Shown here: piece by piece, positions 1 to 64,000 of the stretch
Layout of the letters: the number at the start of each line of letters is the position of its first letter
How positions within the stretch are numbered: position 1 is the first letter of the stretch
DNA from: a virus
Lineage: Duplodnaviria > Caudoviricetes
Length of the DNA stretch: 64,000 bases
Reading direction: 5' to 3' (one strand)
IMG/VR virus record: IMGVR_UViG_3300017909_001085
Coordinates: 61,861 to 125,860 of that record
Position numbers and translations under genes: made by a program
Notes under the pieces: model-generated
Seen by the model: the letters and a program-made list of their open reading frames with translations, nothing else
The model's database searches: none
What the model was told of the DNA's origin: nothing

Positions 1-679
1 TGCTTCTCTTTTCTTCTGCATCTACCCACATTTTATAAAAGTGGTTCATACCATTAGGTGTTGATACTACCATAACTTTTGTATTTTTACCAGAAGTGAT
101 AGTAGGATATACTGACCTAAAAAAGTCTTCTGCTAGATTAAATGGAACGAATGCAAATTCATCTAGAAAAACTAAGTTATAAGAACCACCTCTAACTGCA
201 CTAGATGATGTTGATGATGCGATAATTTTACTATCATTCTCTAGTACAATAGAACCTTTGTTCCATTCTTTAATACCTTGTTGCAACCAAGGTGGCAATG
301 CTTCGTAAGACATATGTATTTTTGCAAGCAAGTCTCTAGCAAGTGCGCCTTTGTTTGCAAGAATAGCACAGTTCACTGTAGGGTTGAACAATGCATACCA
401 TAGAATGTATGAACAAACTGTAGTTGACTTACCTGACTGTCTAGGTATTTTACATATAGAAAACCTGTTCTTGTGAAACGTCTTGACCATCTTCTTTTGA
501 AATGGATACATCTCAAATGGCACAAAACCTTCATCAAGATTAATAATCTTAACATACTTTTCGATGAAGTATGATGGGTCTTTAGAACACTTTACATACT
601 CTTCGATTTGCTCTGCAGTGAACTCTTGCTGAACATTAGTCTTTTTAAGATTAGGGTTTCCTAAATAATTATCACTCAT
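1..679 (-). CDS. gp17: Terminase large subunit, N-terminal part (truncated by window edge; not in ORF track)
   Basis: Hand translation from ATG 679 gives MSDNYLGNPNLKK...FSICKIPRQSGKSTT (Walker A), with later RGGSYNLVFLDEFAF (Walker B). Confidence 0.95.
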   Translation of the reverse strand, partial: MSDNYLGNPNLKKTNVQQEFTAEQIEEYVKCSKDPSYFIEKYVKIINLDEGFVPFEMYPFQKKMVKTFHKNRFSICKIPRQSGKSTTVCSYILWYALFNPTVNCAILANKGALARDLLAKIHMSYEALPPWLQQGIKEWNKGSIVLENDSKIIASSTSSSAVRGGSYNLVFLDEFAFVPFNLAEDFFRSVYPTITSGKNTKVMVVSTPNGMNHFYKMWVDAEEKRS

Positions 680-929
680 TTACAATTTTCTGTAATACTA
701 CTTCAAACTGGTCAATCTTTAATGTACGATTAGGCCAGTAGATGTAATCTTTCTCTGGGTTTGCTTTTAAGTTATTAAGTAAAGGTGTTACTGCTTCATG
801 TAACTTTTTTACTTTTGCTTGTAGTTTAGTCACTTCTTCTGATGTAGATGATGCAGTCTGTGCTAGTTGTTGTACTGCTTCTAATTCATTCTCATCAACA
901 GCGGTGAAACCAAAATCAAAATCACTCAT
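672..929 (-). CDS. Conserved hypothetical protein between gp16 and gp17
   Basis: DFDFGFT and YIYWPNR motifs typical of marine T4-like phages; overlaps both neighbours. Confidence 0.7.
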   Translation of the reverse strand: MSDFDFGFTAVDENELEAVQQLAQTASSTSEEVTKLQAKVKKLHEAVTPLLNNLKANPEKDYIYWPNRTLKIDQFEVVLQKIVNE

Positions 930-1347
930 GGTCGATTACCTTTTCTTCTTTCTCACCTTTAATCAACTTTTGTAATTCTGCAGTTGAACCAACGAACAAT
1001 GCGTTTGTTACGTTTTGAGGTGCTTTTTCGTCTACTTTATTTAACTCTTTCATATTCTTCTGCAATCTCATCAAATCTTGAGTTACATCACTAACTGTTT
1101 TAATTAATTGACCTGCTACTTCATATGAACGAGGATTTTCTGCTTCTCTTGCTAATTGAAGAATACCTTCGATTGCTGTATTACCTTTCTCAATAAGCAT
1201 ATGAAAGTTTTGTCTAGCAATCTCATAGTCTGCATCTGCATCTGCTTTGTTAGGGTCAGGTGCTGGTAAATGGTCAGATGGTGTTACTGAAGTAGGCAAC
1301 TGTTCTGCTATATCAAACACTCGATTTAATTTATCATCTATACCCAT
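922..1347 (-). CDS. gp16: Terminase small subunit
   Basis: DYEIARQN, PRSYEVAGQLIK and NALFVGSTAELQK motifs; synteny. Confidence 0.92.
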   Translation of the reverse strand: MGIDDKLNRVFDIAEQLPTSVTPSDHLPAPDPNKADADADYEIARQNFHMLIEKGNTAIEGILQLAREAENPRSYEVAGQLIKTVSDVTQDLMRLQKNMKELNKVDEKAPQNVTNALFVGSTAELQKLIKGEKEEKVIDHE

Positions 1348-1354
1348 ATCACAC

Positions 1355-1726
1355 CTACAATTGTGTGAAACCGCTTACCTTTTTCAAAGTAATCGTCACA
1401 GTTCCATCTTCAATGAACACTCGTAAATCTTTGTCTGGTTCTGCAGATAAACCAAGTTGTCCTGTATTAATAATTGAACCTACTCCTGCACCAGTAAAAG
1501 TAAACACTGGTGTTAGATTTGGTTCAGTTACACGAAAAATTTGTAAATCGCCTACATTATTATCATAATCAATTTGCAGAATGATACACTCAACATTTGT
1601 TGCAGTTTCATCTCTACCAAGTGTATCTACATCTATATCAAAGTCAATCGAACCTGGAGTAAAATCTCCTGATACTGCGAATGTTGCTCTTGTGTCTGTT
1701 GTGTTTAGAATTGTTTTAGTTGCCAT
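1355..1726 (-). CDS. Hypothetical protein, probably structural
   Basis: 123 aa ORF within the late operon. Confidence 0.6.
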   Translation of the reverse strand: MATKTILNTTDTRATFAVSGDFTPGSIDFDIDVDTLGRDETATNVECIILQIDYDNNVGDLQIFRVTEPNLTPVFTFTGAGVGSIINTGQLGLSAEPDKDLRVFIEDGTVTITLKKVSGFTQL

Positions 1727-2508
1727 TATGTATTCCCCGGAAAGTCAGTCCACACTTCTGTGAATCCAAAATCATCATTTGCATCTGCTGAAGTAGGATC
1801 AGGTGTAGTTGTTAATCTTGATGTAGGTCCTGTTGATGTACCAATTGTCAATGCATTATTTTCTAAGAATGCATCTGCTTGCACCGTCTTGATAATACCT
1901 TGCTCCTTCACTGGTCCATAAAAATTCATTTTAACTGTAAACGTCATAGTATATATGATACTTCTACGAGTGGCAAAATCACCCTCATAATCATCCTCAT
2001 ATGTTAGACCTTCTAATATCAGAGGAAAGTCATCTTTGATACCCATCTCTGGAACTGCGTTTATAGTTAGTGTATATGCTGGTGTAAAAAACGGCAATAT
2101 TTGTTCAACTATTTGTAGTGCATCTTCTTGATTTTTCGCCATGATAAAAAGACTAAAATTGAGATTATATGGTACAGATTGAAATTGTCTTTTAATTTCT
2201 GTGCTTGTAGCACCAACAGTCTTACGCACATTCATCTTATTGACTTTACGCTGACCATCATACTGAAATCCAGATATCTCAAAACCCATTCTTGGTAGAG
2301 TGAGTTGATTTATATTTGTAAGATTAGGGTTCTCATAAAGTCTAGCAAGAAACTTTTGCTTAGGACCATACGCAAGAGGTACTTTCAAAGATTGTATTGC
2401 TGTACCTGTACCATCTTTTCTTCTTACATGAATATCGTTAAAAACGCTACCAAACGCAATAACACTTCTTCTAATTGTTTCGTGATAAAAGTGATTTTGT
2501 CCTAACAT
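1726..2508 (-). CDS. gp15: Tail sheath stabiliser / tail terminator
   Basis: FYHETIRR..FG, VPLAYGPKQKFL and LPRMGFE motifs. Confidence 0.93.
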   Translation of the reverse strand: MLGQNHFYHETIRRSVIAFGSVFNDIHVRRKDGTGTAIQSLKVPLAYGPKQKFLARLYENPNLTNINQLTLPRMGFEISGFQYDGQRKVNKMNVRKTVGATSTEIKRQFQSVPYNLNFSLFIMAKNQEDALQIVEQILPFFTPAYTLTINAVPEMGIKDDFPLILEGLTYEDDYEGDFATRRSIIYTMTFTVKMNFYGPVKEQGIIKTVQADAFLENNALTIGTSTGPTSRLTTTPDPTSADANDDFGFTEVWTDFPGNT

Positions 2509-3290
2509 TATCTCTGTACCTCACCAAATGGATTGCCTTCACTGAAATCTATAATATCATCAGCATTTAGACCAAAGTCAAAGTTTCTCGCAAGAGGTTC
2601 TGCGCTTTGTGTAATAGTTGTTGGAGTTGTAGTTGTTGATAACTTATAGTCTTCTTTGATTAGTTTGAATCCGTTTTCAAGCAATAATGAACCTGAATTA
2701 TCTTCAAGTGTGAGTTCATAGTTAAACATATCTGTTGAACGTGAAGTTTCAAGTGCATCAACTGCAGTAATACCTGTACTGAGTTTTTCTTGACTGTATA
2801 CAAATCTTTCAACATCTAATCTATATGTGTATATGTTGTTTGCTTGATAGAATATATTTTCATGCTCAACAAACGTAATTTCGAATAAACCTTTTGTTAG
2901 AGGAAAGTAAATTAAATCACCTTCGTTTGGTCTACCTTCAACAATCAATGATGCGTTATCATCAACTGCAGACGACCAACGAGATTTTACTACAACAAAA
3001 CTTGCTCTGTCTCGTATCTCAACACCAAACTTAGATAAGAAATCACCCTCACCCTCAAAACCATCTACGCTTTGAAGATACATCTCAATAGAATGTGATG
3101 AGGTGAACTTAGACAATTCATCTTCTTCAAAGATTTTGTCTACGTTTACAAGAGTTCTAGGAATATAGAAAACATCAAATCCATAAATCTTAATCGCTTC
3201 TGTATAAAGATTTTCGATTAGTTGTTGTTCTAAACTAAAACCTGTACTATCTAATCCACCGCCTTGGTCGAAAAAAGGGTTAAGTGCCAT
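2508..3290 (-). CDS. gp14: Neck protein
   Basis: EAIKIYG.DV.YIPR, FLSKFG and RPNEGDLIYFP motifs. Confidence 0.93.
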   Translation of the reverse strand: MALNPFFDQGGGLDSTGFSLEQQLIENLYTEAIKIYGFDVFYIPRTLVNVDKIFEEDELSKFTSSHSIEMYLQSVDGFEGEGDFLSKFGVEIRDRASFVVVKSRWSSAVDDNASLIVEGRPNEGDLIYFPLTKGLFEITFVEHENIFYQANNIYTYRLDVERFVYSQEKLSTGITAVDALETSRSTDMFNYELTLEDNSGSLLLENGFKLIKEDYKLSTTTTPTTITQSAEPLARNFDFGLNADDIIDFSEGNPFGEVQR

Positions 3291-3294
3291 GTAA

Positions 3295-4239
3295 TCATCC
3301 TACCATCATGTTTACTGGTAATTCATATCTCAAAGACATCTCTTCTTCAATCTTTTGTATTTCTTCTCTTGCTTCTTGTAAAATTCTAGGTCCGTCAAGT
3401 GTAACACCACCAGGCATTTGTACTCCAGCAAATTTGCTCAAGTTTTGTCCCCATTGTTCTTTAAGTAAAGCAGTTAGATATCTTTTTAGAAACATGTCGT
3501 TGTACACATCAGCATATGTGCTAGGGTCTAGAATACGATACACTTCAAATACAAGATATTCATCTGCTTGTATATCTTCATTCCAGTCCATATCGATGTG
3601 AATTCTATCTGAGTGACGATTAAACCTAATAGGTTTTTCTCCAACCAACATCTCTTCAATTAACGATAAGTGTTTTTGAACCATGCCATAATACATAACT
3701 GAAGTATTTGCTAAATCAAATATTTCATTCAGTCTCAACTGATAACGAACATCAAACATATCTAAGTTTGTTCTATTAGAAAATGGGAATACTTGCACAA
3801 CACCTATAATATTGTCAGTGATAGTAACGTAACCATTTTTAATATCTCCTGCTGAGATTGCTGATACTGTTTGTGATGCAGAACTTGCGGAACCTGTGAT
3901 TGTTTCATTTGCTTGAAAATCACCTAGTTCATTAAATACACGAATAGTTGTTGATGTTGGAGCGTCAAAAATCTTTGCAGTAGCACTAGAAGTGCCACCG
4001 GTAATCTTCTCACCAACTGTAAATTGTGAGGAGTTTGAAACTGTTAATGTTGTCGCAGTTACTTTGTGCTTGAGATATGTTTTCTCTACACCGTCAAAAT
4101 GATATTCTTGAAAGAACTGTAATGCTTCGTCAGTTCTATCGTCAATCTGGTCAGTTGATACGTTAATATCAATAACACCTTTACCTAGACGACGGAGAGC
4201 ATACTCTTGTAACGTGCTTCTGCTTGTTGGGTTCGCCAT
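3295..4239 (-). CDS. gp13: Neck protein
   Basis: YALRRLG..VIDINV and QWGQNLSKF.GVQMPGGVTLDG motifs. Confidence 0.93.
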   Translation of the reverse strand: MANPTSRSTLQEYALRRLGKGVIDINVSTDQIDDRTDEALQFFQEYHFDGVEKTYLKHKVTATTLTVSNSSQFTVGEKITGGTSSATAKIFDAPTSTTIRVFNELGDFQANETITGSASSASQTVSAISAGDIKNGYVTITDNIIGVVQVFPFSNRTNLDMFDVRYQLRLNEIFDLANTSVMYYGMVQKHLSLIEEMLVGEKPIRFNRHSDRIHIDMDWNEDIQADEYLVFEVYRILDPSTYADVYNDMFLKRYLTALLKEQWGQNLSKFAGVQMPGGVTLDGPRILQEAREEIQKIEEEMSLRYELPVNMMVG

Positions 4240-4267
4240 AAAAAATCTCCAAGGTATCTGTTATTAG

Positions 4268-4275
4268 TATTTATA
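4268..4275 (-). promoter_or_regulatory. T4-type late promoter TATAAATA upstream of gp13
   Basis: Exact gp55 consensus on the minus strand. Confidence 0.85.
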
Positions 4276-4316
4276 CCTTGGAGAAAATAGAGTTTGAAAT
4301 TATGACTTTTTTATTG

Positions 4317-4712
4317 TTATGCTAGAACACACTCCACTTCGCCATGCTGTGCGGAGTTTGTGGTCAGTGCCAATGCTTTTACATTTTCAAATGCGGCGGC
4401 GTTATCTGTAACTAGCATTCCTTTATATGATGATAGTACTAGAGTATCACCTTTTGCTACAGTTCCTCTAACTTTTACGATGCATCTACCAGACAAAGCA
4501 ACATATGGATTATTAGTTCTATCTAAAGAATAGATAACACCAATTGCTTTATTGTCTGTTGAACCTGTTGTAACTTCAATTTCATAAGAACCTGTAGTTG
4601 CGGCACGAACAAAAGTACCAACAGATAAGAGATTGTTAGGGTCGACAGTAAATCGTTCTGAAAAGTCTGATACTTCTCTTTGTAGGATTAGTCTTCCGTT
4701 TTTAATTGGCAT
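4317..4712 (-). CDS. Stand-alone peptidase G2/IMC-like (tail-fibre chaperone-like) domain protein
   Basis: SDFSE...VALSGRCIVKVRGTVAKGDTLV...GEVECV pattern. Confidence 0.5.
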   Translation of the reverse strand: MPIKNGRLILQREVSDFSERFTVDPNNLLSVGTFVRAATTGSYEIEVTTGSTDNKAIGVIYSLDRTNNPYVALSGRCIVKVRGTVAKGDTLVLSSYKGMLVTDNAAAFENVKALALTTNSAQHGEVECVLA

Positions 4713-4726
4713 ATTCTAATCCTCCC

Positions 4727-5617
4727 TTACCCTGTGCTTTCTTCTGATGAAGTATCTGTTGAAGAACTCTCTTCTGCTTCTGCGGCGGCATCAAGTTCTG
4801 CTTGCTTTGCATCGACATCTGATAGATAGACTTTGTGGTCCAGAGTGTCTTCAACTGTATTACCTCTAGCATCCATCACTTTAGAAATTCTTTCTTCAAG
4901 TGAAAGTTTTGTAGACAATGGTAATGCATCTGCCGCTTCAAGATGTGGTGAGAATGCAATTTTCTTTGCTTGCTCTTCGTCAATATCTCTAAGAATATCT
5001 TCTGGAGAATTAGGATAAATTCTCATATATTCTTCTGATTGTACCATCCAATGTTTGTTTTCAGGTTTAGGGAAACGCTTCTTAACAGCAAGTCTTCTTG
5101 CTTGCAACGCATCAACACCTTCTCTATTACCTTCGATAATATACTCCCACAATGCTCTAGTCATTGCATCTTCTCTTGGATAGTTTGCCGCTCTCAAATC
5201 TAGATATGATTGCTGGTCAAGAATATCTTGAACATAAGGGCGCAACTTTTTTAATTCTGCGAATGTTGGTTTAGGTAGTGGATTATCTTCATCCCATTCT
5301 AGTGCTTCAACAGCACCAGGATGTAGTCCACTTGCCGCTACTTCCCATTCTGCTCCTGGTACTGTATTAAGTGACCATTCGCAAGTTGGATAAAGAATAC
5401 CCAAAATAACTGAGAGATTATCTGCTCTACGAATTCTAGAATGATACTCTGTAAGAATTGCTTGTTCTTCATCAGTTGCAACCAATCCCAAAGCACCTTT
5501 TTCCATAATCGCTTCGATTTCATCTCTAGTAGGAGGACCTTTTCTAATCAGTTCGTCTACTGATTGCGGTCCAGCAGTTTTTTTAACTGCGGTTACTAAA
5601 TCGTCTGCCATTTTCAA
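4727..5617 (-). CDS. Tail fibre assembly chaperone-like protein
   Basis: LEW..DNPLPKPT..EL, LRAANYP and AVKKRFPKP motifs of marine phage fibre chaperones; two tandem TATAAATA upstream (5650-5657, 5660-5667). Confidence 0.55.
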   Translation of the reverse strand: MKMADDLVTAVKKTAGPQSVDELIRKGPPTRDEIEAIMEKGALGLVATDEEQAILTEYHSRIRRADNLSVILGILYPTCEWSLNTVPGAEWEVAASGLHPGAVEALEWDEDNPLPKPTFAELKKLRPYVQDILDQQSYLDLRAANYPREDAMTRALWEYIIEGNREGVDALQARRLAVKKRFPKPENKHWMVQSEEYMRIYPNSPEDILRDIDEEQAKKIAFSPHLEAADALPLSTKLSLEERISKVMDARGNTVEDTLDHKVYLSDVDAKQAELDAAAEAEESSSTDTSSEESTG

Positions 5618-5668
5618 ACTCCTGTTAAAATTCTGTTAGATAACATCTATATTTATATCTATTTATAA

Positions 5669-6235
5669 TTAAACACCATCAAACTCTACTGAACCTGATT
5701 GTACTCCATATTCTGATAAAGCAATTTCTTTACAAATCATGTAAAAATCATTTACTACAAAATCTCTATCATTGTTGTCGTTCTTAACTCTTACATCAAA
5801 TGTTACTTTATTTGTTGATTGAGGTATAAAAGCATGATTGAGACCAACTGCACTTCTCATGTTTCTAGAGTGACCCAATCTTCTTGTCGGTGCAAGTCTG
5901 TCGTTTCTACCACCAGTATGTGAATATTCATTACCATATGGATGTAATCCGTTATATCCAGATTGTACATATTCTAGAATTCCGTTTGCATATAATGCCG
6001 CAGAGTATCTATCACTTGAGTTATCTGTACTACTACTGTCGCCTATTGTAAAGGATGCATTTGTTTCTAGAACACTATTTGGATATTGAGGAGTGATATC
6101 TAAAGTCTTATTACCAACAATAGCATATGAATTTGAAGTTGAACTATGAGTCCACGCACCTTCATTCTCAACAAATTTATATTGAATTAAAAGTGAACCT
6201 TTTACCGCTCTTTTTGTAATTTTTTGTAACGCCAT
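5669..6235 (-). CDS. Tail-fibre/receptor-binding beta-sandwich paralogue 5 of 5
   Basis: MAL.K.TK start, ITPQY, P.STN and KEIA pattern shared with four neighbours. Confidence 0.6.
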   Translation of the reverse strand: MALQKITKRAVKGSLLIQYKFVENEGAWTHSSTSNSYAIVGNKTLDITPQYPNSVLETNASFTIGDSSSTDNSSDRYSAALYANGILEYVQSGYNGLHPYGNEYSHTGGRNDRLAPTRRLGHSRNMRSAVGLNHAFIPQSTNKVTFDVRVKNDNNDRDFVVNDFYMICKEIALSEYGVQSGSVEFDGV

Positions 6236-6259
6236 GATAACCCTCGTAGAAAACTTATT

Positions 6260-6802
6260 CTACTGGCCACCAGAAGATGCTAAACCAATAGAAATTTCCT
6301 TTGCTAAGAAGAAGAAATCACGAATTCGAATATTTCTTGTTGTACTGTTCTTCACACGAACATCCATATCTAATTGATTTGTAGATGCTGGTGTATATGC
6401 ATGACTAAGACCCATAGCGGCAGTGAAATTTCTAACATGACCATGTCTTCTTGTTGGTGCTGTTCTATCGTTTCTACCACCTGTGTGTGAATGTTGGTTT
6501 CCGTATGGACCTACACCACGAACATCTGACTGTTCGTACTCATTTGTCCCATTAACAAATAATGCCGCAGAAAATACATCACCAATATTATCAGAATTAC
6601 TAATATCTCTAGATGTCATACTTGCTTGGTTCTCAATAATCGAATCCGCATATTGAGGTGTCATAAGAATATTCTTGCCGTTAATTTCTGTATATGTAGT
6701 TTGTGATGTAGTTAAATCAAAGTCTCCAGCATTTTCAGTATACTTAAACTGGACTAAGAGTGATCCATGTACAATGTGTTTTGTTACTCTAGTTAGTGCC
6801 AT
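6260..6802 (-). CDS. Tail-fibre/receptor-binding paralogue 4 of 5
   Basis: Same family; shares the SHTGGRNDR.APTRR loop with 5669-6235. Confidence 0.6.
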   Translation of the reverse strand: MALTRVTKHIVHGSLLVQFKYTENAGDFDLTTSQTTYTEINGKNILMTPQYADSIIENQASMTSRDISNSDNIGDVFSAALFVNGTNEYEQSDVRGVGPYGNQHSHTGGRNDRTAPTRRHGHVRNFTAAMGLSHAYTPASTNQLDMDVRVKNSTTRNIRIRDFFFLAKEISIGLASSGGQ

Positions 6803-6814
6803 TTTTTTCCTCTC

Positions 6815-7345
6815 TTATGTCAAGTTATAATGGTCGCCAGCAATTTCGCTGAGAGTTAAAAATCCTTCAGCAAAAGTGATAGACGGACCATCGTTTTCAA
6901 CCGCTACATAAACTCCGACTGCTTGTGCATTTGTTGTTCCCGGAGCATGAAGATGGTTCATATAAATCGCTGAACTAAACCCATAGTGTCTCCAGTTTTG
7001 TCTACCATTGTTTTCACCAAACTGTTGATTTTGATGATTATGACCACCACTTCTGTTCGGGTTGTTACCAATAATACCTCTATAGAAATATTCATCGCTA
7101 CCATTCACAACAAATTTTGCGGCGCCTGCGTGATAACCATTGGTGATGCCAGTTGCAGTTTGATATGCTGAACCAGTACATACTATTTCTAGATGACTAT
7201 CAGTATACTGTGGTGTCATCGTCACATCTGAACCCCACTGACCATAAGTCGATGATGTTTGCGACTTATCCGCCATATCTGCTCCGTAGTGTGCTACAAG
7301 AACGGATCCATACACAATATGTTTTGTTACTTTAGTTAGTGCCAT
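6815..7345 (-). CDS. Tail-fibre/receptor-binding paralogue 3 of 5
   Basis: Same family; HNHQNQQFGENNGRQN loop. Confidence 0.6.
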   Translation of the reverse strand: MALTKVTKHIVYGSVLVAHYGADMADKSQTSSTYGQWGSDVTMTPQYTDSHLEIVCTGSAYQTATGITNGYHAGAAKFVVNGSDEYFYRGIIGNNPNRSGGHNHQNQQFGENNGRQNWRHYGFSSAIYMNHLHAPGTTNAQAVGVYVAVENDGPSITFAEGFLTLSEIAGDHYNLT

Positions 7346-7372
7346 TTCTAAAACCCTTTTTCTATATCCTAT

Positions 7373-7894
7373 TTATGTAAGATTATATCCTTCACCTGCG
7401 AGTTCAGTTAAAGTGATGAATCCTTCTGCAAATTCTACTGTAATACCATTTGAAGTTGCAACTTCACACTGTACAGTCTGTCTATTCAATCCTGGTCGAT
7501 GCATATGGTTCATGTAAATTGTTGATCCTTGACCGTATATCCGAAAGTTTTGTCGACCATTGTTTTCACCAAACTGTTGATTTTGATGACTATGACTTCC
7601 ACTTCTCTGTTGATAACCCCCTATTACATCATTCATTATATATTCTTCTTGTCCGTTTATATTAAATCTTACTTTACCATAACCAGTTCCTGCTGGCATA
7701 TTTGCAGTTATTCTAGCACTACCAGTTAGCATTATCTCTAAATAACTATCATCAAACTGAATATCAATGTCATGAGCATTTCCCCATGATACAAAACTTG
7801 AACTTGAAGTATTTACATCTGTTAAGTCTGCTCCATAATGTGCAACTAACACTGCTCCATATACAACGGTTTTCTTCACCTTTTTCAGTGCCAT
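7373..7894 (-). CDS. Tail-fibre/receptor-binding paralogue 2 of 5
   Basis: Same family; HSHQNQQFGENNGRQN loop. Confidence 0.6.
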   Translation of the reverse strand: MALKKVKKTVVYGAVLVAHYGADLTDVNTSSSSFVSWGNAHDIDIQFDDSYLEIMLTGSARITANMPAGTGYGKVRFNINGQEEYIMNDVIGGYQQRSGSHSHQNQQFGENNGRQNFRIYGQGSTIYMNHMHRPGLNRQTVQCEVATSNGITVEFAEGFITLTELAGEGYNLT

Positions 7895-7907
7895 GTTTTA
7901 TACTCTC

Positions 7908-8435
7908 TTAGTTCACATAATTATTACTTGGTGTACCAAGTGTGATACCACCAGCGACTTCTTTCACCATCAAAAATCCACCTCTACATTCTAAGTTTCC
8001 GCCAGCATTATTATTAGTTCTATTACATTGAATAGTAGCAGTTTGTAAGTTTGTAGTTCCAGGTAGATGTCTATGATACAAGTTTATAGATTTACCTTCT
8101 CTACGACCAGCGGCACTGGAATATGACCTATCAAATACTGAAACGGATGCGGCATCATTTACCGTATATTCTGTACTTCCATTAATATCTAAATACAGAT
8201 TTACTCGAGGACTATCATATACACCCTGGTTAGGTGCAGAACTATCTGACTGATGTGACATAGTTCCACTGCAACGACATTCCATAATTGAATCCGCATA
8301 TTCTGGTGTCATGGTAATGTTGTCCCATGCTACAGCAGTTGTGCTTGTTGTGTCTAAGTTCGACATATCTTTATAACGAACTTGAACGATAGTTGCTCCA
8401 TATACAATGTGTTTTGTTAATTTTGTTAATGCCAT
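7908..8435 (-). CDS. Tail-fibre/receptor-binding paralogue 1 of 5
   Basis: Same family (MALTKLTKHIVYG, MTPEY, PGTTN, KEVA) with a different loop. Confidence 0.6.
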   Translation of the reverse strand: MALTKLTKHIVYGATIVQVRYKDMSNLDTTSTTAVAWDNITMTPEYADSIMECRCSGTMSHQSDSSAPNQGVYDSPRVNLYLDINGSTEYTVNDAASVSVFDRSYSSAAGRREGKSINLYHRHLPGTTNLQTATIQCNRTNNNAGGNLECRGGFLMVKEVAGGITLGTPSNNYVN

Positions 8436-8447
8436 TTTCCTCTACCC

Positions 8448-10823
8448 TTAAATAAATCTTACAACTTCTAGTTTTGTAGCATCAACTGGAATCGTTGTCA
8501 TATACAACTTATTACCAATAATGATATACTGTGTCGGGTCTTGCAATTCACCCTCTAAGTAAACCAAAAGTTTTTGTTCGTTATATGTATCTTGCACTGT
8601 ACCAAACGAGTGCTTTTCAAATACAAGGTCACCCAAATCAAAAATCTGCTGAGACCCATTACATGTAAATATTAGTTTTCTAGTTTCTAAATCAGTTTCA
8701 CTAGAAGTTCCTGTGAAAGTAGTGATATCAAAAATACCTTGAACTTCAATAAATGCATCTTGAGAAGGTGCAGTATTGAATGTTAATGTAGTGCCACTCA
8801 ATGCATATTCTTCTTCTCTTAGAACTTTACCATTTACTACTACCATAACACCAAAGTCTGCAGGTGTAGTTGTTGATGTGAACGGAAGCGTAAACTGTGT
8901 AGCAGAACCAGTGCCTCTAAACATTGCTTTTCTTCTGTTAGCGGCGGCAACTTGTGTACACTTCAATACTTTACAATCGATGATTGATCCGAACGCAGGA
9001 TTTTCATCAAAGAAGCACAATTTATTTTTTTCTACAAAGTAGGAATCATCATTTTGATATACACCATTAATATAAACCATGACAGCATCATCTGATGATG
9101 GGTGCAGTTCAATCGTTCCAGTAGCGGCGTCCATTAGACGAAGGAACTGATGGTCACCAGCACCTGTTGATGCTACGCCAGTCATTGTCATTTGTTTAGC
9201 ATCTTGTGTATTGTGTCCAGCAGAAGAGTTGAGATTATCAAAGAAAATCATTTCAACATTTACTGATTGGTCAGATGAACCTGGAGCACCTCCGAAGGTG
9301 AATCCACCGCCACCATTATATTGATATGTAGTTTTGTCCTGAATAATACCATCAATGATAACCATCAGCAGATTTTCATCACTAAGTTGACCAAAAGACC
9401 CTTGTTTTGCAACATTCGGTGTGTTGGTCAGATGAAAACTTGCATTTGAACCATTCGATGACCAAACTATTCTAGAAACACTAGTATCAGAGACAAGAAC
9501 AGTATCGTCATTACCTACAATTTGGTCAATTCTTCTAATTTCAACTTTGGCCGCTTGGTCATCAACACCAACATACGAACCTAAATCAACAATTTGATTT
9601 GACGCTCCTGAACCTTCGTTAAAATTTGCAGACATTACAGTGTATTGACTAAACGGTTGAATAATACCATCTACTGATACAAGAATATCTTCTTCAGTAG
9701 CAGGCAGTGCATAAGTCGTTTCTTTTTGATATTCGTTATTTGTAGAATCCCACACATGATTGTTTATGTCAAAATATCTTTGTCCGTTTCTATCTGTGAC
9801 TGCAGTAATAGTTACTGTTGCATCATTTGTAGAACCACTTTGAATAATAGTTAGTACTTCGTTATTTTGGTAATTGTAAGCGAAATCACCACCACCTAAG
9901 TCTGTATTAAGTGCAACTGCAGTTACAACACCGCCAGAAGCAGTGATGTTCACTCTCATGCCTTGACCAGAACCACCTCTTGCTTCTAGATTGTTTGCAG
10001 TTGCATATCCTGAAGTACCTGCGGCAGTTGGCGTTGTATTAATAGTTGTGGGTACACCAGAGATGTGCTTCGACATTTGTACTCGTCTACCAAGGTTACT
10101 GTACGTTGTACCTTTAAGACCTCTAAACTCAATCGGAGTGTTTTCAGTTAATGCACTTTCATGAACATACTTGTACTCGTTTACAATTGCATATTCATTA
10201 TGATTAGACATTACTGATGCACTAGCACCCCCTCTAAATACAAGAAGATTGTTCTCATTATCATTCTTTTGGTGCATAGGCACAATGTTTTGTAGACCAT
10301 CTGTGATTGCTCTAGTTCTTTTAATTGATAAGTTATTAGATGCTTGCACGTTACCTGATGGGTCAATAACATCATAGATACCACGAATTTCTATTTCTTG
10401 GTCAACAGATGGAGTTTGAGTTAATACAACTTTACTTCCAACTACAACATAATCTTTATCTTGAAGGACATCACCATTCTTTGTTACGATGATTGAGTAT
10501 TCATCTGGTGGAGTGAATCCACATGAGAATATTCTCTGAGAACCATCTGCTACATAAGTCTTGCTTCTTACTGATTGAAATTCAGATGCTTTAAGTGCTT
10601 GAATAATAACTTCTGCGCCGTCTGCTGGAGCGTCTGACAACAGTATAGTATTTGGATGCTTAAATACGAAATCTTGGTCGTTTAGATAAACACCATCGAT
10701 ATATACAGACAGTTGATTATCGCTGATTGGGATAAATTCTGTTCTGTATATCTTTCTCACACCATCGGCAATAAACCTCTGGGTTCTGATATTATTTCCT
10801 TTAGTTCTTCCAATGTAAGGCAT
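8448..10823 (-). CDS. Repeat-containing tail fibre / structural protein
   Basis: About 8 repeats of DG...F...(L/V).V.IDG..Q....Y...G..L.F...P, typical of marine myovirus fibres. Confidence 0.7.
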   Translation of the reverse strand: MPYIGRTKGNNIRTQRFIADGVRKIYRTEFIPISDNQLSVYIDGVYLNDQDFVFKHPNTILLSDAPADGAEVIIQALKASEFQSVRSKTYVADGSQRIFSCGFTPPDEYSIIVTKNGDVLQDKDYVVVGSKVVLTQTPSVDQEIEIRGIYDVIDPSGNVQASNNLSIKRTRAITDGLQNIVPMHQKNDNENNLLVFRGGASASVMSNHNEYAIVNEYKYVHESALTENTPIEFRGLKGTTYSNLGRRVQMSKHISGVPTTINTTPTAAGTSGYATANNLEARGGSGQGMRVNITASGGVVTAVALNTDLGGGDFAYNYQNNEVLTIIQSGSTNDATVTITAVTDRNGQRYFDINNHVWDSTNNEYQKETTYALPATEEDILVSVDGIIQPFSQYTVMSANFNEGSGASNQIVDLGSYVGVDDQAAKVEIRRIDQIVGNDDTVLVSDTSVSRIVWSSNGSNASFHLTNTPNVAKQGSFGQLSDENLLMVIIDGIIQDKTTYQYNGGGGFTFGGAPGSSDQSVNVEMIFFDNLNSSAGHNTQDAKQMTMTGVASTGAGDHQFLRLMDAATGTIELHPSSDDAVMVYINGVYQNDDSYFVEKNKLCFFDENPAFGSIIDCKVLKCTQVAAANRRKAMFRGTGSATQFTLPFTSTTTPADFGVMVVVNGKVLREEEYALSGTTLTFNTAPSQDAFIEVQGIFDITTFTGTSSETDLETRKLIFTCNGSQQIFDLGDLVFEKHSFGTVQDTYNEQKLLVYLEGELQDPTQYIIIGNKLYMTTIPVDATKLEVVRFI

Positions 10824-10838
10824 CTGTTATCTCTCTCT

Positions 10839-11174
10839 TTACGGTGTAAATTCTAGTACATTGACAACAACATCCAAAGAACTTGCTCTTGATGCTTTTA
10901 CTTTCACTATTTCTCCATCGTTCAAATTGATTGGTCGCTCAAGAACCGCTCCCAAGTTTGCTTGAACAGGATATAAGTATGCTACATGAAATTCATTACT
11001 TGCGCCATCGTCAATAACGATATTCACATACAAATCTTCAAGGTTGTATGTATTTGTAATGTAAATTGAATGAATAACAGCATACTTACCACTCGGTACA
11101 GTGTACAATGTACTTCCTGACCCTGTGGCAGATGCTCCACTCACTTTTGTATTTTTGAATATACCTGTTGCCAT
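10839..11174 (-). CDS. Small virion structural protein (paralogue of 12910-13245)
   Basis: MA..F.N, LYTVP and L..G/S..(V/L).V pattern; late promoter at 11198-11205. Confidence 0.65.
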   Translation of the reverse strand: MATGIFKNTKVSGASATGSGSTLYTVPSGKYAVIHSIYITNTYNLEDLYVNIVIDDGASNEFHVAYLYPVQANLGAVLERPINLNDGEIVKVKASRASSLDVVVNVLEFTP

Positions 11175-11209
11175 TTCTAGTTCCTATCTCTTATTCATAT
11201 TTATAATAC

Positions 11210-12907
11210 TTACGACATCGCAATTGCAAAGAAACCTAAGTCTTCGCCAAGTGCAGGAGGTGCGACAAGACTTCGTGCAAGTTTCTTCAAAGCACCACCA
11301 TCAGATGCGTCTGATATAACCAAGTCATCTGAATTTTGCACTGATGTTGCTCTTGTTAGACCGTTAATCAAGTTAGTTACTGCACCTGTCTGGTCGAGAG
11401 ATGCGGCGCCAACTGAACCACTTGCAATGCTTGTCGTTACTGACATTGTAGTATCTTGTAAATCTGTCATTGTTGATGATACTGTACCAGTCACATCACC
11501 AGTCAAAGTAACTGTGAGTGATGGGTCGTTAAATGTAGCATCGATATAAAATCTGTTATTTGCATCGTCATGATGCAATGTGATTGCATTACCTGTACCT
11601 TGTACTGTTCCACCAGTATTTGATGTATTTTCGAATGCGCCTATTCTATCTCTTAATGCTTCAAGACCCGTTACTGATAAGTTATCGAAATCTACATTTG
11701 TTTTACCTGCTAGACTTGTAGTCATAGTTGCGGCAAAGTTTGCATCATCTCCAAGTGATGCGGCAAGTTCATCAAGCGTATCAAGTGCGGCAGGTGAACT
11801 ATTAATTAAGTTAGCAACTGCAGTTCTGACATATGCAGTTGAAGCAACTCTCTGTCCGTTATCTGTTTGTTCTGCAGTAAATACATTCATATCTACTGTA
11901 TTAGGTATAGTAACTACACGTTGATTACCCTTTGTAATAGTTATTGTTGCGCCAGCACTTTCTGTCGCAGTTGAAGTTCCGTCTGCAGAACGAACTGTAA
12001 GAACATCGTTTGTTTTTGATATAACTCTAAATTCTTTATTATTATTTGATTGAGCGGCACCAGTTACTTCGATAACATCACCATATGATACACTACCGAA
12101 AGATGATCCACCACCTGTGATTGTATTACTATTACTAAATGATATATTTGTTACTGCAGTGACAATGTTAGTAGGGTTGGCATTCTTTGTCATGTCAATA
12201 TAGAAACTATCAGCATGTGATGCTTTTGTTCCTTCTACAATAGAGAAACCACCACCTGAACCTGTGACATTGTTATGAAGAATAAGTTTACCTGCACCCA
12301 TACCAAAACCGCCTGCATTATTATTATTGTTATCAGTAAATCTTACTTCTGTTCCAGCGGTTGCTTTAGGTGCGTTACTGTCTTTTATTGTAAGTAAAGG
12401 ATTAGTACCAGTTTGTGTTATACTGTTATTATTAATTGCTACAGCATCATTCAATTCTGTTTGACCAGTTACAGTCAGTTTAGTATTGAGTGTAAGTCCA
12501 ACATCAGGATTATGTGTAAGCGTTACGTCTTGGTCATCGCCAAAATAGAGTACTGAACTGTCTGCAAAATATGCATCTGAGAAACCTTTTGATGCAGAAC
12601 CTATAGTCGCACCATCGTTTGCGTCAGGTAGTAAATCAGTACCAACATTAATCGTAGGAACAGTTAAAGACGTTGTTGCTACAACATCATCAATGTACAA
12701 GTTAGCAAATCTTGTTCCAGTTGCTCCAATATCATGTGTGCTATCTGCACTTGCTAGTATACTATTAGCAATAGTCGTTGATGCATCTGCAATTGTAATT
12801 TTAGTTGCTGTTGCGTTGTCATCAATACCTGTTGATGCAAATGTGGTGATTGTACCACCATCTACTCTGTTACCTGATACTCTCGGTTGTGCGCCTACAT
12901 ACTTCAT
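11210..12907 (-). CDS. Tail fibre protein
   Basis: VASTAYV.TAVANLINSSPAALDTLDELAASLGDDANFAATMT, a common phage fibre segment. Confidence 0.75.
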   Translation of the reverse strand: MKYVGAQPRVSGNRVDGGTITTFASTGIDDNATATKITIADASTTIANSILASADSTHDIGATGTRFANLYIDDVVATTSLTVPTINVGTDLLPDANDGATIGSASKGFSDAYFADSSVLYFGDDQDVTLTHNPDVGLTLNTKLTVTGQTELNDAVAINNNSITQTGTNPLLTIKDSNAPKATAGTEVRFTDNNNNNAGGFGMGAGKLILHNNVTGSGGGFSIVEGTKASHADSFYIDMTKNANPTNIVTAVTNISFSNSNTITGGGSSFGSVSYGDVIEVTGAAQSNNNKEFRVISKTNDVLTVRSADGTSTATESAGATITITKGNQRVVTIPNTVDMNVFTAEQTDNGQRVASTAYVRTAVANLINSSPAALDTLDELAASLGDDANFAATMTTSLAGKTNVDFDNLSVTGLEALRDRIGAFENTSNTGGTVQGTGNAITLHHDDANNRFYIDATFNDPSLTVTLTGDVTGTVSSTMTDLQDTTMSVTTSIASGSVGAASLDQTGAVTNLINGLTRATSVQNSDDLVISDASDGGALKKLARSLVAPPALGEDLGFFAIAMS

Positions 12908-12909
12908 GA

Positions 12910-13245
12910 TTAAATGTCCTCTAATATACTAGCGATTACATTCAGTGATGATGCTGTATTTGACGTTACTGCAAGTTTATCGCTCTCTGCTAGAACAATT
13001 TTCTGTCCACTAATAAATGAGAGTGTCGAGTTCGCTGGTATGTTTAGATTGTTTCCAATCACAACATATGAAGTTGCAGAGTTATCATAAATTTCAACAT
13101 CAACTGTAATAGCACTAGAATGAACATTAGCGAGTTCTAGACTAATAATCATACTACGCTTTCCTGTTGCGGAAGGAGCAGTATACAAATCAGTTCTAGC
13201 GGTTCCAACGCCACTTGCTATACTATTTTGAAAGTCGTTTGCCAT
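12910..13245 (-). CDS. Small virion structural protein
   Basis: MANDFQN..LYTAP..KIVL..SD.L.V..SILE; paralogue of 10839-11174. Confidence 0.65.
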   Translation of the reverse strand: MANDFQNSIASGVGTARTDLYTAPSATGKRSMIISLELANVHSSAITVDVEIYDNSATSYVVIGNNLNIPANSTLSFISGQKIVLAESDKLAVTSNTASSLNVIASILEDI

Positions 13246-13269
13246 TTTATTCCTCTATCTTTCTACTAT

Positions 13270-13611
13270 TTATTCAACAAATCCATGAGCATCAAAATCA
13301 GTAACATCTCCGAATGATGCCATAGGATGCATATCGTATGCTTGTGGTTCTGCTTCACTAATTCTAAAAGTATCAATTTCATCTTTTAGATTATTCATAC
13401 TTTCTACTAGACTTTCTGAACCAGGACGGAGAGTTGCATCAATTGTTGATAAGTCGCCTAAATCACTTTTTATCAAATTAACACCACCGGTCAAGTTGTT
13501 ACCTAAGTCTGTGTTAAGACCTGCTAAGTCTCCAACTTTCTGTCCGAGTGTGTTTGTATTATCAAACCACTGCTTCATACTAATTAATCTTGTAAAATCA
13601 ATAATCGCCAT
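13270..13611 (-). CDS. Fibritin/collar-like coiled-coil structural protein
   Basis: QW...TN..GDL..L.T repeats; paralogue of 13614-13895. Confidence 0.5.
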   Translation of the reverse strand: MAIIDFTRLISMKQWFDNTNTLGQKVGDLAGLNTDLGNNLTGGVNLIKSDLGDLSTIDATLRPGSESLVESMNNLKDEIDTFRISEAEPQAYDMHPMASFGDVTDFDAHGFVE

Positions 13612-13613
13612 TT

Positions 13614-13895
13614 TTATGCAAACGCAATCAATACTGGTCTAGTCAATGCTGAAGAACCACTTAATGCATCAAAATCAGATTTGATTTCATTCATTGATCC
13701 CACAAGACTGGACTTCTGTGCAGTAGTTAGTTGCGTCAAGTCTCCTTGTTCGTTGTCTAGTTCGTTTAATCCACCCACTACGTTTGTAGCAGTTGTAGTG
13801 ATTGTAGCAGTGTCACCAAGATTAGTAGAGATAGTATTAGTTTTACTTCTCCATTGGTCTAAACTGTCTGTTATATTTACTACTGTTACTGCCAT
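13614..13895 (-). CDS. Fibritin/collar-like coiled-coil structural protein
   Basis: DSLDQWRSKTN...GDL..LTT..KSSLVG.MNE. Confidence 0.5.
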   Translation of the reverse strand: MAVTVVNITDSLDQWRSKTNTISTNLGDTATITTTATNVVGGLNELDNEQGDLTQLTTAQKSSLVGSMNEIKSDFDALSGSSALTRPVLIAFA

Positions 13896-13896
13896 T

Positions 13897-14121
13897 TTAT
13901 TTCTCCAAAACTTTTATAAGCATGTTTTTTATTTCACTCATTTCATCTTTGAGAGTATTTATCTCATCACATAGAGTGGCAACTCTTTGCTTTTCTGCTT
14001 GCTTGTTTCTTTGTATAGTCATATATCTGCTATATTCAACTCGGTTAGAATTAACAATACCTCCACTATGACGGTCTCTAAGTAAATCAGTATGTCCTTC
14101 AATTCTTATGTGTTTGCTCAT
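13897..14121 (-). CDS. Conserved hypothetical protein downstream of VrlC
   Basis: IEGH.DL.RD..SG.I.N followed by a coiled coil ending EIKNML. Confidence 0.7.
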   Translation of the reverse strand: MSKHIRIEGHTDLLRDRHSGGIVNSNRVEYSRYMTIQRNKQAEKQRVATLCDEINTLKDEMSEIKNMLIKVLEK

Positions 14122-14122
14122 A

Positions 14123-17100
14123 TTACAACGCCAATGCTATAACTCTCAAGTTCTTTATCTTAGGTACAAACGATGTGTTTGTAGATTTCATAACAATCTT
14201 AATTGCTACTGCAGAAAACTCTGCTAATCCCTCTACTAGATGAGTTCTCTCTCTAAAGACTGTAGGATCACCATCTGCACTATCAGACACTTCAGTATCA
14301 ACTTTTCTAAATGGAATTGTTTCAAACTTTTGTTCAGTGCCATCAGTAATTACTTTATAGTACACATCAACAGTACAAGATGCAGGTCTATTCATTTCAT
14401 ACACTATCTTAATTGCTGTAGATGGATTCTCTAGAGTAAATCTTCTAGTCACATAGTTTGCTAAGTTCGATGCTCCAGATGGTGCAATGTCACTCAAAAA
14501 CTTTTCATGCTGTACGATTGTTACTGCATTAGAAGCACTTTCATTAGTAGCAGGTACTGGTGTTGTTGTAATAGTTGCAGTTGTGCCATCGTTCTTATAA
14601 TTACTAATCAAATACTTTTGATTGTTACCAGCATTTGCGGCACCTGATATTGTGATAAATTTACCAATATCTAAAGTATCAAACAATGCTCTTGCGGCAG
14701 TGTTTGTTGTAGTAATGTTACCATTTGTATTTGAGAATGCTACAGTTGTATTTGCACTTACTGCAGTTCTATCATCATGAGTACTTAGATTAACGTCTGT
14801 CTCAACTCTACTATCAATTCTATTTGAAATAGCACACAGAGATACACGCTGGGAATCAATCATTGGTGATACGAAATCATTCAGTGTATTAAATGTTGCT
14901 CTAATTCTAGCAGAGTATCCAACAGTTGCATTTTCATTTTCTTTTGAATTGATAATCATAGGTTCATCATATTCTTGATTTTGATTTTCTTGAACTGGTT
15001 TGAATCCAGTGAAAGTTCCGCCTGCTTTTTTCTGAACATTCATATCATATGTCAAAGATGATTGTGCAAAACGAATATTTGTGAGCGTAGGTTGAATAAG
15101 GTCTGCAACAAAGTTTCTAGTTGCTTGAACATTTCCACCCCCTACTGTATCACTAGACAATCCAGAGATACCGTTCACAACATTAGACGCATTGACTTCG
15201 ATAACATAAGTATCATTTGTTACAGGTGCAACAACAGTATGTTGTTTATTAAATTCAGTATGAGGTATGCCATTTGTAGTCGAGTTTGCTCCATAGAATC
15301 CAGAAGCAACATTAGCAATCGTTACTTTATCGCCTGCTGATAGACCATGATTTCTTTGTGTAACACGAACTTTGTTAGTGTTAGGTGCAGTTTCAAATGG
15401 ATTGTTATTAAGAACAGTGAAACCATTTCTCACATTCTTAAAGTCCATTACTGCGACACTACCCGTGAACGATGCACGATATATTGTCATCTTAATATCT
15501 CTAGTTTGATGCGGTGTCCATGTATTACCATTCTGTGATAAGAACATAGTACCAGTCAATGGGTTTCTAGAAATTGTTCTGTTATCTCCAAGATTACTCT
15601 CGCCAATATCAGAGAAGAATACTTTACATCCAGGTTGGTCAACTTTAATCAGCAATGCATAAGTGACTTCACCCGCCATGAACACTGGACTATCGAATGT
15701 CACAGTTGTTGGTACAGATGCATCTGTAGATACATTCACATCTGCAACGTCAATAATTTTTTGTTGAAGAATTTTTAATCCAGGGAATCCATCTTTTGTA
15801 TTAACAAGTTGAATAATGATAGGTCTTGTTCCTGCTTCATTAAAATACAAATCAACTTTAGTAACCATAACACCATCTTTTGCTTCGTTGATAACAAAAG
15901 TTTGTGCTAGTGGATCGTGCTGACCGCAACCGCCACCTGCGCCTGAACCGCCGCCATCGCCGCCGTCACCACCGTCTGCAGATGGTGGTGGTTGAACTCT
16001 TGAAGTTCTTTGGAAACGAGTTGAACCAGTAATATTTCTTGATATTTCTCTTTCTTCTTCTACACGGTCACGAACAAATTCTGCTTGTCTAAGAGATAGA
16101 ATAGTTTCTTCTCTTGTTTCATTAATACCTGTTGCGTGAAATATTCTCTCCGCTTTAGTAGTGTGAACCCCAATTTCAATATTGTTTGTATTATTATCAA
16201 TAAATCTTAAAGTTCTATCACCAGTTCTGAATTTAAGAGTGTCGGTGTTAGGTACTACGAATACACCAGTATAAGTACCCTCACTGTCAGTAATGTTATC
16301 ATCTCCAAACTGTTTCAAGTTTTTGTATACATCTGTAGAAGTTGCATCTGATACGCTATTAACTGCAGTAATTGTACACAAATTCTTTGCGCCTAATGCA
16401 TTGTCAATTGTTCCTGTAAGGTCATCACCAATTGCAAATCCATTCTTGATATTTGAAACATGGAATGTATGAGGAAGTGTATCTGATGTTTCTGTGTTTA
16501 GGTGTCCAGCATAACTGACAACTCCAGATGCTTGCTGTCTAGTTACAGTACCACCAGAGGTGTATGCAGTTACAGTAGTGATTGGCGTACCGGTTGCATC
16601 AAAATTAACAATCGTAAATGTGTTTGCACTAGTATCTACGCTTTCAACTCTATACTTACCTTCATTCAGTTCTGTCGAACCTACAATACTATCAAAAGTC
16701 ACGACATGACCAACTGAGATACCTGATACGGTAGATGCTGTAATAGTCACGGTGTTACCAACTTTCACTACATTTGATATTGAAGTTGCTGTGTGAACAG
16801 AGTTTCTTACAACATCTCCAAGAGCAAATGCAAGCGCAGGATATGCGATATCGGAATCTGGGTCTACGAAAGTACCAAAGTAACGAGCATCATCTGTATC
16901 GAATTCAACTCCAGGGTCTTGTAGTGGGTCAAACTGAAAATCTGTTCTGTTTGGTGCAGTTACAGTAAATTTATCATCTGGTTTTACATATGCATTGATG
17001 TTGACATTATCAAAGAACCCATTGATTTTAGTTCTAGGTTTCATGTTATCAATCTGAATATGAATTGGTATTTCACGCATGTATGGAATCATAGACATAT

Positions 17101-20100
17101 CTACAATTCTATCACCCATCGCTTTATCAACTGTTGAATTTAGAAGTTTGGTTTCTACACCTTCACGAACTTGACCAACTTGTTGAGTGCCAACTTCTTG
17201 CATAATGTTACCATTCCATCCGCCTGATGTACCACTACCAATTCTCACTTCGCCAGTAAAGATTTGTTCGCCAAACCAGTTGTCTTGCCATGATTCCCAA
17301 ACTGTACCTTCAACACCAATCTCATCTGCTAAGAATTGAATTGCATCAAAGTTGTTATCATCGACAACCACAAGGTCAGGTCTACGAGTTGTATCTTTCC
17401 AGTCATCTGAAGCAGGTGTCAAAATCATCTCTCCAGTATATGGAGAAACTTTATATGCATTAACTTCCATACTATCAGAAGCATATTCATTCTCAATATA
17501 TGGTAATTCAGTGTAATTTAGTGTTACAATACCATCTTTATGTTTTCTATAATTTGCGGCAGTTCTTTGTGCGTCTGTAGAGTTTTCTTCAACCATCTTC
17601 ACAATTTCAGTATGTGCCATTGGTCGAGCAATGTGTCGCTTCATATCAATCGCAACACGATAGTCAGGTGAACCTACATTACCGATTCCATGACCTTTGA
17701 AATTATCTACAATGAAACCATTTTTCAGTCTAGGATTACCGTCAGCATCTAATATCAGCAAATCAGTTGTTGCTTTCTCAAGCAAGTTGAGCGAACTGAC
17801 TTCTTCAAGATTAGAAATTCTAGTCTCAAGTCTACCAATATCTTTCATAGTGTAGCGTTTATTTTTAATCTTTCTCGCAACAACTTCAGAAGTATCGATA
17901 ACATAAGGTTTATATGTCACTTCGAAAAGCGTCATTGCTTTACCAAGGTCGAGAGGTGGTCTTGGATTAATATCAGGAACACCAGGTATTCTGATAAACT
18001 TGCCATCAAAGTTCATTGCAATCTTATCAATACGCCCTAAGAAATATGTGAAGTCTGCATTGAAGTTTGTACCAATCATAGGAATTTCAGTTACAGAACC
18101 ACCACTACCTGTGAATGATCCCCCACTATCTTGAATTCTAGGTCTAAAGTCTATGCAATCACGCAAGTCAAAAGTAGCACCATTTCCGTCAGGTGATGAA
18201 TATTGCGGAATATCTTCGTAATCTACAACACCATCATAACTGTCTACTGAGAAGTAGTCACCACCAGAATGTGTGAAGAAATCAAATGTTACTAGTAGAC
18301 GCCCTGTAGGTGCAGGACGACCCGGTTTAAGAACAATTCTTGCTAAGTCATAGAATGCATCTCTTTGACCATTATCGAATGTAAATCTATCTGTGATGTC
18401 TTGGTCAGATGAAGTAGCATTAGTACTAAAGTCTGCCGCCATTTTGACAGACTTGAGTGCAAATCCGTCTGCTTTACCTAAAGTAATTTCTGTTTTTTGC
18501 GCCTCTGCTTGAGTTGTAATCTGAACTGTTGAATTTGGTTGAAGTGCTTTCGTTTTTTCAGCACCAGCGGCACTAGAAATTTGAACTGAAGCAATAATTT
18601 CAACCGAATTACCATTTGTTGGATTCGCACCAGATGGTAGAGTTTTAGATAAAAGATTACTAATTGTTAATGTTCTGCCATTATTTGTTAGTGCTAAATC
18701 ACCTGCTGTAATAGGTATGATTGCACCAACATCGGCAGTTGCAAGTGTAGAACCAGTTCCTGTAGCAGTCAAGACTACAATAAAGTTTTGTAAGTTTGAT
18801 ACAGATGCAAAGGATTCGTTGTCAGGAACAGTAAACTGTGCGGCACCTGCGGCAATATTGTATGATGGAGTAAAATGTCTTCTTACTGTGTAAGTAGATG
18901 ACAATACATTGTCTGGATTCTGTGCATCAGAACCACGAATTTTTCTCATTCTAAAGTATCCAGTAGGAAATACTAGAATTTTTTGGTCTGGTCTTAAAAG
19001 TTCTGCAGAGAAACGCTTGACAGTACCACCTGCTACAGCGACAAGACCGTTACCAGTTAGTTCTAATTCTAAGTTATTTGTAACACTAGCAACTTCACCA
19101 ATTCTAACATCACCTGTTGTGTTTGTCAAGAATAATACATCACCTGCACGGACTTGAGAGTTGAATGCAGTACCAACACCAGTTACAGTAGGGTCTCCAG
19201 TACCGACTGTTGCAGTACCAGATAGCGCCACTAGTTTAGGTTCAACATTACATGAGAATGTAGCACTTGATGGTGTTGAACTATCACCGAATGCTCTAGC
19301 ATCTCTAGCAAAATCTTTACCATCATTCATTTGAATGTCAAAAATACTAAGTTTATATGTTACATCATCAATATTTCCAGTATAGTCACCATCATGAAGT
19401 TGTATACCTCTAAGATTTGCACTACCAATTACTGCAGGTGATCCACTTATGAAATCATCATAGATGAATACTTCTGCAAAATCATTGATATCTGCGGCAC
19501 CAGTTAGTGTGTTTACTAGAACAAAGTTGCCAACATCTGTTTGAATTGGTGTATCAACTACACTGTTAAATGTTCTTGGTTTATCAACATTAAGAAACTG
19601 TGTGATTTTACTTTCGACTTCGTAACCTTGAACATATGCTTTACCAGGTTCAATACCAAGAGCAAGTTTTGCGGCATCTCCAGGTGTATCTGCATTTGAA
19701 TCCCACACACCTCTGTTAGTGCCGTCATTCAGGTGTTCACGAACATCAAGTCTAAATGGTTTTACCTCATAGTCACCGCTTTCATCGTATGTTCTTCTAG
19801 CAAACTCTTCTTGTAAGAAGTTATATGTTGCTTTCTCAACAAGTTTAGAAATCTGTCCTTGTTCACACCTTGCAAGTTCAATAAAGTTTACATCATCTTT
19901 TGATGTGAGTGATTTTTTAGTTAGTGTTAGTGTAATTTTATATCTGTGTGCGCCAGGAGCGGCAAAGTTAGACGCTCCTTGTGCGTTGTCTTTAAGGGAC
20001 TCATCTTCTTCAGGTGTTATTGTAGTTTGTGATACTTGAAACCCTACACGAAAAGATGGATAGTTATGATATGGTTCAAGCAGAATTCTTTGTGCTTCGT

Positions 20101-20800
20101 TTGCGACAAAGAACCCATTGATAAAATAAATACCTGCTTGAATTTGAATTGCTGAACCTCGACCAACAGTATCACTGTTACCTGCGGCGGTCATCACCGC
20201 AGGATCAAAGAAGTCGATGTCAGGCGTTCCTTCTGGTTGTGTAGACATGACAGTACCAGTTGTTAATAGTGATGCTGTCAGTTCTGTAGTTTGGTCTGCA
20301 GTCATATCAGGATTTTTAGCAACAGTATTATCTACATTCAAAGATGTAACATTCTCACCAATAGCATATCTTTTGGTTGAACCATCAGTTCCGCTATCTT
20401 CATACTTGATATACAGCGTTAAAGGTGTAGTAGAGGTGGCCGCTAAAGTTCCAATAACTTTCGCTTTAACGCCTGTCTCTGAACCTGTGATAATCTTGTT
20501 TACAAAATCTGTTCTATAACTTTCTACGTTCTGAGCATTAAATGTAGATTGAACTTTAATGAAGTCATATTCAAAGTCAAAGGCGATATCGCCTGGAATA
20601 ACCATCGAACCTTCCTTAAAGACATGTCGACCATGTCTCTCAATCTGATTTTGTAAAATCGATTGAAGTTGGGTTAACTCTCTCGCCTGAACTGGAAATC
20701 CAGGACGAAAGAGTACTCGATGAAAATTCTTTGACTTGGCACCGCCTGTACCTTCAAAATCATCATAATAAGGGTCTACATTAAAGTCTATAACTGCCAT
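14123..20800 (-). CDS. Large baseplate-associated structural protein (VrlC / DUF4815 family)
   Basis: PYYDDF..LFRPGFPVQARELTQLQSILQNQ, APGAHRYKI, ARRTYDESGDY and DPLAQTF motifs. Confidence 0.88.
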   Translation of the reverse strand: MAVIDFNVDPYYDDFEGTGGAKSKNFHRVLFRPGFPVQARELTQLQSILQNQIERHGRHVFKEGSMVIPGDIAFDFEYDFIKVQSTFNAQNVESYRTDFVNKIITGSETGVKAKVIGTLAATSTTPLTLYIKYEDSGTDGSTKRYAIGENVTSLNVDNTVAKNPDMTADQTTELTASLLTTGTVMSTQPEGTPDIDFFDPAVMTAAGNSDTVGRGSAIQIQAGIYFINGFFVANEAQRILLEPYHNYPSFRVGFQVSQTTITPEEDESLKDNAQGASNFAAPGAHRYKITLTLTKKSLTSKDDVNFIELARCEQGQISKLVEKATYNFLQEEFARRTYDESGDYEVKPFRLDVREHLNDGTNRGVWDSNADTPGDAAKLALGIEPGKAYVQGYEVESKITQFLNVDKPRTFNSVVDTPIQTDVGNFVLVNTLTGAADINDFAEVFIYDDFISGSPAVIGSANLRGIQLHDGDYTGNIDDVTYKLSIFDIQMNDGKDFARDARAFGDSSTPSSATFSCNVEPKLVALSGTATVGTGDPTVTGVGTAFNSQVRAGDVLFLTNTTGDVRIGEVASVTNNLELELTGNGLVAVAGGTVKRFSAELLRPDQKILVFPTGYFRMRKIRGSDAQNPDNVLSSTYTVRRHFTPSYNIAAGAAQFTVPDNESFASVSNLQNFIVVLTATGTGSTLATADVGAIIPITAGDLALTNNGRTLTISNLLSKTLPSGANPTNGNSVEIIASVQISSAAGAEKTKALQPNSTVQITTQAEAQKTEITLGKADGFALKSVKMAADFSTNATSSDQDITDRFTFDNGQRDAFYDLARIVLKPGRPAPTGRLLVTFDFFTHSGGDYFSVDSYDGVVDYEDIPQYSSPDGNGATFDLRDCIDFRPRIQDSGGSFTGSGGSVTEIPMIGTNFNADFTYFLGRIDKIAMNFDGKFIRIPGVPDINPRPPLDLGKAMTLFEVTYKPYVIDTSEVVARKIKNKRYTMKDIGRLETRISNLEEVSSLNLLEKATTDLLILDADGNPRLKNGFIVDNFKGHGIGNVGSPDYRVAIDMKRHIARPMAHTEIVKMVEENSTDAQRTAANYRKHKDGIVTLNYTELPYIENEYASDSMEVNAYKVSPYTGEMILTPASDDWKDTTRRPDLVVVDDNNFDAIQFLADEIGVEGTVWESWQDNWFGEQIFTGEVRIGSGTSGGWNGNIMQEVGTQQVGQVREGVETKLLNSTVDKAMGDRIVDMSMIPYMREIPIHIQIDNMKPRTKINGFFDNVNINAYVKPDDKFTVTAPNRTDFQFDPLQDPGVEFDTDDARYFGTFVDPDSDIAYPALAFALGDVVRNSVHTATSISNVVKVGNTVTITASTVSGISVGHVVTFDSIVGSTELNEGKYRVESVDTSANTFTIVNFDATGTPITTVTAYTSGGTVTRQQASGVVSYAGHLNTETSDTLPHTFHVSNIKNGFAIGDDLTGTIDNALGAKNLCTITAVNSVSDATSTDVYKNLKQFGDDNITDSEGTYTGVFVVPNTDTLKFRTGDRTLRFIDNNTNNIEIGVHTTKAERIFHATGINETREETILSLRQAEFVRDRVEEEREISRNITGSTRFQRTSRVQPPPSADGGDGGDGGGSGAGGGCGQHDPLAQTFVINEAKDGVMVTKVDLYFNEAGTRPIIIQLVNTKDGFPGLKILQQKIIDVADVNVSTDASVPTTVTFDSPVFMAGEVTYALLIKVDQPGCKVFFSDIGESNLGDNRTISRNPLTGTMFLSQNGNTWTPHQTRDIKMTIYRASFTGSVAVMDFKNVRNGFTVLNNNPFETAPNTNKVRVTQRNHGLSAGDKVTIANVASGFYGANSTTNGIPHTEFNKQHTVVAPVTNDTYVIEVNASNVVNGISGLSSDTVGGGNVQATRNFVADLIQPTLTNIRFAQSSLTYDMNVQKKAGGTFTGFKPVQENQNQEYDEPMIINSKENENATVGYSARIRATFNTLNDFVSPMIDSQRVSLCAISNRIDSRVETDVNLSTHDDRTAVSANTTVAFSNTNGNITTTNTAARALFDTLDIGKFITISGAANAGNNQKYLISNYKNDGTTATITTTPVPATNESASNAVTIVQHEKFLSDIAPSGASNLANYVTRRFTLENPSTAIKIVYEMNRPASCTVDVYYKVITDGTEQKFETIPFRKVDTEVSDSADGDPTVFRERTHLVEGLAEFSAVAIKIVMKSTNTSFVPKIKNLRVIALAL

Positions 20801-20836
20801 TTATCGCTCCGATATCTTTCTATTCTACTATTTAGA

Positions 20837-22195
20837 CTAGAATTCAATAACTAATTTGATATCTTCAATCTGGTCAGACGCACGATTAATTGGTCGTCTA
20901 TGCTCAAGATACATGATATCACCACTATCAGGTTCAACCTCAGGATTACCCAAACTTGCAATTGTTCCTGATGCAGATGAACCACCACCTGTAACAGTTT
21001 CAGAACTTGTAAATGCAGTAAATCCTGTATTGATGTCTTGATAGTATCTCAAAACTCTTGTTGAAGCATTCCAATCAATCACTTTACCTGATGCAGATGA
21101 AGAACCACCTGTGATAGTTTCATCAACTACAAAGGTACCTGAAAGACCAGAACTGTTGAGCGTAAGTGACTTAGTAGCACTTCTTGTAGTATCTGTTGCA
21201 ACTACAGTTGTACCAAAGTTCAATGGATCACGAACAAGACCAATTCTACGATAATCGTTAGAAACTGGGAAGTCACCAGCACCATCACTGTATTCAAGTC
21301 TCACGTTATTCATTACATAGAATCCACCTAATTCATGAATTGCATTAGATGAGTGACCACCTTCTGGACCGATGATTGCTTTAATCGCACCATTCGAACC
21401 ACCACCGCCAGAGACAGTGATTGTTGCTTGAGTATATCCAGTTCCTGCGTTAGTGATTGTGAAACCATTAATCGCACCAGAGTTTACAGTTGCAGTTGCA
21501 GTTGCACCGGTACCATCACCAGTAATTGTTAGTGTTGGTGCAGATGAGTATCCAGAACCAGCGTTAGTAATTTTAAGTTGCTTGATGGCACCATCTACTG
21601 CCGCCCCTTGTGTATCGAACTGTTCTTTGTATGGTTGTCCAGAACCTGGATCAGAAGCGATAAACTTAACTGGCATAAAGTCTGTTGACAAGAACTTCAG
21701 CGCATCTGCCGCAGAAATAGTATACATATATTTCCAAATGTATCCATCTGCAGTTGTGATGTAACCAGTTGAAGTACCAGTTGGTTTAGTCGTTGATGCG
21801 CCATTGCTATTATTGCTAATAACTTTGTACACATTGTAATCGTCTGTCAAGACGTAGAATGTTGCAGAGAACAGTGAAGTAGCACCACTATTAGCGGTGT
21901 TTGATGATGAGTAATCATGTGCATACTCATCGTACACTGTACCTGATGTCCAATCTCTTCTTACTACTGCGTGAATAACATCTGATGCAGTCACACGCTT
22001 CATGGCGACCATGTCATCATAAGCGTTAAATGATGTATCATTGTTATCAGTAGGAGTAGGAGGAGATGTATCATCGGTCCATGCTTGTGGACGACCGATG
22101 AACAAATAAATGTTTGTTCCAGAACTTTCACTAAATGCTTCAATGTACTGTTCAGCATTGTGAATACGGAACTTATTAGTAATGATTGCGGCCAT
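20837..22195 (-). CDS. gp8: Baseplate wedge subunit
   Basis: MAAIITNKFRI, VYKVISN, DGYIWKYMYTI and EDIKLVIEF motifs; late promoter at 22232-22239. Confidence 0.9.
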   Translation of the reverse strand: MAAIITNKFRIHNAEQYIEAFSESSGTNIYLFIGRPQAWTDDTSPPTPTDNNDTSFNAYDDMVAMKRVTASDVIHAVVRRDWTSGTVYDEYAHDYSSSNTANSGATSLFSATFYVLTDDYNVYKVISNNSNGASTTKPTGTSTGYITTADGYIWKYMYTISAADALKFLSTDFMPVKFIASDPGSGQPYKEQFDTQGAAVDGAIKQLKITNAGSGYSSAPTLTITGDGTGATATATVNSGAINGFTITNAGTGYTQATITVSGGGGSNGAIKAIIGPEGGHSSNAIHELGGFYVMNNVRLEYSDGAGDFPVSNDYRRIGLVRDPLNFGTTVVATDTTRSATKSLTLNSSGLSGTFVVDETITGGSSSASGKVIDWNASTRVLRYYQDINTGFTAFTSSETVTGGGSSASGTIASLGNPEVEPDSGDIMYLEHRRPINRASDQIEDIKLVIEF

Positions 22196-22246
22196 TTTTT
22201 CCTCTCTTTAACTAATTTAAGTATATGACATTATTTATAAGACTTT

Positions 22247-25204
22247 TTAACTACTTCGCAGGAAGATTTCACTATCAAATGTAAAATCTAATTTTCTTCC
22301 CGGAAAGTTTACTAAGTCTTCAACAGACATCAACTCATTTAGATGTGCTATTTGCGTATTTGCATAAGTATCCCAATAAGTATCATTACTGGTATTACTA
22401 CCAGAATAGTTTGATGTCAATACAGAACTATTATACGTTCCTCTATATATACGACCCCCACGGTCGATTTGTCTAGTTCCTGCGCTGTATGGCGGGAACA
22501 AGAACTTAAAGCGGTCTAGTGAATGCCCCGTAGGTCCAAGTTTTGCTGACCCATAGGATTCATGTAAGTGTGCATCTTCTAGACCAAGAGATGCAATTAA
22601 GTGTAGTTTCGATGTGGATACTGCAGTCAAATCATCTGTAGATGTAATTGTTGGCAACAGCAATGTGACAACATTCTGTACGCTTCGTGCAACTGTTGCA
22701 ACTTGCTTATAAATTTCTATTTGATGTTTAACTGTGGTGTTAGCAGTCAAATTTTCTAACCATGTTTCGAATGTCTGAAGTATAATCATAATATCTGGTG
22801 TCTGTTTAGTTCTACCATGCTGATTACCATCTGCAGTTGCATTATTAGGTGAGTTAGGTATATTGACACTCTCATCAAATGCAGTTTGACTTTCTCTCAA
22901 GAAAAGTGTGACTTGTTTTAAGAACTGTGTAGTTGCATCAATGTTAGCGGCAGGTGTTGGATGCTGTGGGAACTGCAATGTAGGAATAACACCACCAGGT
23001 TCAGTTCCAATTAACTCATCTTCACCCTTTATGTAATTGTTACCTGTATTGGTCATAACTTCATTACTATTTTCTAGTAAGATGAAAGACCCATCTTCTT
23101 GAATAATTCTTGTTTCAAATAACATCGCTGATGCGACTTCAGTGAAAATTTCAAGTTCCATCTTCTGTTCTCTCGCAACAGGCGTTGCTTCTTTAAGAAG
23201 TGAAATCATAAACTCAATAGGTTTGAATATAAATCCACCAGTCAGTGCGTTTTGATTAAGTCTAAAGTTAGACCCACCCCATGCACTTGCTCTTGCAGTA
23301 GTTTGAACAGAAACTTCACCAAACAGTGCTAGACCAACTGGATGTAAAATACGTTTAATAGCATCACGCCAGACGTTGATTGACTGACCAACTTTAACAA
23401 CATACGAGAAGTCTTGGTAGTAGAAACTATCTTGAATATTTTTAGAACTTTCTGAAAGACGACCATCTGCACCAAATAGAACACCTTCACTAGAAGATAC
23501 TGTACCGTTTCTTGGATTAATAGTTGCAGAACCAACTTGACATATAACTGCAGTTGCTCCTGAAGTTGTGCCTCTAATTCTAGACCTTCTTAAACAAATA
23601 TCAGTTTTCTCAATTAGATTTGTTGGTATTTCAAAACTATCATCTACAGTATTCAACTTTATCTTATATAAGTTTCTAGTAGTATCAATAGATTGAATAA
23701 CACCATTTTCTACTGCAGTTATTTCACTTATTAAGTTATCACCAGTTTCTAATAGAACATTGCTTTCATCTTCTTTGAGTATATGATATGGTTGAGATGT
23801 AACAGGTTCACCTACTATAAATGTACCGACTATATCTTCTAGAATTAAATTTTCTTGTACAATGACATCAGGTACACTATCATACCCACTACCTAAGTTA
23901 GTTCTAGTGACACCAGTTATACGACCTATATCTCTTGAGACAGCATACAATTCTGCGCCTGTACCATTGGTAGTTGTTACTCCAATTGTAGGAAGTTGAT
24001 TATAATTAACACCTTCATTAACAATTTTCAACTCATGAATTTCACCAAGATGGTCGGAATCATCAGGACGTATCTTATCTCCATTCTCTAAGAGAAGTAA
24101 ATCACCATCTTCTTTTGCTATTTCTCTGATATCACCAGCAAGAATGTTATGTCCATTTTCTAGTAGAATACCATCGCCACTTCCTTCATTTATAAGTCTA
24201 CCCTCAACTCTAGCAACTACTGCAGAAGCATTTGCACCCAAACCACCATTTGCATATGTTAGTGGATCATCTAACGCATAATCTCTACCTCTTTGTTCAA
24301 TAACATATTCTTGAACGCCACCTTTACCAACTGCATTAATATCAAACTGTGCAGAACTACCTATTTCTTCATGTATGGTAGTATCACCATTTTCTTGAAG
24401 AATTTTATCACCGTCTTCTTTGACAATGTTAGGAGTTTGATTAGAAGTAACAAGTGGATCACCAGTAATATAGTATGCACCAGCAGTTGGTATGTCAACA
24501 CCAGTAATAATATTATCAATGATACCTGTAACTGTACCGCTATCTGTTGGTATTGTAACTGTCTGACCAGCAACAAAAGCACCAGATAGAGAATTTTGAG
24601 TAAGAGTTAGTTGATAAACTGTATTTGCTCCAACAGCAAATGCGATAAAGTTCTCAATCAATCCAGTTGATAAGTTAATATTAATATCACTTGGATTATT
24701 TGCTTGCGTTATCTGCTTACCTACAATCTGTGATATATTAGTTACATCACCAGAAATACTTTTGATGTTGATAATAGTATCTGAAGTAAATTTACCATCA
24801 GACACACGCAACATATCTACTTTTGGATAGTATACAGAAACTTCTTCATTAAACAACATTCTGAATAATAGAATAAGTGCTTTATCTGTTCCCTTTGATT
24901 GATAAAATTCTTTAATATTTTTGAGAAGATTTCTCTTATCATTAAGAATGGAATCTGGAATATCTACTAGGTAATTTTCTTTGAAATATGTTACAAATGC
25001 ATCAAGAGTAGTATCAATGTCGTTGACTATTCTAGCACTACGAGTTGCTTCAATAGCATTGCCTTGCAGTTCCATCCACTCATAGTATGCTTCAAGAAAA
25101 GTTACAAAGGTTGTATGGTCACTTTGAACAAACTCTGGTAATTGGTCAGAGATTATTGCTGAGACTTGTCCTTTAATATTATCGTTAGAAAGACCATTGT
25201 ACAT
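22247..25204 (-). CDS. gp7: Baseplate wedge initiator
   Basis: QLPEFV, FY.SKGT..A...LFR.LF and IQDSFYYQDFSYVVK...HPVG motifs. Confidence 0.82.
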   Translation of the reverse strand: MYNGLSNDNIKGQVSAIISDQLPEFVQSDHTTFVTFLEAYYEWMELQGNAIEATRSARIVNDIDTTLDAFVTYFKENYLVDIPDSILNDKRNLLKNIKEFYQSKGTDKALILLFRMLFNEEVSVYYPKVDMLRVSDGKFTSDTIINIKSISGDVTNISQIVGKQITQANNPSDININLSTGLIENFIAFAVGANTVYQLTLTQNSLSGAFVAGQTVTIPTDSGTVTGIIDNIITGVDIPTAGAYYITGDPLVTSNQTPNIVKEDGDKILQENGDTTIHEEIGSSAQFDINAVGKGGVQEYVIEQRGRDYALDDPLTYANGGLGANASAVVARVEGRLINEGSGDGILLENGHNILAGDIREIAKEDGDLLLLENGDKIRPDDSDHLGEIHELKIVNEGVNYNQLPTIGVTTTNGTGAELYAVSRDIGRITGVTRTNLGSGYDSVPDVIVQENLILEDIVGTFIVGEPVTSQPYHILKEDESNVLLETGDNLISEITAVENGVIQSIDTTRNLYKIKLNTVDDSFEIPTNLIEKTDICLRRSRIRGTTSGATAVICQVGSATINPRNGTVSSSEGVLFGADGRLSESSKNIQDSFYYQDFSYVVKVGQSINVWRDAIKRILHPVGLALFGEVSVQTTARASAWGGSNFRLNQNALTGGFIFKPIEFMISLLKEATPVAREQKMELEIFTEVASAMLFETRIIQEDGSFILLENSNEVMTNTGNNYIKGEDELIGTEPGGVIPTLQFPQHPTPAANIDATTQFLKQVTLFLRESQTAFDESVNIPNSPNNATADGNQHGRTKQTPDIMIILQTFETWLENLTANTTVKHQIEIYKQVATVARSVQNVVTLLLPTITSTDDLTAVSTSKLHLIASLGLEDAHLHESYGSAKLGPTGHSLDRFKFLFPPYSAGTRQIDRGGRIYRGTYNSSVLTSNYSGSNTSNDTYWDTYANTQIAHLNELMSVEDLVNFPGRKLDFTFDSEIFLRSS

Positions 25205-27183
25205 TAGTATGAACTTCCACCGCTACCTGAACTTCCGCTACTTCCACTACTACTTGAACTTCCACTACTTCCAGAACTTCCTGTTATCGCTGATGCGGCG
25301 CCAGCAAGACCAGACCCACCTGTGTTACTTAATTCATTACTTGATGATGTTTGATAATCAACACCAGCAGAGGATTCACCAGTTGCAATCTTGTCTACAA
25401 TAGTATTCACTGTAATATCACTCTCATTAATTTCTAATAGTACGTTACGAACACTTACAATATCGTTAGAGTTTAGTGTCACGAATATTTTAACTTGATT
25501 TTCATCTAGTACTGTACTAGTAATATTTAGTTGGTCAACAATAATCTTACCTGTGGCATAATCAATCTGACCTTGTGTAGAATTCACATAAACTTTAGTT
25601 GATGAACCCTCTTCAAGATAATATGAACGAACATTACCTGCTCCGTCATCATCTAGATATAGAGTTTGAGTTCTACCTGCAATATTGAAACCTGTTGATG
25701 ATATATTTGTAGGTGACCCTGCCCCTTGTGTAAAGATAGGATTGTAAAAATTAATAGTATACTTACTTTCGTTATTTAATATTGCATCAAAATATCTTTG
25801 ACATCTAATGGTAGTTACGTTAGAGACAATACCTTTATCTGCCCTATCAATGACATTAACAAACTTAGAATATCTGAAAACACTATCAAATGATTTTATC
25901 TCTGTGTTTGAATAATTTAGAATATCTTGTCTTACTTTTGATGATATATCTGTGTAACTAGAACTTGTTACATTTGGATTCCAATATACATTTACTGTAG
26001 GAATAATATCAATGTACACCGGGTCAATAATTTCAGGTGTGATAGAGACCATATTCTTACCTGCTAAAACAGAATTTTTAATTCCGTCTTTTGTAGATGT
26101 AGTTAATGTTCTACCAGTTTTAGGTTTTATAGATAAGAAAACTTTACCATAGATAGGCGGGTCATTATCTTCACCACCCCACACTTGCATCGTATCAACA
26201 TTATTATATAACTTAGGAAGAATTATCTTATAATCTTCTGCTGTTACTGCACGATTTTGTGCAGAATATGACTTAGGAGCATTGAACTTAATACTTTCGA
26301 TGCTTTCTCTCGCCGCACCATTCTGCGAATTGATAACAGTAGTAATTGTTGCATTTGTAGAACCACCAACTGAACTTTGTAGTGTAAATGCATTTGCACC
26401 ATTTGCTTCATCTTCATTACAAACAATATACTCAATGATGACTATATTACCATCATCTAGTGCTTTACCTAAAACATTATCACCAAAACTAAGTTCATAA
26501 TATCCATTTTCAACAGCATCTAAGAAATATACTTCAGATTGAGAAGTAACCTCTAAGAAATCATTTGCTTTACTAAATGTTCTCTGTGTTACATCTGCTA
26601 CTGAAGTTTGTACTTTTACAGCAATAGTTGATGTATCAATATTTTCATCTGTTAGTAAAAATCTTTGTGCAGGGTCTAAGGAATCTTTTGTATATTGTAA
26701 GTTAAGAAGAGTTCCCTCTTTAATATCAATATTTGTAAACGTATACACACCCTCTGTTGGTACAATTGTTACGTCAGAAGTTGTTACAAATTGATAGTTG
26801 ACATCATTAACACGACTTCTAAAAACAGTACCCTTAGGCATCGTGAGTGTAGTGGGTGCGCCAGCAGGTGAATTGATTGTCACATTTATTCTTGCTTCTG
26901 ATGATGTAGATGACCTTGGAGTATAACCTAAATGCTTTGCAAGTGATATAACGCTATCTCTCTTGACGGCACTATCAAGAAACATCTCGTTTGCTACCAT
27001 GTTAGCATATACTGCATTATAGTGTGTATTATACGAAAGAACGTCTAGCAATGTATTCATCGCTGAACCCTCAAAGTCATAATCTTTGAAAGTCTCTTGC
27101 GATTTCATATATGATTTCAGATTTGTTTTTATATCGTTGAAATCTAGTTCTGTAACTCTTAATCTTTTTGTAGTTTGTGCCAT
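25204..27183 (-). CDS. gp6: Baseplate wedge subunit
   Basis: ELDF..IK.NLK, DYDFEGS, NEMFLDSA and QNRAVTAEDY motifs. Confidence 0.93.
   Translation of the reverse strand: MAQTTKRLRVTELDFNDIKTNLKSYMKSQETFKDYDFEGSAMNTLLDVLSYNTHYNAVYANMVANEMFLDSAVKRDSVISLAKHLGYTPRSSTSSEARINVTINSPAGAPTTLTMPKGTVFRSRVNDVNYQFVTTSDVTIVPTEGVYTFTNIDIKEGTLLNLQYTKDSLDPAQRFLLTDENIDTSTIAVKVQTSVADVTQRTFSKANDFLEVTSQSEVYFLDAVENGYYELSFGDNVLGKALDDGNIVIIEYIVCNEDEANGANAFTLQSSVGGSTNATITTVINSQNGAARESIESIKFNAPKSYSAQNRAVTAEDYKIILPKLYNNVDTMQVWGGEDNDPPIYGKVFLSIKPKTGRTLTTSTKDGIKNSVLAGKNMVSITPEIIDPVYIDIIPTVNVYWNPNVTSSSYTDISSKVRQDILNYSNTEIKSFDSVFRYSKFVNVIDRADKGIVSNVTTIRCQRYFDAILNNESKYTINFYNPIFTQGAGSPTNISSTGFNIAGRTQTLYLDDDGAGNVRSYYLEEGSSTKVYVNSTQGQIDYATGKIIVDQLNITSTVLDENQVKIFVTLNSNDIVSVRNVLLEINESDITVNTIVDKIATGESSAGVDYQTSSSNELSNTGGSGLAGAASAITGSSGSSGSSSSSGSSGSSGSGGSSY
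25210..25290. repeat. Degenerate Ser/Gly-coding repeat at the gp6 C-terminus
   Basis: Repeated (g)aacttccactact / acttccgctac units. Confidence 0.6.
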
Positions 27184-27588
27184 TTATCTCGTCCTTACTA
27201 AAAAGGTCTCAAATACCTCGGACCCTGTGAAATTTACAACATAGAAAAAAATCCTCACTCTATAAGTATTAGTATCTGGTTCATCAAATACTTGTACATC
27301 TTCAATTCTCGCTCTAGGTTCATGATTATCTATGACCTCACGAATTGACTTCTCTATTAATCTTCTTGTCATAGGAGTATTGTTCTCAAACAACAAGTCT
27401 GCAATCGATGAACCAAGATAAGGTTGAAAAGGTCTTTCAAAGTACCTAGTTTGAATAAGTGATTTCATAGACTGCTTTACTGCTTCTACATCACTCTTAC
27501 GAGCAACATCTGATGTAGTAGACAGTCTAGTAAAGTTAAAGTCTAAATCCTTAAAATCTGCGGTTTTTCTTGTTACAGTCGTTGCCAT
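27184..27588 (-). CDS. gp25: Baseplate wedge / sheath initiator
   Basis: FKDLD..F, ERPFQP.LGS and HEPRA motifs; TATAAATA at 27594-27601. Confidence 0.9.
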   Translation of the reverse strand: MATTVTRKTADFKDLDFNFTRLSTTSDVARKSDVEAVKQSMKSLIQTRYFERPFQPYLGSSIADLLFENNTPMTRRLIEKSIREVIDNHEPRARIEDVQVFDEPDTNTYRVRIFFYVVNFTGSEVFETFLVRTR

Positions 27589-27605
27589 ACTACTATTTAT
27601 ACCTC

Positions 27606-27908
27606 TTATCCGCCAGCAAATACGTTAGATGAACCAGTTGCAACTGATGTGCAAGAAGTTACACCATCACCAACTCTACCACAACCTTTATTGTTCACAA
27701 ATACAGTTGTTGAACCTGTAGTTATAGGTGCCGCATGAGAAGGACATGGTGGTACATTAGGAGGAAGTTTATGAGTTGTATTATTATCTCCCTGTCTACT
27801 AATACCTGTACCATTGCAAAATACATTGCTACTTCTTTTGTCTCTCTTAGGAGTTGAACAATGTATTACATCTGCATCAACGCTGTCACCTCTACAAACT
27901 GCTGGCAT
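27606..27908 (-). CDS. gp5.4: PAAR-like spike tip protein
   Basis: MPAVCRGD, GS.TVFVN.K..GRVGD and GSSNVFAG motifs. Confidence 0.85.
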   Translation of the reverse strand: MPAVCRGDSVDADVIHCSTPKRDKRSSNVFCNGTGISRQGDNNTTHKLPPNVPPCPSHAAPITTGSTTVFVNNKGCGRVGDGVTSCTSVATGSSNVFAGG

Positions 27909-28105
27909 TATAGTCTCTCTCTAGAAAATATCTCTCTGAACTTTGTATGAAAAGTAGCAATCAAATCATGGTCTTCTTGTGTATGTGGTTCTGGAGGAAA
28001 GTCAGGTTCAAATCCAATCAAATTATCAAATGACGCAGGTATATCATCGATATGACGATATGTATGAACTACACCACCAATTAGAACTTGAAACTTACCT
28101 GTCAT
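27908..28105 (-). CDS. Conserved hypothetical protein
   Basis: DIP..FD..I.F.PD.P.PPH-type motif; translationally coupled to neighbours. Confidence 0.65.
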   Translation of the reverse strand: MTGKFQVLIGGVVHTYRHIDDIPASFDNLIGFEPDFPPEPHTQEDHDLIATFHTKFREIFSRERL

Positions 28106-28248
28106 CTTGTACTACCTTGACCTCTATACTTCTTAAAACTTCTTCTCTTATGTTTGTTCATAGTCGATGTGATAGGTTTTCTTCCTTGAGAAGTACCTTT
28201 GACTGTTTTTTCATATATTGGGGCAGACCCAAACTTTATCTTTGCCAT
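28102..28248 (-). CDS. Small basic protein, 48 aa (missed by ORF track)
   Basis: MAKIKFGSAPIYEKTVKGTSQGRKPITSTMNKHKRRSFKKYRGQGSTR; GAGGA RBS; ATGA overlap with next gene. Confidence 0.75.
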   Translation of the reverse strand: MAKIKFGSAPIYEKTVKGTSQGRKPITSTMNKHKRRSFKKYRGQGSTR

Positions 28249-28257
28249 TTTATCCTC

Positions 28258-29160
28258 TTAGTTCAAATCAATTCTAGGTGCATCAGCATCAATATGCTTA
28301 CCACCATTCAAGTCAATCGTATCAGACGCATCAACTCTAAAGTTGACACACTTCGCACGAATATCTTTTGTCGATTCCATATCAATGTTACCTTCTGCTT
28401 TCACGGTTGCAGTACCACTTACATAAATGTTGAAGTTACCTTTAGTGTGTTGATTATGGTCTTTCTCAATCAAAAGTTCATGTGTACCTTCGTTGAGAAT
28501 TCTTATCGACCCGTCAGGATGCATCTCAATGAAACTACCCGACATATGTTGTATATTAATTCTTTCTCCGTTTGGTGTATCATCTACCTCAATGACATGA
28601 CCACTCTCTGTTTGATTTACTCTATTGAATGGATAACGTGCGTTGTAGGGATTCGCCATTGTATTCCATTTGTCTGATGACCATGCAATAGGGTGCGGTG
28701 GATGTTCATCACTAGATAAATGTTCTTGCTTCTTCGTGTAGAGTTTAGATTTTTTATCACCTCTTGCTAAACGAGATGTGTCTGGTTCTTCAATTTCAAC
28801 AGGATGGGTACCAGATGGGTCTGAGAACCCTAAATCTGTATTTGGTCTTTCCATAGGATAACCATAAAATGAACCAATAACAACTGGTTCTTGACATTCA
28901 TTACCATCTGTAAAAAATCCCATCACCCACGAACCTTTAAGAAGTCCTGACGGTGAGTTACCTATCTGTGAAACAGACGCACTTGTAGTAGGCATCATGA
29001 CCATCGCCCAAGGTAAATCTTCAACAGGTAATGTTTCTTTATCTTCTGTGTGAATACCTAGACATCGTACACGAACTCTACCAATCTGTTCTGGATCGTT
29101 GTGGTCTTCAACTACACCCATGAACCAAGTAAATCCGTTAAACCCCATAAAATTCTTCAT
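28258..29160 (-). CDS. gp5: Baseplate hub / central spike without lysozyme domain
   Basis: WFMGVVED..DP...GRVRVRC.G.H, YPFN.V..TESGH.IE.DDTP and beta-helix repeats; late promoter at 29179-29186. Confidence 0.9.
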   Translation of the reverse strand: MKNFMGFNGFTWFMGVVEDHNDPEQIGRVRVRCLGIHTEDKETLPVEDLPWAMVMMPTTSASVSQIGNSPSGLLKGSWVMGFFTDGNECQEPVVIGSFYGYPMERPNTDLGFSDPSGTHPVEIEEPDTSRLARGDKKSKLYTKKQEHLSSDEHPPHPIAWSSDKWNTMANPYNARYPFNRVNQTESGHVIEVDDTPNGERINIQHMSGSFIEMHPDGSIRILNEGTHELLIEKDHNQHTKGNFNIYVSGTATVKAEGNIDMESTKDIRAKCVNFRVDASDTIDLNGGKHIDADAPRIDLN

Positions 29161-29181
29161 ACTATTTCCTTTTGGATTTAT

Positions 29182-29568
29182 TTATATCGACAAAGTTTGA
29201 TTGCTTGTCTTGAACCCTTTTTTACGCATGACAGTTTTTGCTACAAGTTCAAACTCTTGACTTCTTTTATCATACTTGAGAACGAATGGCATATTTATAT
29301 CAGTTTGCATATCTTTCAAAACTGCTTCAGCATCCGGACCAAGTTGAGGAATCTTTTTTCCATGTTTGTTATAAGTTTGCTTAAACAAACGAGTAAGTTC
29401 TGCAGTAGTAATCTGTTTCTTGTTACGCTCATCGTTCACCCTATCTAAAAAATGTCTTGTGAATTCTACATCAATATTTACCTTTGCAAATAATCTATCT
29501 GCAAATTTTTCAATGCCGTCTAAATCTCTTTGAGATATCTCTTCTCTTAATTCTGTAAACTTACGCAT
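29182..29568 (-). CDS. Hypothetical protein, possibly head-internal, with a RelE/BECR-like signature
   Basis: MRKFTELREE leader; FTRHFLDR...KTVMRK. Confidence 0.5.
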   Translation of the reverse strand: MRKFTELREEISQRDLDGIEKFADRLFAKVNIDVEFTRHFLDRVNDERNKKQITTAELTRLFKQTYNKHGKKIPQLGPDAEAVLKDMQTDINMPFVLKYDKRSQEFELVAKTVMRKKGFKTSNQTLSI

Positions 29569-30949
29569 TCCATCCGTCCTTTACAATATTCATGTCTACT
29601 TTATATGCAGTAGTATTGTTTGCAACAGGACTAAAGAAATGCATACAGTCTCTAATTAAATATAGTCCTGAGTACTTTTTATTATAAACATCATCAGCAT
29701 CTTCTACTTTTCTAATAGCAGGATAATTAAACTCTAATAGTCTACCACATTCGATAACAGGGTTACCAGGTGCTTCAAAGTTTTCTACAACTTCATCATC
29801 AATTTGCTTCATAACTTGATGTCTAAGTAGAGCATAATCTTCTGGGTAAATAGTTCTAAAACCCTCTTCACCTTTTTTCTGTGCATGTATTTTTGTTTGC
29901 TTAGAACTTAATGAAATACTTATGTTTGAACTTATTCTTTTTTCAGGTCTTTCAAAGTGTGGGGACTTTGCCAAACGCTTTAATTTATCAAAGTCCTCAA
30001 AATAATCCCATGTGTTTACTGAATAGTTTTTGTGAAAGATATCATATGTAATATGCTTTGCATTCATGTTGCCATTCAATATATCTTCCGCTATTTTTTG
30101 TCTTTCAAGAATTCTGAAATCATCTACGTTTTGCGTTGTCTCACTACCTACCATACCTGACTGTGGTTTGCCATCTGAACCAATTACAGGAACACCAGGA
30201 ACTTTGTACATATACCCCTTTTTGATTTTACCACCTTTATCTCTTTCGTTTTCAACATCACCCATAAGGTCAGTGATAACCATATTCTTTTCTTTATCTA
30301 AAAGTGTGCCTGTTGATAGAAGTCTAAAACCTAACATGCTCTCATAAAAAAAGAAACCAGGTAAGTCTTTTTCAGACGATATTGATTTATTCAAAACCCA
30401 TCGTATCGCTTGACTAGGTCTCCACATAGGGCAGACTAATTTTAGTCCACCTAAAGACTTTTCTGCAGTTAATTGCTTAACACCAGTTGAAAGATATTGT
30501 GAAAATATTTGAGATATAATAGAATGAGGTTCACCTGTAAACGCAGATGATAGTGAAGTGTTCATATTCTTGTAACCTTCTTCACTAATCAATCTCATAG
30601 TAAATGCTTGTTTGCGTTCTTGTATAACTACATTCTCAATACCAATTACACGAAACCATAAGTCAACTTCAGTATCTATAGTACCTTCTTGCACATTGTA
30701 TTTGATGTGCATGATATTAGCACCACCGATAGGATAGTCAGGCATCATATCATTACTGTCATTAATAGTAATACTACCTGTTTGAAAAGGTGTCAATATA
30801 CTTTCACTGATAGTTAATTGAGAATATACGCTAAGTAAGTCTAGAAACTCTTTTGATTTTTTTGCATCATCGACTGTTTTTACTGAATTAGGAAACATAT
30901 TCAATGCTTCCATTATTACCTCACCGCCACCCTTAGTACCGCCGCTCAT
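29561..30949 (-). CDS. Baseplate hub protein (gp27-like)
   Basis: Lies between gp53 and gp5; FFFYES..GF and YSGLYLI....H.F motifs. Confidence 0.6.
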   Translation of the reverse strand: MSGGTKGGGEVIMEALNMFPNSVKTVDDAKKSKEFLDLLSVYSQLTISESILTPFQTGSITINDSNDMMPDYPIGGANIMHIKYNVQEGTIDTEVDLWFRVIGIENVVIQERKQAFTMRLISEEGYKNMNTSLSSAFTGEPHSIISQIFSQYLSTGVKQLTAEKSLGGLKLVCPMWRPSQAIRWVLNKSISSEKDLPGFFFYESMLGFRLLSTGTLLDKEKNMVITDLMGDVENERDKGGKIKKGYMYKVPGVPVIGSDGKPQSGMVGSETTQNVDDFRILERQKIAEDILNGNMNAKHITYDIFHKNYSVNTWDYFEDFDKLKRLAKSPHFERPEKRISSNISISLSSKQTKIHAQKKGEEGFRTIYPEDYALLRHQVMKQIDDEVVENFEAPGNPVIECGRLLEFNYPAIRKVEDADDVYNKKYSGLYLIRDCMHFFSPVANNTTAYKVDMNIVKDGWNA

Positions 30950-30953
30950 AATA

Positions 30954-31778
30954 TTATTCCTTTATAAGTTCTCTAAACTCTTCAACAAACTCTTGTAGAA
31001 GATTAGGTCTTAAAATATTAATCTGTCTTTTTGCTTCGTTAATTCTTTCTTCGTACACTCTATTAGTAATAGCATCAGTATTCTTAGTTTGCTCTGTGCC
31101 GGGACTTGTAATTTCAGTATATGTTGTTGCAGTTGTAATAACTTTCTTTGTAGTATCACCAGATGCTTGAGGGTACTCATAATGATGTATACCATCAGGA
31201 CCAGAGTTAGTTTTATATAATTTGTATATAGAAGTATCGAAAGATGATGTGCCGTGACCTCTTGTAGGACCGTCTGGCATATAGAACACTGTGTTAGGAA
31301 ACTCTGAGAATGTATGAGTATGCGCCCCACCAGAAAACTCTTTTAATCTATCATAGTTTCTTGCTTCTTCAATTGATAGAAATAAAGGATAATAATATCC
31401 ATTCACACCTGAGTAATAATTACCTGTGCTAGTTTCTGTGCCTTTGACTGCATAAGGTCCCATGCCACCATACTTTTTATTAATCATGTTTTTAAGTTCA
31501 CGTTCAGTTCGTGGCCAGTCTTCGTATAAATCATGTATTTCATTTGTGACCATAATTACCCATGCAAATTTACTTGAATTATAAAACTGATGTGCTAAGA
31601 TATCTGGACGCTCACCTTCTTGTATGTCATATGGATCATATGAAAACGCACTGTTTGCAACACGACTATTTAATTTTACTCTACGAATAATATCTTTGGT
31701 GATTATAACATTCGTTTCAATATCACCAGGTTTTGTAACGTCATAGAACGTCACTGGAAAGGATTCAAAGTAACTCAT
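30954..31778 (-). CDS. gp53: Baseplate wedge protein with inserted domain
   Basis: MSYFE.FP, GERPDILA..FY..W.I...N, WP and YEERINE.KRQI.IL motifs. Confidence 0.88.
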   Translation of the reverse strand: MSYFESFPVTFYDVTKPGDIETNVIITKDIIRRVKLNSRVANSAFSYDPYDIQEGERPDILAHQFYNSSKFAWVIMVTNEIHDLYEDWPRTERELKNMINKKYGGMGPYAVKGTETSTGNYYSGVNGYYYPLFLSIEEARNYDRLKEFSGGAHTHTFSEFPNTVFYMPDGPTRGHGTSSFDTSIYKLYKTNSGPDGIHHYEYPQASGDTTKKVITTATTYTEITSPGTEQTKNTDAITNRVYEERINEAKRQINILRPNLLQEFVEEFRELIKE

Positions 31779-32836
31779 TAGTAACCCTCTTCAATTCTGT
31801 GTTTATGTAATGGTTCAATTTCTCTGAAGTTCATAGTACATTGTATCTCTGTTGGTTGACCATCTCTGTTTGTAGCAAACACACCAGTAGAAGTATAGTT
31901 AGTTGTAAATGAAGTCAGATAACATGTTGATATTCTATGCATGTATTTGTTCTCGTTATTTTTATGCATAACAGTAATATCAAACATAGAAGGATAATCA
32001 AAGAACAGTCCAGAAGGTATCAACTCTGGATGCATATGAAATCTAAAAGTTTTAATAATATTATCAATTGCTCTCATTTCTTGTTCAGAACGTGCGGCAA
32101 ACTCATAGACAAATTGAAACTCTCTAAAAGAAACACTTTCAAATCTTTGTTCGATATGAGGATTAGAAACTCTTCTTGTTGATACTTCCATAATATTTTG
32201 TAAGTTCATACCGAAAGCATCAGGAAGTGCCGCAAATGTTTCCATCGCAAGTCGTGCCGCTTGACCACCTAGATTTGCTATGTCTTGATTCCCTTGCTCA
32301 CCAGCACCTATTCTAGATAGAAGACCTGCAACTGCACCTAACTTTGCTTCAGTATAATTTGCGCTTGATGTAGCAGTAAAAGTATTAGGCACTGCAAGTG
32401 CAATAGACGCATTCAACTTCTTTAGATTTTGTGCGCCACCAAAAGCACCATTCTTAAACTTACCTACTGAAGATGTAACACCTTCAGGTATAGCATTAAG
32501 TGCTTTGTCTGCTAAACCACCTTCACCAACACCAGCAAGATTTTTTACACCTTGTTCTAAATTCTCTATTGCTTTTGATGCTTTGTTGCCAACAATAGCA
32601 GAATGACCTTTCCATGCTTTAGGTTCATCTCTAGTTCCTTGAATATTAGTAAAAGACGTAGTTTCATCAAAATAGATATCAAAGATAATATGATTATCAA
32701 GTTCTGCAGGTGCATCTATACCCATGTCAATCGGATATGTTAATCCAGCAGAACCATAACGTCTACCCGTTTTCTTAGGTTCTCTTTTGACAGGTACTCT
32801 AGTGTATGTTTGTTCTGAGAATGAGTTTAGCGCCAT
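31778..32836 (-). CDS. gp48: Baseplate tail tube cap
   Basis: NPH.EQ.F..V.FR.F.F.Y.F, IIK.FR.HMHP and F.E.E.L motifs. Confidence 0.85.
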   Translation of the reverse strand: MALNSFSEQTYTRVPVKREPKKTGRRYGSAGLTYPIDMGIDAPAELDNHIIFDIYFDETTSFTNIQGTRDEPKAWKGHSAIVGNKASKAIENLEQGVKNLAGVGEGGLADKALNAIPEGVTSSVGKFKNGAFGGAQNLKKLNASIALAVPNTFTATSSANYTEAKLGAVAGLLSRIGAGEQGNQDIANLGGQAARLAMETFAALPDAFGMNLQNIMEVSTRRVSNPHIEQRFESVSFREFQFVYEFAARSEQEMRAIDNIIKTFRFHMHPELIPSGLFFDYPSMFDITVMHKNNENKYMHRISTCYLTSFTTNYTSTGVFATNRDGQPTEIQCTMNFREIEPLHKHRIEEGY

Positions 32837-32845
32837 GACTTTCCC

Positions 32846-32875
32846 TATAAATAGTAATTACAATGATTATTTATA
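32846..32875. promoter_or_regulatory. Divergent pair of late promoters for gp48 and gp4
   Basis: TATAAATA on + at 32846-32853 and on - at 32868-32875. Confidence 0.85.
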
Positions 32876-32887
32876 AGAGTTTTATGA

Positions 32888-33322
32888 ATGGCATACAAAG
32901 GAAGATATTCTCCAGTCAATAAAGAAAAATATCAAGGCAACCCTAGTAATGTTATTTATCGTTCATTATGGGAACGAAAACTGATGAAGTGGTGTGACTT
33001 GAATCCAGATGTTCTGAAATGGGGTAGTGAAGAGACTGTCATACCTTACGTTTCACCTTTAGATAACAAAATTCATCGATACTTTGTAGATTTCTATATT
33101 CAAGTACGCACACAAGAAGGCGAACTTAAATCATATCTAGTAGAAGTGAAACCTAAAAAATATACGAAAGCACCCCCTACAAATCCTAAGAAAAAGACTG
33201 CACGATGGTTTGGTGAAGTGAAAAGTTGGGGTGTCAATTCTGCTAAATGGAAAGCGGCAAGTGAGTATGCACAAGATAGAAACTGGGATTTCATAATTTT
33301 AACAGAAGACCATCTGAACTAG
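32888..33322 (+). CDS. gp4: Head completion nuclease
   Basis: YRSLWE, WGSEE..IPY.SP.D...HRYFVDF, EVKP and N.AKW.AA motifs. Confidence 0.93.
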   Translation: MAYKGRYSPVNKEKYQGNPSNVIYRSLWERKLMKWCDLNPDVLKWGSEETVIPYVSPLDNKIHRYFVDFYIQVRTQEGELKSYLVEVKPKKYTKAPPTNPKKKTARWFGEVKSWGVNSAKWKAASEYAQDRNWDFIILTEDHLN

Positions 33323-33335
33323 CATAAATACTAGT

Positions 33336-33923
33336 ATGGCAGAGATTAGAGTACTTGAAGAAATAAGAGCGGCGACCGGAGACCAAAGACGTTCGGCGCA
33401 GTGGTATCAAGACCAAGTTAAAAGACTGGTTGGTACGTCATATCCTGGACCTCAATTTCAGCGTGAATATTCTGAGAACTTAACTAATAGAATGTTACCT
33501 GGTCGCTTATATCTTATTAACTACTCAAATCCAATAACAAAGGATAAGTTACCTTACTATGATATGTTTCCTCTAATACTACCTTTCAATATTGAGAGTA
33601 GTCTTGTCACTGCTATAAACTTTCACTACTTACATCCTACTTCTAGAATTATATTACTTGAAAAGTTAAGTAGATTTAAGATTGGTGATACTGATATACA
33701 AACACGAATTCGTGCAGACTGGAACATACTGAGCAACTTCGCAAGATTTAGAGAAGTAAGACCTGCAGTAAAAAAGTATAGAAGAAGTCAGATAAAAGGT
33801 AGACTACTTTTTATACAACCAGATGACTGGACAACTGCCGCTATTTTGCCTACTGAACAATTTAGAGGTGCAAGTAAACAGAAAGTATATCTAGACAGTA
33901 ACAGAAAAATGAGGCAACGATAA
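33336..33923 (+). CDS. gp2: DNA end protector protein
   Basis: LPYYD.FPL, INFHYL and A..LPTEQF motifs. Confidence 0.88.
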   Translation: MAEIRVLEEIRAATGDQRRSAQWYQDQVKRLVGTSYPGPQFQREYSENLTNRMLPGRLYLINYSNPITKDKLPYYDMFPLILPFNIESSLVTAINFHYLHPTSRIILLEKLSRFKIGDTDIQTRIRADWNILSNFARFREVRPAVKKYRRSQIKGRLLFIQPDDWTTAAILPTEQFRGASKQKVYLDSNRKMRQR

Positions 33924-34669
33924 TGGCGATTAGAGAATTTCTAGCAACAGTAAAAAGCGCAGGTCTTGCAAAGTCTAGTAAATACATGGTAGTACTAGAT
34001 TTACCAAAAGGACCTTCAGCAAACAATTTTGGGCGTTCAAATGTTTGGGGTGGTCTTACTAGTGGTGGTAATCAATTTAGTAATTACTCTCAAATGGTAG
34101 AAGGACAAAGACTTGTTAGTTTATACTGTGAAGCGGCATCATTGCCATCACTCAACATTGATACTAAATTAAACAAAGTATATGGTCCTGGTCGTGAAAT
34201 GCCATACGGTGTAAGTTACTCACCTGTCAATTTAACTTTCTATATTGATAGAGATTATATTGTCAAAAGATTTTTTGATACATGGCAGAGAAGTATTATT
34301 AATGAAGATACACATCACGCAAACTTCTATAATGAGTATGTAACCCAAGTTCATATCTTAGCACTTGATGCGGCAGACGGTATGGATGTATCCCAATCAA
34401 GTCTCAAAGCAAGATATCAATGTACTCTTTTAGAAGCATATCCAAAAACAGTTGCAGAAGTCGCTTACGGTGCAGGCAATGCTGAAGTTGCCAGACTACA
34501 GGTTTCAATGCAATTTAGAAAGTGGACTGAGACTACATCACCTTTTGGTATTGGTTCAGTTCAAGCGTCACAGAAGTCGCCTGAATATATCATATATAAT
34601 CCAGCGCAAGGTACATTTAGAGCAGACACTTCAGCAACAAGATTTAACGATGCAGGTATTAGTATATAA
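33923..34669 (+). CDS. gp54: Baseplate tail tube initiator (tube-protein fold)
   Basis: CEAASLP, FFDTWQ and L.EAYPKTV motifs; synteny. Confidence 0.7.
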   Translation: MAIREFLATVKSAGLAKSSKYMVVLDLPKGPSANNFGRSNVWGGLTSGGNQFSNYSQMVEGQRLVSLYCEAASLPSLNIDTKLNKVYGPGREMPYGVSYSPVNLTFYIDRDYIVKRFFDTWQRSIINEDTHHANFYNEYVTQVHILALDAADGMDVSQSSLKARYQCTLLEAYPKTVAEVAYGAGNAEVARLQVSMQFRKWTETTSPFGIGSVQASQKSPEYIIYNPAQGTFRADTSATRFNDAGISI

Positions 34670-34689
34670 TTAACTAAGGAGAAAATATT

Positions 34690-35394
34690 ATGGCACTACC
34701 TAGACTTGATACACCACAGTATGATTTGAAATTGTATAATGGTGACAATATCAAATTTCGTCCATTTCTCGTAAAAGAACAAAAAATTCTTTTGATGGCA
34801 ATGGAAGAAAAAGACAATACGCACATGCTCAATGCAATGAAGCAAGTAATTAATAATTGCACTTACGACCAAATTAAAATCGACAGTCTTCCAATCTTTG
34901 AAGTAGAGAATATCTTTCTACGTTTAAGAGAGAAGTCAATAGGTGAAGAAGTCGAATTTAGAGTTAAATGCACAGATAGCGAATGTGAAGGTTTAACTCA
35001 CATGACAGTAGACTTAGGAACTGTTGGATATGATAATACTCAACTACCTGATACTAAACTTACAATTAGTCCTAATGTCGTTCTTAATATGAAATATCCA
35101 ACTTTACAAAATCTAGATACTATTCAGAACTTAGAAAACATTGAAGACAACTTCTCATTTCTTGCTAGTTGTATTGAAAGCATTGAAGCAGATGGTAACA
35201 TCTACACAATGGATACCACTTCAGTAGATGAAGTTCAAGGATTTCTAGAAAGTATGACTAATCAGCAGTTCGCTTTAGTACGAGATTTCTTTGTAAAGTT
35301 ACCTAAGGTAAGTAAGAAACTTGAATACACATGTTCAGGTTGTGGTAAGGAGAACACTAGAGTAATAACAGGATTACAAAATTTTTTAGTATAA
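34690..35394 (+). CDS. gp26: Baseplate hub assembly chaperone
   Basis: MALP..P.Y, FRPFLVKEQKILL, LR.KSIGE, CxxC motifs and GLQNF end. Confidence 0.9.
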   Translation: MALPRLDTPQYDLKLYNGDNIKFRPFLVKEQKILLMAMEEKDNTHMLNAMKQVINNCTYDQIKIDSLPIFEVENIFLRLREKSIGEEVEFRVKCTDSECEGLTHMTVDLGTVGYDNTQLPDTKLTISPNVVLNMKYPTLQNLDTIQNLENIEDNFSFLASCIESIEADGNIYTMDTTSVDEVQGFLESMTNQQFALVRDFFVKLPKVSKKLEYTCSGCGKENTRVITGLQNFLV

Positions 35395-35411
35395 TCCTCT
35401 CACATGACAAT

Positions 35412-35573
35412 ATGGTCAATTATATGAAGACTAATTTTGCACTAATGCAACATCATAAATACTCATTGACAGAACTTGAAAATATGATGCCGTGGGAGAG
35501 GGAAGTATATATCACTTTGTTGACCCAATACATTGAAGAAGAGAATGAAAAAGCAAAACAAAGGAAGATGTAA
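35412..35573 (+). CDS. gp51: Baseplate hub assembly catalyst (missed by ORF track; probably reached by -1 frameshift from gp26)
   Basis: NYMKTNFALMQHHKYSLTELENMMPWEREVY. Confidence 0.85.
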   Translation: MVNYMKTNFALMQHHKYSLTELENMMPWEREVYITLLTQYIEEENEKAKQRKM

Positions 35574-35905
35574 TGGCAGAAGAAATAAAACAAGCAGGAT
35601 ATCATCCAGCAGATGTTAATGGTGATGGTAAAGTATCACCAAACGAGCAAGAGATGTATCTTGAATTTAAGCGTAAAGAACTAGAGGATGCAGATGCGAG
35701 AAGGGACGCTATGAGACAAATGACATGGTTTGCATTGTTGGGTATGTTATTCTATCCAGCAGGCATTTTGATTACATCATTACTAGGACAAGAAAAAGCG
35801 GCGACACTGATTGCAGATATCGCACCGACTTATTTTGTCGCTATTTCAGCATTGGTTGCCGCCTACTTTGGGGCAAATGCTTATGCTGATAAGAAAAGTA
35901 AATAG
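35573..35905 (+). CDS. Small membrane protein (holin-like) with an EF-hand-like DVNGDGKV motif
   Basis: Two hydrophobic helices; VAAYFG. Confidence 0.5.
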   Translation: MAEEIKQAGYHPADVNGDGKVSPNEQEMYLEFKRKELEDADARRDAMRQMTWFALLGMLFYPAGILITSLLGQEKAATLIADIAPTYFVAISALVAAYFGANAYADKKSK

Positions 35906-35913
35906 GTAGTTAA

Positions 35914-37956
35914 ATGGCAGATAAAGATAGCATCGGCGGACTAAATGAAGCAGTAGAAACTCTTAATAAAGATAATCATCAGGATTCTATTCAGAGTAAT
36001 CAAGTACTAGGCGACATTTCTGCTACTATGCAAGATGTGTATAGTATCAACTCACAGATGCTTGAAGTTATGACTGCTATTCAACAATCACTTGCACCAG
36101 ACGCATTTGGTGCGGCACAAGCAACAGAAACAGCAAGAGAAGGAGCAGGCGCACCTGTTGTGGGTGGACCTGCTGATGCATCTACTGTTCAATCATCTGG
36201 AGGTGGTGGAGGTGGTTTTGGTATGCTTGCTCTCGCAGGTGCCGCTGTTGCTGGTGGTGTTGCAGGTATCATTGCAGGACTTGCAGGACTTCTAGACTTT
36301 GATGCTGATAAAGTAAAAGAAAAAGTAAAAACTCTATTATCAATTAAAGATGAAGTCGCTGATGGTAGTCTTTTGAAAATGCTAGGTGAGAGTGGAACAT
36401 TTGCACTTGCCATGGGTGGTATAGGTTTCGGTCTCGCCGCATTTGGTATAGGTGCCGCAGTTATGGGTGGAGGTATGGCACTCGCTGATTGGACAGGTGG
36501 TGAAAATTGGTCGCAAAAAATTAAAGACCATGTAGTAACTTTAATGTCAATTAAAGATGCACTCGGTGGTAATTTAGATTTCTTAGCATCTGGTGGATCA
36601 TTTGCTCTTGCTATGACAGGTGTTGGTGCTGGTCTTGCCGCATTTGGTATAGGTGCCTCAGTTATGGGTGCTGGAATGTCGCTAAGTGATTGGATGGGTG
36701 GTGAAAATTGGTCACAAACAATTAAAGACCATGTCATTACACTTATGTCTATCGATGATGCGCTAGGTGGTGCCGCTTCATTCATAGGCGAAAGCGCAAC
36801 ATTCTTACTTGCAATGGGTGGTATAGGAGCAGGTCTTGCCGCATTTGGTATAGGTTCTGCAATCGGTGGACTAGGAGAAGCAGTTGCTAAATTTACATCT
36901 GGTGAAAACTGGTCAGAGAACGTAGTTAATCATGTAAAAACTCTTGCTAGTGTAAGTGATGAAGTTGATGTAGAAGAAGCAAAAACATTCGCTGAAACAA
37001 TGACTATTATGGGTAAAGGACTTGCAACATTCGGAACAGCAGAATTCTTGGGAGCAATTACAAGTGCAGGTGCTAAACTAGTCAACTTCTTATCTGGTAA
37101 TGAAAGTCCTATTGAACAGATGATGAAGATTGCTGATAATTCATATGACTTAGAAGTTGGTGCCGCCGCACTTGAAAAAATTCAAAGTGCATTAGCAGGA
37201 TTAGGTTCACTAAACTTTGATGGTAGTAACTTAGGTCTAAAAGAATTTGCAGAAGACTTAGTATCGGCCGTTCCTGCAATTGAAAACGCAATCATGGGCG
37301 GTAAGATTGATGGCGGGATATTCTTTGGTGAAGACGTTGAGTTCAAAGGTCTTGCATCACCCGACATTGACTTTGAATCCGCTCTCGCAAGAATAGCACA
37401 ACTCAAGCAAGCACTTGGTGCTGGTATGGGTGGTGGTTCTGAAACTACTCCTGCATCAACCGCAACTGCAGTTCCAGCAAGCACAGGTTCTATCGCCGGC
37501 GGAGGTGATATGCAAGTTGTAGAAGCAGATGGTCTTACGCTTCCATATAATAGTAGTGAAAAAATGAGAAGGTCTAAGCAACTTGCAAAAGCACTTGGTC
37601 TTGGCAGTGCAAGTCGTGCAACATTTGAAGCAGGTATTCCTACAAATATTGATGGAGTTGATGTTCCAACATATCTCTATACTGATGCAGAGATTGACCA
37701 TATCAATGCCTCTAGAGATGCTAGAGCGGTAATGGATGGTACTACACCAAATTTCATTCCGACTAGACAATCAGGTGAAAATCTTCAAATGGCACAATCA
37801 GAAGCAAATGCGAATGACCAAGGTACAGGTGATGGTACTGTTGCAGTTCAAAACAACATTTCACCAAACACAGTAAACAATGCTTCGACTACAAATCTTG
37901 CGTCACGAAACGAACATCATACTGAACAGAAATATAAACTTATGGGGTTTGCTTAA
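35914..37956 (+). CDS. Probable tape measure / hub subunit (gp29-like)
   Basis: Ala/Gly-rich, with three ~76-aa repeats (F.LAM.G.G.GLAAFGIG...GGENWS...HV.TL); follows gp26/51. Confidence 0.65.
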   Translation: MADKDSIGGLNEAVETLNKDNHQDSIQSNQVLGDISATMQDVYSINSQMLEVMTAIQQSLAPDAFGAAQATETAREGAGAPVVGGPADASTVQSSGGGGGGFGMLALAGAAVAGGVAGIIAGLAGLLDFDADKVKEKVKTLLSIKDEVADGSLLKMLGESGTFALAMGGIGFGLAAFGIGAAVMGGGMALADWTGGENWSQKIKDHVVTLMSIKDALGGNLDFLASGGSFALAMTGVGAGLAAFGIGASVMGAGMSLSDWMGGENWSQTIKDHVITLMSIDDALGGAASFIGESATFLLAMGGIGAGLAAFGIGSAIGGLGEAVAKFTSGENWSENVVNHVKTLASVSDEVDVEEAKTFAETMTIMGKGLATFGTAEFLGAITSAGAKLVNFLSGNESPIEQMMKIADNSYDLEVGAAALEKIQSALAGLGSLNFDGSNLGLKEFAEDLVSAVPAIENAIMGGKIDGGIFFGEDVEFKGLASPDIDFESALARIAQLKQALGAGMGGGSETTPASTATAVPASTGSIAGGGDMQVVEADGLTLPYNSSEKMRRSKQLAKALGLGSASRATFEAGIPTNIDGVDVPTYLYTDAEIDHINASRDARAVMDGTTPNFIPTRQSGENLQMAQSEANANDQGTGDGTVAVQNNISPNTVNNASTTNLASRNEHHTEQKYKLMGFA

Positions 37957-38143
37957 CCTCACACACATAATGTGCGATTGACGGTTGAAAATCTTTTCTA
38001 CGTTCTTCCATCACTTGTTCTCCGTGATAGATACACTTTTCGTATGAAGAGTATTCTGCAGGCACTTGAAAGAATACACCAGCAGTTACAAATATTGTTA
38101 AGATGAATGTGTTCATGCGGATGCTATTAACCAAAAAACCCAA
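37940..38143 (-). CDS. Small hypothetical exported protein
   Basis: Hydrophobic N-terminus and a Cys pair; true start probably at MNTF. Confidence 0.45.
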   Translation of the reverse strand: MGFLVNSIRMNTFILTIFVTAGVFFQVPAEYSSYEKCIYHGEQVMEERRKDFQPSIAHYVCEVKQTP

Positions 38144-38559
38144 GCAATAATTCCTACTGCACCTATAACTAACAGACCAGAAACTCCAATCTCAAACCAC
38201 TGATATATCTGTGCATCTCTTTTTGCTTTTTGTCGTATTGCTTCTTTTTTTGCTTCTTCTCTTCTTCTTGCCGCTTCAGATTGAAACTTAATCCAATCTT
38301 GCCACATACCAGGTCGTCCTGTGTAAATCATAAGTTCTCGGAGTTCATCTTCTTGTGCTTTGATTTGTTCAAGTGCCATAAACTCTTCTAAGTCGGACTT
38401 ATCCGATTTGTTACTTTGATTGACTTCTCTTTGCAACTTATTTTTGGCATCAAAATAGTTCATGAGTTGGTCGCCCATCTCATAGAGTTCTTTTCCGTTA
38501 GACAGAAATTCTTTTACTGTTTTGAATGCCGCAGTTGCCACTGCTAATTCCGCAAGCAT
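38113..38559 (-). CDS. Coiled-coil protein with C-terminal TM helix
   Basis: MLAELAVA..AF, EEFMALEQIK..E.ELRELMIY.GRPG.W; late promoter at 38630-38637. Confidence 0.65.
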   Translation of the reverse strand: MLAELAVATAAFKTVKEFLSNGKELYEMGDQLMNYFDAKNKLQREVNQSNKSDKSDLEEFMALEQIKAQEDELRELMIYTGRPGMWQDWIKFQSEAARRREEAKKEAIRQKAKRDAQIYQWFEIGVSGLLVIGAVGIIAWVFWLIASA

Positions 38560-38640
38560 TTTGATTCCTCTTTAGTTGGAAAGAAGAATATAGTTCGCTA
38601 GTTAATAATGATTGTCACTCTCTCGTTAATATTTATAAAG

Positions 38641-38667
38641 AAAGGGGCGGATGAACCGCCCCTTTTA
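38641..38667. terminator. Intrinsic terminator after gp32
   Basis: AAAGGGGCGG-atgaa-CCGCCCCTTTT. Confidence 0.85.
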
Positions 38668-38777
38668 ATTACATTACTGTTATTTTTTTATGAGATACCT
38701 ACAGCAAACGCATGTAGACCAAACTAGTATAAGACGAATACCTCATAGAGGAATAACTTCCAGGTTCTCCTATGTGT

Positions 38778-39692
38778 TTAGTCTTCAGATGCTAACTTAC
38801 TAAAGTATGACATTGCTTCATCATCTTCATCATCATCAACATTTGAAGTTGTTGCAACTTGTGGTGTAGATTTCTCTTCTGCCACCCAAGGTGCTTTCTC
38901 TTCTTCTGCTCCAGCAGTAGAAGAAACTGTAGAAGTTGCAGTAGTCAAGTTTAACACTAAGTCTAGTTTTGCTTTCAACTCATCATATGACTTGAAGTTA
39001 GACGGTGCAACAAACTCTTGCAACTTATATTGAGTATTCCAAAGACTTTCAATCTTTGCGTCATCACCTTCGAACAATGCTGAAGGACTATCAAACTCTG
39101 ATTTATCGTAGTTAGTAAAACCTTCTACTTTTCTAATCTTCAGTTTGAAGTTAGTACCTTTCCATGGGTCGAAAGGATTCACAGGTGTCTCATCTTCAAA
39201 CTGAGGTTTCATCTGGTCTTGAATTTTATCAAAGATTTTCTTACCAAACTTAAACAGTTTGACTTGACCCTCATTCTCAGGATGCTTCGGGTCTGAAACA
39301 ACAAGAACATTAGCGATATAAGTTAATCTACGCTTCTGCTTTCGTGCGATATCTTTGTTCGCTTCAGTACCAGAGTTCCACAGAATAGAGTTATACTCTG
39401 CAACAGGGTCTTTCTGATTGAGAGTAGTCAGAGAGTTCTCAATATACCACTTACCAGTAGGACCTTGAAACCCGTGATTGAAAACACGAACCCAAGGAAG
39501 TTCTTCACCTTCACTCTCAGGAAGAAAACGAATAACTGCATACCCGTTACCAGACTTATCAAGTTCTGGACGCCAGAAGCGGTCATCGTTATTGCTGTTG
39601 CTAGACTGTTGTGGTTGATTTACTTTATCTACTTCTGATAGTAGACGGGATAGATTGTCGTTAGACTTTTTTAATTGTGCGAATGTACTCAT
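38778..39692 (-). CDS. gp32: Single-stranded DNA-binding protein
   Basis: DDRFW.P..DKSGNGYAVIRFLP, WYIENSLTT, NYDKSEF and acidic tail. Confidence 0.96.
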   Translation of the reverse strand: MSTFAQLKKSNDNLSRLLSEVDKVNQPQQSSNSNNDDRFWRPELDKSGNGYAVIRFLPESEGEELPWVRVFNHGFQGPTGKWYIENSLTTLNQKDPVAEYNSILWNSGTEANKDIARKQKRRLTYIANVLVVSDPKHPENEGQVKLFKFGKKIFDKIQDQMKPQFEDETPVNPFDPWKGTNFKLKIRKVEGFTNYDKSEFDSPSALFEGDDAKIESLWNTQYKLQEFVAPSNFKSYDELKAKLDLVLNLTTATSTVSSTAGAEEEKAPWVAEEKSTPQVATTSNVDDDEDDEAMSYFSKLASED

Positions 39693-39766
39693 TTGTATTA
39701 CCTCGTATGTACGTTATATTGCGTTGTATGTTTCTTATCCACTATTCACATAATGTATAAGACTAT

Positions 39767-40387
39767 TTATACGACTTCTTCGTATTTCTGTATGCGATTA
39801 TACATTATCGCCTTGTATTTGTCAACATCAAAATCAAGAAAAGGTCGGTATTTAATTAACTTTCGCCGTTCTTCTTTCCAAAAGAAATCATCAGCGAGTG
39901 TCTTATCCCAATAAGATAAGAAGTTGTTAATCGCATCAAATATCAACATAGTCTCAATTCTAACATCTTGTCTGCAGTACATCTGTAGTAGTAGAGGGTG
40001 TTGACCATCTTTAACTACAAAGCACTTATCAAACTTATTCAATTCTTCTTCTTCAAGTTCTGTGCATATCTCATCTAAGTCATCTGTGAAGTTCTTGGTC
40101 ATACTTTGCATACGACCTTTCCAAGTATTGTAAACTTGTAGTGCTTCTTCATAAATGAAAGCACCACCCCACCGATTACCATCTACATGATTAGCAATCA
40201 GAAACTTTGGTAGTTCATCTTCACTAAACTCATCAGCAAGTCTTTTGAAGTTGAACTGGTCAGACCTTTTATAAAAAGTTTCGTCTTTTGTCTTGACTGC
40301 ACCTCTGGTCTTTGTTATATCATATCTGTCTGTAGTAAAGTGTAACTTAAAAGCAAGGTACACGTTGAAAGCATCAAATTCATTCAT
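39767..40387 (-). CDS. gp59: Helicase loader
   Basis: YLA.KLHFT...YD, HP.LL, IET...D and KY.PFL motifs. Confidence 0.88.
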   Translation of the reverse strand: MNEFDAFNVYLAFKLHFTTDRYDITKTRGAVKTKDETFYKRSDQFNFKRLADEFSEDELPKFLIANHVDGNRWGGAFIYEEALQVYNTWKGRMQSMTKNFTDDLDEICTELEEEELNKFDKCFVVKDGQHPLLLQMYCRQDVRIETMLIFDAINNFLSYWDKTLADDFFWKEERRKLIKYRPFLDFDVDKYKAIMYNRIQKYEEVV

Positions 40388-40971
40388 CTGTAAGGTTTGC
40401 CGCATATCCATCCCACTAAACTATATCTCTTACCTTTTGTGACTGGTCGAACTCTATGATAAGTAAATGATGGAAACACAATTGCTTCTCCAGTCTTCAC
40501 TTGACATAATTCAGTTCTATTCTCTTCATGTGGTAGTCCTAATTCAAATTCAAACTCACCACCTTCATACTCATGATTAAGTAGTACCGAGAAACTAATC
40601 TTTCTAATCTTACCTTGTAGATACTTGTCAGCATCAGCATACGGCACACTTCTCTGGTCGGCGTGCCAATTATAATGTTGTTCAGGACCATATGTTGTAA
40701 ACTGTAAGTCTTCGATTGCATCATAATCAAAGTTCCATTTGTTATTAATATTCTCAAGATGTATCATTTCAAGTAAAGGTTTGTAAATGAATTCAGTATC
40801 AGGATTTCTTTTGAACCAAGATATAGAACTATTTCTATGTCCTTGTATCGCCGCTTCTGTACTATCAATTTTAGCGTCTTCTAAATTTATTTCACCCATT
40901 GAAATAATCTTATCAACTTCAGGTAAAGTAAAAATAGGTTTTGTGGTTGAGTAGCAATATTGTAAAATCAT
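40384..40971 (-). CDS. 2OG-Fe(II) oxygenase (prolyl-hydroxylase-like)
   Basis: WHAD...RKIS...YEGGE...FPSF..HRV.PV..G.RYSLV.W. Confidence 0.88.
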   Translation of the reverse strand: MILQYCYSTTKPIFTLPEVDKIISMGEINLEDAKIDSTEAAIQGHRNSSISWFKRNPDTEFIYKPLLEMIHLENINNKWNFDYDAIEDLQFTTYGPEQHYNWHADQRSVPYADADKYLQGKIRKISFSVLLNHEYEGGEFEFELGLPHEENRTELCQVKTGEAIVFPSFTYHRVRPVTKGKRYSLVGWICGKPYR

Positions 40972-41204
40972 ACTGGTAACTCCGCTGTTGTCTTTGGAAG
41001 ATAATGTAAGTCTTGTGCATTGACAGTAACTTTGTCTTTCAATGTCTTACTAATAAACTTACGAACATCTTCGGGTTCAAGTTCATGCTCATCACAGTAG
41101 AGCAAGATTGCATCCATGTGAGTAACACATTTAAGTTGTACAATGTCTTCAATGATTTTACTAAATCTTTTCGGTGTCATAGGTTCAGGATTCATCAATC
41201 CCAC
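40968..41204 (-). CDS. gp33: Late transcription co-activator
   Basis: FS..IE, DAI..YC, LK.K....A..L.YLP motifs. Confidence 0.85.
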   Translation of the reverse strand: MGLMNPEPMTPKRFSKIIEDIVQLKCVTHMDAILLYCDEHELEPEDVRKFISKTLKDKVTVNAQDLHYLPKTTAELPV

Positions 41205-41695
41205 CTGTAGAAAATATGGTCATCTATTTGTCCTATTCTAGTTTTCTCTTTGTTCCAATCTGGATTTACATAGTCAGCATGATAGTGTGTAGCACCTTCA
41301 ACCATACCAGCATATCTGTTAGTTAAAATTCTATTGACAAGTCTCAAAATTCTTTGATATGCTTCTGTGTCATGTATGATTTCTGGTTTGCCGTCACAGA
41401 ACCAAGAGAACTGACATTTGTGTTTTCTAGGTACATCTTTACCTTTTTGTTCTTTCCACCATGTAGAATATTGTGCTTGATATACGACTTCACAAATCGT
41501 ATCAGGAAATCTACTATCACGAACACGATTAATAACTACAAGTCCTACTGCTATTTGACCAGCGGTAGATTGTGACTTTGCTTCGTGATATATGTTGTTA
41601 GCAAGACATACTTTTGAATTAGTGCTTGGAAGTTTTACATCATCTGCTAATGCGCTAGATGCAAGTAATAAAAATGGTACAATATATTTAATCAT
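41195..41695 (-). CDS. SleB-like cell wall hydrolase (Hydrolase_2)
   Basis: CLA.NIYHEA, NRV....FP.TIC.VV, CQFSW and GATHYHA motifs; start re-called at ATG 41695 (signal peptide). Confidence 0.88.
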   Translation of the reverse strand: MIKYIVPFLLLASSALADDVKLPSTNSKVCLANNIYHEAKSQSTAGQIAVGLVVINRVRDSRFPDTICEVVYQAQYSTWWKEQKGKDVPRKHKCQFSWFCDGKPEIIHDTEAYQRILRLVNRILTNRYAGMVEGATHYHADYVNPDWNKEKTRIGQIDDHIFYRWD

Positions 41696-41701
41696 AATCA
41701 C

Positions 41702-41730
41702 ATTATAATAGATTACATTTGATTTGTCAA
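41702..41730 (-). promoter_or_regulatory. Consensus sigma70 promoter for the SleB-like gene (leaderless geometry)
   Basis: TTGACA-17-TATAAT, then 6 nt to ATG. Confidence 0.8.
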
Positions 41731-41739
41731 TTAATAAAA

Positions 41740-42098
41740 TGGTAAAAGTGTCACTTTTCTGTTGCAAGGTAAGTGACCAACCCCTCAGATTATGCCGCTA
41801 AGGCGTACTCTGAATGTGCAAAGTTATCGTTTGCATTTGTAGTGTTTGACCAATTACGCAGTCACCCGACAGTTCTACTCTTTCCTATCTACGTCAGTCG
41901 ATCCTATTTCGCCCCCATCATAATAAGTCTTGCATGTGCTATTGAGTAGTTATTTATGCAAATGTACTCTACACATCTTTTTCTGAATAATCTTATTATT
42001 TCGTAGTCATCCATTATTATCTCAAAACTTATTATGGTGGAGGCGGAGGGTATCGCACCCTCGTCCTGCCCGTCATTCAGATTGTATCAACAAACTGT
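41740..42098 (-). ncRNA. ssrA: Circularly permuted (two-piece, alphaproteobacterial-type) tmRNA gene
   Basis: The acceptor piece ending GAGGGTGCGATACCCTCCGCCTCCACCA (42035) precedes the coding piece starting GGGGGCGAAATAGGATCGAC (41916). G3:U pair present. Tag ANDNFAHSEYALAA* at 41834-41790. Outer ends are approximate. Confidence 0.93.
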
Positions 42099-42103
42099 AA
42101 TTT

Positions 42104-42134
42104 TATTTATACTACACTCAAGCAACTTTGTCAA
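42104..42134 (-). promoter_or_regulatory. Overlapping sigma70 and late promoter for the tmRNA
   Basis: TTGACA-17-TATAAA, where the -10 element is part of TATAAATA (42104-42111). Confidence 0.75.
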
Positions 42135-43182
42135 GTACATATGGGTCAATATCTAAATATTTGCCCCATTCAGTATAATAGTGTCTCATACCCACTTCAT
42201 CATGTATCGTACTGTTCTCATGTCGACCATGTAGAATATTTCTATTCTCTGTACCTTCACGCATCGTTACACCTTGACCAGCAACACCAATCAAGTCTTC
42301 ATGTAAGTTGCGACCAAAAGGACCCCAAATAGTATTGTGTGCTTTGATACGACTTGCTCTTTCTTCTTCAGTATCTTTTCTTAGACCATAACCTCTGAAC
42401 TCAATGAGAACTTTGTTAGGACCAAGAGGTGTTACTGTGTCTGAACGATACGCACTTCCTCTAAGATTAAAGTTAAACCCTGGAAAGAGGTCAACCATAT
42501 ACCACTGATTAGGCGGCAGGTTAGGAAAAGATAGTTCGCCTCTATCTTCAAATCCATCATACTCTTCATAGTTGACAGTAAAACTACTCACATTGACATG
42601 ACCGTTTGCAAAAGGAATATTTTTTCTTGCAAAGTACTCATCATTAAATCCAGACACTCTATTAAAGTAATGCATAAAGTCGTGATAGAATTCACTGTTG
42701 GTGTCGTGCCATAGTTTGTAGTTCGTATCAATCACTGCTTTATGATAGTGAAAGACTTCTAGTTCTTCTGTATCGATTGCGTCTGCGATACAATCAAATG
42801 CACCTGCAGTCCATTCTTCTACTGACTGTGTAGGATTAGGGTCAAGCGTTACCCACACCATACCCCCATGCTTGACTTCACAGTGTATCTCATTACCTTC
42901 ATAAGGACAAGACAAGCAACCAGAGACTTGCTGAATAGGATGGTCTCTAAATGCTCTTACACCATTATAGTCATTCACTGCAATTACATTCACACCTGCT
43001 ATTTGCGTAGTGCGAAACTCGCCAGTATCATACATCTCAGAGATGTGACACATTGGTACCCAGACTTTACTGAATATTAGTTCTTGTTCTTGTTTGTATA
43101 CTTCGTAGTTATTATATGCTCTACTACTGATTGCTTCTATTCGTGGTGCTGATGACCACTGCTTATGATTACGAGGTGGCAT
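42118..43182 (-). CDS. msmA: Methanesulfonate monooxygenase large subunit-like ring-hydroxylating oxygenase lacking the Rieske motif
   Basis: EVFHYHKAVIDTNYKLWHDTNSEFYHDFMHYFNR, HNTIWGPFGRNLHEDL and TIHDEVGMRHYY motifs; no CxH...CxxH. Confidence 0.75.
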   Translation of the reverse strand: MPPRNHKQWSSAPRIEAISSRAYNNYEVYKQEQELIFSKVWVPMCHISEMYDTGEFRTTQIAGVNVIAVNDYNGVRAFRDHPIQQVSGCLSCPYEGNEIHCEVKHGGMVWVTLDPNPTQSVEEWTAGAFDCIADAIDTEELEVFHYHKAVIDTNYKLWHDTNSEFYHDFMHYFNRVSGFNDEYFARKNIPFANGHVNVSSFTVNYEEYDGFEDRGELSFPNLPPNQWYMVDLFPGFNFNLRGSAYRSDTVTPLGPNKVLIEFRGYGLRKDTEEERASRIKAHNTIWGPFGRNLHEDLIGVAGQGVTMREGTENRNILHGRHENSTIHDEVGMRHYYTEWGKYLDIDPYVLDKVA

Positions 43183-43215
43183 ACTAGTCTCCTTTCTGCC
43201 GTATCAAATATTTAT

Positions 43216-43638
43216 CTAAAATAGAGTTTGCAGAAACCCTCCTTGTGGTCTCACTTGTTCAAATATTAGACTATTAACTTCTAATCCAGTACCGATAGAA
43301 ATAAAACAAGTTAGACCGTTTTGAGGAACAAATTCTAAAATTGTAACCGTACCTTTGTTCGGATTCCCGATTACTTCAACTGCAGTTTGTCTATCACTTA
43401 CCCATCTCATAAACCCAACTTCTTTATGTGAGTCCTGAAAATTCTGTTTAACTACATCGTATGGGTCTGTCGTACATGTTATTGGTTTACCCATCTCAAC
43501 AATTCTAGGAGTTTCTGCTGGTGCTTCTTTTTCTACTTTAGGTTCTTCTTTAGGTAAGTCTTTTGGTTCTGCACTAGCAAAACCTGCCAGAAAAGATACT
43601 GACCAAAGTAACATTATTGCGTATACGATATTTTTCAT
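43216..43638 (-). CDS. Hypothetical exported protein
   Basis: Signal peptide; KPI.C...N..GT.TILE...TC. Confidence 0.6.
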   Translation of the reverse strand: MKNIVYAIMLLWSVSFLAGFASAEPKDLPKEEPKVEKEAPAETPRIVEMGKPITCTTDPYDVVKQNFQDSHKEVGFMRWVSDRQTAVEVIGNPNKGTVTILEFVPQNGLTCFISIGTGLEVNSLIFEQVRPQGGFLQTLF

Positions 43639-43653
43639 TTTCTCGTCCTTTGC

Positions 43654-44202
43654 TCACTTTATGAGCATGTTGAAAGGCATCGTAATTCTATACTCATTCT
43701 CATAATGAGCAGGCATATCATGCTCTAACCATCCAGGAAAGAAAACTACTTTACCTATTTCTGCTTCCTCGGTATAAGGTTGCCAATTAAAAACTTGAGG
43801 TCTAGGGTCATAAAAATTTGTTTGACCAATATTATCAAAGTAAACAATAGCACATAACATGTTGTCTCCACCATGATTATGTTTTGAGTGTACATTACCT
43901 TTTGGCACATAGTTAAAAAAACTATTTTCTATCTCTACACGCCGTTCTGTTATGATTGTTGCAACTCTTACAACATTATCACTAAGCAATTTGCATGAAG
44001 GTCCAATACTATCAACAGTTTCTAAACTAGTATTATATGTAGTAAAATACTGTCTGATTCCACTGCGGTTGCGACAATTTTTAGCAAACTCTACTAACTC
44101 TTCTTTGCAACTATCTGCAAGTGATGTTGGTAAGAAATATTTATATAAGTTTGTAGAAAAGGTTTGAATGTTGTCAATATCCATGAGCATCTCGCCATGC
44201 AT
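43654..44202 (-). CDS. Putative 2OG-Fe(II) oxygenase (TIGR02466-like)
   Basis: HNH, F.DPRP, FFPGWLEH and RIT..FN motifs. Confidence 0.8.
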   Translation of the reverse strand: MHGEMLMDIDNIQTFSTNLYKYFLPTSLADSCKEELVEFAKNCRNRSGIRQYFTTYNTSLETVDSIGPSCKLLSDNVVRVATIITERRVEIENSFFNYVPKGNVHSKHNHGGDNMLCAIVYFDNIGQTNFYDPRPQVFNWQPYTEEAEIGKVVFFPGWLEHDMPAHYENEYRITMPFNMLIK

Positions 44203-44845
44203 CTCTAACGCTTCTATATTCTTCTATATAATCATCTCTCTTAACTTTGAATAGTTGTGCTTCATCACCTTCAACTGCAATCAAGATACAAATCTGGTCA
44301 ATAGGTTTTGCAGTTCTTTCTTCAAACATAACTGCGTATGCCGCACCTTGCATAAAGTAGTTACTAATATACTCTTCTTTTTTAGGTTTACTTGATGTCT
44401 TGAAATCAATAATAGACAAACGATTATCAAACTCAGCAACGCAATCTACACGACCTGCAGTTTGCAGAAACTTTGAGTACATAGTTTTTTCTTGAAAGTG
44501 TATATTGTCTATGCGATGTAAGAAAGGTTTGATACTTTGAAACATAGACTTCTCACCTGGACCTTCAATCTTAGGTTCTTTATTGTTGAGATAGTCTTCA
44601 CATTGATAATGAAATCTAGTGCCTCTTGCTGATGCTTGGCGAGATATTTTGTTCGCCGCTTCATCACCTACACGTTGACGCCACTCCATAATACCTTTAC
44701 GAGTATGCCAACCTAAGACTGTAGTTACTGATGGATACTTTTCACCATCTGGTGTAACGTACAGTCTTAGATTATCTTTTTGCTCAGTTTTTAATTCTGG
44801 CAGTCTAGTACTATAATCAAGTTCTTCAGTATGTGTATATTTCAC
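44174..44845 (-). CDS. PD-(D/E)XK exonuclease (Cas4-like, T4-like ExoA)
   Basis: YPSVTTVL, RGT.FH, AGRVDC..IIDFKTS and YFMQ..AYA motifs. Confidence 0.88.
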   Translation of the reverse strand: MKYTHTEELDYSTRLPELKTEQKDNLRLYVTPDGEKYPSVTTVLGWHTRKGIMEWRQRVGDEAANKISRQASARGTRFHYQCEDYLNNKEPKIEGPGEKSMFQSIKPFLHRIDNIHFQEKTMYSKFLQTAGRVDCVAEFDNRLSIIDFKTSSKPKKEEYISNYFMQGAAYAVMFEERTAKPIDQICILIAVEGDEAQLFKVKRDDYIEEYRSVRDAWRDAHGY

Positions 44846-44889
44846 TTTTTCATCCTCTAGTGTGAATATAACACACTATAATGTAAATG

Positions 44890-45468
44890 TCAAGTCTCTA
44901 TAGAATTTCTATCTGCTTCTCTAGAATTTTCGTCATCATCACTCTCGGCGAGTTCTATTGCGTATTCAGTTGTATCGTTATTACGATTTGTCCAACCTCT
45001 ACCAAAAGTTTCAAATGTACTCAGACTTTCATAGTAGTCTTGACGATTTGATTGATACTTCTTGATAGTTTCTACTAGACCATTTTCTTTCACATATGAT
45101 TTCAGTGCTTTCAGAGTATTGGGTCCTATCCCACCGTCTGCAGTAGTACCAATCATCTTCTGCAAATATTTTGCGGCACGACCTGTACCTGCATTTACTC
45201 CAAAGTCAAAAACACACAAGTCTAGACCATCAGGAAGTTTATCTCCCTTAATTCTATCCCAATAGTTTTTCTTATAGATTGGTCTTACATCATCTTCTGT
45301 TAAGTCTTTCATATCTTGTTCAGATACTTCGTGACCAACCCACTCTTCATAAACTCTCTTGGTGACACCCATATTCGTGATACCACCAGGGTCTTTTGGA
45401 TGATTTACATAACCACCCTCATGAATGAGAACTTTAGAAATGCAGTTTCCCCAATTCTCTTTTGCCAT
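44890..45468 (-). CDS. Endolysin, glycoside hydrolase family 108 with peptidoglycan-binding domain
   Basis: HEGGYVNHPKDPGG.TNMGVT, FDFGVNAG, DG.IGP.TL and FGRGW.NR motifs. Confidence 0.9.
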   Translation of the reverse strand: MAKENWGNCISKVLIHEGGYVNHPKDPGGITNMGVTKRVYEEWVGHEVSEQDMKDLTEDDVRPIYKKNYWDRIKGDKLPDGLDLCVFDFGVNAGTGRAAKYLQKMIGTTADGGIGPNTLKALKSYVKENGLVETIKKYQSNRQDYYESLSTFETFGRGWTNRNNDTTEYAIELAESDDDENSREADRNSIET

Positions 45469-45470
45469 CT

Positions 45471-45653
45471 TTATTCTCCTTTGAATATTGTCCAAGCACC
45501 GTATGCAATCGCACCATATGCTACGATATCAGCGATTGGTGCAAAAATTAAAAATGCTACGCCAGCACCAATAAGCACTGCTCCATCCCAACTAGTTCTT
45601 TCGCCAATTCTTGCGTTAATCCATTTTCTCATTTTACTTCTCCTTTCAGGCAA
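45471..45653 (-). CDS. Small membrane protein (holin-like) upstream of the endolysin
   Basis: ERTSWDG followed by two TM segments. Confidence 0.55.
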   Translation of the reverse strand: MPERRSKMRKWINARIGERTSWDGAVLIGAGVAFLIFAPIADIVAYGAIAYGAWTIFKGE

Positions 45654-46392
45654 CTTGTCGCATCTTCTTATCTACGCTTTCAAATATACCTTCATATTGT
45701 TTTTGGTTCTTGCTTATTATATATTCTTTCACAAGACCGCTTCTTACGATATCTTCTTCAGTAAAGTCTATTGTTTCAAAAGATTTCATATTTTTGATTA
45801 TATCCATAAACTGAATAAGACCTCGTTGTTCTGCGTTATTCTTCAAGTCAGTTTGCATGAAGTCCCCACAGAAAAAGATACGACTATTATCTCCCACTCT
45901 TGTAATGATTGTGTCTAACTCATGAAAGTTTAGATTTTGACATTCATCTACAATAATGAAAGCATCTCGTAATGTTACACCTCTTATGTATGAGGTTGGT
46001 ACAAATTCTACAATGTCTTGGTACTTAGCGAGTTCGTATGGATTCTCTACATCTGGAAACATTTCATCAAACAGAGAGTAGTATGGTTCAGTATATACAC
46101 TTGTTTTCTCTTCTTGTGAACCAGGTAAGAAACCTATGTCTCTTGTTGGTAACATTGACCTAACAATATAAACTTTCTGTTGGTCAACTTGTCTAGATAA
46201 AACTGCTCTCATTGCAAGATAAAGCATAATAAATGTTTTACCTGTTCCTGCACATCCATGCATCATCAAATGTTTATCTTCGTTAAACGCCTCAAATGTT
46301 CTGATTTGATTATCTGTAATCGGATTTATTTTCTTTAGTGATGATTTAGTTAAGCATTTTGCTCTTACCGCTAAGGACTTTTGTTTTGACAT
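45646..46392 (-). CDS. phoH: PhoH-like ATPase
   Basis: GCAGTGKT, RG.TL...IIVDE.QN, TRVG..GD..Q.D and DIVRSG motifs. Confidence 0.93.
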   Translation of the reverse strand: MSKQKSLAVRAKCLTKSSLKKINPITDNQIRTFEAFNEDKHLMMHGCAGTGKTFIMLYLAMRAVLSRQVDQQKVYIVRSMLPTRDIGFLPGSQEEKTSVYTEPYYSLFDEMFPDVENPYELAKYQDIVEFVPTSYIRGVTLRDAFIIVDECQNLNFHELDTIITRVGDNSRIFFCGDFMQTDLKNNAEQRGLIQFMDIIKNMKSFETIDFTEEDIVRSGLVKEYIISKNQKQYEGIFESVDKKMRQVA

Positions 46393-46443
46393 TAAAATCT
46401 CCTGTGCTATGTCTGCATGACTATAGTACCATCAATAACATCA

Positions 46444-47451
46444 TCAGTCTTTCTTATGTGGACATCCTCCTTTTTGTTTATATCCAAAGATATCTAAAAA
46501 CTTTCTATATGCTTTTGCACCGCTCCAATGAGCATTCATAAAGTAAAACATTTCACGGTCACGCTCTCGCTCTTCTTCTGTTGACCGTCTAACTTCCAAT
46601 GGTAACATCTCTCTTTTAATTGGTATATGACAAATCAAAGGGTCACCAAAATTCATAGAAAACTGAACACCTTTCTGTTTGACAAAGAAAAACATATTAC
46701 TCTCATGCCAGTAATCTGTATTTAAGATGCCGGGCATCACTTGAATGCAATCGTTAAAGTGATATGTTGGATCGGTATATAATACAGACCAACCAGGCGG
46801 TGTACATATTCTCCAAGGTGTCTCAAGTTTGAGCAAGCACTTACACCATTCTTCAGGTAGATGTTCTACCATAGTTGAATATTGAGTTGCTGGATGAGTT
46901 TTGAAATGTGCGGATACCCGAGGTCTTTTTTGAAATGCTGTCCAATCACCAATTTCTTCAGTTGTATATCCCATACCTTCTAAGTATTGATGAACAACCT
47001 CACTATCAGGATTTAACATTTCAAAGTTAGTGTGGTCACTATTGTTCTTATCTAAGTCTGCACCTAATGCTTCTGACCCATGACATGCAGTATGAGTAAG
47101 TATCTGATTACCATCTTGAGTTGTAGTGATTATAGCATTCGACCAGAAAGGTACCATGAAACCCGTAGTCATAATATCTTGCATACCCGGACATGTTTTA
47201 ATAGTTTGACCGCTTGTACCAAAATCAGGATGAATACCTATCGGTGCGTTTCTTTGCAACTCAGGAACAGCAGACACCTCTTCTATACATTGTTTAGGTA
47301 ATTTCTTATACCATTCAGGAATCCAACGAGACATAGGTTTAGGCGCCGCCCATCTCTCCATACCATCAACATGTGAATAGTATTGCATCTTTGGTGGTGT
47401 ATAACTTTTCTTTGCTAACCATTGAGCAAAGTCGTGAATGACTTCTCTCAC
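46444..47451 (-). CDS. Hypothetical protein (DUF6065-like)
   Basis: PEWYK, TIK.CPG..D, PW...TPPGWS and PG...TD motifs. Confidence 0.5.
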   Translation of the reverse strand: MREVIHDFAQWLAKKSYTPPKMQYYSHVDGMERWAAPKPMSRWIPEWYKKLPKQCIEEVSAVPELQRNAPIGIHPDFGTSGQTIKTCPGMQDIMTTGFMVPFWSNAIITTTQDGNQILTHTACHGSEALGADLDKNNSDHTNFEMLNPDSEVVHQYLEGMGYTTEEIGDWTAFQKRPRVSAHFKTHPATQYSTMVEHLPEEWCKCLLKLETPWRICTPPGWSVLYTDPTYHFNDCIQVMPGILNTDYWHESNMFFFVKQKGVQFSMNFGDPLICHIPIKREMLPLEVRRSTEEERERDREMFYFMNAHWSGAKAYRKFLDIFGYKQKGGCPHKKD

Positions 47452-47741
47452 TTTCTATTCCTATGTTTTTTTAGAATTTCTTTTGTCTTGACTTCATTGA
47501 TAGATTTCTTGCGGTAACTATCGAGGTTCGATCCAGGATTTTTCTCAGCGATTTTAGACATGACTTCTTTGAATCCATCAGACTGTTTATCTCTGATAGA
47601 CACACCGCCCACAATGGCAGGCGCTGATACCAGTTGGTCGAGGTGCGGATTCGTCTTCTTAAAATCATCTAACTCCGACATTGACATGAAGTGTTCTTCG
47701 ATGTCACCTGTTGCTTGATTAATAAAATTATATGTTGGCAT
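47448..47741 (-). CDS. FmdB-like small regulator
   Basis: MPTY.F, NPHL and GFKEV.SKI...PGS motifs. Confidence 0.65.
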   Translation of the reverse strand: MPTYNFINQATGDIEEHFMSMSELDDFKKTNPHLDQLVSAPAIVGGVSIRDKQSDGFKEVMSKIAEKNPGSNLDSYRKKSINEVKTKEILKKHRNRK

Positions 47742-48306
47742 AATCTACATCACTATTTAGATTGTACCAGTCTGGTACGTTGCGTTTACTCCACACTGCA
47801 AAGGTCTTTTTTGCCTCACGATAAAAGTTACGATATGCTTTGATGCTGTCGCCTTCTACCATACACTGCGGAAACTGTTTCATTGCTTGAGGTGGTTCGA
47901 CAAAAGGTTTGTCTGCAATGTTCATTGGAGGTGTTGCTAAAATTTCATTGAGTAAATCGTAACTTTTGTGGGAGTGCCCGTAGCGATGTACGAACTCTTT
48001 ATGAAGTTCAGTCCAGAGTGAGTACAACCACTCATAATGAGAACGAGACTGACGCACCCAAACACCCGAAGGATGATTGACATGACACGCTTTGTATATG
48101 ATGTTCTCATAGTTGTCTGATAGTCTCCATCGTTTTACTCTACGACCAGTCTGTGATTTACCTATGTACTCATCGCCGTCTAAGACCCTGTGGGCGGTTG
48201 ACATAAGTTGAGCATACTCTACAAGCATCTTTGACACATGCTTGTCTACATGCCACTCAGCGCAGGTTTTAGGGTCATTGTGTAGATAGAAGATATTCAT
48301 ATTCAC
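47728..48306 (-). CDS. Pyrimidine-dimer DNA glycosylase-like (DenV-related) protein
   Basis: MNIFYL...A..H.DKHV.KM..E.AQL.STAH, H.NHP...W and AYR.FY motifs. Confidence 0.75.
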   Translation of the reverse strand: MNMNIFYLHNDPKTCAEWHVDKHVSKMLVEYAQLMSTAHRVLDGDEYIGKSQTGRRVKRWRLSDNYENIIYKACHVNHPSGVWVRQSRSHYEWLYSLWTELHKEFVHRYGHSHKSYDLLNEILATPPMNIADKPFVEPPQAMKQFPQCMVEGDSIKAYRNFYREAKKTFAVWSKRNVPDWYNLNSDVDYANI

Positions 48307-48362
48307 CTCTGTATCATATATGTTACATTATATAGTCTTATGCTCTATATGTAAAGCATTAT

Positions 48363-48617
48363 TTACATACGCTCTTCAAGTTTCTTCTGTAATTTTCTCC
48401 AGCGTTTGACTGCTTCTTTTTTCATACGCTGTTTTTTCTCAGATGGTTTTTCATAATGCTTACGCATCTTGAGTTCTTTGAGAACACCTGCTTTTTGTAC
48501 CTTCTTCTTGAAGATACGCATTGCTTTCTCTAAGTTACCGTCTCTAACAGTAACCGTTAACCCACCATCTCTAGCAGGTTTTTCTTTTCTTGTATGTCTG
48601 TAGTTTTTATAAGTCAT
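48363..48617 (-). CDS. rpsU: Ribosomal protein bS21
   Basis: V.VR.GNLEKAMR.FKKK..KAG..KE...R.HYEKPSEKK. Confidence 0.9.
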   Translation of the reverse strand: MTYKNYRHTRKEKPARDGGLTVTVRDGNLEKAMRIFKKKVQKAGVLKELKMRKHYEKPSEKKQRMKKEAVKRWRKLQKKLEERM

Positions 48618-48623
48618 AATGTC

Positions 48624-48652
48624 ACTATACTCTATACTTGTGCTTTTGTCAA
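48624..48652 (-). promoter_or_regulatory. Sigma70 promoter for bS21 (leaderless geometry)
   Basis: TTGACA-17-TATAGT, then 6 nt to ATG. Confidence 0.72.
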
Positions 48653-49282
48653 TAGTGGTTCTTCATATTTACCGAAATTCATGGCAATAGTCATTCTATC
48701 TTTTTCCAAATCAAACTCTGTCATTTTTTTTCTTATATAAGGTACTGTGTGCAACATGTAACCAGGAAAGATTACAAGTGTACCTGTCTGTGCGTATGCC
48801 TCGTATGCTCTCTTAGTGACTTCAGTTACATCACAAGCATCATAATGATTATGAAAAGTATGATGATTAGGATTTAAGAATAGAGTAGGTGTCAAATCAT
48901 TAGTAGCATAATAGATAGCACACACTTCATGATTACCGTGATTGTGTGCTTCTTGAAAATGATGTCCTTCAATATATCTGTTGAACCACATTTGAGTAAT
49001 CTTATTCGGTAGATGTGGTTTATACCAACCAACTTCTACCATATACTGATTTACATGTGTCTCTACAGTTTCAATAAATTCTAAATTATCTCTAGCAAAC
49101 TGAAGATTAACTTTTTCATTTTCAAATGAAGTTATAAGTTTACAATCCCAGAAATTACTTGCACTGTTTTCATCTATAGTTTCTGATAGTTCATAAACAG
49201 ATTTTACAATACTATCATTATTCACCTCATCACTTATATCCAACCTTGCAATCGGATGAGGAAACACATAATCTATTTGCAT
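48632..49282 (-). CDS. Putative 2OG-Fe(II) oxygenase
   Basis: WFNRY..QEAHNH, IFPGY.LH.V and RMTIA.N motifs. Confidence 0.8.
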   Translation of the reverse strand: MQIDYVFPHPIARLDISDEVNNDSIVKSVYELSETIDENSASNFWDCKLITSFENEKVNLQFARDNLEFIETVETHVNQYMVEVGWYKPHLPNKITQMWFNRYIEGHHFQEAHNHGNHEVCAIYYATNDLTPTLFLNPNHHTFHNHYDACDVTEVTKRAYEAYAQTGTLVIFPGYMLHTVPYIRKKMTEFDLEKDRMTIAMNFGKYEEPLLTKAQV

Positions 49283-49296
49283 AACATAATCCTCAA

Positions 49297-49923
49297 CTAA
49301 ATTTTATCTATATTATCATCATCTTCTTTAAGTAAATTTGTGCGTACTCGTTTCTGGTCAGAAGGTATGGTACCATCTAATCGTCTAACAACTCTATATT
49401 GGTCAACAGTTAAAACTTCTTTGACGCCCATGTAATCTTCATCCATCCACTTTACAGAAATAGTCCAGTCAGTAAAACTTCTTACATGAACTACTTGTGC
49501 TAGTAGTTTATGTTTTCTTTTATTATTAGGAAAATATCCTTCTACAATATCTCCCGGAAACAATTTAGAATTCTTTGGGTACTTCTTGTTGCCATACCAT
49601 ACATGAGTTACACTGTCATCTTCTTCATCTTTATAGATGAATTGAAGACCTTGTTTTGCTAGTTCTGCATCTGAAGGTATTAAACCTTCCTCTCTCATTG
49701 CCTTATATCTTTTTCTTGAAATTTCAGGCGGTGTGTCTGGCATTCTAGTAGTGGCAATATCAGCATTTGACAACTTGCCCATCTTGCTTACAATATCATC
49801 ACGATTTATGTCACCAAATCTGCTACCGCCAGTAATGAAAGTATATGTGCCGTCAGCATTCATCTTTCGTTTTGTTTTGGTATAATCAGATACGGTCTGT
49901 GGGTTTTTTATTTCCTCTGCCAT
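49297..49923 (-). CDS. Hypothetical late protein
   Basis: GAGGA RBS; TATAAATA at 49950-49957. Confidence 0.65.
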   Translation of the reverse strand: MAEEIKNPQTVSDYTKTKRKMNADGTYTFITGGSRFGDINRDDIVSKMGKLSNADIATTRMPDTPPEISRKRYKAMREEGLIPSDAELAKQGLQFIYKDEEDDSVTHVWYGNKKYPKNSKLFPGDIVEGYFPNNKRKHKLLAQVVHVRSFTDWTISVKWMDEDYMGVKEVLTVDQYRVVRRLDGTIPSDQKRVRTNLLKEDDDNIDKI

Positions 49924-50009
49924 TGTTTCCTCTCAAATAAATATAGTAGTATTTATACGATAGTTGGTTTTATAAATACTTTCATAGATATTTATAATCG
50001 GAGAATAAC

Positions 50010-50717
50010 ATGACTAAAAGATTTTCAGACATAAAAGATGATATCATCATAGAGCAAATTAAAGAACTTAATGAGGGTGTTTATGATCCGGGCATCTTCA
50101 AAGCATTCTTTCTAGCAGGTGGTCCTGGTTCTGGTAAATCTTATGTTCAGAAAAAGACTACTGGTGGTATGGGTCTGAAAGTTGTCAACTCTGATGACAT
50201 ATATGAAAAGATGCTCAAAGATGCTGGTATGGACACCACACCAGAAGATATCTATTCAGACAAGGGTCAAGAAATTCGTGGTAGAGCAAAAGCAACTACT
50301 AAGCGAATGCAGAGTAATTTCTTGATGGGTCGTCTTGGGGTTGTCATTGATGGTACTGGCAAAGACTTTGAAAAAATTCAAAGACAAGCGGCGGCACTAA
50401 AGCAACTTGGGTATGACACTTACATGATTTTTGTGAATACTTCAGAAGAAGTTGCACAACAAAGAAATCAAGCAAGAAAGAGAACACTACCTAGAGATGA
50501 GGTAACAAAGATGTGGAACGGTGTACAAAGAAACATCGGTGCATTTCAGCGTTTCTTCGGTACCAAAAACTTTATCATTCTAGACAACAACGGTCCTAAT
50601 GACGATGTGTTAGATATGGTCTTTAAGAGAGTTCGTAAACTAGTTACTACACCAGTCAAGAACTATATTGCTAAACAGTGGATTGCTAACGAGTTAGAGA
50701 AGAAAAGAAGGAGATAA
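50010..50717 (+). CDS. Zeta-toxin-like P-loop kinase
   Basis: FLAGGPGSGKS, VNSD, IDGTG and RN..R.R motifs; TATAAATA at 49971-49978. Confidence 0.75.
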   Translation: MTKRFSDIKDDIIIEQIKELNEGVYDPGIFKAFFLAGGPGSGKSYVQKKTTGGMGLKVVNSDDIYEKMLKDAGMDTTPEDIYSDKGQEIRGRAKATTKRMQSNFLMGRLGVVIDGTGKDFEKIQRQAAALKQLGYDTYMIFVNTSEEVAQQRNQARKRTLPRDEVTKMWNGVQRNIGAFQRFFGTKNFIILDNNGPNDDVLDMVFKRVRKLVTTPVKNYIAKQWIANELEKKRRR

Positions 50718-50728
50718 ATCTCCCTCTA

Positions 50729-50863
50729 TTATTTCTTATACCCATTTACTTCTGCTACTAATCGCTTTTCTAATTCTGCTAAAGTGAACTGCTGTTCACG
50801 ATATCGTAGTGGATTACCTGTATACAAGTCAATCGAAAAAAGTTTGTTTAGTAATTTAGTCAT
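50729..50863 (-). CDS. Small protein, 44 aa (missed by ORF track)
   Basis: MTKLLNKLFSIDLYTGNPLRYREQQFTLAELEKRLVAEVNGYKK; AAGGA RBS. Confidence 0.55.
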   Translation of the reverse strand: MTKLLNKLFSIDLYTGNPLRYREQQFTLAELEKRLVAEVNGYKK

Positions 50864-50914
50864 TTCTCTTTCCTTTATTCAAGATTTTTCTTAGAGTGTT
50901 AATCGTTTGAGGGT

Positions 50915-51118
50915 TCATCTTGGGTCCTTTCCTAGCATGATATTTTTTGCTTCTTCATGGTAACCCATTCTTGAAAGTTCTGATGCCGCTCTCGCACGAC
51001 CAACATTTTCGCCGAATGCCATAAAAGCAATGAATGCTCCAATCAAAGCAGTTCTTACTGATGCACAAAAAGTGCATGTGAATTTATATCCATAATCTAA
51101 TACGCTGTCAACAGACAT
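50915..51118 (-). CDS. Small protein, DUF1127-like
   Basis: GRARAASELSRMGYHEEAK; AGGAG RBS. Confidence 0.5.
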   Translation of the reverse strand: MSVDSVLDYGYKFTCTFCASVRTALIGAFIAFMAFGENVGRARAASELSRMGYHEEAKNIMLGKDPR

Positions 51119-51274
51119 TTATCTTACTCCTTTATGTGTGATGTAGTCATAATACTTGAGACAATCTTCATCTTCTAGATGCTCAGTATCTTGACGATAT
51201 TCTGTTCTGATATACCGAACAATATCGTTCGGATTTGGGGTATCGAATAGTTTATTATATAACCATTTTAACAT
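51119..51274 (-). CDS. Small protein, 51 aa (missed by ORF track)
   Basis: MLKWLYNKLF...IVRYIRTEYRQDTEHLEDEDCLKYY; abuts the next ORF. Confidence 0.55.
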   Translation of the reverse strand: MLKWLYNKLFDTPNPNDIVRYIRTEYRQDTEHLEDEDCLKYYDYITHKGVR

Positions 51275-51459
51275 TTTTTTTACCTACATTTGACGCACCA
51301 ATTCAGTCCTCATCATCTCAGACAAGACATATATAATAGTGCAAAGTTATGAAAGCGTACAGTGTTGCACTGCACGATACTATATATACTTTGGTAGTGC
51401 TTAAAAGGTCAGTGTCACTGTATCTTTTTTTGCATAACAGTTGTGACAAATTAGCATAA

Positions 51460-52131
51460 GTGGAGCATGAATTGAAAGTCAGATTAATTAGTTTCTCTCA
51501 GACGCAACAAGGTGAACTTTTTGTAGGTAACGATGTACAAGAACTTGTCGCTTATTGCGCTAGAGTTTCAAACCCCTCAAATCAAAGCAATAAAGAAACA
51601 TCGGCAAAACTGCTGAACTATCTCGCAAAGCATAAACACTGGTCACCTTTTGAGATGGTGTCTGCTTGTTTAGAGATTGAAACGACTAGAGACATTGCAA
51701 GACAGATTTTAAGACATCGGTCTTTCTCATTTCAAGAGTTCAGTCAGCGATACGCAAATCCAGTAGAAGACTTAGAGTTTGAGTTGCGTGAAGCAAGATT
51801 GCAAGACAAGACAAACAGACAGAACAGTATGCCTACAGAAAATGTAGAACTACATCATGCTTGGATTGAAAAGCAACAAGCAGTTATCGATGCCGCTAGA
51901 GATGCATATCAATGGGCGATTGATAATGATATAGCAAAAGAGCAAGCAAGAGTTGTACTACCAGAAGGCAATACAGTATCACGCATGTATATGAATGGTA
52001 CTCTTCGCAGTTGGATGCACTACATTGAACTTCGTGGTGCAAACGGCACACAACTTGAGCATATGCAGATTGCTCATGAAGTTGCAAAAGTCATAGCAGA
52101 AGTTTTTCCATTAGCGAGTGATTTAGTATGA
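51460..52131 (+). CDS. thyX: Flavin-dependent thymidylate synthase
   Basis: HWSPFE, RQILRHRSFSFQEFSQRY, EQAR.VLP and TQ.EH motifs. Confidence 0.95.
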   Translation: MEHELKVRLISFSQTQQGELFVGNDVQELVAYCARVSNPSNQSNKETSAKLLNYLAKHKHWSPFEMVSACLEIETTRDIARQILRHRSFSFQEFSQRYANPVEDLEFELREARLQDKTNRQNSMPTENVELHHAWIEKQQAVIDAARDAYQWAIDNDIAKEQARVVLPEGNTVSRMYMNGTLRSWMHYIELRGANGTQLEHMQIAHEVAKVIAEVFPLASDLV

Positions 52132-52694
52132 TTGAAGTAATGAGTTTATTTCCTAGTGCGATTGGTATAAAAGACACTCGCATTGACACTAGTAGAATGT
52201 TAGAAACCTGTCTGCAGATAGAGAGTGAAGACCACGGACTAGTACATGGTGAAGCAAAAAGTACTTATAGCACTGAAGTGAATATTTTAGAGCATTCTGA
52301 TTTTAGTATGTTGAAATCTGTAATCACATCTGAAGTAAAAGCATTCGGTAGACAAATAGGTATTGACATGAGTAATGTGAAGTTAGGTAGAAATTGGTTC
52401 AACATTCAAAAGCGAGGTTCTACTATCATGCAACATAATCATAGACGCTCAGTTATCAGCGGTGCGTTTTACATCTACGCAGATAGAGATGCCGCACCTA
52501 TCACCTTTGCTAACCCACTCATGGCACATAAAATGCATGAACCCACAATAGGTGGCAGTACAGACTATGATGTTGAGTTTTACAATATACCAGCAGAGAC
52601 AGGAAAACTAGTTCTGTTTCCATCTTGGTTAGAACACTATGTAGGATACAATAATTCAGACATGAGAGTTACACTTTCTTTTAATTTTTCTTAA
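52128..52694 (+). CDS. Putative 2OG-Fe(II) oxygenase (TIGR02466-like)
   Basis: HNH..SVISGAFY, LFPSWLEH.V and R.TLSFN motifs. Confidence 0.83.
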   Translation: MIEVMSLFPSAIGIKDTRIDTSRMLETCLQIESEDHGLVHGEAKSTYSTEVNILEHSDFSMLKSVITSEVKAFGRQIGIDMSNVKLGRNWFNIQKRGSTIMQHNHRRSVISGAFYIYADRDAAPITFANPLMAHKMHEPTIGGSTDYDVEFYNIPAETGKLVLFPSWLEHYVGYNNSDMRVTLSFNFS

Positions 52695-52811
52695 AAAAAA
52701 TCACAAGTCGTTGATATACAACAAAACTTTTTTTTACTTTTCCCTTGACATTATGGTAAATATGAGGTATTATGTATATGTAAGATGAGTTGAGAGAGAA
52801 AGGAAATCAAC
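52694..52811 (+). promoter_or_regulatory. Early promoter cassette, copy 1
   Basis: IHF-like site, TTGACA-17-TATTAT and GTAAGATGAGTTGAGAGAG leader; homologous to 60625-60750. Confidence 0.75.
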
Positions 52812-53240
52812 ATGGCATATATCTCCCAAGAAATGAAGAAAGAACTTGCTCCTGCGATTAAAGCAGTTGCTAAAAAATACGGCATGAAAGTTACGATTGG
52901 TATTGACCATCACTCTTCTTTAGTTGTCAAAATCAAAGAAGGTGCGCTAGACTTGATTGGTGCCGCTAACAAGCATCATGAACTTGAGAATGAGAAGCGT
53001 GGTTTCAACTACTTCGGTGGTGTTGGTGACTACTTCGACATTAACCCTTATCATTCTGCTAATTGGTACAAGGCAGTTGGTGCTAATAAAGAAGCAAACT
53101 TCGTTGAAGAGATGATTGCCGCAATGAAAGGTACTCAGTGGTACGATAACAGCGATGCAATGACTGACTACTTCGACACTGCTTACTACTTGTCACTGAA
53201 AGTTGGTCAGTGGGATAAACCTTACATTCACACTGCTTAA
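52812..53240 (+). CDS. Early hypothetical protein
   Basis: MAYISQE.KK and SD.MTDYFDTAYY..GQW.KPY motifs; strong RBS. Confidence 0.75.
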   Translation: MAYISQEMKKELAPAIKAVAKKYGMKVTIGIDHHSSLVVKIKEGALDLIGAANKHHELENEKRGFNYFGGVGDYFDINPYHSANWYKAVGANKEANFVEEMIAAMKGTQWYDNSDAMTDYFDTAYYLSLKVGQWDKPYIHTA

Positions 53241-53256
53241 TTGGAGACTATATATT

Positions 53257-53541
53257 ATGAATACGAATGTGAAAAATGTGATATCAGCATTGTCAAAGAT
53301 TGACAATCAAGATGATTTGAATGCGATTGCGAAAGCATGGAAAATGCAAATGAACTATATCGCTAATATGAACAAAGCAACTGTCAAAGTTGGTGACACC
53401 ATTACTTGGACAAACAACGGGTTCACCCGAGAGAGCATTGTTCAAAAAGTTAATCGTACAACTGTCGATGTTATAGACGCTGGTGCGACACCGTTCGGTC
53501 GTACTAAAACCCGAGTTCCACTTTCAATGGTGAATGCATAA
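53257..53541 (+). CDS. Early hypothetical protein (SH3/KOW-like)
   Basis: KVGD.I...KVNR..V; GGAG RBS. Confidence 0.65.
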   Translation: MNTNVKNVISALSKIDNQDDLNAIAKAWKMQMNYIANMNKATVKVGDTITWTNNGFTRESIVQKVNRTTVDVIDAGATPFGRTKTRVPLSMVNA

Positions 53542-53762
53542 TGATTAGAGAAAAAAATTATAACCACATTGTTTTTGACCTGACGGGTCCTCAGGGTAAT
53601 GCCTTCTTCTTGTTAGGTCAAGTTAAGTCTATCGGTGAGTGGCGTGGGTTCTCTGCTACGAAAATAAAAAACATCTGTGAAGAGATGACTTCGGGCGATT
53701 ATGAGAACTTAGTCAGTGTGTTTGACAATCACTTTGGTGACTATGTTATCTTGGAAAGGTAA
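53541..53762 (+). CDS. Early hypothetical protein
   Basis: DLTGPQGNAF.LLG...M.SGDYE.L...FD. Confidence 0.7.
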   Translation: MIREKNYNHIVFDLTGPQGNAFFLLGQVKSIGEWRGFSATKIKNICEEMTSGDYENLVSVFDNHFGDYVILER

Positions 53763-53943
53763 AAGGTTTTAATTTAATCTGAAAAGGGTACACCCTATAT
53801 AGTACTCGGCAACATGAATTTGAGAGTTGCCACGGTAATAGTAGCGGTAAAAGATATTTTTCATTCTTACCGTTACAAAGTATTGACAAGTGATGCTAGA
53901 CTGTTCTATAGTAATCACTCTTATCACAGACGCACAGGAGACA

Positions 53944-54162
53944 ATGATGCGCTATCTAAAGAAGAACGAAATGAATATGGATACACTTCCTTCATACAAC
54001 TTCAAGGGTTTTGTGTATGCACCCTCTACTCATGCTGGTAAAGTTTACCATACTGTCTATAAAGACTATCGGTACATTACCGACCTTCCTGGTCCGACAA
54101 ATGCTGTATTCTCTAAGAAAGAATTCATTGATACAATACTTAAACGAAAAAAATATTCATAA
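53944..54162 (+). CDS. Early hypothetical protein
   Basis: TTGACA-based promoter and AGGAG RBS upstream. Confidence 0.55.
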   Translation: MMRYLKKNEMNMDTLPSYNFKGFVYAPSTHAGKVYHTVYKDYRYITDLPGPTNAVFSKKEFIDTILKRKKYS

Positions 54163-54240
54163 AAGTGAAAAAAGTACTTGACAAATCTGTATGTATTTGG
54201 TATAGTTATAATGTAAGTTGAATAGAGAAGAGAGAAAATT

Positions 54241-54579
54241 ATGAAACAAGTGACTTCAGAACATATCAATGACTACCTCGACTTCATCATGGATGACTAT
54301 GTTATGTGGTGCGGTCAAGCGAATATCGGTTCGAAACAAATGAGCGAAACAAAGTGGGTCGCTGAAGAAGGTCGCAAGTATATCAAGATTGTTCATGAAA
54401 AGATGGGCGGTCAGCGGTCTGTTCATTCTTTCATTGTGAAAGAAGCGACAAAGAAGTTTGGTGTTGGTGATGTGCTTATGGCGGCATCATGGAAAGCACC
54501 TGCTACGAACTTTGCGAGAGCAACAGTGTTTGACACTGATAGTTTCGAAGGTCGTATTCGTTGGTCAGGAATTTGTTAA
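54241..54579 (+). CDS. Early hypothetical protein
   Basis: GRKYIKI..SVHSFI..GD.L.AASW.APA.N.AR; TTGACA-17-TATAGT promoter upstream. Confidence 0.75.
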   Translation: MKQVTSEHINDYLDFIMDDYVMWCGQANIGSKQMSETKWVAEEGRKYIKIVHEKMGGQRSVHSFIVKEATKKFGVGDVLMAASWKAPATNFARATVFDTDSFEGRIRWSGIC

Positions 54580-54591
54580 GGAGAGTTTATT

Positions 54592-54888
54592 ATGACACAA
54601 GTAGCAGTTATTCATTCAGCATTCGAAGAAACACCTCGCACTGTTGCGTTTGTTGAAGTTGGTGACCGTACAGTAGAAGATGCACTTGAGTTTGCATTTC
54701 GCTGGACACAGAATGTTTTTGACAGTTGGTCACTGAAGCATCCTGAAGATGGTAACGATAGTGTTACAGTCATGGGTGATACAAAAGGTGGAACTATGGG
54801 TATTCGTTCTACTTCAGTTGGTGACCAGATGTTGATTGGCACTACTAAGTATGTCGTTTCACCTGTAGGATTTGAGGAGTTAGAATGA
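54592..54888 (+). CDS. Early hypothetical protein
   Basis: TQN...SW and RSTSVGD motifs. Confidence 0.7.
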   Translation: MTQVAVIHSAFEETPRTVAFVEVGDRTVEDALEFAFRWTQNVFDSWSLKHPEDGNDSVTVMGDTKGGTMGIRSTSVGDQMLIGTTKYVVSPVGFEELE

Positions 54889-55085
54889 CGTTAGATGAAT
54901 TAGAATTGTATTTGGAAGAACTAGAAAGTCAAGTAGAACGCAAGATTGAGTGGACTTTGACTAATCACATTTCACTTGCTGATGCTAGACGTTACACTGG
55001 TTCTATGCAATTAACCATAAATGCACTGAAAGAAAAAGTAAAAGAACTCAAAATTATTGATACTTTTAACGAAGAAAGTGCTTGA
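54885..55085 (+). CDS. Hypothetical protein
   Basis: ATGA overlap; coiled-coil-like. Confidence 0.55.
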   Translation: MTLDELELYLEELESQVERKIEWTLTNHISLADARRYTGSMQLTINALKEKVKELKIIDTFNEESA

Positions 55086-55136
55086 CAAACTAATTATTAT
55101 ATGGTAAAGTATACCTATAATGAGAAAGGAAATGTT

Positions 55137-55460
55137 ATGAAAAAGATAATGTTTATTGCCGCCCTTGCAATGATGACTACGAATGCTACTGCTGGTGAGT
55201 GGAAACTCCCACAGAAGAGTGTTTTGAATGATAGCAATGTCGCACTTCAGTTTCCTGAAGAGTTGAACTACTTCTTGAAAGGCGGCATTGATTTGAACAA
55301 TGTTCTTGGCGCAGTGATTGCGACAACGATTGACCCTAGAGGTTATCATGGTAGTGCTTACCCTAACGGTAAGAGACCAAAACTAAATTACAAACTCGGT
55401 AATATGGGGACTGGTAAATGTTATGCCGATCCAAAAGGCAATGGTATCTACTGCCCTTAA
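55137..55460 (+). CDS. Exported hypothetical protein
   Basis: MKKIMFIAALA..ATA signal peptide; AAGGA RBS. Confidence 0.65.
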   Translation: MKKIMFIAALAMMTTNATAGEWKLPQKSVLNDSNVALQFPEELNYFLKGGIDLNNVLGAVIATTIDPRGYHGSAYPNGKRPKLNYKLGNMGTGKCYADPKGNGIYCP

Positions 55461-55588
55461 TTGCAGTGATGCTATCTGGTTGTGTTTCGACACCTGAACT
55501 AGTTGTAGATTTATACCAAAGTTGTAAGTATCGTAATGACTGTATAGGTGATAGAGTACAAGATTGGTGGAAAGAACATAGAGGTTGA
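55418..55588 (+). CDS. Small putative lipoprotein (missed by ORF track)
   Basis: MLCRSKRQWYLLPLIAVMLSG-C lipobox. Confidence 0.5.
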   Translation: MLCRSKRQWYLLPLIAVMLSGCVSTPELVVDLYQSCKYRNDCIGDRVQDWWKEHRG

Positions 55589-56114
55589 TATGGACGCACC
55601 ATGTGATTATGATAATCAAGTTGTATCTAACTGGCAACATACTATTGAACAAGTTGTCAATGTAGATAGAAAAGTTTTTCCTTATATAGATGACACTCGT
55701 AAATGCGTCATGAAGTTTGATGTTACAATTGATGGTGTAGAACATTACACTTCTGGTTCATATGTGTTCGGTCCTGATATGACAGAGAACGATGCTTGCG
55801 ACCAAGCAATGATAAAAGGTAAGAAAGAAATTATTCAACAAGTATCACCTGAAGTTCTTACAGCAAAGACAAACATGACTTGCAAAACTAAGACAGTTGA
55901 AGAACCAGTAGTGGCACAGTCTGACACATTACCAGCACATACACCAGCACCACAACCTGAAGTGAAGATTGTAGAAAGAGTAATAGTTCAAGAACCACAG
56001 ACTGTAATACGCTTTGTCCCAAGCAGTGGCAATAGTGGGTACATACAAACGAATCCAGTTGACAAAGCGATATCAAGTGTAGTAGATTTAATATTAGGTA
56101 ATAACAGTTACTAG
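55548..56114 (+). CDS. Hypothetical envelope-associated protein
   Basis: Cys-containing ORF in a cluster of exported proteins; start probably at MDAPC. Confidence 0.55.
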   Translation: MIEYKIGGKNIEVDMDAPCDYDNQVVSNWQHTIEQVVNVDRKVFPYIDDTRKCVMKFDVTIDGVEHYTSGSYVFGPDMTENDACDQAMIKGKKEIIQQVSPEVLTAKTNMTCKTKTVEEPVVAQSDTLPAHTPAPQPEVKIVERVIVQEPQTVIRFVPSSGNSGYIQTNPVDKAISSVVDLILGNNSY

Positions 56115-56122
56115 GAGTGATT

Positions 56123-56266
56123 ATGAAATATGTGATTGGTTTTCTTTTGGGTGCAGTTGTGATTTACAACTATCCCGAATTGTGGACGAACTTTGACCCT
56201 ATAGGTTGGTTCGTTGATAGTGGTCTTCGTGACCAGACTGTTGATATTCTAGAAGGAGCGAAATAG
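56123..56266 (+). CDS. Small membrane protein (missed by ORF track)
   Basis: MKYVIGFLLGAVVIYNYP..FVDSG.RD; AGGAG RBS. Confidence 0.55.
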   Translation: MKYVIGFLLGAVVIYNYPELWTNFDPIGWFVDSGLRDQTVDILEGAK

Positions 56267-56922
56267 TGAAACAGTATTTTATGATGGGTACCGCATGTCT
56301 TGCACTTGCGGCATGTAGTTCTAATGATGTGAAAGTTGCAAGCAATGCACCTCCTGGTACAGTTGATGTAGCATCGTATGAGTACAAGGCACAAGTTGTA
56401 CAAGATAATGTCAGTGTGATTCCTGATTGGTTTACAGAGATGCCAGAAAGCGACAAAGCAATCTATGCAGTCGGCACTACAGCATCACCAGACTTGCAGT
56501 TGTCTTTTGACATGGCAGTACTGAATGCAAAGACTACTCTTGCTGACCGCATCAATGGTCGTGTTCGTAGTCAGACTAAATCATTTATCTCAAAGATTGG
56601 TTCTGATGAAACTGATACTGCTGTACTCTCGGAGATTGAAAAGACTACTAGCAATCTAATCGCTGATGTTGATGTTGCTGGTTACAAAGTTGCTGAAAGT
56701 AAAGTTGTATCTGCTGGAACACAGTATCGTGTCTATGTACTACTTGAGTATTCTGATTTGCAAGCACAGAAGATTTTGTTGAACCGCTTGCGTAAAGACC
56801 GTATCTTGCTTTCAAAGATTTCTGCTACGAATGCATACAAAGAACTTGATGCCGCAGTAGAAGCACAGAATGAACAAGATGCAATTGAAAATAAAACTAT
56901 TACGGAGATATTGACACAATGA
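56266..56922 (+). CDS. LPP20-like lipoprotein
   Basis: LAAC lipobox; PDWF, YAVG...S.DLQ and A...AK..LA motifs. Confidence 0.75.
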   Translation: MKQYFMMGTACLALAACSSNDVKVASNAPPGTVDVASYEYKAQVVQDNVSVIPDWFTEMPESDKAIYAVGTTASPDLQLSFDMAVLNAKTTLADRINGRVRSQTKSFISKIGSDETDTAVLSEIEKTTSNLIADVDVAGYKVAESKVVSAGTQYRVYVLLEYSDLQAQKILLNRLRKDRILLSKISATNAYKELDAAVEAQNEQDAIENKTITEILTQ

Positions 56923-57330
56923 GTAATCAACGACCTGGTAAATATCAAAGCAAAGCAATGTTCAATGACAACGGTGCGATGCTTCGACAGATAATCAACT
57001 TCGCCAAAGAAGCAGAGGACCTTTTAGAAAAGAACGGTGAAGAAGATGCCGCTTTCTATTTTGGTCAACTGAAAGATTGGTTGACTGAGAATCCAGGCAA
57101 GGCATTCAAAGCACCTACGCATCATATTCTAGGAATATAATATGCAACATAAAGTTTCTGAATTATGTGATAAAGTTAGTGTCATATATGAGAAGTCTAT
57201 GAACTTGCGTAGAATGAAATACGACACTCCTAAAGTTGAGCGTGATGAAGCACAGATACAATTTCTGATTGATGACATTCAACATATGTGTCGAATGATT
57301 GGTGCTGATACAAATAAGTATCAGAAGTAA
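56919..57330 (+). other. Two small hypothetical CDS (56919-57140, 57142-57330)
   Basis: Closely spaced same-strand ORFs. Confidence 0.55.
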
Positions 57331-57337
57331 AAAGTTT

Positions 57338-57415
57338 CTGCCCGTAGTTCAGTTGGATTAGAACAACGGTCTTCTAAACCGTAGGTCGCAGGTTCGAGTC
57401 CTGCCGGGCAGGCCA
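57338..57415 (+). tRNA. tRNA-Arg(UCU)
   Basis: CTGCCCG/CGGGCAG acceptor stem, ACGGT-cttctaa-ACCGT anticodon arm, GGTTCGAGTCC and encoded CCA. Confidence 0.95.
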
Positions 57416-57418
57416 ATT

Positions 57419-57492
57419 CATGCGATGGCAGAGTGGTTATGCAGTGGATTGCAAATCCATCTAGGCAGGTTCGATTCCTGTTCGCATGTCCA
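57419..57492 (+). tRNA. tRNA-Cys(GCA)
   Basis: CATGCGA/TCGCATG acceptor stem, GTGGA-ttgcaaa-TCCAT anticodon arm, U73 and encoded CCA. Confidence 0.93.
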
Positions 57493-57507
57493 GATGAGGA
57501 AAATAAA

Positions 57508-57828
57508 ATGAGTGAAAACAGGTTCGGTAAAACCAGATTTGATTTAGAAGATGCATTGTTTGCTATTCAGACAACAGCAACAGACTTACAAACTGTTGCG
57601 GATATGATGTATGATAGCAGTCTCATTTATGATGACGACCGCCGGCATACTGTTCTGAGTGGTCTAGCAGAAGTGTTAGAAGCAAAGTGTGAGAATGCTA
57701 ATATTATTTTCAAACAAGTCTTCGAATTAGATGAGTATGGTTCGCAGTATTATAAAGATGAAGATGGATGTTTGCGTTGGCGAGATACAGACCAACCTTT
57801 AGAAAGTCAATTATGGAAAGATATATAG
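57508..57828 (+). CDS. Hypothetical protein
   Basis: Start re-called downstream of the tRNA; GAGGA RBS; RFDLE motif. Confidence 0.65.
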   Translation: MSENRFGKTRFDLEDALFAIQTTATDLQTVADMMYDSSLIYDDDRRHTVLSGLAEVLEAKCENANIIFKQVFELDEYGSQYYKDEDGCLRWRDTDQPLESQLWKDI

Positions 57829-57832
57829 TTGC

Positions 57833-58321
57833 ATGATACAAATTGCTGATAACATGTTTACTGCGAATGAAATCGCTATGATTGAAAAAAATGTTAGGGA
57901 CCTTCCTTATAACATTAATACTACTGATGATGGTGACTTTAGTTCTGGTGCCGCATCGCCCATGCCAATCGATACTATTATGTATGAAGTATTGAAAATG
58001 AAAATATATAAAGCATGGCCAGAGTTACAACAACAAGAACTATATGATTGTCATACAAATTGTTTTTGGCCTGGAGAGTTTACTCAATTTCACACTGATA
58101 ATGAAAGTGAAGGATCGGTGACAGTACTATATTACTGTAATGAGAACGAATGGAAAGATGGCGGTACAGAAGTATTATTTGAAGATGAACTTAGAGTTGA
58201 AAGTATTCTTCCTATCAGTGGTCGTCTGATGAGAATGCCGGGTAATCAACTACATAGAGCAACAAGTTTTAGAGATAAGAAACGCCTTAATGTAGCATAC
58301 AAGTTTAGACCATATGATTGA
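57833..58321 (+). CDS. 2OG-Fe(II) oxygenase (prolyl-hydroxylase-like)
   Basis: FHTD..VT.LYY.N..W..GGT..H.A...R. Confidence 0.82.
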   Translation: MIQIADNMFTANEIAMIEKNVRDLPYNINTTDDGDFSSGAASPMPIDTIMYEVLKMKIYKAWPELQQQELYDCHTNCFWPGEFTQFHTDNESEGSVTVLYYCNENEWKDGGTEVLFEDELRVESILPISGRLMRMPGNQLHRATSFRDKKRLNVAYKFRPYD

Positions 58322-58973
58322 AGATAAAGTTTATGAAACCAGTCTGAACTGGTTGCGAAAATATATCGATGAGAACTGTATTGTTCGTGGACGATACATG
58401 AAAGGTAAAGTACCAGGTACAAATTATACTTGGTGCTTTTATCTTCGTAAAGGTCTATACAATCCAGAGTTTAATAAACATCTAGCAGTCTGCTTTCTCT
58501 ATAAGATAAAAGAAGAAGTTGGTCACTTTGACTTTCAGTTGTCTGGACTTGAGACTGCGGCAACACCTATGATAACTTCACTACCTATCTACGCCAAACA
58601 ATTACTTGATATTGATTTACATTCATTCATATTTCGAAAGGCACCAAAAGAATATGGTCTAGAAGAACCTTGGGAAGGTACGCCTAAGTTTGACATGCCA
58701 GTACTTCTGTGTGATGATTTAGCAAACTCAACAATGTCTCTGAAGATTTGTTCTGACATCTGTAGAAATTATGAAATACAAAAACTGAATTATGTGTTTG
58801 TTGTAGTCAATAAAGTCAATCGTAGTTATTATGATATGGGATTACCAGAAGAACGATATAGTGTAAGAGAACATGAACTAAGACAGACGCATGATATGTA
58901 TCTAGACCCTAGTGTAAAAATAATTAGTTTATTCGATATGGATGAATTTAATCTGAAAGGAGCAAGTCATTGA
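58314..58973 (+). CDS. Phosphoribosyltransferase-fold protein (PyrE-like, divergent)
   Basis: GLETAATP, RK..K.YG and VLLCDDL.NS motifs. Confidence 0.6.
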   Translation: MIEDKVYETSLNWLRKYIDENCIVRGRYMKGKVPGTNYTWCFYLRKGLYNPEFNKHLAVCFLYKIKEEVGHFDFQLSGLETAATPMITSLPIYAKQLLDIDLHSFIFRKAPKEYGLEEPWEGTPKFDMPVLLCDDLANSTMSLKICSDICRNYEIQKLNYVFVVVNKVNRSYYDMGLPEERYSVREHELRQTHDMYLDPSVKIISLFDMDEFNLKGASH

Positions 58974-59536
58974 ACCATTTCAAACTCGCTGATAATCTAA
59001 ATGTTCTACCAATGCTCAAAGAAGTAGCAATGCAGTGGGATGACTTTGATTTAGAAACCGGTAGACAAGATACTATTGAATGTCAACGCATGACACAAAG
59101 CATTAATCTAAGAAAAGCAAAACTACACAACTTACATATTAATGATACTCATACAACAACCGATACTGAAACTTATGCTCGGTATCCAAAAGTAAGAGAG
59201 TTTATGAATTGGTTTGTAGAACAGTATGGCGGTGAAGTATATCGTATCGCAATCGTACACTTACCTAAAGATGGTGTAGTAGATGCACATATAGATGAGG
59301 GTGAGTACTATGCAGACAAAGACAGATTTCATTTAGTGCTATCTGGTTACTATGAAAATGTAGTTGTTACTCCTCCGAAACTTGACGTTAAGTTTGATGG
59401 TGATGAAAGAGAACTATACTCTGCTGGAGAGTTGTGGTGGTTCAATAATAAAGAAACTCATCATGTAGAAAACAAGTCTGAATTATCTCGCATTGCAATC
59501 ATATTTGATGTGAAAAATTCTCAATGGCAACAGTAA
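58970..59536 (+). CDS. Aspartyl/asparaginyl beta-hydroxylase-like oxygenase
   Basis: H.D.G.YY...RFH.V, GELWWFNNK..H.V.N and R...IFD motifs. Confidence 0.8.
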   Translation: MNHFKLADNLNVLPMLKEVAMQWDDFDLETGRQDTIECQRMTQSINLRKAKLHNLHINDTHTTTDTETYARYPKVREFMNWFVEQYGGEVYRIAIVHLPKDGVVDAHIDEGEYYADKDRFHLVLSGYYENVVVTPPKLDVKFDGDERELYSAGELWWFNNKETHHVENKSELSRIAIIFDVKNSQWQQ

Positions 59537-59549
59537 TATCTTTATGTGG

Positions 59550-59580
59550 ATTTCACAAAACTGTAACATAAAATTGACAT
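59550..59580 (+). promoter_or_regulatory. Putative Pho box (PhoB site) upstream of pstS
   Basis: 11-bp periodic ATTTCAC-aaaa-CTGTAAC-ataa-AATTGAC. Confidence 0.65.
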
Positions 59581-59654
59581 AGTTGTATATACATAAGAGT
59601 AGAGAGACCTGCGTCAACAAGTCTCTCTTGTCATTTTCATAAGGAGTAACTCAA

Positions 59655-60614
59655 ATGAAAAAACTATTCTTATCGGCAGTTGCCGTAATACTATTTAGTT
59701 CTAATATTGCATCAGCAAGAGAACAAATTTCAATCGTAGGTAGTTCTACCGTATATCCATTCTCATCAACAGTCGCAGAAAAATTCGGACAACAAAATCA
59801 ATTCAAATCACCAGTCGTTGAAAGCACAGGTTCTGGTGGGGGTTTGAAGATGTTTTGTAAAGGTGTTGGCACAACTATGCCTGACATTACAAATGCATCA
59901 AGAGCAATCAAGCAAAAAGAAATTGATATGTGTAAAGAGAATGGCGTAACACCAATCGAATATCTCATTGGTTATGACGGAATCGTAATCGCAAACAAAT
60001 CGCAGGGACCAGATTATGTTTTGTCTAAAGAACAGATTTGGCGTGCGGTTGCCGAAAAGGTTTTGATTGATGGAGAGTGGGTAGAGAACCCATATCAGAA
60101 GTGGTCAGATATTGATGCATCACTTCCTGACATTAAGATTGATATTATGATTCCACCTACTACATCTGGCACTATAGATGCATTCGTAGAACTTGTAATG
60201 CATAAAGCATGTAAGAAATTAGGTCTACCTAAAAAAGGTGATAATGGTTACAAGCAACTTTGCACTAAAGTTCGTACCAAAGGAACTTTCGTAGTTCAAA
60301 TGACAGAGAATGATAATCTAATTATTCAAAAACTGCAAGACGATAAAAACCGTCTTGGTGTATTTGGGTTTTCTTTCTTAGACCAAAATAGAGATACTAT
60401 TAAGGGTGCTAAGGTTGAGGGAGTTCTTCCTGAGTTTGAAACGATTGCAGATGGTTCATATGCTATATCAAGACCTCTTTTCTTTTATGTGAAAAAAGAA
60501 CATCTTGGATTTATTCCAGGTATTCAAGATTATGTTGACCTCTTTATGAGTGATAATATGATTGGCGAAGAAGGCACTTTGACTGAACAAGGTCTTATAG
60601 CAGTTCAAAAATAA
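59655..60614 (+). CDS. pstS: Phosphate ABC transporter substrate-binding protein
   Basis: IVGSSTVYPF, ESTGSGGG.K.FC, NASR, PPTTSGT and Y.ISRPLFFY motifs. Confidence 0.93.
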   Translation: MKKLFLSAVAVILFSSNIASAREQISIVGSSTVYPFSSTVAEKFGQQNQFKSPVVESTGSGGGLKMFCKGVGTTMPDITNASRAIKQKEIDMCKENGVTPIEYLIGYDGIVIANKSQGPDYVLSKEQIWRAVAEKVLIDGEWVENPYQKWSDIDASLPDIKIDIMIPPTTSGTIDAFVELVMHKACKKLGLPKKGDNGYKQLCTKVRTKGTFVVQMTENDNLIIQKLQDDKNRLGVFGFSFLDQNRDTIKGAKVEGVLPEFETIADGSYAISRPLFFYVKKEHLGFIPGIQDYVDLFMSDNMIGEEGTLTEQGLIAVQK

Positions 60615-60624
60615 TAAAAAAAAT

Positions 60625-60750
60625 AAAAAAAAATTACAAGTCACTGAAATGCAACGATAAAAAGTTGCATTTTTTTGTGGTTTTCTCTTGACATTACTAG
60701 GAACTTATGCTAATTTATATAAGTAAGATGAATTGAAAGAGAGATTTGAG
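60625..60750 (+). promoter_or_regulatory. Early promoter cassette, copy 2
   Basis: acaagtcactgaaatgcaac...CTTGACATTA...GTAAGATGAATTGAAAGAGAG. Confidence 0.7.
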
Positions 60751-63700
60751 ATGACTTGTTTCCTTGATGCCATTAACAAAAAAGTTGCTGTTTACAAAGA
60801 CGTTGGTCACTGTGTTGGTCACGCCGCCAACGCTAAGACTTTGAAATACATTCTTGAGACACACAAGTTGACAGAAGAGACTTTCTACTACGGAAGCACT
60901 ATGGACTTCGCTGATGAAGAAGGGTTCGCCCACCATGATGATGCTAAGAAGATTGTTGATGAATGTTTTGAAATGATCCGGTGTGAAAAAGTTGCTGAGG
61001 AGTTGATATAATGCAGTTTGAGGTAAATGACATGAATGTTGAAGTGATGAAAGAAATTGTTCGGGACGAAGTTGATTGGATGTTCCGGGATATGATTGAG
61101 ACTGGACAAGGTATCGGCACTAGCGATATCACTGCTTGTATGAATGCTTGTATCACACCTGTCAACGGTCGGTTCGACATTCATCTTGGTCTGTTGAACG
61201 AAATGATCCATGAAGCGATTTGTGAATTAGAAGAAGAGGTGATGGCATAATGAAAACTGTTGATATGTGGATTGTAGTCATGGTTGTTATTATAGTCGGT
61301 ATTGTAGTTACGGAGATGATATAGTGATTGATTGTTTTGTAAATGGCAGTGTGAAGTTGTCGAAAGGAACTACCTTGAAAGAATTCATGGAGTTCATGTG
61401 GGACTTGAAAGACTTTGATGGTCTTCAAGTTGTTGACAAGTGGGTAGGGTTTGGCGCATTGCCAGACATCAAACTTGTTCTAGAGAATGGACATCAGATT
61501 AGTTGTAAGAAACTTTGGCAGGAGCGAGTGTAATGTTTAGTGCTTTCAAAAAAGGTGACTGGTTGAAACTGAAAGGTATCACCCGTCATGGTAAGAACCG
61601 TATTCAACAGCACGGTGAATGGTGGGAGATAGATGCAGTAGGTACCTTTGATGGTTTTACTGCAGTTCGCCTAAATAGTCGTAACGAAACTTTTAACATC
61701 GGCAAAGGTCGCAAGTGTCGTGACCAGCGATGGGTACATGTGAAGGACGACAAAGACTTTGAGGCAATCGCTCATGCAATCTGTCATTGATAAAATTCTA
61801 GCACCGCTAGAGATAACGATATTTCGTTTCGTGCATGACCACCCATATATGACGATAGCACTCTTTGCTATGCTCACAATCATAGGAAAAAACACATGAA
61901 GTTTGAAGACTTAAAATTTGTAAAATATCTTGATGGCGTTCAAGCACTTGAACCCTTTGGTCAGTATGAACTGTCAGTCATTCGGCACTCAAGTTCGTAT
62001 GGCGGTAAACAAGGTCTATATGAGATTGGTGTATTCAATTGGCATAAAGATATGGTTTCTCTTCCTGGTATCACAGAAGATGGCGATAGTGTAAAAGGAT
62101 TCTTGACAGAAGAAGAAGTTTCTGCTATACTGCTTAAAATGAAATCGATAACAGGACCAGACAAATGAGTGAAAAACATTATACTTTAATGATTGACCCT
62201 ACACCTCAAGGTTGGGTGTATGGTTTTCCAAAAGCACTACCGAAAGAAGCAGTCGGTGGTAAAGGCGCAGACTTGTTCATAGTTACAAGTTTTGATTTGA
62301 CAAAGTGGGTTGCCGAGCAAGGTTATCCTGCAGATGCATTTCAGCATTATCGTTTATTCGTACAAGAAGTTGAATACTTCGATGAATACTATCAACCAGC
62401 AGGAGATGTTCAGATATGAAAAGCAAAGCAAAAATGTATCGACATTATTATTCGAAGTTTCGTCAGTGGTGGTTTGAGCATGACAGTATTGAGATTGTCT
62501 TGTTCGCCTCGCTGTTTGCTTGTCTAGCATGGGGAGTTTTTCAAGTCGTTCTTGCTCTTATAGATAAGATGTAGGAGTTACGTTTATGGTATGGATTAAG
62601 AAATTCAAAAATGACATTCGTGATTATATTGTGCAGACGCATGAAATCGAGATGCAAGACGTAGACATTCCATCTTATCTTGAGGCACAACAAGATTATA
62701 ATCTATCAGCAAAATATGAAATCGTATTGATGCGCTATGTCGATGACAAGACTGGCGACACAAAGTTCTTTTGGTACGATGAAGAAAAGAAGGCAGAAGT
62801 AAGTCCACGCTTCGTCAATCGTCAACTCGCAGAAATGTGGATGAAAGAGAAAGAAGAAAAGTACAAAGGTGTATAATGAGTATTAGTAAATATGGTTCGT
62901 CAGTGACGCATAGTTTTGAAGATGCATGTCGTGGTGTTGAAAGATACGCAATCAATACTGCAATGACAGAAGACTTAGTAGCACAACTACTAGTTCGCAT
63001 GGGGTCATGGTTTGAAGATCCAGAACCGCAGTATGAAGAGTTCTTCGCAACTTGCAATCAAGATGCACTAGAGCAATGTTATCGCAGTCTTCAAGAATGC
63101 TATCGCAGAAACTTTGTAGAGAGAAGCGGCGCAGATGGTATCGTGCAGGTGTCTGCTGGTGAGTGATAAAGCATCAGACTATACAACAGAGAATAGATTT
63201 CTGATGTATACATCAAATGCAAAAAACTGTTTTTGGGTAACCAGAGACAGAAAAAGTCGCCAGCACACTCAAATCAGTCCTGTCTTCGAAAGCGAAAAAG
63301 AAGCATGTGACTGGATACAATCGTTTTCAGAAGTTCGCAAGCAAACGAACAATGTAGTTCCGTTCAATAAAAAAGTAAGAGGACTCTTTGACTAATGCCA
63401 GACTTCACTTCAATGCGAGAGATACTAGAGCAATGGCAGAATCCGTCAGCATCAGTTATCTCATCTCACGATAATTCAACACACACTTATGTATGTCCAC
63501 GTTGTACTTCGTGGTCTGTTCAAGATACACTATTCACAGATTACTTTGATTGCGAGAGATGCGACTACGCAACAACAAAAGTACATCATGTGAAACTGAG
63601 CAAGGAGAACTAAATCATGTCTATTGTATTCAAACACGTTACGCCTGAGCATCACAAACAGTTCACTGCAGTAGAAGAAGTTGTAATGACATGTGCAGAT

Positions 63701-64000
63701 GAAGCAACGGTAGAAGAAATGCGTGAAGCATTCGATGACTTTCTATCAGCATGTGGTTATAACACACAAGGTTATGATGATAATAAAACACTGCAAGAGT
63801 TCGATGCTGAAGCAATCAGTGATAATATCACAAAGACATATACTTCTGATTTAATGTCTGTCTTCGATGAGAAGATGTGATGAAACTATGTGAAGAATAT
63901 AAACGTCTTAAAGACTATGAGAAAATGTTACGTCAGCAATTCAAGATAGACTTGAAGACACTCAAAGCAATGGGTAAGAAAGCAGAAGAATTAAAAATGA
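60751..64000 (+). other. Run of about 12-14 small early hypothetical CDS (including 60751-61011, 61011-61250, 61267-61533, 61515-61790, 61896-62168, 62165-62419, 62586-62876, 62837-63166, 63135-63395, 63395-63613, 63617-63880)
   Basis: Tightly packed plus-strand ORFs downstream of a strong early promoter; no recognisable catalytic motifs; 63395-63613 has a CxxC..CxxC zinc ribbon. Confidence 0.65.

Follow-up and report, generated by a model that had tools for sequence, protein, structure and literature searches.

Genomic Context of the Locus

The tmRNA gene described here is carried by an uncultured marine T4-like phage, represented by an IMG/VR record of 125,860 bp that is estimated to be 70% complete. 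The window, to which all coordinates refer, is the right-hand half of this record (64 kb) and has a GC content of 34–43% throughout. The tmRNA gene is complete, is of the two-piece type and, with a GC content of 35–38%, matches the phage. Its neighbors gp32, gp59, gp33 and PhoH are T4-like and both flanks consist of T4-like phage genes. On the upstream side lie PhoH, a PD-(D/E)XK nuclease, two 2OG-Fe(II) oxygenases and a Rieske-less ring-hydroxylating oxygenase-like gene; on the downstream side lie a secreted cell-wall hydrolase, gp33 (40968–41204), a further oxygenase, gp59 and gp32.

For the oxygenase-like gene directly upstream of the tmRNA (42118–43182, minus strand, 354 aa), the match to alpha subunits of ring-hydroxylating oxygenases is confined to their catalytic domain (PF00848, 35.6 bits). 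Many viral contigs encode this gene at 75–91% identity together with a gp33 of only about 50% identity, a degree of conservation that, from these comparisons, appears unusually strong for a phage accessory gene. The hydrolase gene (41195–41695, minus strand, 166 aa; PF07486, 86 bits) encodes a signal-peptide-like N-terminus and is inserted between the tmRNA gene and gp33. It has its own sigma-70 promoter, a perfect TTGACA-N17-TATAAT (41702–41730, minus strand), which sets the downstream limit of the tmRNA unit.

Further genes related to translation are found elsewhere in the window, namely a phage bS21 gene (48363–48617, minus strand, 84 aa, 70.1 bits to PF01165) and the genes for tRNA-Arg(TCT) and tRNA-Cys(GCA) (57338–57492, plus strand). 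The initial annotation, made from the sequence of the window, had reported bS21 and two tRNAs, and these genes are indeed present; that they act jointly with the tmRNA as a kit would be an extrapolation from their presence. A search of the 125.9-kb record (about 70% complete) for smpB found none, and function of the phage tmRNA would thus depend on a compatible host SmpB.

Architecture of the tmRNA Gene

ARAGORN predicts a permuted tmRNA at 41699–42129 on the minus strand with the tag ANDNFAHSEYALAA, which is identical to the tag that had been read by the initial annotation. Both relevant Rfam families match over their full length: RF04321 (tmRNA_permuted) with 114.6 bits (cut-off 47, E 1e-21) and, as the initial annotation had anticipated, RF01849 (alpha_tmRNA) with 109.6 bits (cut-off 50, E 5e-29), the latter being the match retained among the overlapping families of its clan. 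The permuted tmRNA gene is therefore real and no chance match. The initial annotation had described a circularly permuted two-piece tmRNA with an intact tag, and each feature that it named lies in its place on the minus strand.

The order of the parts is permuted: the tRNA-like 3′ half with T-arm, acceptor 3′ strand and CCA comes first, and the 5′ half and the tag frame follow downstream. The acceptor piece (42035–42098, minus strand) comprises the distal P2 strand ACAGUU (42098–42093), the T-arm (42062–42046; GAGGG / TGCGATA / CCCTC), the acceptor 3′ strand CGCCTCC (42045–42039) and ACCA (42038–42035). Its P2 strand starts 5–6 nt past a TATAAATA motif, and its 5′ end may be the start of the primary transcript, 6–8 nt after this motif. 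The coding piece (41747–41916, minus strand) begins GGGGGCGAAATAGGATCGAC and contains the acceptor 5′ strand GGGGGCG (41916–41910), the P2 return strands, a weak PK1 region, the tag frame and a 3′ hairpin. Read from the sequence, the two acceptor strands form a stem of seven base pairs that includes G3:U; the discriminator base is an A, and CCA is encoded in the gene. The acceptor helix also forms in the predicted fold of the precursor. In relatives this stem is invariant because the search pattern selected for it, which makes covariation uninformative for the acceptor stem.

The tag frame (41834–41793, minus strand) starts with the resume codon GCA (Ala), encodes ANDNFAHSEYALAA and ends with the stop codon TAA (41792–41790). 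Upstream of the tag, the second stem of PK1 (TGAC / GTCA) is present and the first stem is weak, with 2–3 bp in the subclade as judged by eye only. The terminal hairpin of the coding piece (41750–41778, minus strand), which has the conserved loop ...CCUUGCAACAGAA, corresponds to the last positions of RF01849. A terminator scan of the region past this hairpin found none.

A Promoter With Two Readings

Upstream of the acceptor piece, at 42104–42134 on the minus strand, TTGACA (42134–42129) is followed after 17 nt by TATAAATA (42111–42104), and the fused promoter that the initial annotation had placed there is present. The motif can be read as sigma-70 –35 and –10 elements, with TATAAA as the –10 element, and equally as a T4-type late promoter. 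The –10 reading is without the usual final T, which is why a promoter scanner did not list it. The –35 element sits within the last codons of the oxygenase-like gene.

The fused motif TTGACA-N17-TATAAATA has its sole exact match in the 64-kb window here, and with up to one mismatch 0.11 occurrences would be expected in the window by chance. TATAAATA alone occurs 17 times in the window as compared to 5.9 expected. Among related viral loci, TATAAATA lies 57–74 nt before the CCA end in 82 of 111, and TTGACA with at most one mismatch accompanies it at a spacing of 16–18 nt in 58 of these 82 (36 exact). The fused promoter is conserved even in loci whose upstream gene differs. By its position, its enrichment in the window, its conservation in relatives and the presence of a gp33 gene, TATAAATA has the attributes of a T4-type late promoter.

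T4-type late transcription does not need a –35 element. That one is nevertheless kept speaks for additional use by the sigma-70 holoenzyme, and the comparison of related loci supports transcription by the polymerase in its sigma-70 form as well as in its gp55/gp33 form. From this dual promoter, we reasonably infer expression both early and late in infection. The initial annotation had proposed the same timing, and conservation of the promoter in relatives bears out its basis. In the literature that we searched, the conserved dual promoter is new.

Selection on the Mature RNA and the Tag

When the gene is compared with its nearest relatives (L062 and L096), both mature pieces, the coding piece up to the end of the 3′ hairpin, prove nearly invariant, whereas the spacer between them and the downstream flank have strongly diverged. 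The coding piece shows three substitutions in about 170 nt and the tag frame a single one, a synonymous change from TTA to CTA. In a comparison of 62 loci, the outer two pairs of the T-stem occur as GC, CG, UA and AU, and each pair of proximal P2 is represented by 4–6 pair types with compensatory changes. For distal P2, strands from the same locus pair better than strands from different loci (–11.6 versus –10.4 kcal/mol; better in 47 of 62 loci, p = 2e-5), which amounts to a modest covariation signal at the sequence level. The 3′ hairpin with its ...AACAGAA loop is kept in 92 of 97 distinct coding pieces while the stem sequences differ. Viral tags start with ANDN in 68 of 81 cases and end with LAA in 72 of 81, and their middle part is variable. 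Comparison among relatives hence demonstrates that both RNA pieces and the tag are kept by selection.

Some viral tags depart from the common form. Four loci (L063, L075, L099, and L115) encode a tag of 29 residues that starts with ANDNALS and still ends with ALAA, two others (L083 and L084) encode a 29-residue tag AKKSTT... that ends with AASA, and the tag AKDHITLPSGSKF of L067 has an end that is not a hydrophobic degron.

A different role for such an RNA has to be considered. The tmRNA might be a decoy that binds host SmpB or ribosomes and thereby blocks trans-translation of the host. There is a precedent in mycobacteriophage DS6A, whose gene comprises only the tRNA-like domain without a tag and has been reported to block host trans-translation (PMC4131195), and the lack of an smpB gene in the phage record would fit a decoy as well. 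However, a decoy would need neither an intact tag nor an LAA end. The tag frame is intact and under selection, its sole substitution is synonymous, and the LAA end prevails among the phage tags, all of which counts against a decoy and makes this role highly improbable.

The Spacer and Its Closing Stem

Between the two pieces lies an intervening sequence of 118 nt (41917–42034, minus strand), which is predicted to be removed on maturation. Its ends pair with each other (about 42037–42024 with 41931–41918) and prolong the acceptor helix. In the predicted fold of the precursor (–51.3 kcal/mol, z = –6.4), the acceptor helix runs on into this stem. Pairing of the spacer ends is far stronger within a locus than across loci (–10.3 versus –4.1 kcal/mol), and this holds for 64 of the 64 loci with distinct ends, a comparison which shows selection on the closing stem.

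Viral spacers fall into two length groups, 8–37 nt and 53–266 nt. In contrast, alphaproteobacterial spacers (90 loci) have a median of 34 nt, only one of the 90 reaches 100 nt, and their longest open frame has 12 codons. Long viral spacers contain sense open frames that average 38.8 codons as compared to 19.4 in shuffled sequences and 27.5 in antisense. Several small-gene families that are unrelated to each other occupy such spacers, among them a membrane-type peptide found in 10 loci with a median pN/pS of 0.27. A PHROGs search with ten spacer proteins returned no matches.

A Small Protein Gene Nested in the Spacer

The spacer of the window contains a gene of 36 codons (41904–42014, minus strand) that starts with ATG at 42014 and ends with TAG at 41906–41904; the initial annotation had overlooked it. 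It is named after the motif ICINNYS, which is invariant across the family. Its stop codon is located 10 nt inside the mature tmRNA, and the last three codons together with the stop lie within the tmRNA 5′ end. Relatives have a ribosome binding site (GGAG or GAGG) 5–9 nt before the ATG, and the window has a weaker GAGA. Variable alignment columns are distributed over the three codon positions as 16, 13, and 30, and pairwise pN/pS ranges from 0.11 to 0.51. These substitution patterns show the nested frame to be a selected protein gene. AlphaFold2 predicts for the 36-residue protein a helix-turn-helix hairpin in which two helices are joined by the NNYS turn (pLDDT 92), and neither a Foldseek search of this model against the PDB nor PHROGs gave a match.

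A profile search of 1.84 billion proteins found 14 clusters, 10 of them at E ≤ 1e-10 and several with differing C-termini. In IMG/VR, the gene is present in 79 viral loci, 43 of which have it inside a tmRNA spacer, five have the upstream acceptor strand only (by pattern), and 31 have no tmRNA strands around the gene. In the free-standing loci, no overlapping tmRNA was found by ARAGORN (31 of 31) or with Rfam (20 checked). Five of the 31 adjoin tRNA or tmRNA genes and the others have no RNA gene within 1.5 kb; in L231, for example, the gene lies between two protein genes. In three of the five (L291 702–881, L292 1426–1605, and L293 402–581), the ATG follows directly after the CCA of a tRNA-Gly(TCC) on the same strand, and 3′ processing of this tRNA would hence leave a leaderless message. 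L235 has the gene flanked by tRNA genes, and in L241 its neighbors are a tmRNA on one side and tRNAs on the other.

The presence of several unrelated small genes in the stem-closed spacers of related phages, together with the occurrence of the ICINNYS gene directly after tRNA genes elsewhere, might suggest that the locus is mainly a platform for expression and processing of the spacer gene, the tmRNA function being secondary or lost. We regard this as very unlikely, because 41 of 107 related loci have spacers of 8–37 nt without any gene and still keep the full tmRNA. Moreover, conservation extends to the tag frame and the 3′ hairpin, which are irrelevant to processing.

Known cargo in the spacers of permuted tmRNA genes comprises a tRNA-Ala gene and a repetitive element (PMC11915505). 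The phage spacers resemble these cases in that foreign sequence is accommodated without destroying the gene. They differ in that the cargo in the window codes for a protein, is under selection and has a reading frame that extends into the mature RNA. Our search of the literature for protein genes in tmRNA spacers found no description, and relative to the literature searched the coding spacer is new.

Relatives and Related Systems

A 20-base core of the 5′ half occurs exactly in at least 119 IMG/VR contigs. Among the matches listed, most of these contigs have low GC and the same neighbors, and ARAGORN predicts permuted tmRNAs in 81 of them. The best database match of the gene is the annotated SsrA of four Melnitz isolates (75.9% identity over 56% of the gene). 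Melnitz, a phage of OM43 (Methylophilales), has been reported to carry, despite its OM43 host, a two-piece tmRNA of alphaproteobacterial type, together with a glutamine riboswitch (Buchholz et al., 2022; PMC9004378). The same study found permuted tmRNA sequences in 17 of 47 Melnitz-related contigs; among 18,146 phage genomes it counted 402 with a tmRNA gene, of which 53 had the two-piece type and were mostly marine (PMC9004378). A tmRNA database of 2025 holds 79 unique phage sequences (PMC11915505). Phage two-piece tmRNAs are thus already known as a class, and cases from marine phages have been published.

The Melnitz locus resembles that of the window in several respects: a permuted alpha-type tmRNA gene in a marine T4-like phage, the gene order PD-(D/E)XK nuclease, tmRNA, gp33, gp59, gp32, the TTGACA-N17-TATAAATA promoter, and a tag of the form ANDN...YALAA. 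Unlike the window, Melnitz lacks a cell-wall hydrolase gene at the corresponding position, and its tmRNA is followed at a distance of 8 nt by a glutamine riboswitch (RF01739, 52.8 bits). The gp32 proteins of the two phages are only about 57% identical. Its spacer also holds a different frame, with 54 codons instead of the 36 of the ICINNYS gene. This frame is unannotated and has a GGAG site. We considered it as a member of a protein family and rejected this assignment, as its only similarity to another spacer frame lies largely in residues that the tmRNA sequence dictates; protein-level selection was looked for in the 54-codon frame and was not demonstrable.

A search for RF01739 in the region 41400–42400 of the window gave no hit even at E ≤ 10. 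The riboswitch is present in Melnitz (L121, 3187–3235) and in two further loci (L023, 1019–1072; L060, 1903–1956), where it abuts the tmRNA end, with scores of 52.8–60.1 bits across the three; it is absent in L062 and L096. As it is located 3′ of the tmRNA hairpin, its target is more likely to be the gene that follows than the tmRNA itself, in contrast to how the Melnitz paper words it.

With the two-piece tmRNA of the Caulobacter type (RF01849; Keiler, Shapiro and Williams, 2000, as cited in PMC9004378), the phage gene shares the gene order, the G3:U acceptor stem, the encoded CCA, the type of T-loop, the ANDN... start of the tag and the loop of the 3′ hairpin. In contrast to the RF01849 model, it lacks about 36 positions after the stop codon. 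Further differences are its 118-nt spacer with a gene, where the spacers of Alphaproteobacteria are short, a T4 late promoter motif upstream and the lack of a linked smpB. Phage-borne tmRNA genes are also found in other cultured phages, namely in the roseophages DSS3_MAL1 and MD18, Caulobacter phage CcrRogue and Pelagibacter phage Mosig, and one-piece genes in mycobacteriophage Bxz1 and Bacillus phage G. These six belong to other phage families, have other gene neighborhoods and have only short conserved blocks in common with the gene of the window.

Genes for tmRNAs often serve as integration sites, and prophages contain fragments of such genes (PMC9004378), which could suggest that the locus is leftover host DNA, an integration-site fragment or a mis-assembly without a role for the phage. 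Several observations speak against this idea and make it scarcely credible. Both halves are complete, GC content and flanks are those of the phage, and the position is common to Melnitz and dozens of viral contigs. Furthermore, no sampled bacterial genome matches beyond short conserved blocks, and the mature pieces are nearly invariant relative to L062 and L096 while the spacer diverges.

The Host

The initial annotation had taken the form of the gene and its tag to point to an alphaproteobacterial host. Its premise is sound, as the gene form and ANDN... tags are typical of Alphaproteobacteria, but the host itself is not established by them: Melnitz infects OM43, which is not alphaproteobacterial, with the same type of gene at the same position, and the gene type hence does not identify the host. 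A BLAST search of the tmRNA gene against 401 genomes sampled from the class of a matching alphaproteobacterial MAG found short conserved blocks only (at most 60 bits). A scan of bacterial contigs returned 95 alphaproteobacterial or mis-binned contigs, with Pelagibacter absent from these.

Three other routes to the host were tried and rejected. All 46 homologs of bS21 are metagenomic proteins, and the best matches of the two tRNAs are unrelated Acinetobacter phages and therefore uninformative. The gp32 protein is 55–57% identical to those of HTVC008M (a Pelagibacter phage), Melnitz and cyanophages alike, and is about equally distant from all of them. We consider SAR11 or another marine alphaproteobacterium a plausible host and lean slightly toward it; an OM43-like host is possible.

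Two contigs binned as bacterial, L148 (NZGN01000038.1, 113 kb, "Marinovum" MAG) and L188 ("Flavobacteriales" MAG), have a GC content of 36–39% and phage-type tmRNAs with the tags ANDNFAPVEYANAA and ANDNVASVDYALAA, respectively. They probably are T4-like phage contigs in the wrong bin. Four marine alphaproteobacterial MAG contigs (L190, L181, L205, and L125; about 51% GC) encode tags of the form ANDNVASQD(Y/H/F)ALAA, which resemble the tags ANDNFASQDYALAA and ANDNIASQDFALAA of phage relatives. On the basis of tag similarity, these contigs are a possible lead to the donor or host lineage.

A Model for the Locus

Taken together, the locus is very likely a working phage copy of the alphaproteobacterial-type two-piece tmRNA gene with a spacer that doubles as a messenger. 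A single transcript would be produced from the fused promoter by host sigma-70 polymerase and by the late T4-type (gp55/gp33) polymerase. In this transcript, the upstream acceptor 3′ strand would pair with the downstream GGGGGCG, and, as folding and covariation show, the spacer stem extends this helix. By analogy with Caulobacter, host RNase P and 3′-end enzymes are expected to excise the spacer, and the acceptor and coding pieces would remain joined through the P2 helices. The mature RNA would be charged with alanine via the G3:U pair and work with host SmpB. In the infected cell, it could then free ribosomes that are stalled on broken messages and add the tag ANDNFAHSEYALAA, whose ALAA end would send the product to proteolysis.

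The spacer would serve as messenger for the two-helix protein of 36 residues, and we infer that its translation takes place before or instead of maturation. As the nested frame runs through both the closing stem and the acceptor strand, no single molecule can be translated and take up the tRNA-like fold simultaneously. This relation might extend to a two-state pre-tmRNA. A translating ribosome would hold the closing stem and the acceptor helix open and thus block maturation. Cleavage would then remove the stop of the spacer message: with an RNase P cut at G1 and the stop codon 10 nt inside the coding piece, the freed spacer message would be left without a stop codon. Ribosomes stalled on it would be resolved by the released tmRNA, which would tag the small protein for destruction. 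Such a two-state mechanism seems unlikely. If it were true, the small protein would be made only from unprocessed transcripts, and its level would be coupled to the translation and RNA-processing capacity of the cell.

Implications

As a very likely working tmRNA gene, the locus adds an example to a published class: marine phages of the T4-like type that infect streamlined bacteria bring a ribosome-rescue RNA of their own. The reason probably is that many ribosomes stall through host shut-off and message breakdown, in cells whose stock of ribosomes is small. That the dual early/late promoter is conserved suggests a demand for the tmRNA throughout infection. Furthermore, the supposedly disposable spacer of a stable RNA gene is a slot for small protein genes, and annotation overlooks small phage genes that are nested in RNA genes. 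The coding spacer raises a testable question, namely what decides whether a given transcript serves as messenger or as RNA precursor. Melnitz, a cultured phage with an unannotated frame in the corresponding spacer, offers a direct experimental system.

Follow-up and report, generated by a model that had tools for sequence, protein, structure and literature searches.

What use has a phage for an oxygenase alpha subunit that has lost its Rieske centre and is carried without any partner? The question is raised by the window studied here, the whole stretch of 64,000 nucleotides analysed, taken from a 125,860-bp IMG/VR virus record (about 70% complete) of which it forms the 3′ half. One of its genes resembles msmA. 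Through its Rieske motif, msmA serves as a marker for methanesulfonate degraders, and ocean surveys count viral msmA as a sulfur-cycle auxiliary gene. A sequence-only reading of the window had taken the missing cofactor for a sign of repurposing by the phage. The comparisons below suggest another answer: the open reading frame probably encodes one half of a methanesulfonate monooxygenase that is split by nature, namely the catalytic half with the mononuclear iron.

The catalytic domain and its iron site

The gene forms a clean, uninterrupted frame of 354 codons on the minus strand. The sole Pfam match of its product is PF00848 (Ring_hydroxyl_A) at residues 139-343, with 35.6 bits against a cut-off of 24.9; the Rieske domain PF00355 was not found in the 354-aa protein by Pfam. 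The intact frame without C-x-H...C-x-x-H ligands that had been read from the sequence is therefore real. PHROGs holds no family for the protein, and NCBIfam, which has no MsmA model, returns just weak N-terminal matches to other oxygenases. The features discussed in this and the next section are the following.

42118-43182, minus strand: MsmA-like oxygenase alpha subunit, putative catalytic half (354 aa, PF00848 only)
42670-42693, minus strand: bridging Glu and two His iron ligands, E164-F-Y-H167-D-F-M-H171 (from alignments)
42295-42327, minus strand: WGPFGRNLHED motif, residues 286-296 (invariant)
42763-43125, minus strand: Rieske-domain remnant, residues ~20-140, a beta-sandwich base minus the cluster-binding loops (from the AlphaFold2 model and PDB alignments)
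42871-42945, minus strand: deletion scar, residues 80-104, in place of CPHRG...X26...CMFHAW and the next ~25 residues (from alignments)

The S-E-F-Y-H motif of the MsmA family aligns with E-C-Y-H of the carnitine monooxygenase CntA (E205/H208), and WGPFGRNLHED pairs with HDDL in chain B of PDB 7yls, D296 being the probable carboxylate ligand of the mononuclear iron. E164, H167, H171 and D296 are invariant across 88 viral, 13 SAR116 and 13 canonical MsmA sequences. The catalytic domain is well preserved, as had been claimed, and the motifs quoted in support are present and invariant. As judged from its sequence, the protein has what marks the catalytic domain of a Rieske-oxygenase alpha subunit, namely a PF00848/SRPBCC fold, a 2-His-1-carboxylate site and a bridging carboxylate. 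Its AlphaFold2 model (pTM 0.76) matches such subunits over the whole length, and Foldseek aligns it with NagG, TPADO and CntA at a probability of 1.00 and a TM-score of ~0.65.

A precise deletion shared with SAR116 chromosomes

Two groups of relatives emerged when prokaryotes were scanned with one genome for each species. Full-length MsmA proteins (~415-423 aa) of Hyphomicrobiaceae, Filomicrobium, Methylobacterium and others are 53-58% identical to the window protein. Short forms are 73-84% identical; most of them sit on long contigs from SAR116 genomes obtained from single cells or metagenomes, and the SAR116 chromosomal copies are 79-80% identical. By maximum likelihood, the short forms group without exception in one clade (SH-aLRT 100) that branches inside canonical MsmA. 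The gene is thus a true MsmA relative, as first proposed, rather than a member of a different oxygenase family.

The Rieske motif CXH-X26-CXXH is the MsmA signature in the literature (PMC4433239), and it is deleted in the window protein. An alignment of the SAR116 short form with Filomicrobium MsmA gives 57% identity and, in BLAST, a single gap of 53 residues that spans the CPH-X26-CMFH loops. The window protein has the same gap as its SAR116 orthologues in multiple alignments, where all four of its Rieske ligand columns are empty or substituted. The boundaries of the scar are identical in phage and SAR116 copies and its flanks, RP(S/A)G and GL..L..EVKHGG, are conserved; the scar segment itself is variable, and the SAR116 short copies still hold the first Cys-Pro of the motif. 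Two cysteines within the scar, C90 and C93, occur in the window protein and its nearest relative (L091) alone and are absent from the other 86 viral copies. Residual Cys and His residues as an alternative cluster site, a point raised with the original reading, were ruled out, as no conserved substitute set exists among the viral copies.

The remainder of the former Rieske domain is still recognizable. In PDB sequence searches, CntA and other oxygenases are matched by the first ~80 residues, which correspond to the beginning of their Rieske domains. The base of the domain (residues 21-150) is modelled with a pLDDT of ~80-94, which suggests that the base has been kept and the cluster-binding part alone is gone.

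Cellular homologues lacking this very segment, an outcome considered beforehand, were found in 15 of 192 Puniceispirillales species genomes, including the chromosome of Candidatus Puniceispirillum marinum IMCC1322, the host of phage HMO-2011. Since the same short form with the same boundaries is found in SAR116 chromosomes, the loss is not a phage-specific repurposing, contrary to what had been proposed from the window alone.

Two reciprocally degenerate MsmA paralogues in SAR116

In Ca. Puniceispirillum sp. AH-135-F23, the short gene lies within an msm cluster on a 606-kb contig. The cluster runs from a gene for an 815-aa protein through an msmB-like beta subunit, an msmC-like Rieske ferredoxin and a 274-aa protein to the short alpha. 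A divergent LysR regulator, a TauE sulfite exporter, a PanB-like hydroxymethyltransferase, formate-tetrahydrofolate ligase and FolD follow. The 815-aa protein is a second copy of MsmA. Its Rieske domain, with the same spacer of 26 residues, is near-identical to that of canonical MsmA. The catalytic motifs have been destroyed, and the last 400 residues form a ferredoxin reductase of the glutathione-reductase type (Pyr_redox_2/Reductase_C). The order fusion-msmB-msmC-DUF5996-like-short alpha-LysR-TauE-PanB-like-FTHFS-FolD is conserved in 13 SAR116 loci. The distribution of the two metal sites is as follows.

Canonical MsmA (n = 13): Rieske C-H-C-H present in 13/13; iron site E/H/H/D present in 13/13
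SAR116 fusions (~800 aa, n = 13): Rieske C-H-C-H present in 13/13; iron site E/H/H/D absent in 13/13
Short forms (all): Rieske C-H-C-H absent; iron site E/H/H/D present

The WGPFGRNLHED segment is deleted in all 13 fusion proteins. A complete alpha-subunit fold is nevertheless predicted for the alpha-like half of the fusion, so that both halves would retain the whole alpha fold in the models. By their sequences, the short alpha and the fusion are reciprocally degenerate MsmA paralogues.

The two genes also occur together: 14 of the 15 species genomes with a short alpha have the fusion as well, and the exception (L023) is a 1.5-Mb partial assembly. A second apparent exception (L018), with no fusion within 8 kb, was dismissed once the fusion was located ~12 kb away in the same genome. 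IMCC1322, a single contig of 2,753,527 bp, has the split system under uninformative names. Its fusion (ADE40345.1/WP_013046972.1) is a 'FAD-dependent oxidoreductase' in RefSeq and its short alpha (ADE40352.1/WP_013046979.1) an 'SRPBCC family protein'. The IMCC1322 cluster (L087, 2300000-2319999) also encodes an msmEFGH-like transporter, and its msmC is separated from the short alpha by an inserted dmsABC-like molybdoenzyme operon; msmA is known to adjoin dmsABC in SAR116 (PMC8547437).

A further constant of the SAR116 clusters is the 274-276-aa protein encoded directly upstream of the short alpha in every case (for example L014:6921-7745 and L087:14555-15385, both on the plus strand). It has no Pfam or NCBIfam match, is DUF5996-like according to the ESM Atlas and is absent from phages. 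By analogy with NdmE, discussed below, its role could lie in the structure or the assembly of the split enzyme.

A possible division of labour between the two paralogues

Within one subunit of a Rieske oxygenase, more than 40 Å separate the cluster from the iron. Electrons reach the iron from the cluster of the neighbouring subunit via a bridging carboxylate, the mutation of which (E205 in CntA) abolishes activity (PMC7948474). Because transfer runs from cluster to neighbour, a mixed oligomer of two paralogues can work. It is the conserved bridging Glu, and this residue solely, that points, for the short alpha, to the C3-symmetric alpha3 or alpha3beta3 assembly with electron transfer between subunits. 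We know of no role for it besides receiving electrons from a Rieske centre. As it is invariant in copies that have no cluster of their own, the short alpha would face a Rieske domain supplied in trans.

On balance, we lean towards a SAR116 methanesulfonate monooxygenase that is a reciprocally degenerate hetero-oligomer, of which abundant marine phages of at least three morphotypes took the catalytic module only. From the orthology, the shared deletion, the ligand pattern and the co-occurrence, we infer the following scheme. One MsmA paralogue would have been reduced to an electron-delivery module consisting of a Rieske domain, a dead scaffold and a fused reductase, and the other to a catalytic module. 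The short alpha and the dead paralogue would form a mixed ring with the Rieske centre provided in trans, and electrons would flow from NADH through the fused reductase and MsmC to the Rieske centre of the dead paralogue and on to the iron of the short alpha. Phages and the SAR116 lineage would have exchanged the short half only. The most likely partner of the phage protein is the electron-delivery half of the host: during infection, it would assemble with the host Rieske/reductase half, MsmB and MsmC, and would raise or maintain the amount of catalytic subunit while depending on these partners. The infected cell could thereby keep the conversion of methanesulfonate to sulfite and formaldehyde running. 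The return to the phage may consist of sulfur, reducing power and C1-folate units, formaldehyde being fed into the folate C1 pool; a pay-off in sulfite and C1 units is suggested by the genes that adjoin the short alpha in SAR116. Of the roles first imagined for the phage protein, the mixed oligomer with host MsmA survives as an idea. Its likely partner, to judge from the ligand pattern, is the dead, Rieske-bearing paralogue fused to the reductase rather than an ordinary MsmA.

A different electron route is conceivable, in which a small Rieske ferredoxin (MsmC or another) docks at the site of the deleted subdomain and the fusion acts as a reductase only. Every SAR116 cluster encodes a Rieske-type ferredoxin, and in the model precisely the subdomain that binds the cluster has been deleted, and the base that remains is compact. 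This route would also account for the wide carriage among phages if a usable ferredoxin were common among hosts. It leaves unexplained, however, why the fusion has an alpha-like scaffold and a canonical-like Rieske domain next to a decayed iron site, and the joint occurrence of short alpha and fusion in 14 of 15 genomes speaks against it as well. We regard it as fairly unlikely.

The substrate deserves similar scrutiny. The short-alpha family, in hosts and phages alike, might act on another small sulfonate or a methylated compound, in which case the name msmA would mislead. The strains proven to grow on methanesulfonate all have the CXH-X26-CXXH form (PMC4433239), any activity of the short form on methanesulfonate is a prediction, and the IMCC1322 cluster contains the dmsABC-like operon. 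Set against this are catalytic motifs identical to those of MsmA, the identity of the SAR116 orthologue to Filomicrobium MsmA (57% full-length, mostly in the catalytic part), and a gene context (msmEFGH-like transporter, TauE, C1-folate genes) that fits the conversion of methanesulfonate to sulfite and formaldehyde. Another substrate is accordingly judged decidedly unlikely, and methanesulfonate is retained in the split-enzyme scheme.

Carriage by phages

The window phage is T4-like, with a gp6 baseplate wedge and gp32. By core genes, its nearest cultured relatives are the OM43 phage Melnitz and pelagimyophages, at ~45% identity in gp6. When the 12 kb surrounding the gene were compared with isolate phages by megablast, only short gp32 and PhoH matches came up, and the phage therefore has no close cultured relative. 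The oxygenase gene is carried alone, as had been noted for the window: genes with PF00355, the beta-subunit domain PF00866 or Fer2 (PF00111) were not found anywhere in the 125,860-bp record, at its ~70% completeness. Nor were msmB, msmC, the fusion, the reductase, TauE or C1 genes found in 80 viral loci (860 kb).

Solitary carriage is widespread. At least 597 IMG/VR contigs carry the catalytic half only, which bears out the suggestion that phages are a source of Rieske-less msmA-like sequences and makes them a major one, and public data contain over 1,200 clusters (90% identity) of homologues of ~350 aa. The short half occurs in several phage types, including podovirus HMO-2011, the T4-like myophage of the window and two ~340-kb contigs whose phage-like gene content resembles that of jumbo phages. 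Redox genes adjoin the short alpha in the latter (L002:11481-12428, L003:8351-8785): NifU and a peroxiredoxin in one contig, and a plastocyanin/azurin-like copper protein in the other. Short-form contigs were also binned to five unrelated MAGs (Legionellales, Verrucomicrobiales, Rickettsiales, Endobugula and Hellea). As they have no msm neighbour and several of them share phage genes with the window, these five contigs are probably misbinned phage DNA. The disparity between a very common viral gene and a partner system in only 15 of 192 SAR116 species genomes counts against the split-enzyme reading, as does the nearness of the window phage's core genes to those of pelagimyophages and OM43 myophages.

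All 88 viral copies examined are intact. For two unsaturated pairs that include the window gene, dN/dS is 0.035 and 0.055, and the median is ~0.07; the phage copies are under strong purifying selection. T4-like neighbours, SAR116 orthologues and a dN/dS of ~0.03-0.07 together mark the window gene as an auxiliary metabolic gene. Metatranscriptome contigs at 95-98% identity span parts of the gene in four runs from three studies and, with DNA carry-over possible, give a hint of its expression.

These data bear on the repurposing originally proposed, which cast the phage protein as an iron-sparing filler, as a dominant-negative inhibitor of the host enzyme, or as an iron or ligand binder. The gene does travel without partners, and a subunit lacking the cluster saves two Fe and two S per chain. 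Neither an inhibitor nor a binder, however, needs invariant catalytic and bridging residues or selection of the strength given above, and both roles fit poorly with them. Moreover, the short form is chromosomal and syntenic in SAR116, where the partner has itself lost catalysis and the short alpha would thus be the only catalytic subunit. Phage-specific repurposing is very improbable on this evidence.

The surroundings of the gene have features of their own. Directly downstream is a two-piece (permuted) tmRNA gene of the alphaproteobacterial type (41699-42138, minus strand), the 5′ end of which overlaps the last codons of the oxygenase frame (stop at 42118-42120). ARAGORN places it at 41699-42129 with the tag ANDNFAHSEYALAA, and Rfam models RF01849 and RF04321 score 109.6 and 114.6 bits. 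Its type hints at an alphaproteobacterial host; BLAST against the 192 Puniceispirillales genomes returned conserved-core matches of 21-35 nt only and no host assignment. A cell-wall hydrolase of the SleB/Hydrolase_2 type with an N-terminal signal-like segment is encoded at 41195-41767 (minus strand). Hydrolases of the same type lie a few kb from the msmA-like gene in contigs that look unrelated (L002:14810-15238, L025:4711-5157, L027:12596-13042), which suggests that the two genes form a small mobile cassette common to phages. The oxygenase/tmRNA pair is flanked by two 2OG-Fe(II) oxygenase genes (phrog_61 and phrog_81, at 40384-40971 and 43654-44202, both on the minus strand), making this stretch an island of iron-dependent oxygenases. 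A secreted-looking protein of 140 aa with no assigned function is encoded directly upstream of the oxygenase gene (43216-43638). Elsewhere in the window, genes for tRNA-Arg(TCT) and tRNA-Cys(GCA) stand side by side at 57338-57492 (plus strand).

Exchange between SAR116 and phages

Within the tree, the SAR116 chromosomal copies form one clade (SH-aLRT 97). The window gene belongs to a large viral clade, apart from HMO-2011 in the free tree, where HMO-2011 and L025 are placed below the SAR116 clade. A single viral clade is not rejected by the AU test (p = 0.63), and one exchange between SAR116 and phages, in either direction, suffices. The fusion and short-alpha clades are not sisters, which counts against the split-enzyme reading, with negligible backbone support and long branches in the tree. 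One Puniceispirillales MAG (L043, Co_bin_53) has a canonical, unsplit MsmA of 420 aa that is sister to the fusion clade (SH-aLRT 93) and may show the Rieske-bearing paralogue in its ancestral condition.

As to direction, the gene exceeds the phage average in GC content by 2.5-3.4 points in four of the five phage loci compared, and in SAR116 its GC content matches that of the locus, a weak hint at transfer from host to phage. Mean identity to canonical MsmA (0.63 for viral and 0.62 for SAR116 copies) is uninformative on this point. That the cluster-less alpha was born in phages and later domesticated by SAR116, after which the host copy decayed, appears unlikely.

Implications

The existence of phage msmA and its missing Rieske motif have already been published for HMO-2011; the proposed split enzyme behind them is new in the searched literature. 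That literature gave no description of the SAR116 fusion or of the split design, nor of the Rieske-bearing SAR116 'MsmA' as catalytically dead and fused to a reductase. The complementarity of the two copies and the carriage of only the catalytic copy by phages are likewise not described in it.

If the proposal is correct, surveys by primer or motif that demand CXH-X26-CXXH would miss the catalytic subunit of SAR116 and its phages and pick up the catalytically dead paralogue instead, and the RefSeq names of the IMCC1322 pair would hide a complete pathway. Both alpha scaffolds having been kept, inter-subunit electron transfer would become directly testable. The phage gene would be a 'half-enzyme' auxiliary gene that wires phages to the electron-delivery half of the host. 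Because such a gene would function only with a specific host partner, it may also serve as a marker of host range.

Comparison with known systems

The closest viral counterpart is gp61 of HMO-2011 (YP_008320323.1, annotated 'methanesulfonate monooxygenase'), which is 71% identical to the window protein over 98% of its length and shares the deletion, the iron site and the solitary carriage. The window phage differs in being a T4-like myophage, whereas HMO-2011 is a podovirus. The msmA of HMO-2011 goes back to Kang et al. 2013, as cited in PMC4928673. Absence of the Rieske motif has been recorded for HMO-2011, for one of the two IMCC1322 'MsmA' genes and for GOS and virome reads (PMC4433239), and viral msmA is listed as an auxiliary gene (PMC4928673, PMC9356048, PMC9636769). 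These accounts present the viral gene as the 'MsmA' that starts methanesulfonate oxidation and leave the missing cluster unexplained (PMC4433239, PMC4928673, PMC9356048, PMC9636769).

The canonical MsmABCD of Methylosulfonomonas, Filomicrobium, Hyphomicrobium and others has catalytic motifs identical to those of the window protein. In contrast, the window protein is without CXH-X26-CXXH and the phages are without msmB, msmC and msmD. SAR116 departs from the canonical enzyme in another respect, since it replaces the FNR-type MsmD by a reductase of the glutathione-reductase type fused to the dead MsmA copy.

The nearest functional parallel is a split caffeine demethylase, the N7-demethylase NdmCDE of Pseudomonas putida CBB5, which combines the Rieske-less NdmC, the reductase NdmD with an extra Rieske cluster and the GST-like NdmE (PMC4408171). 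There, as in SAR116, the oxygenase has no Rieske centre and the centre sits on the reductase polypeptide (Rieske, Pyr_redox_2 and Reductase_C in the SAR116 fusion). The NdmC-type layout is met in the SAR116 hosts, while the phage has the oxygenase half only. No published precedent for such a split other than NdmCDE, and no NdmCDE-type split from any virus, was found in the searched literature; the SAR116 system would be the second independent natural separation of the cluster from the iron site. The short alpha is an analogue and not a member of that system, being of independent origin and descended from MsmA. Unlike in NdmCDE, the Rieske domain of SAR116 is attached to an alpha scaffold that is complete but dead, the reductase belongs to another class, and the cluster has kept a beta subunit and a separate Rieske ferredoxin, with a conserved DUF5996-like gene instead of a GST-like one. 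NdmCDE works, and a split between the cluster and the iron site can therefore work.
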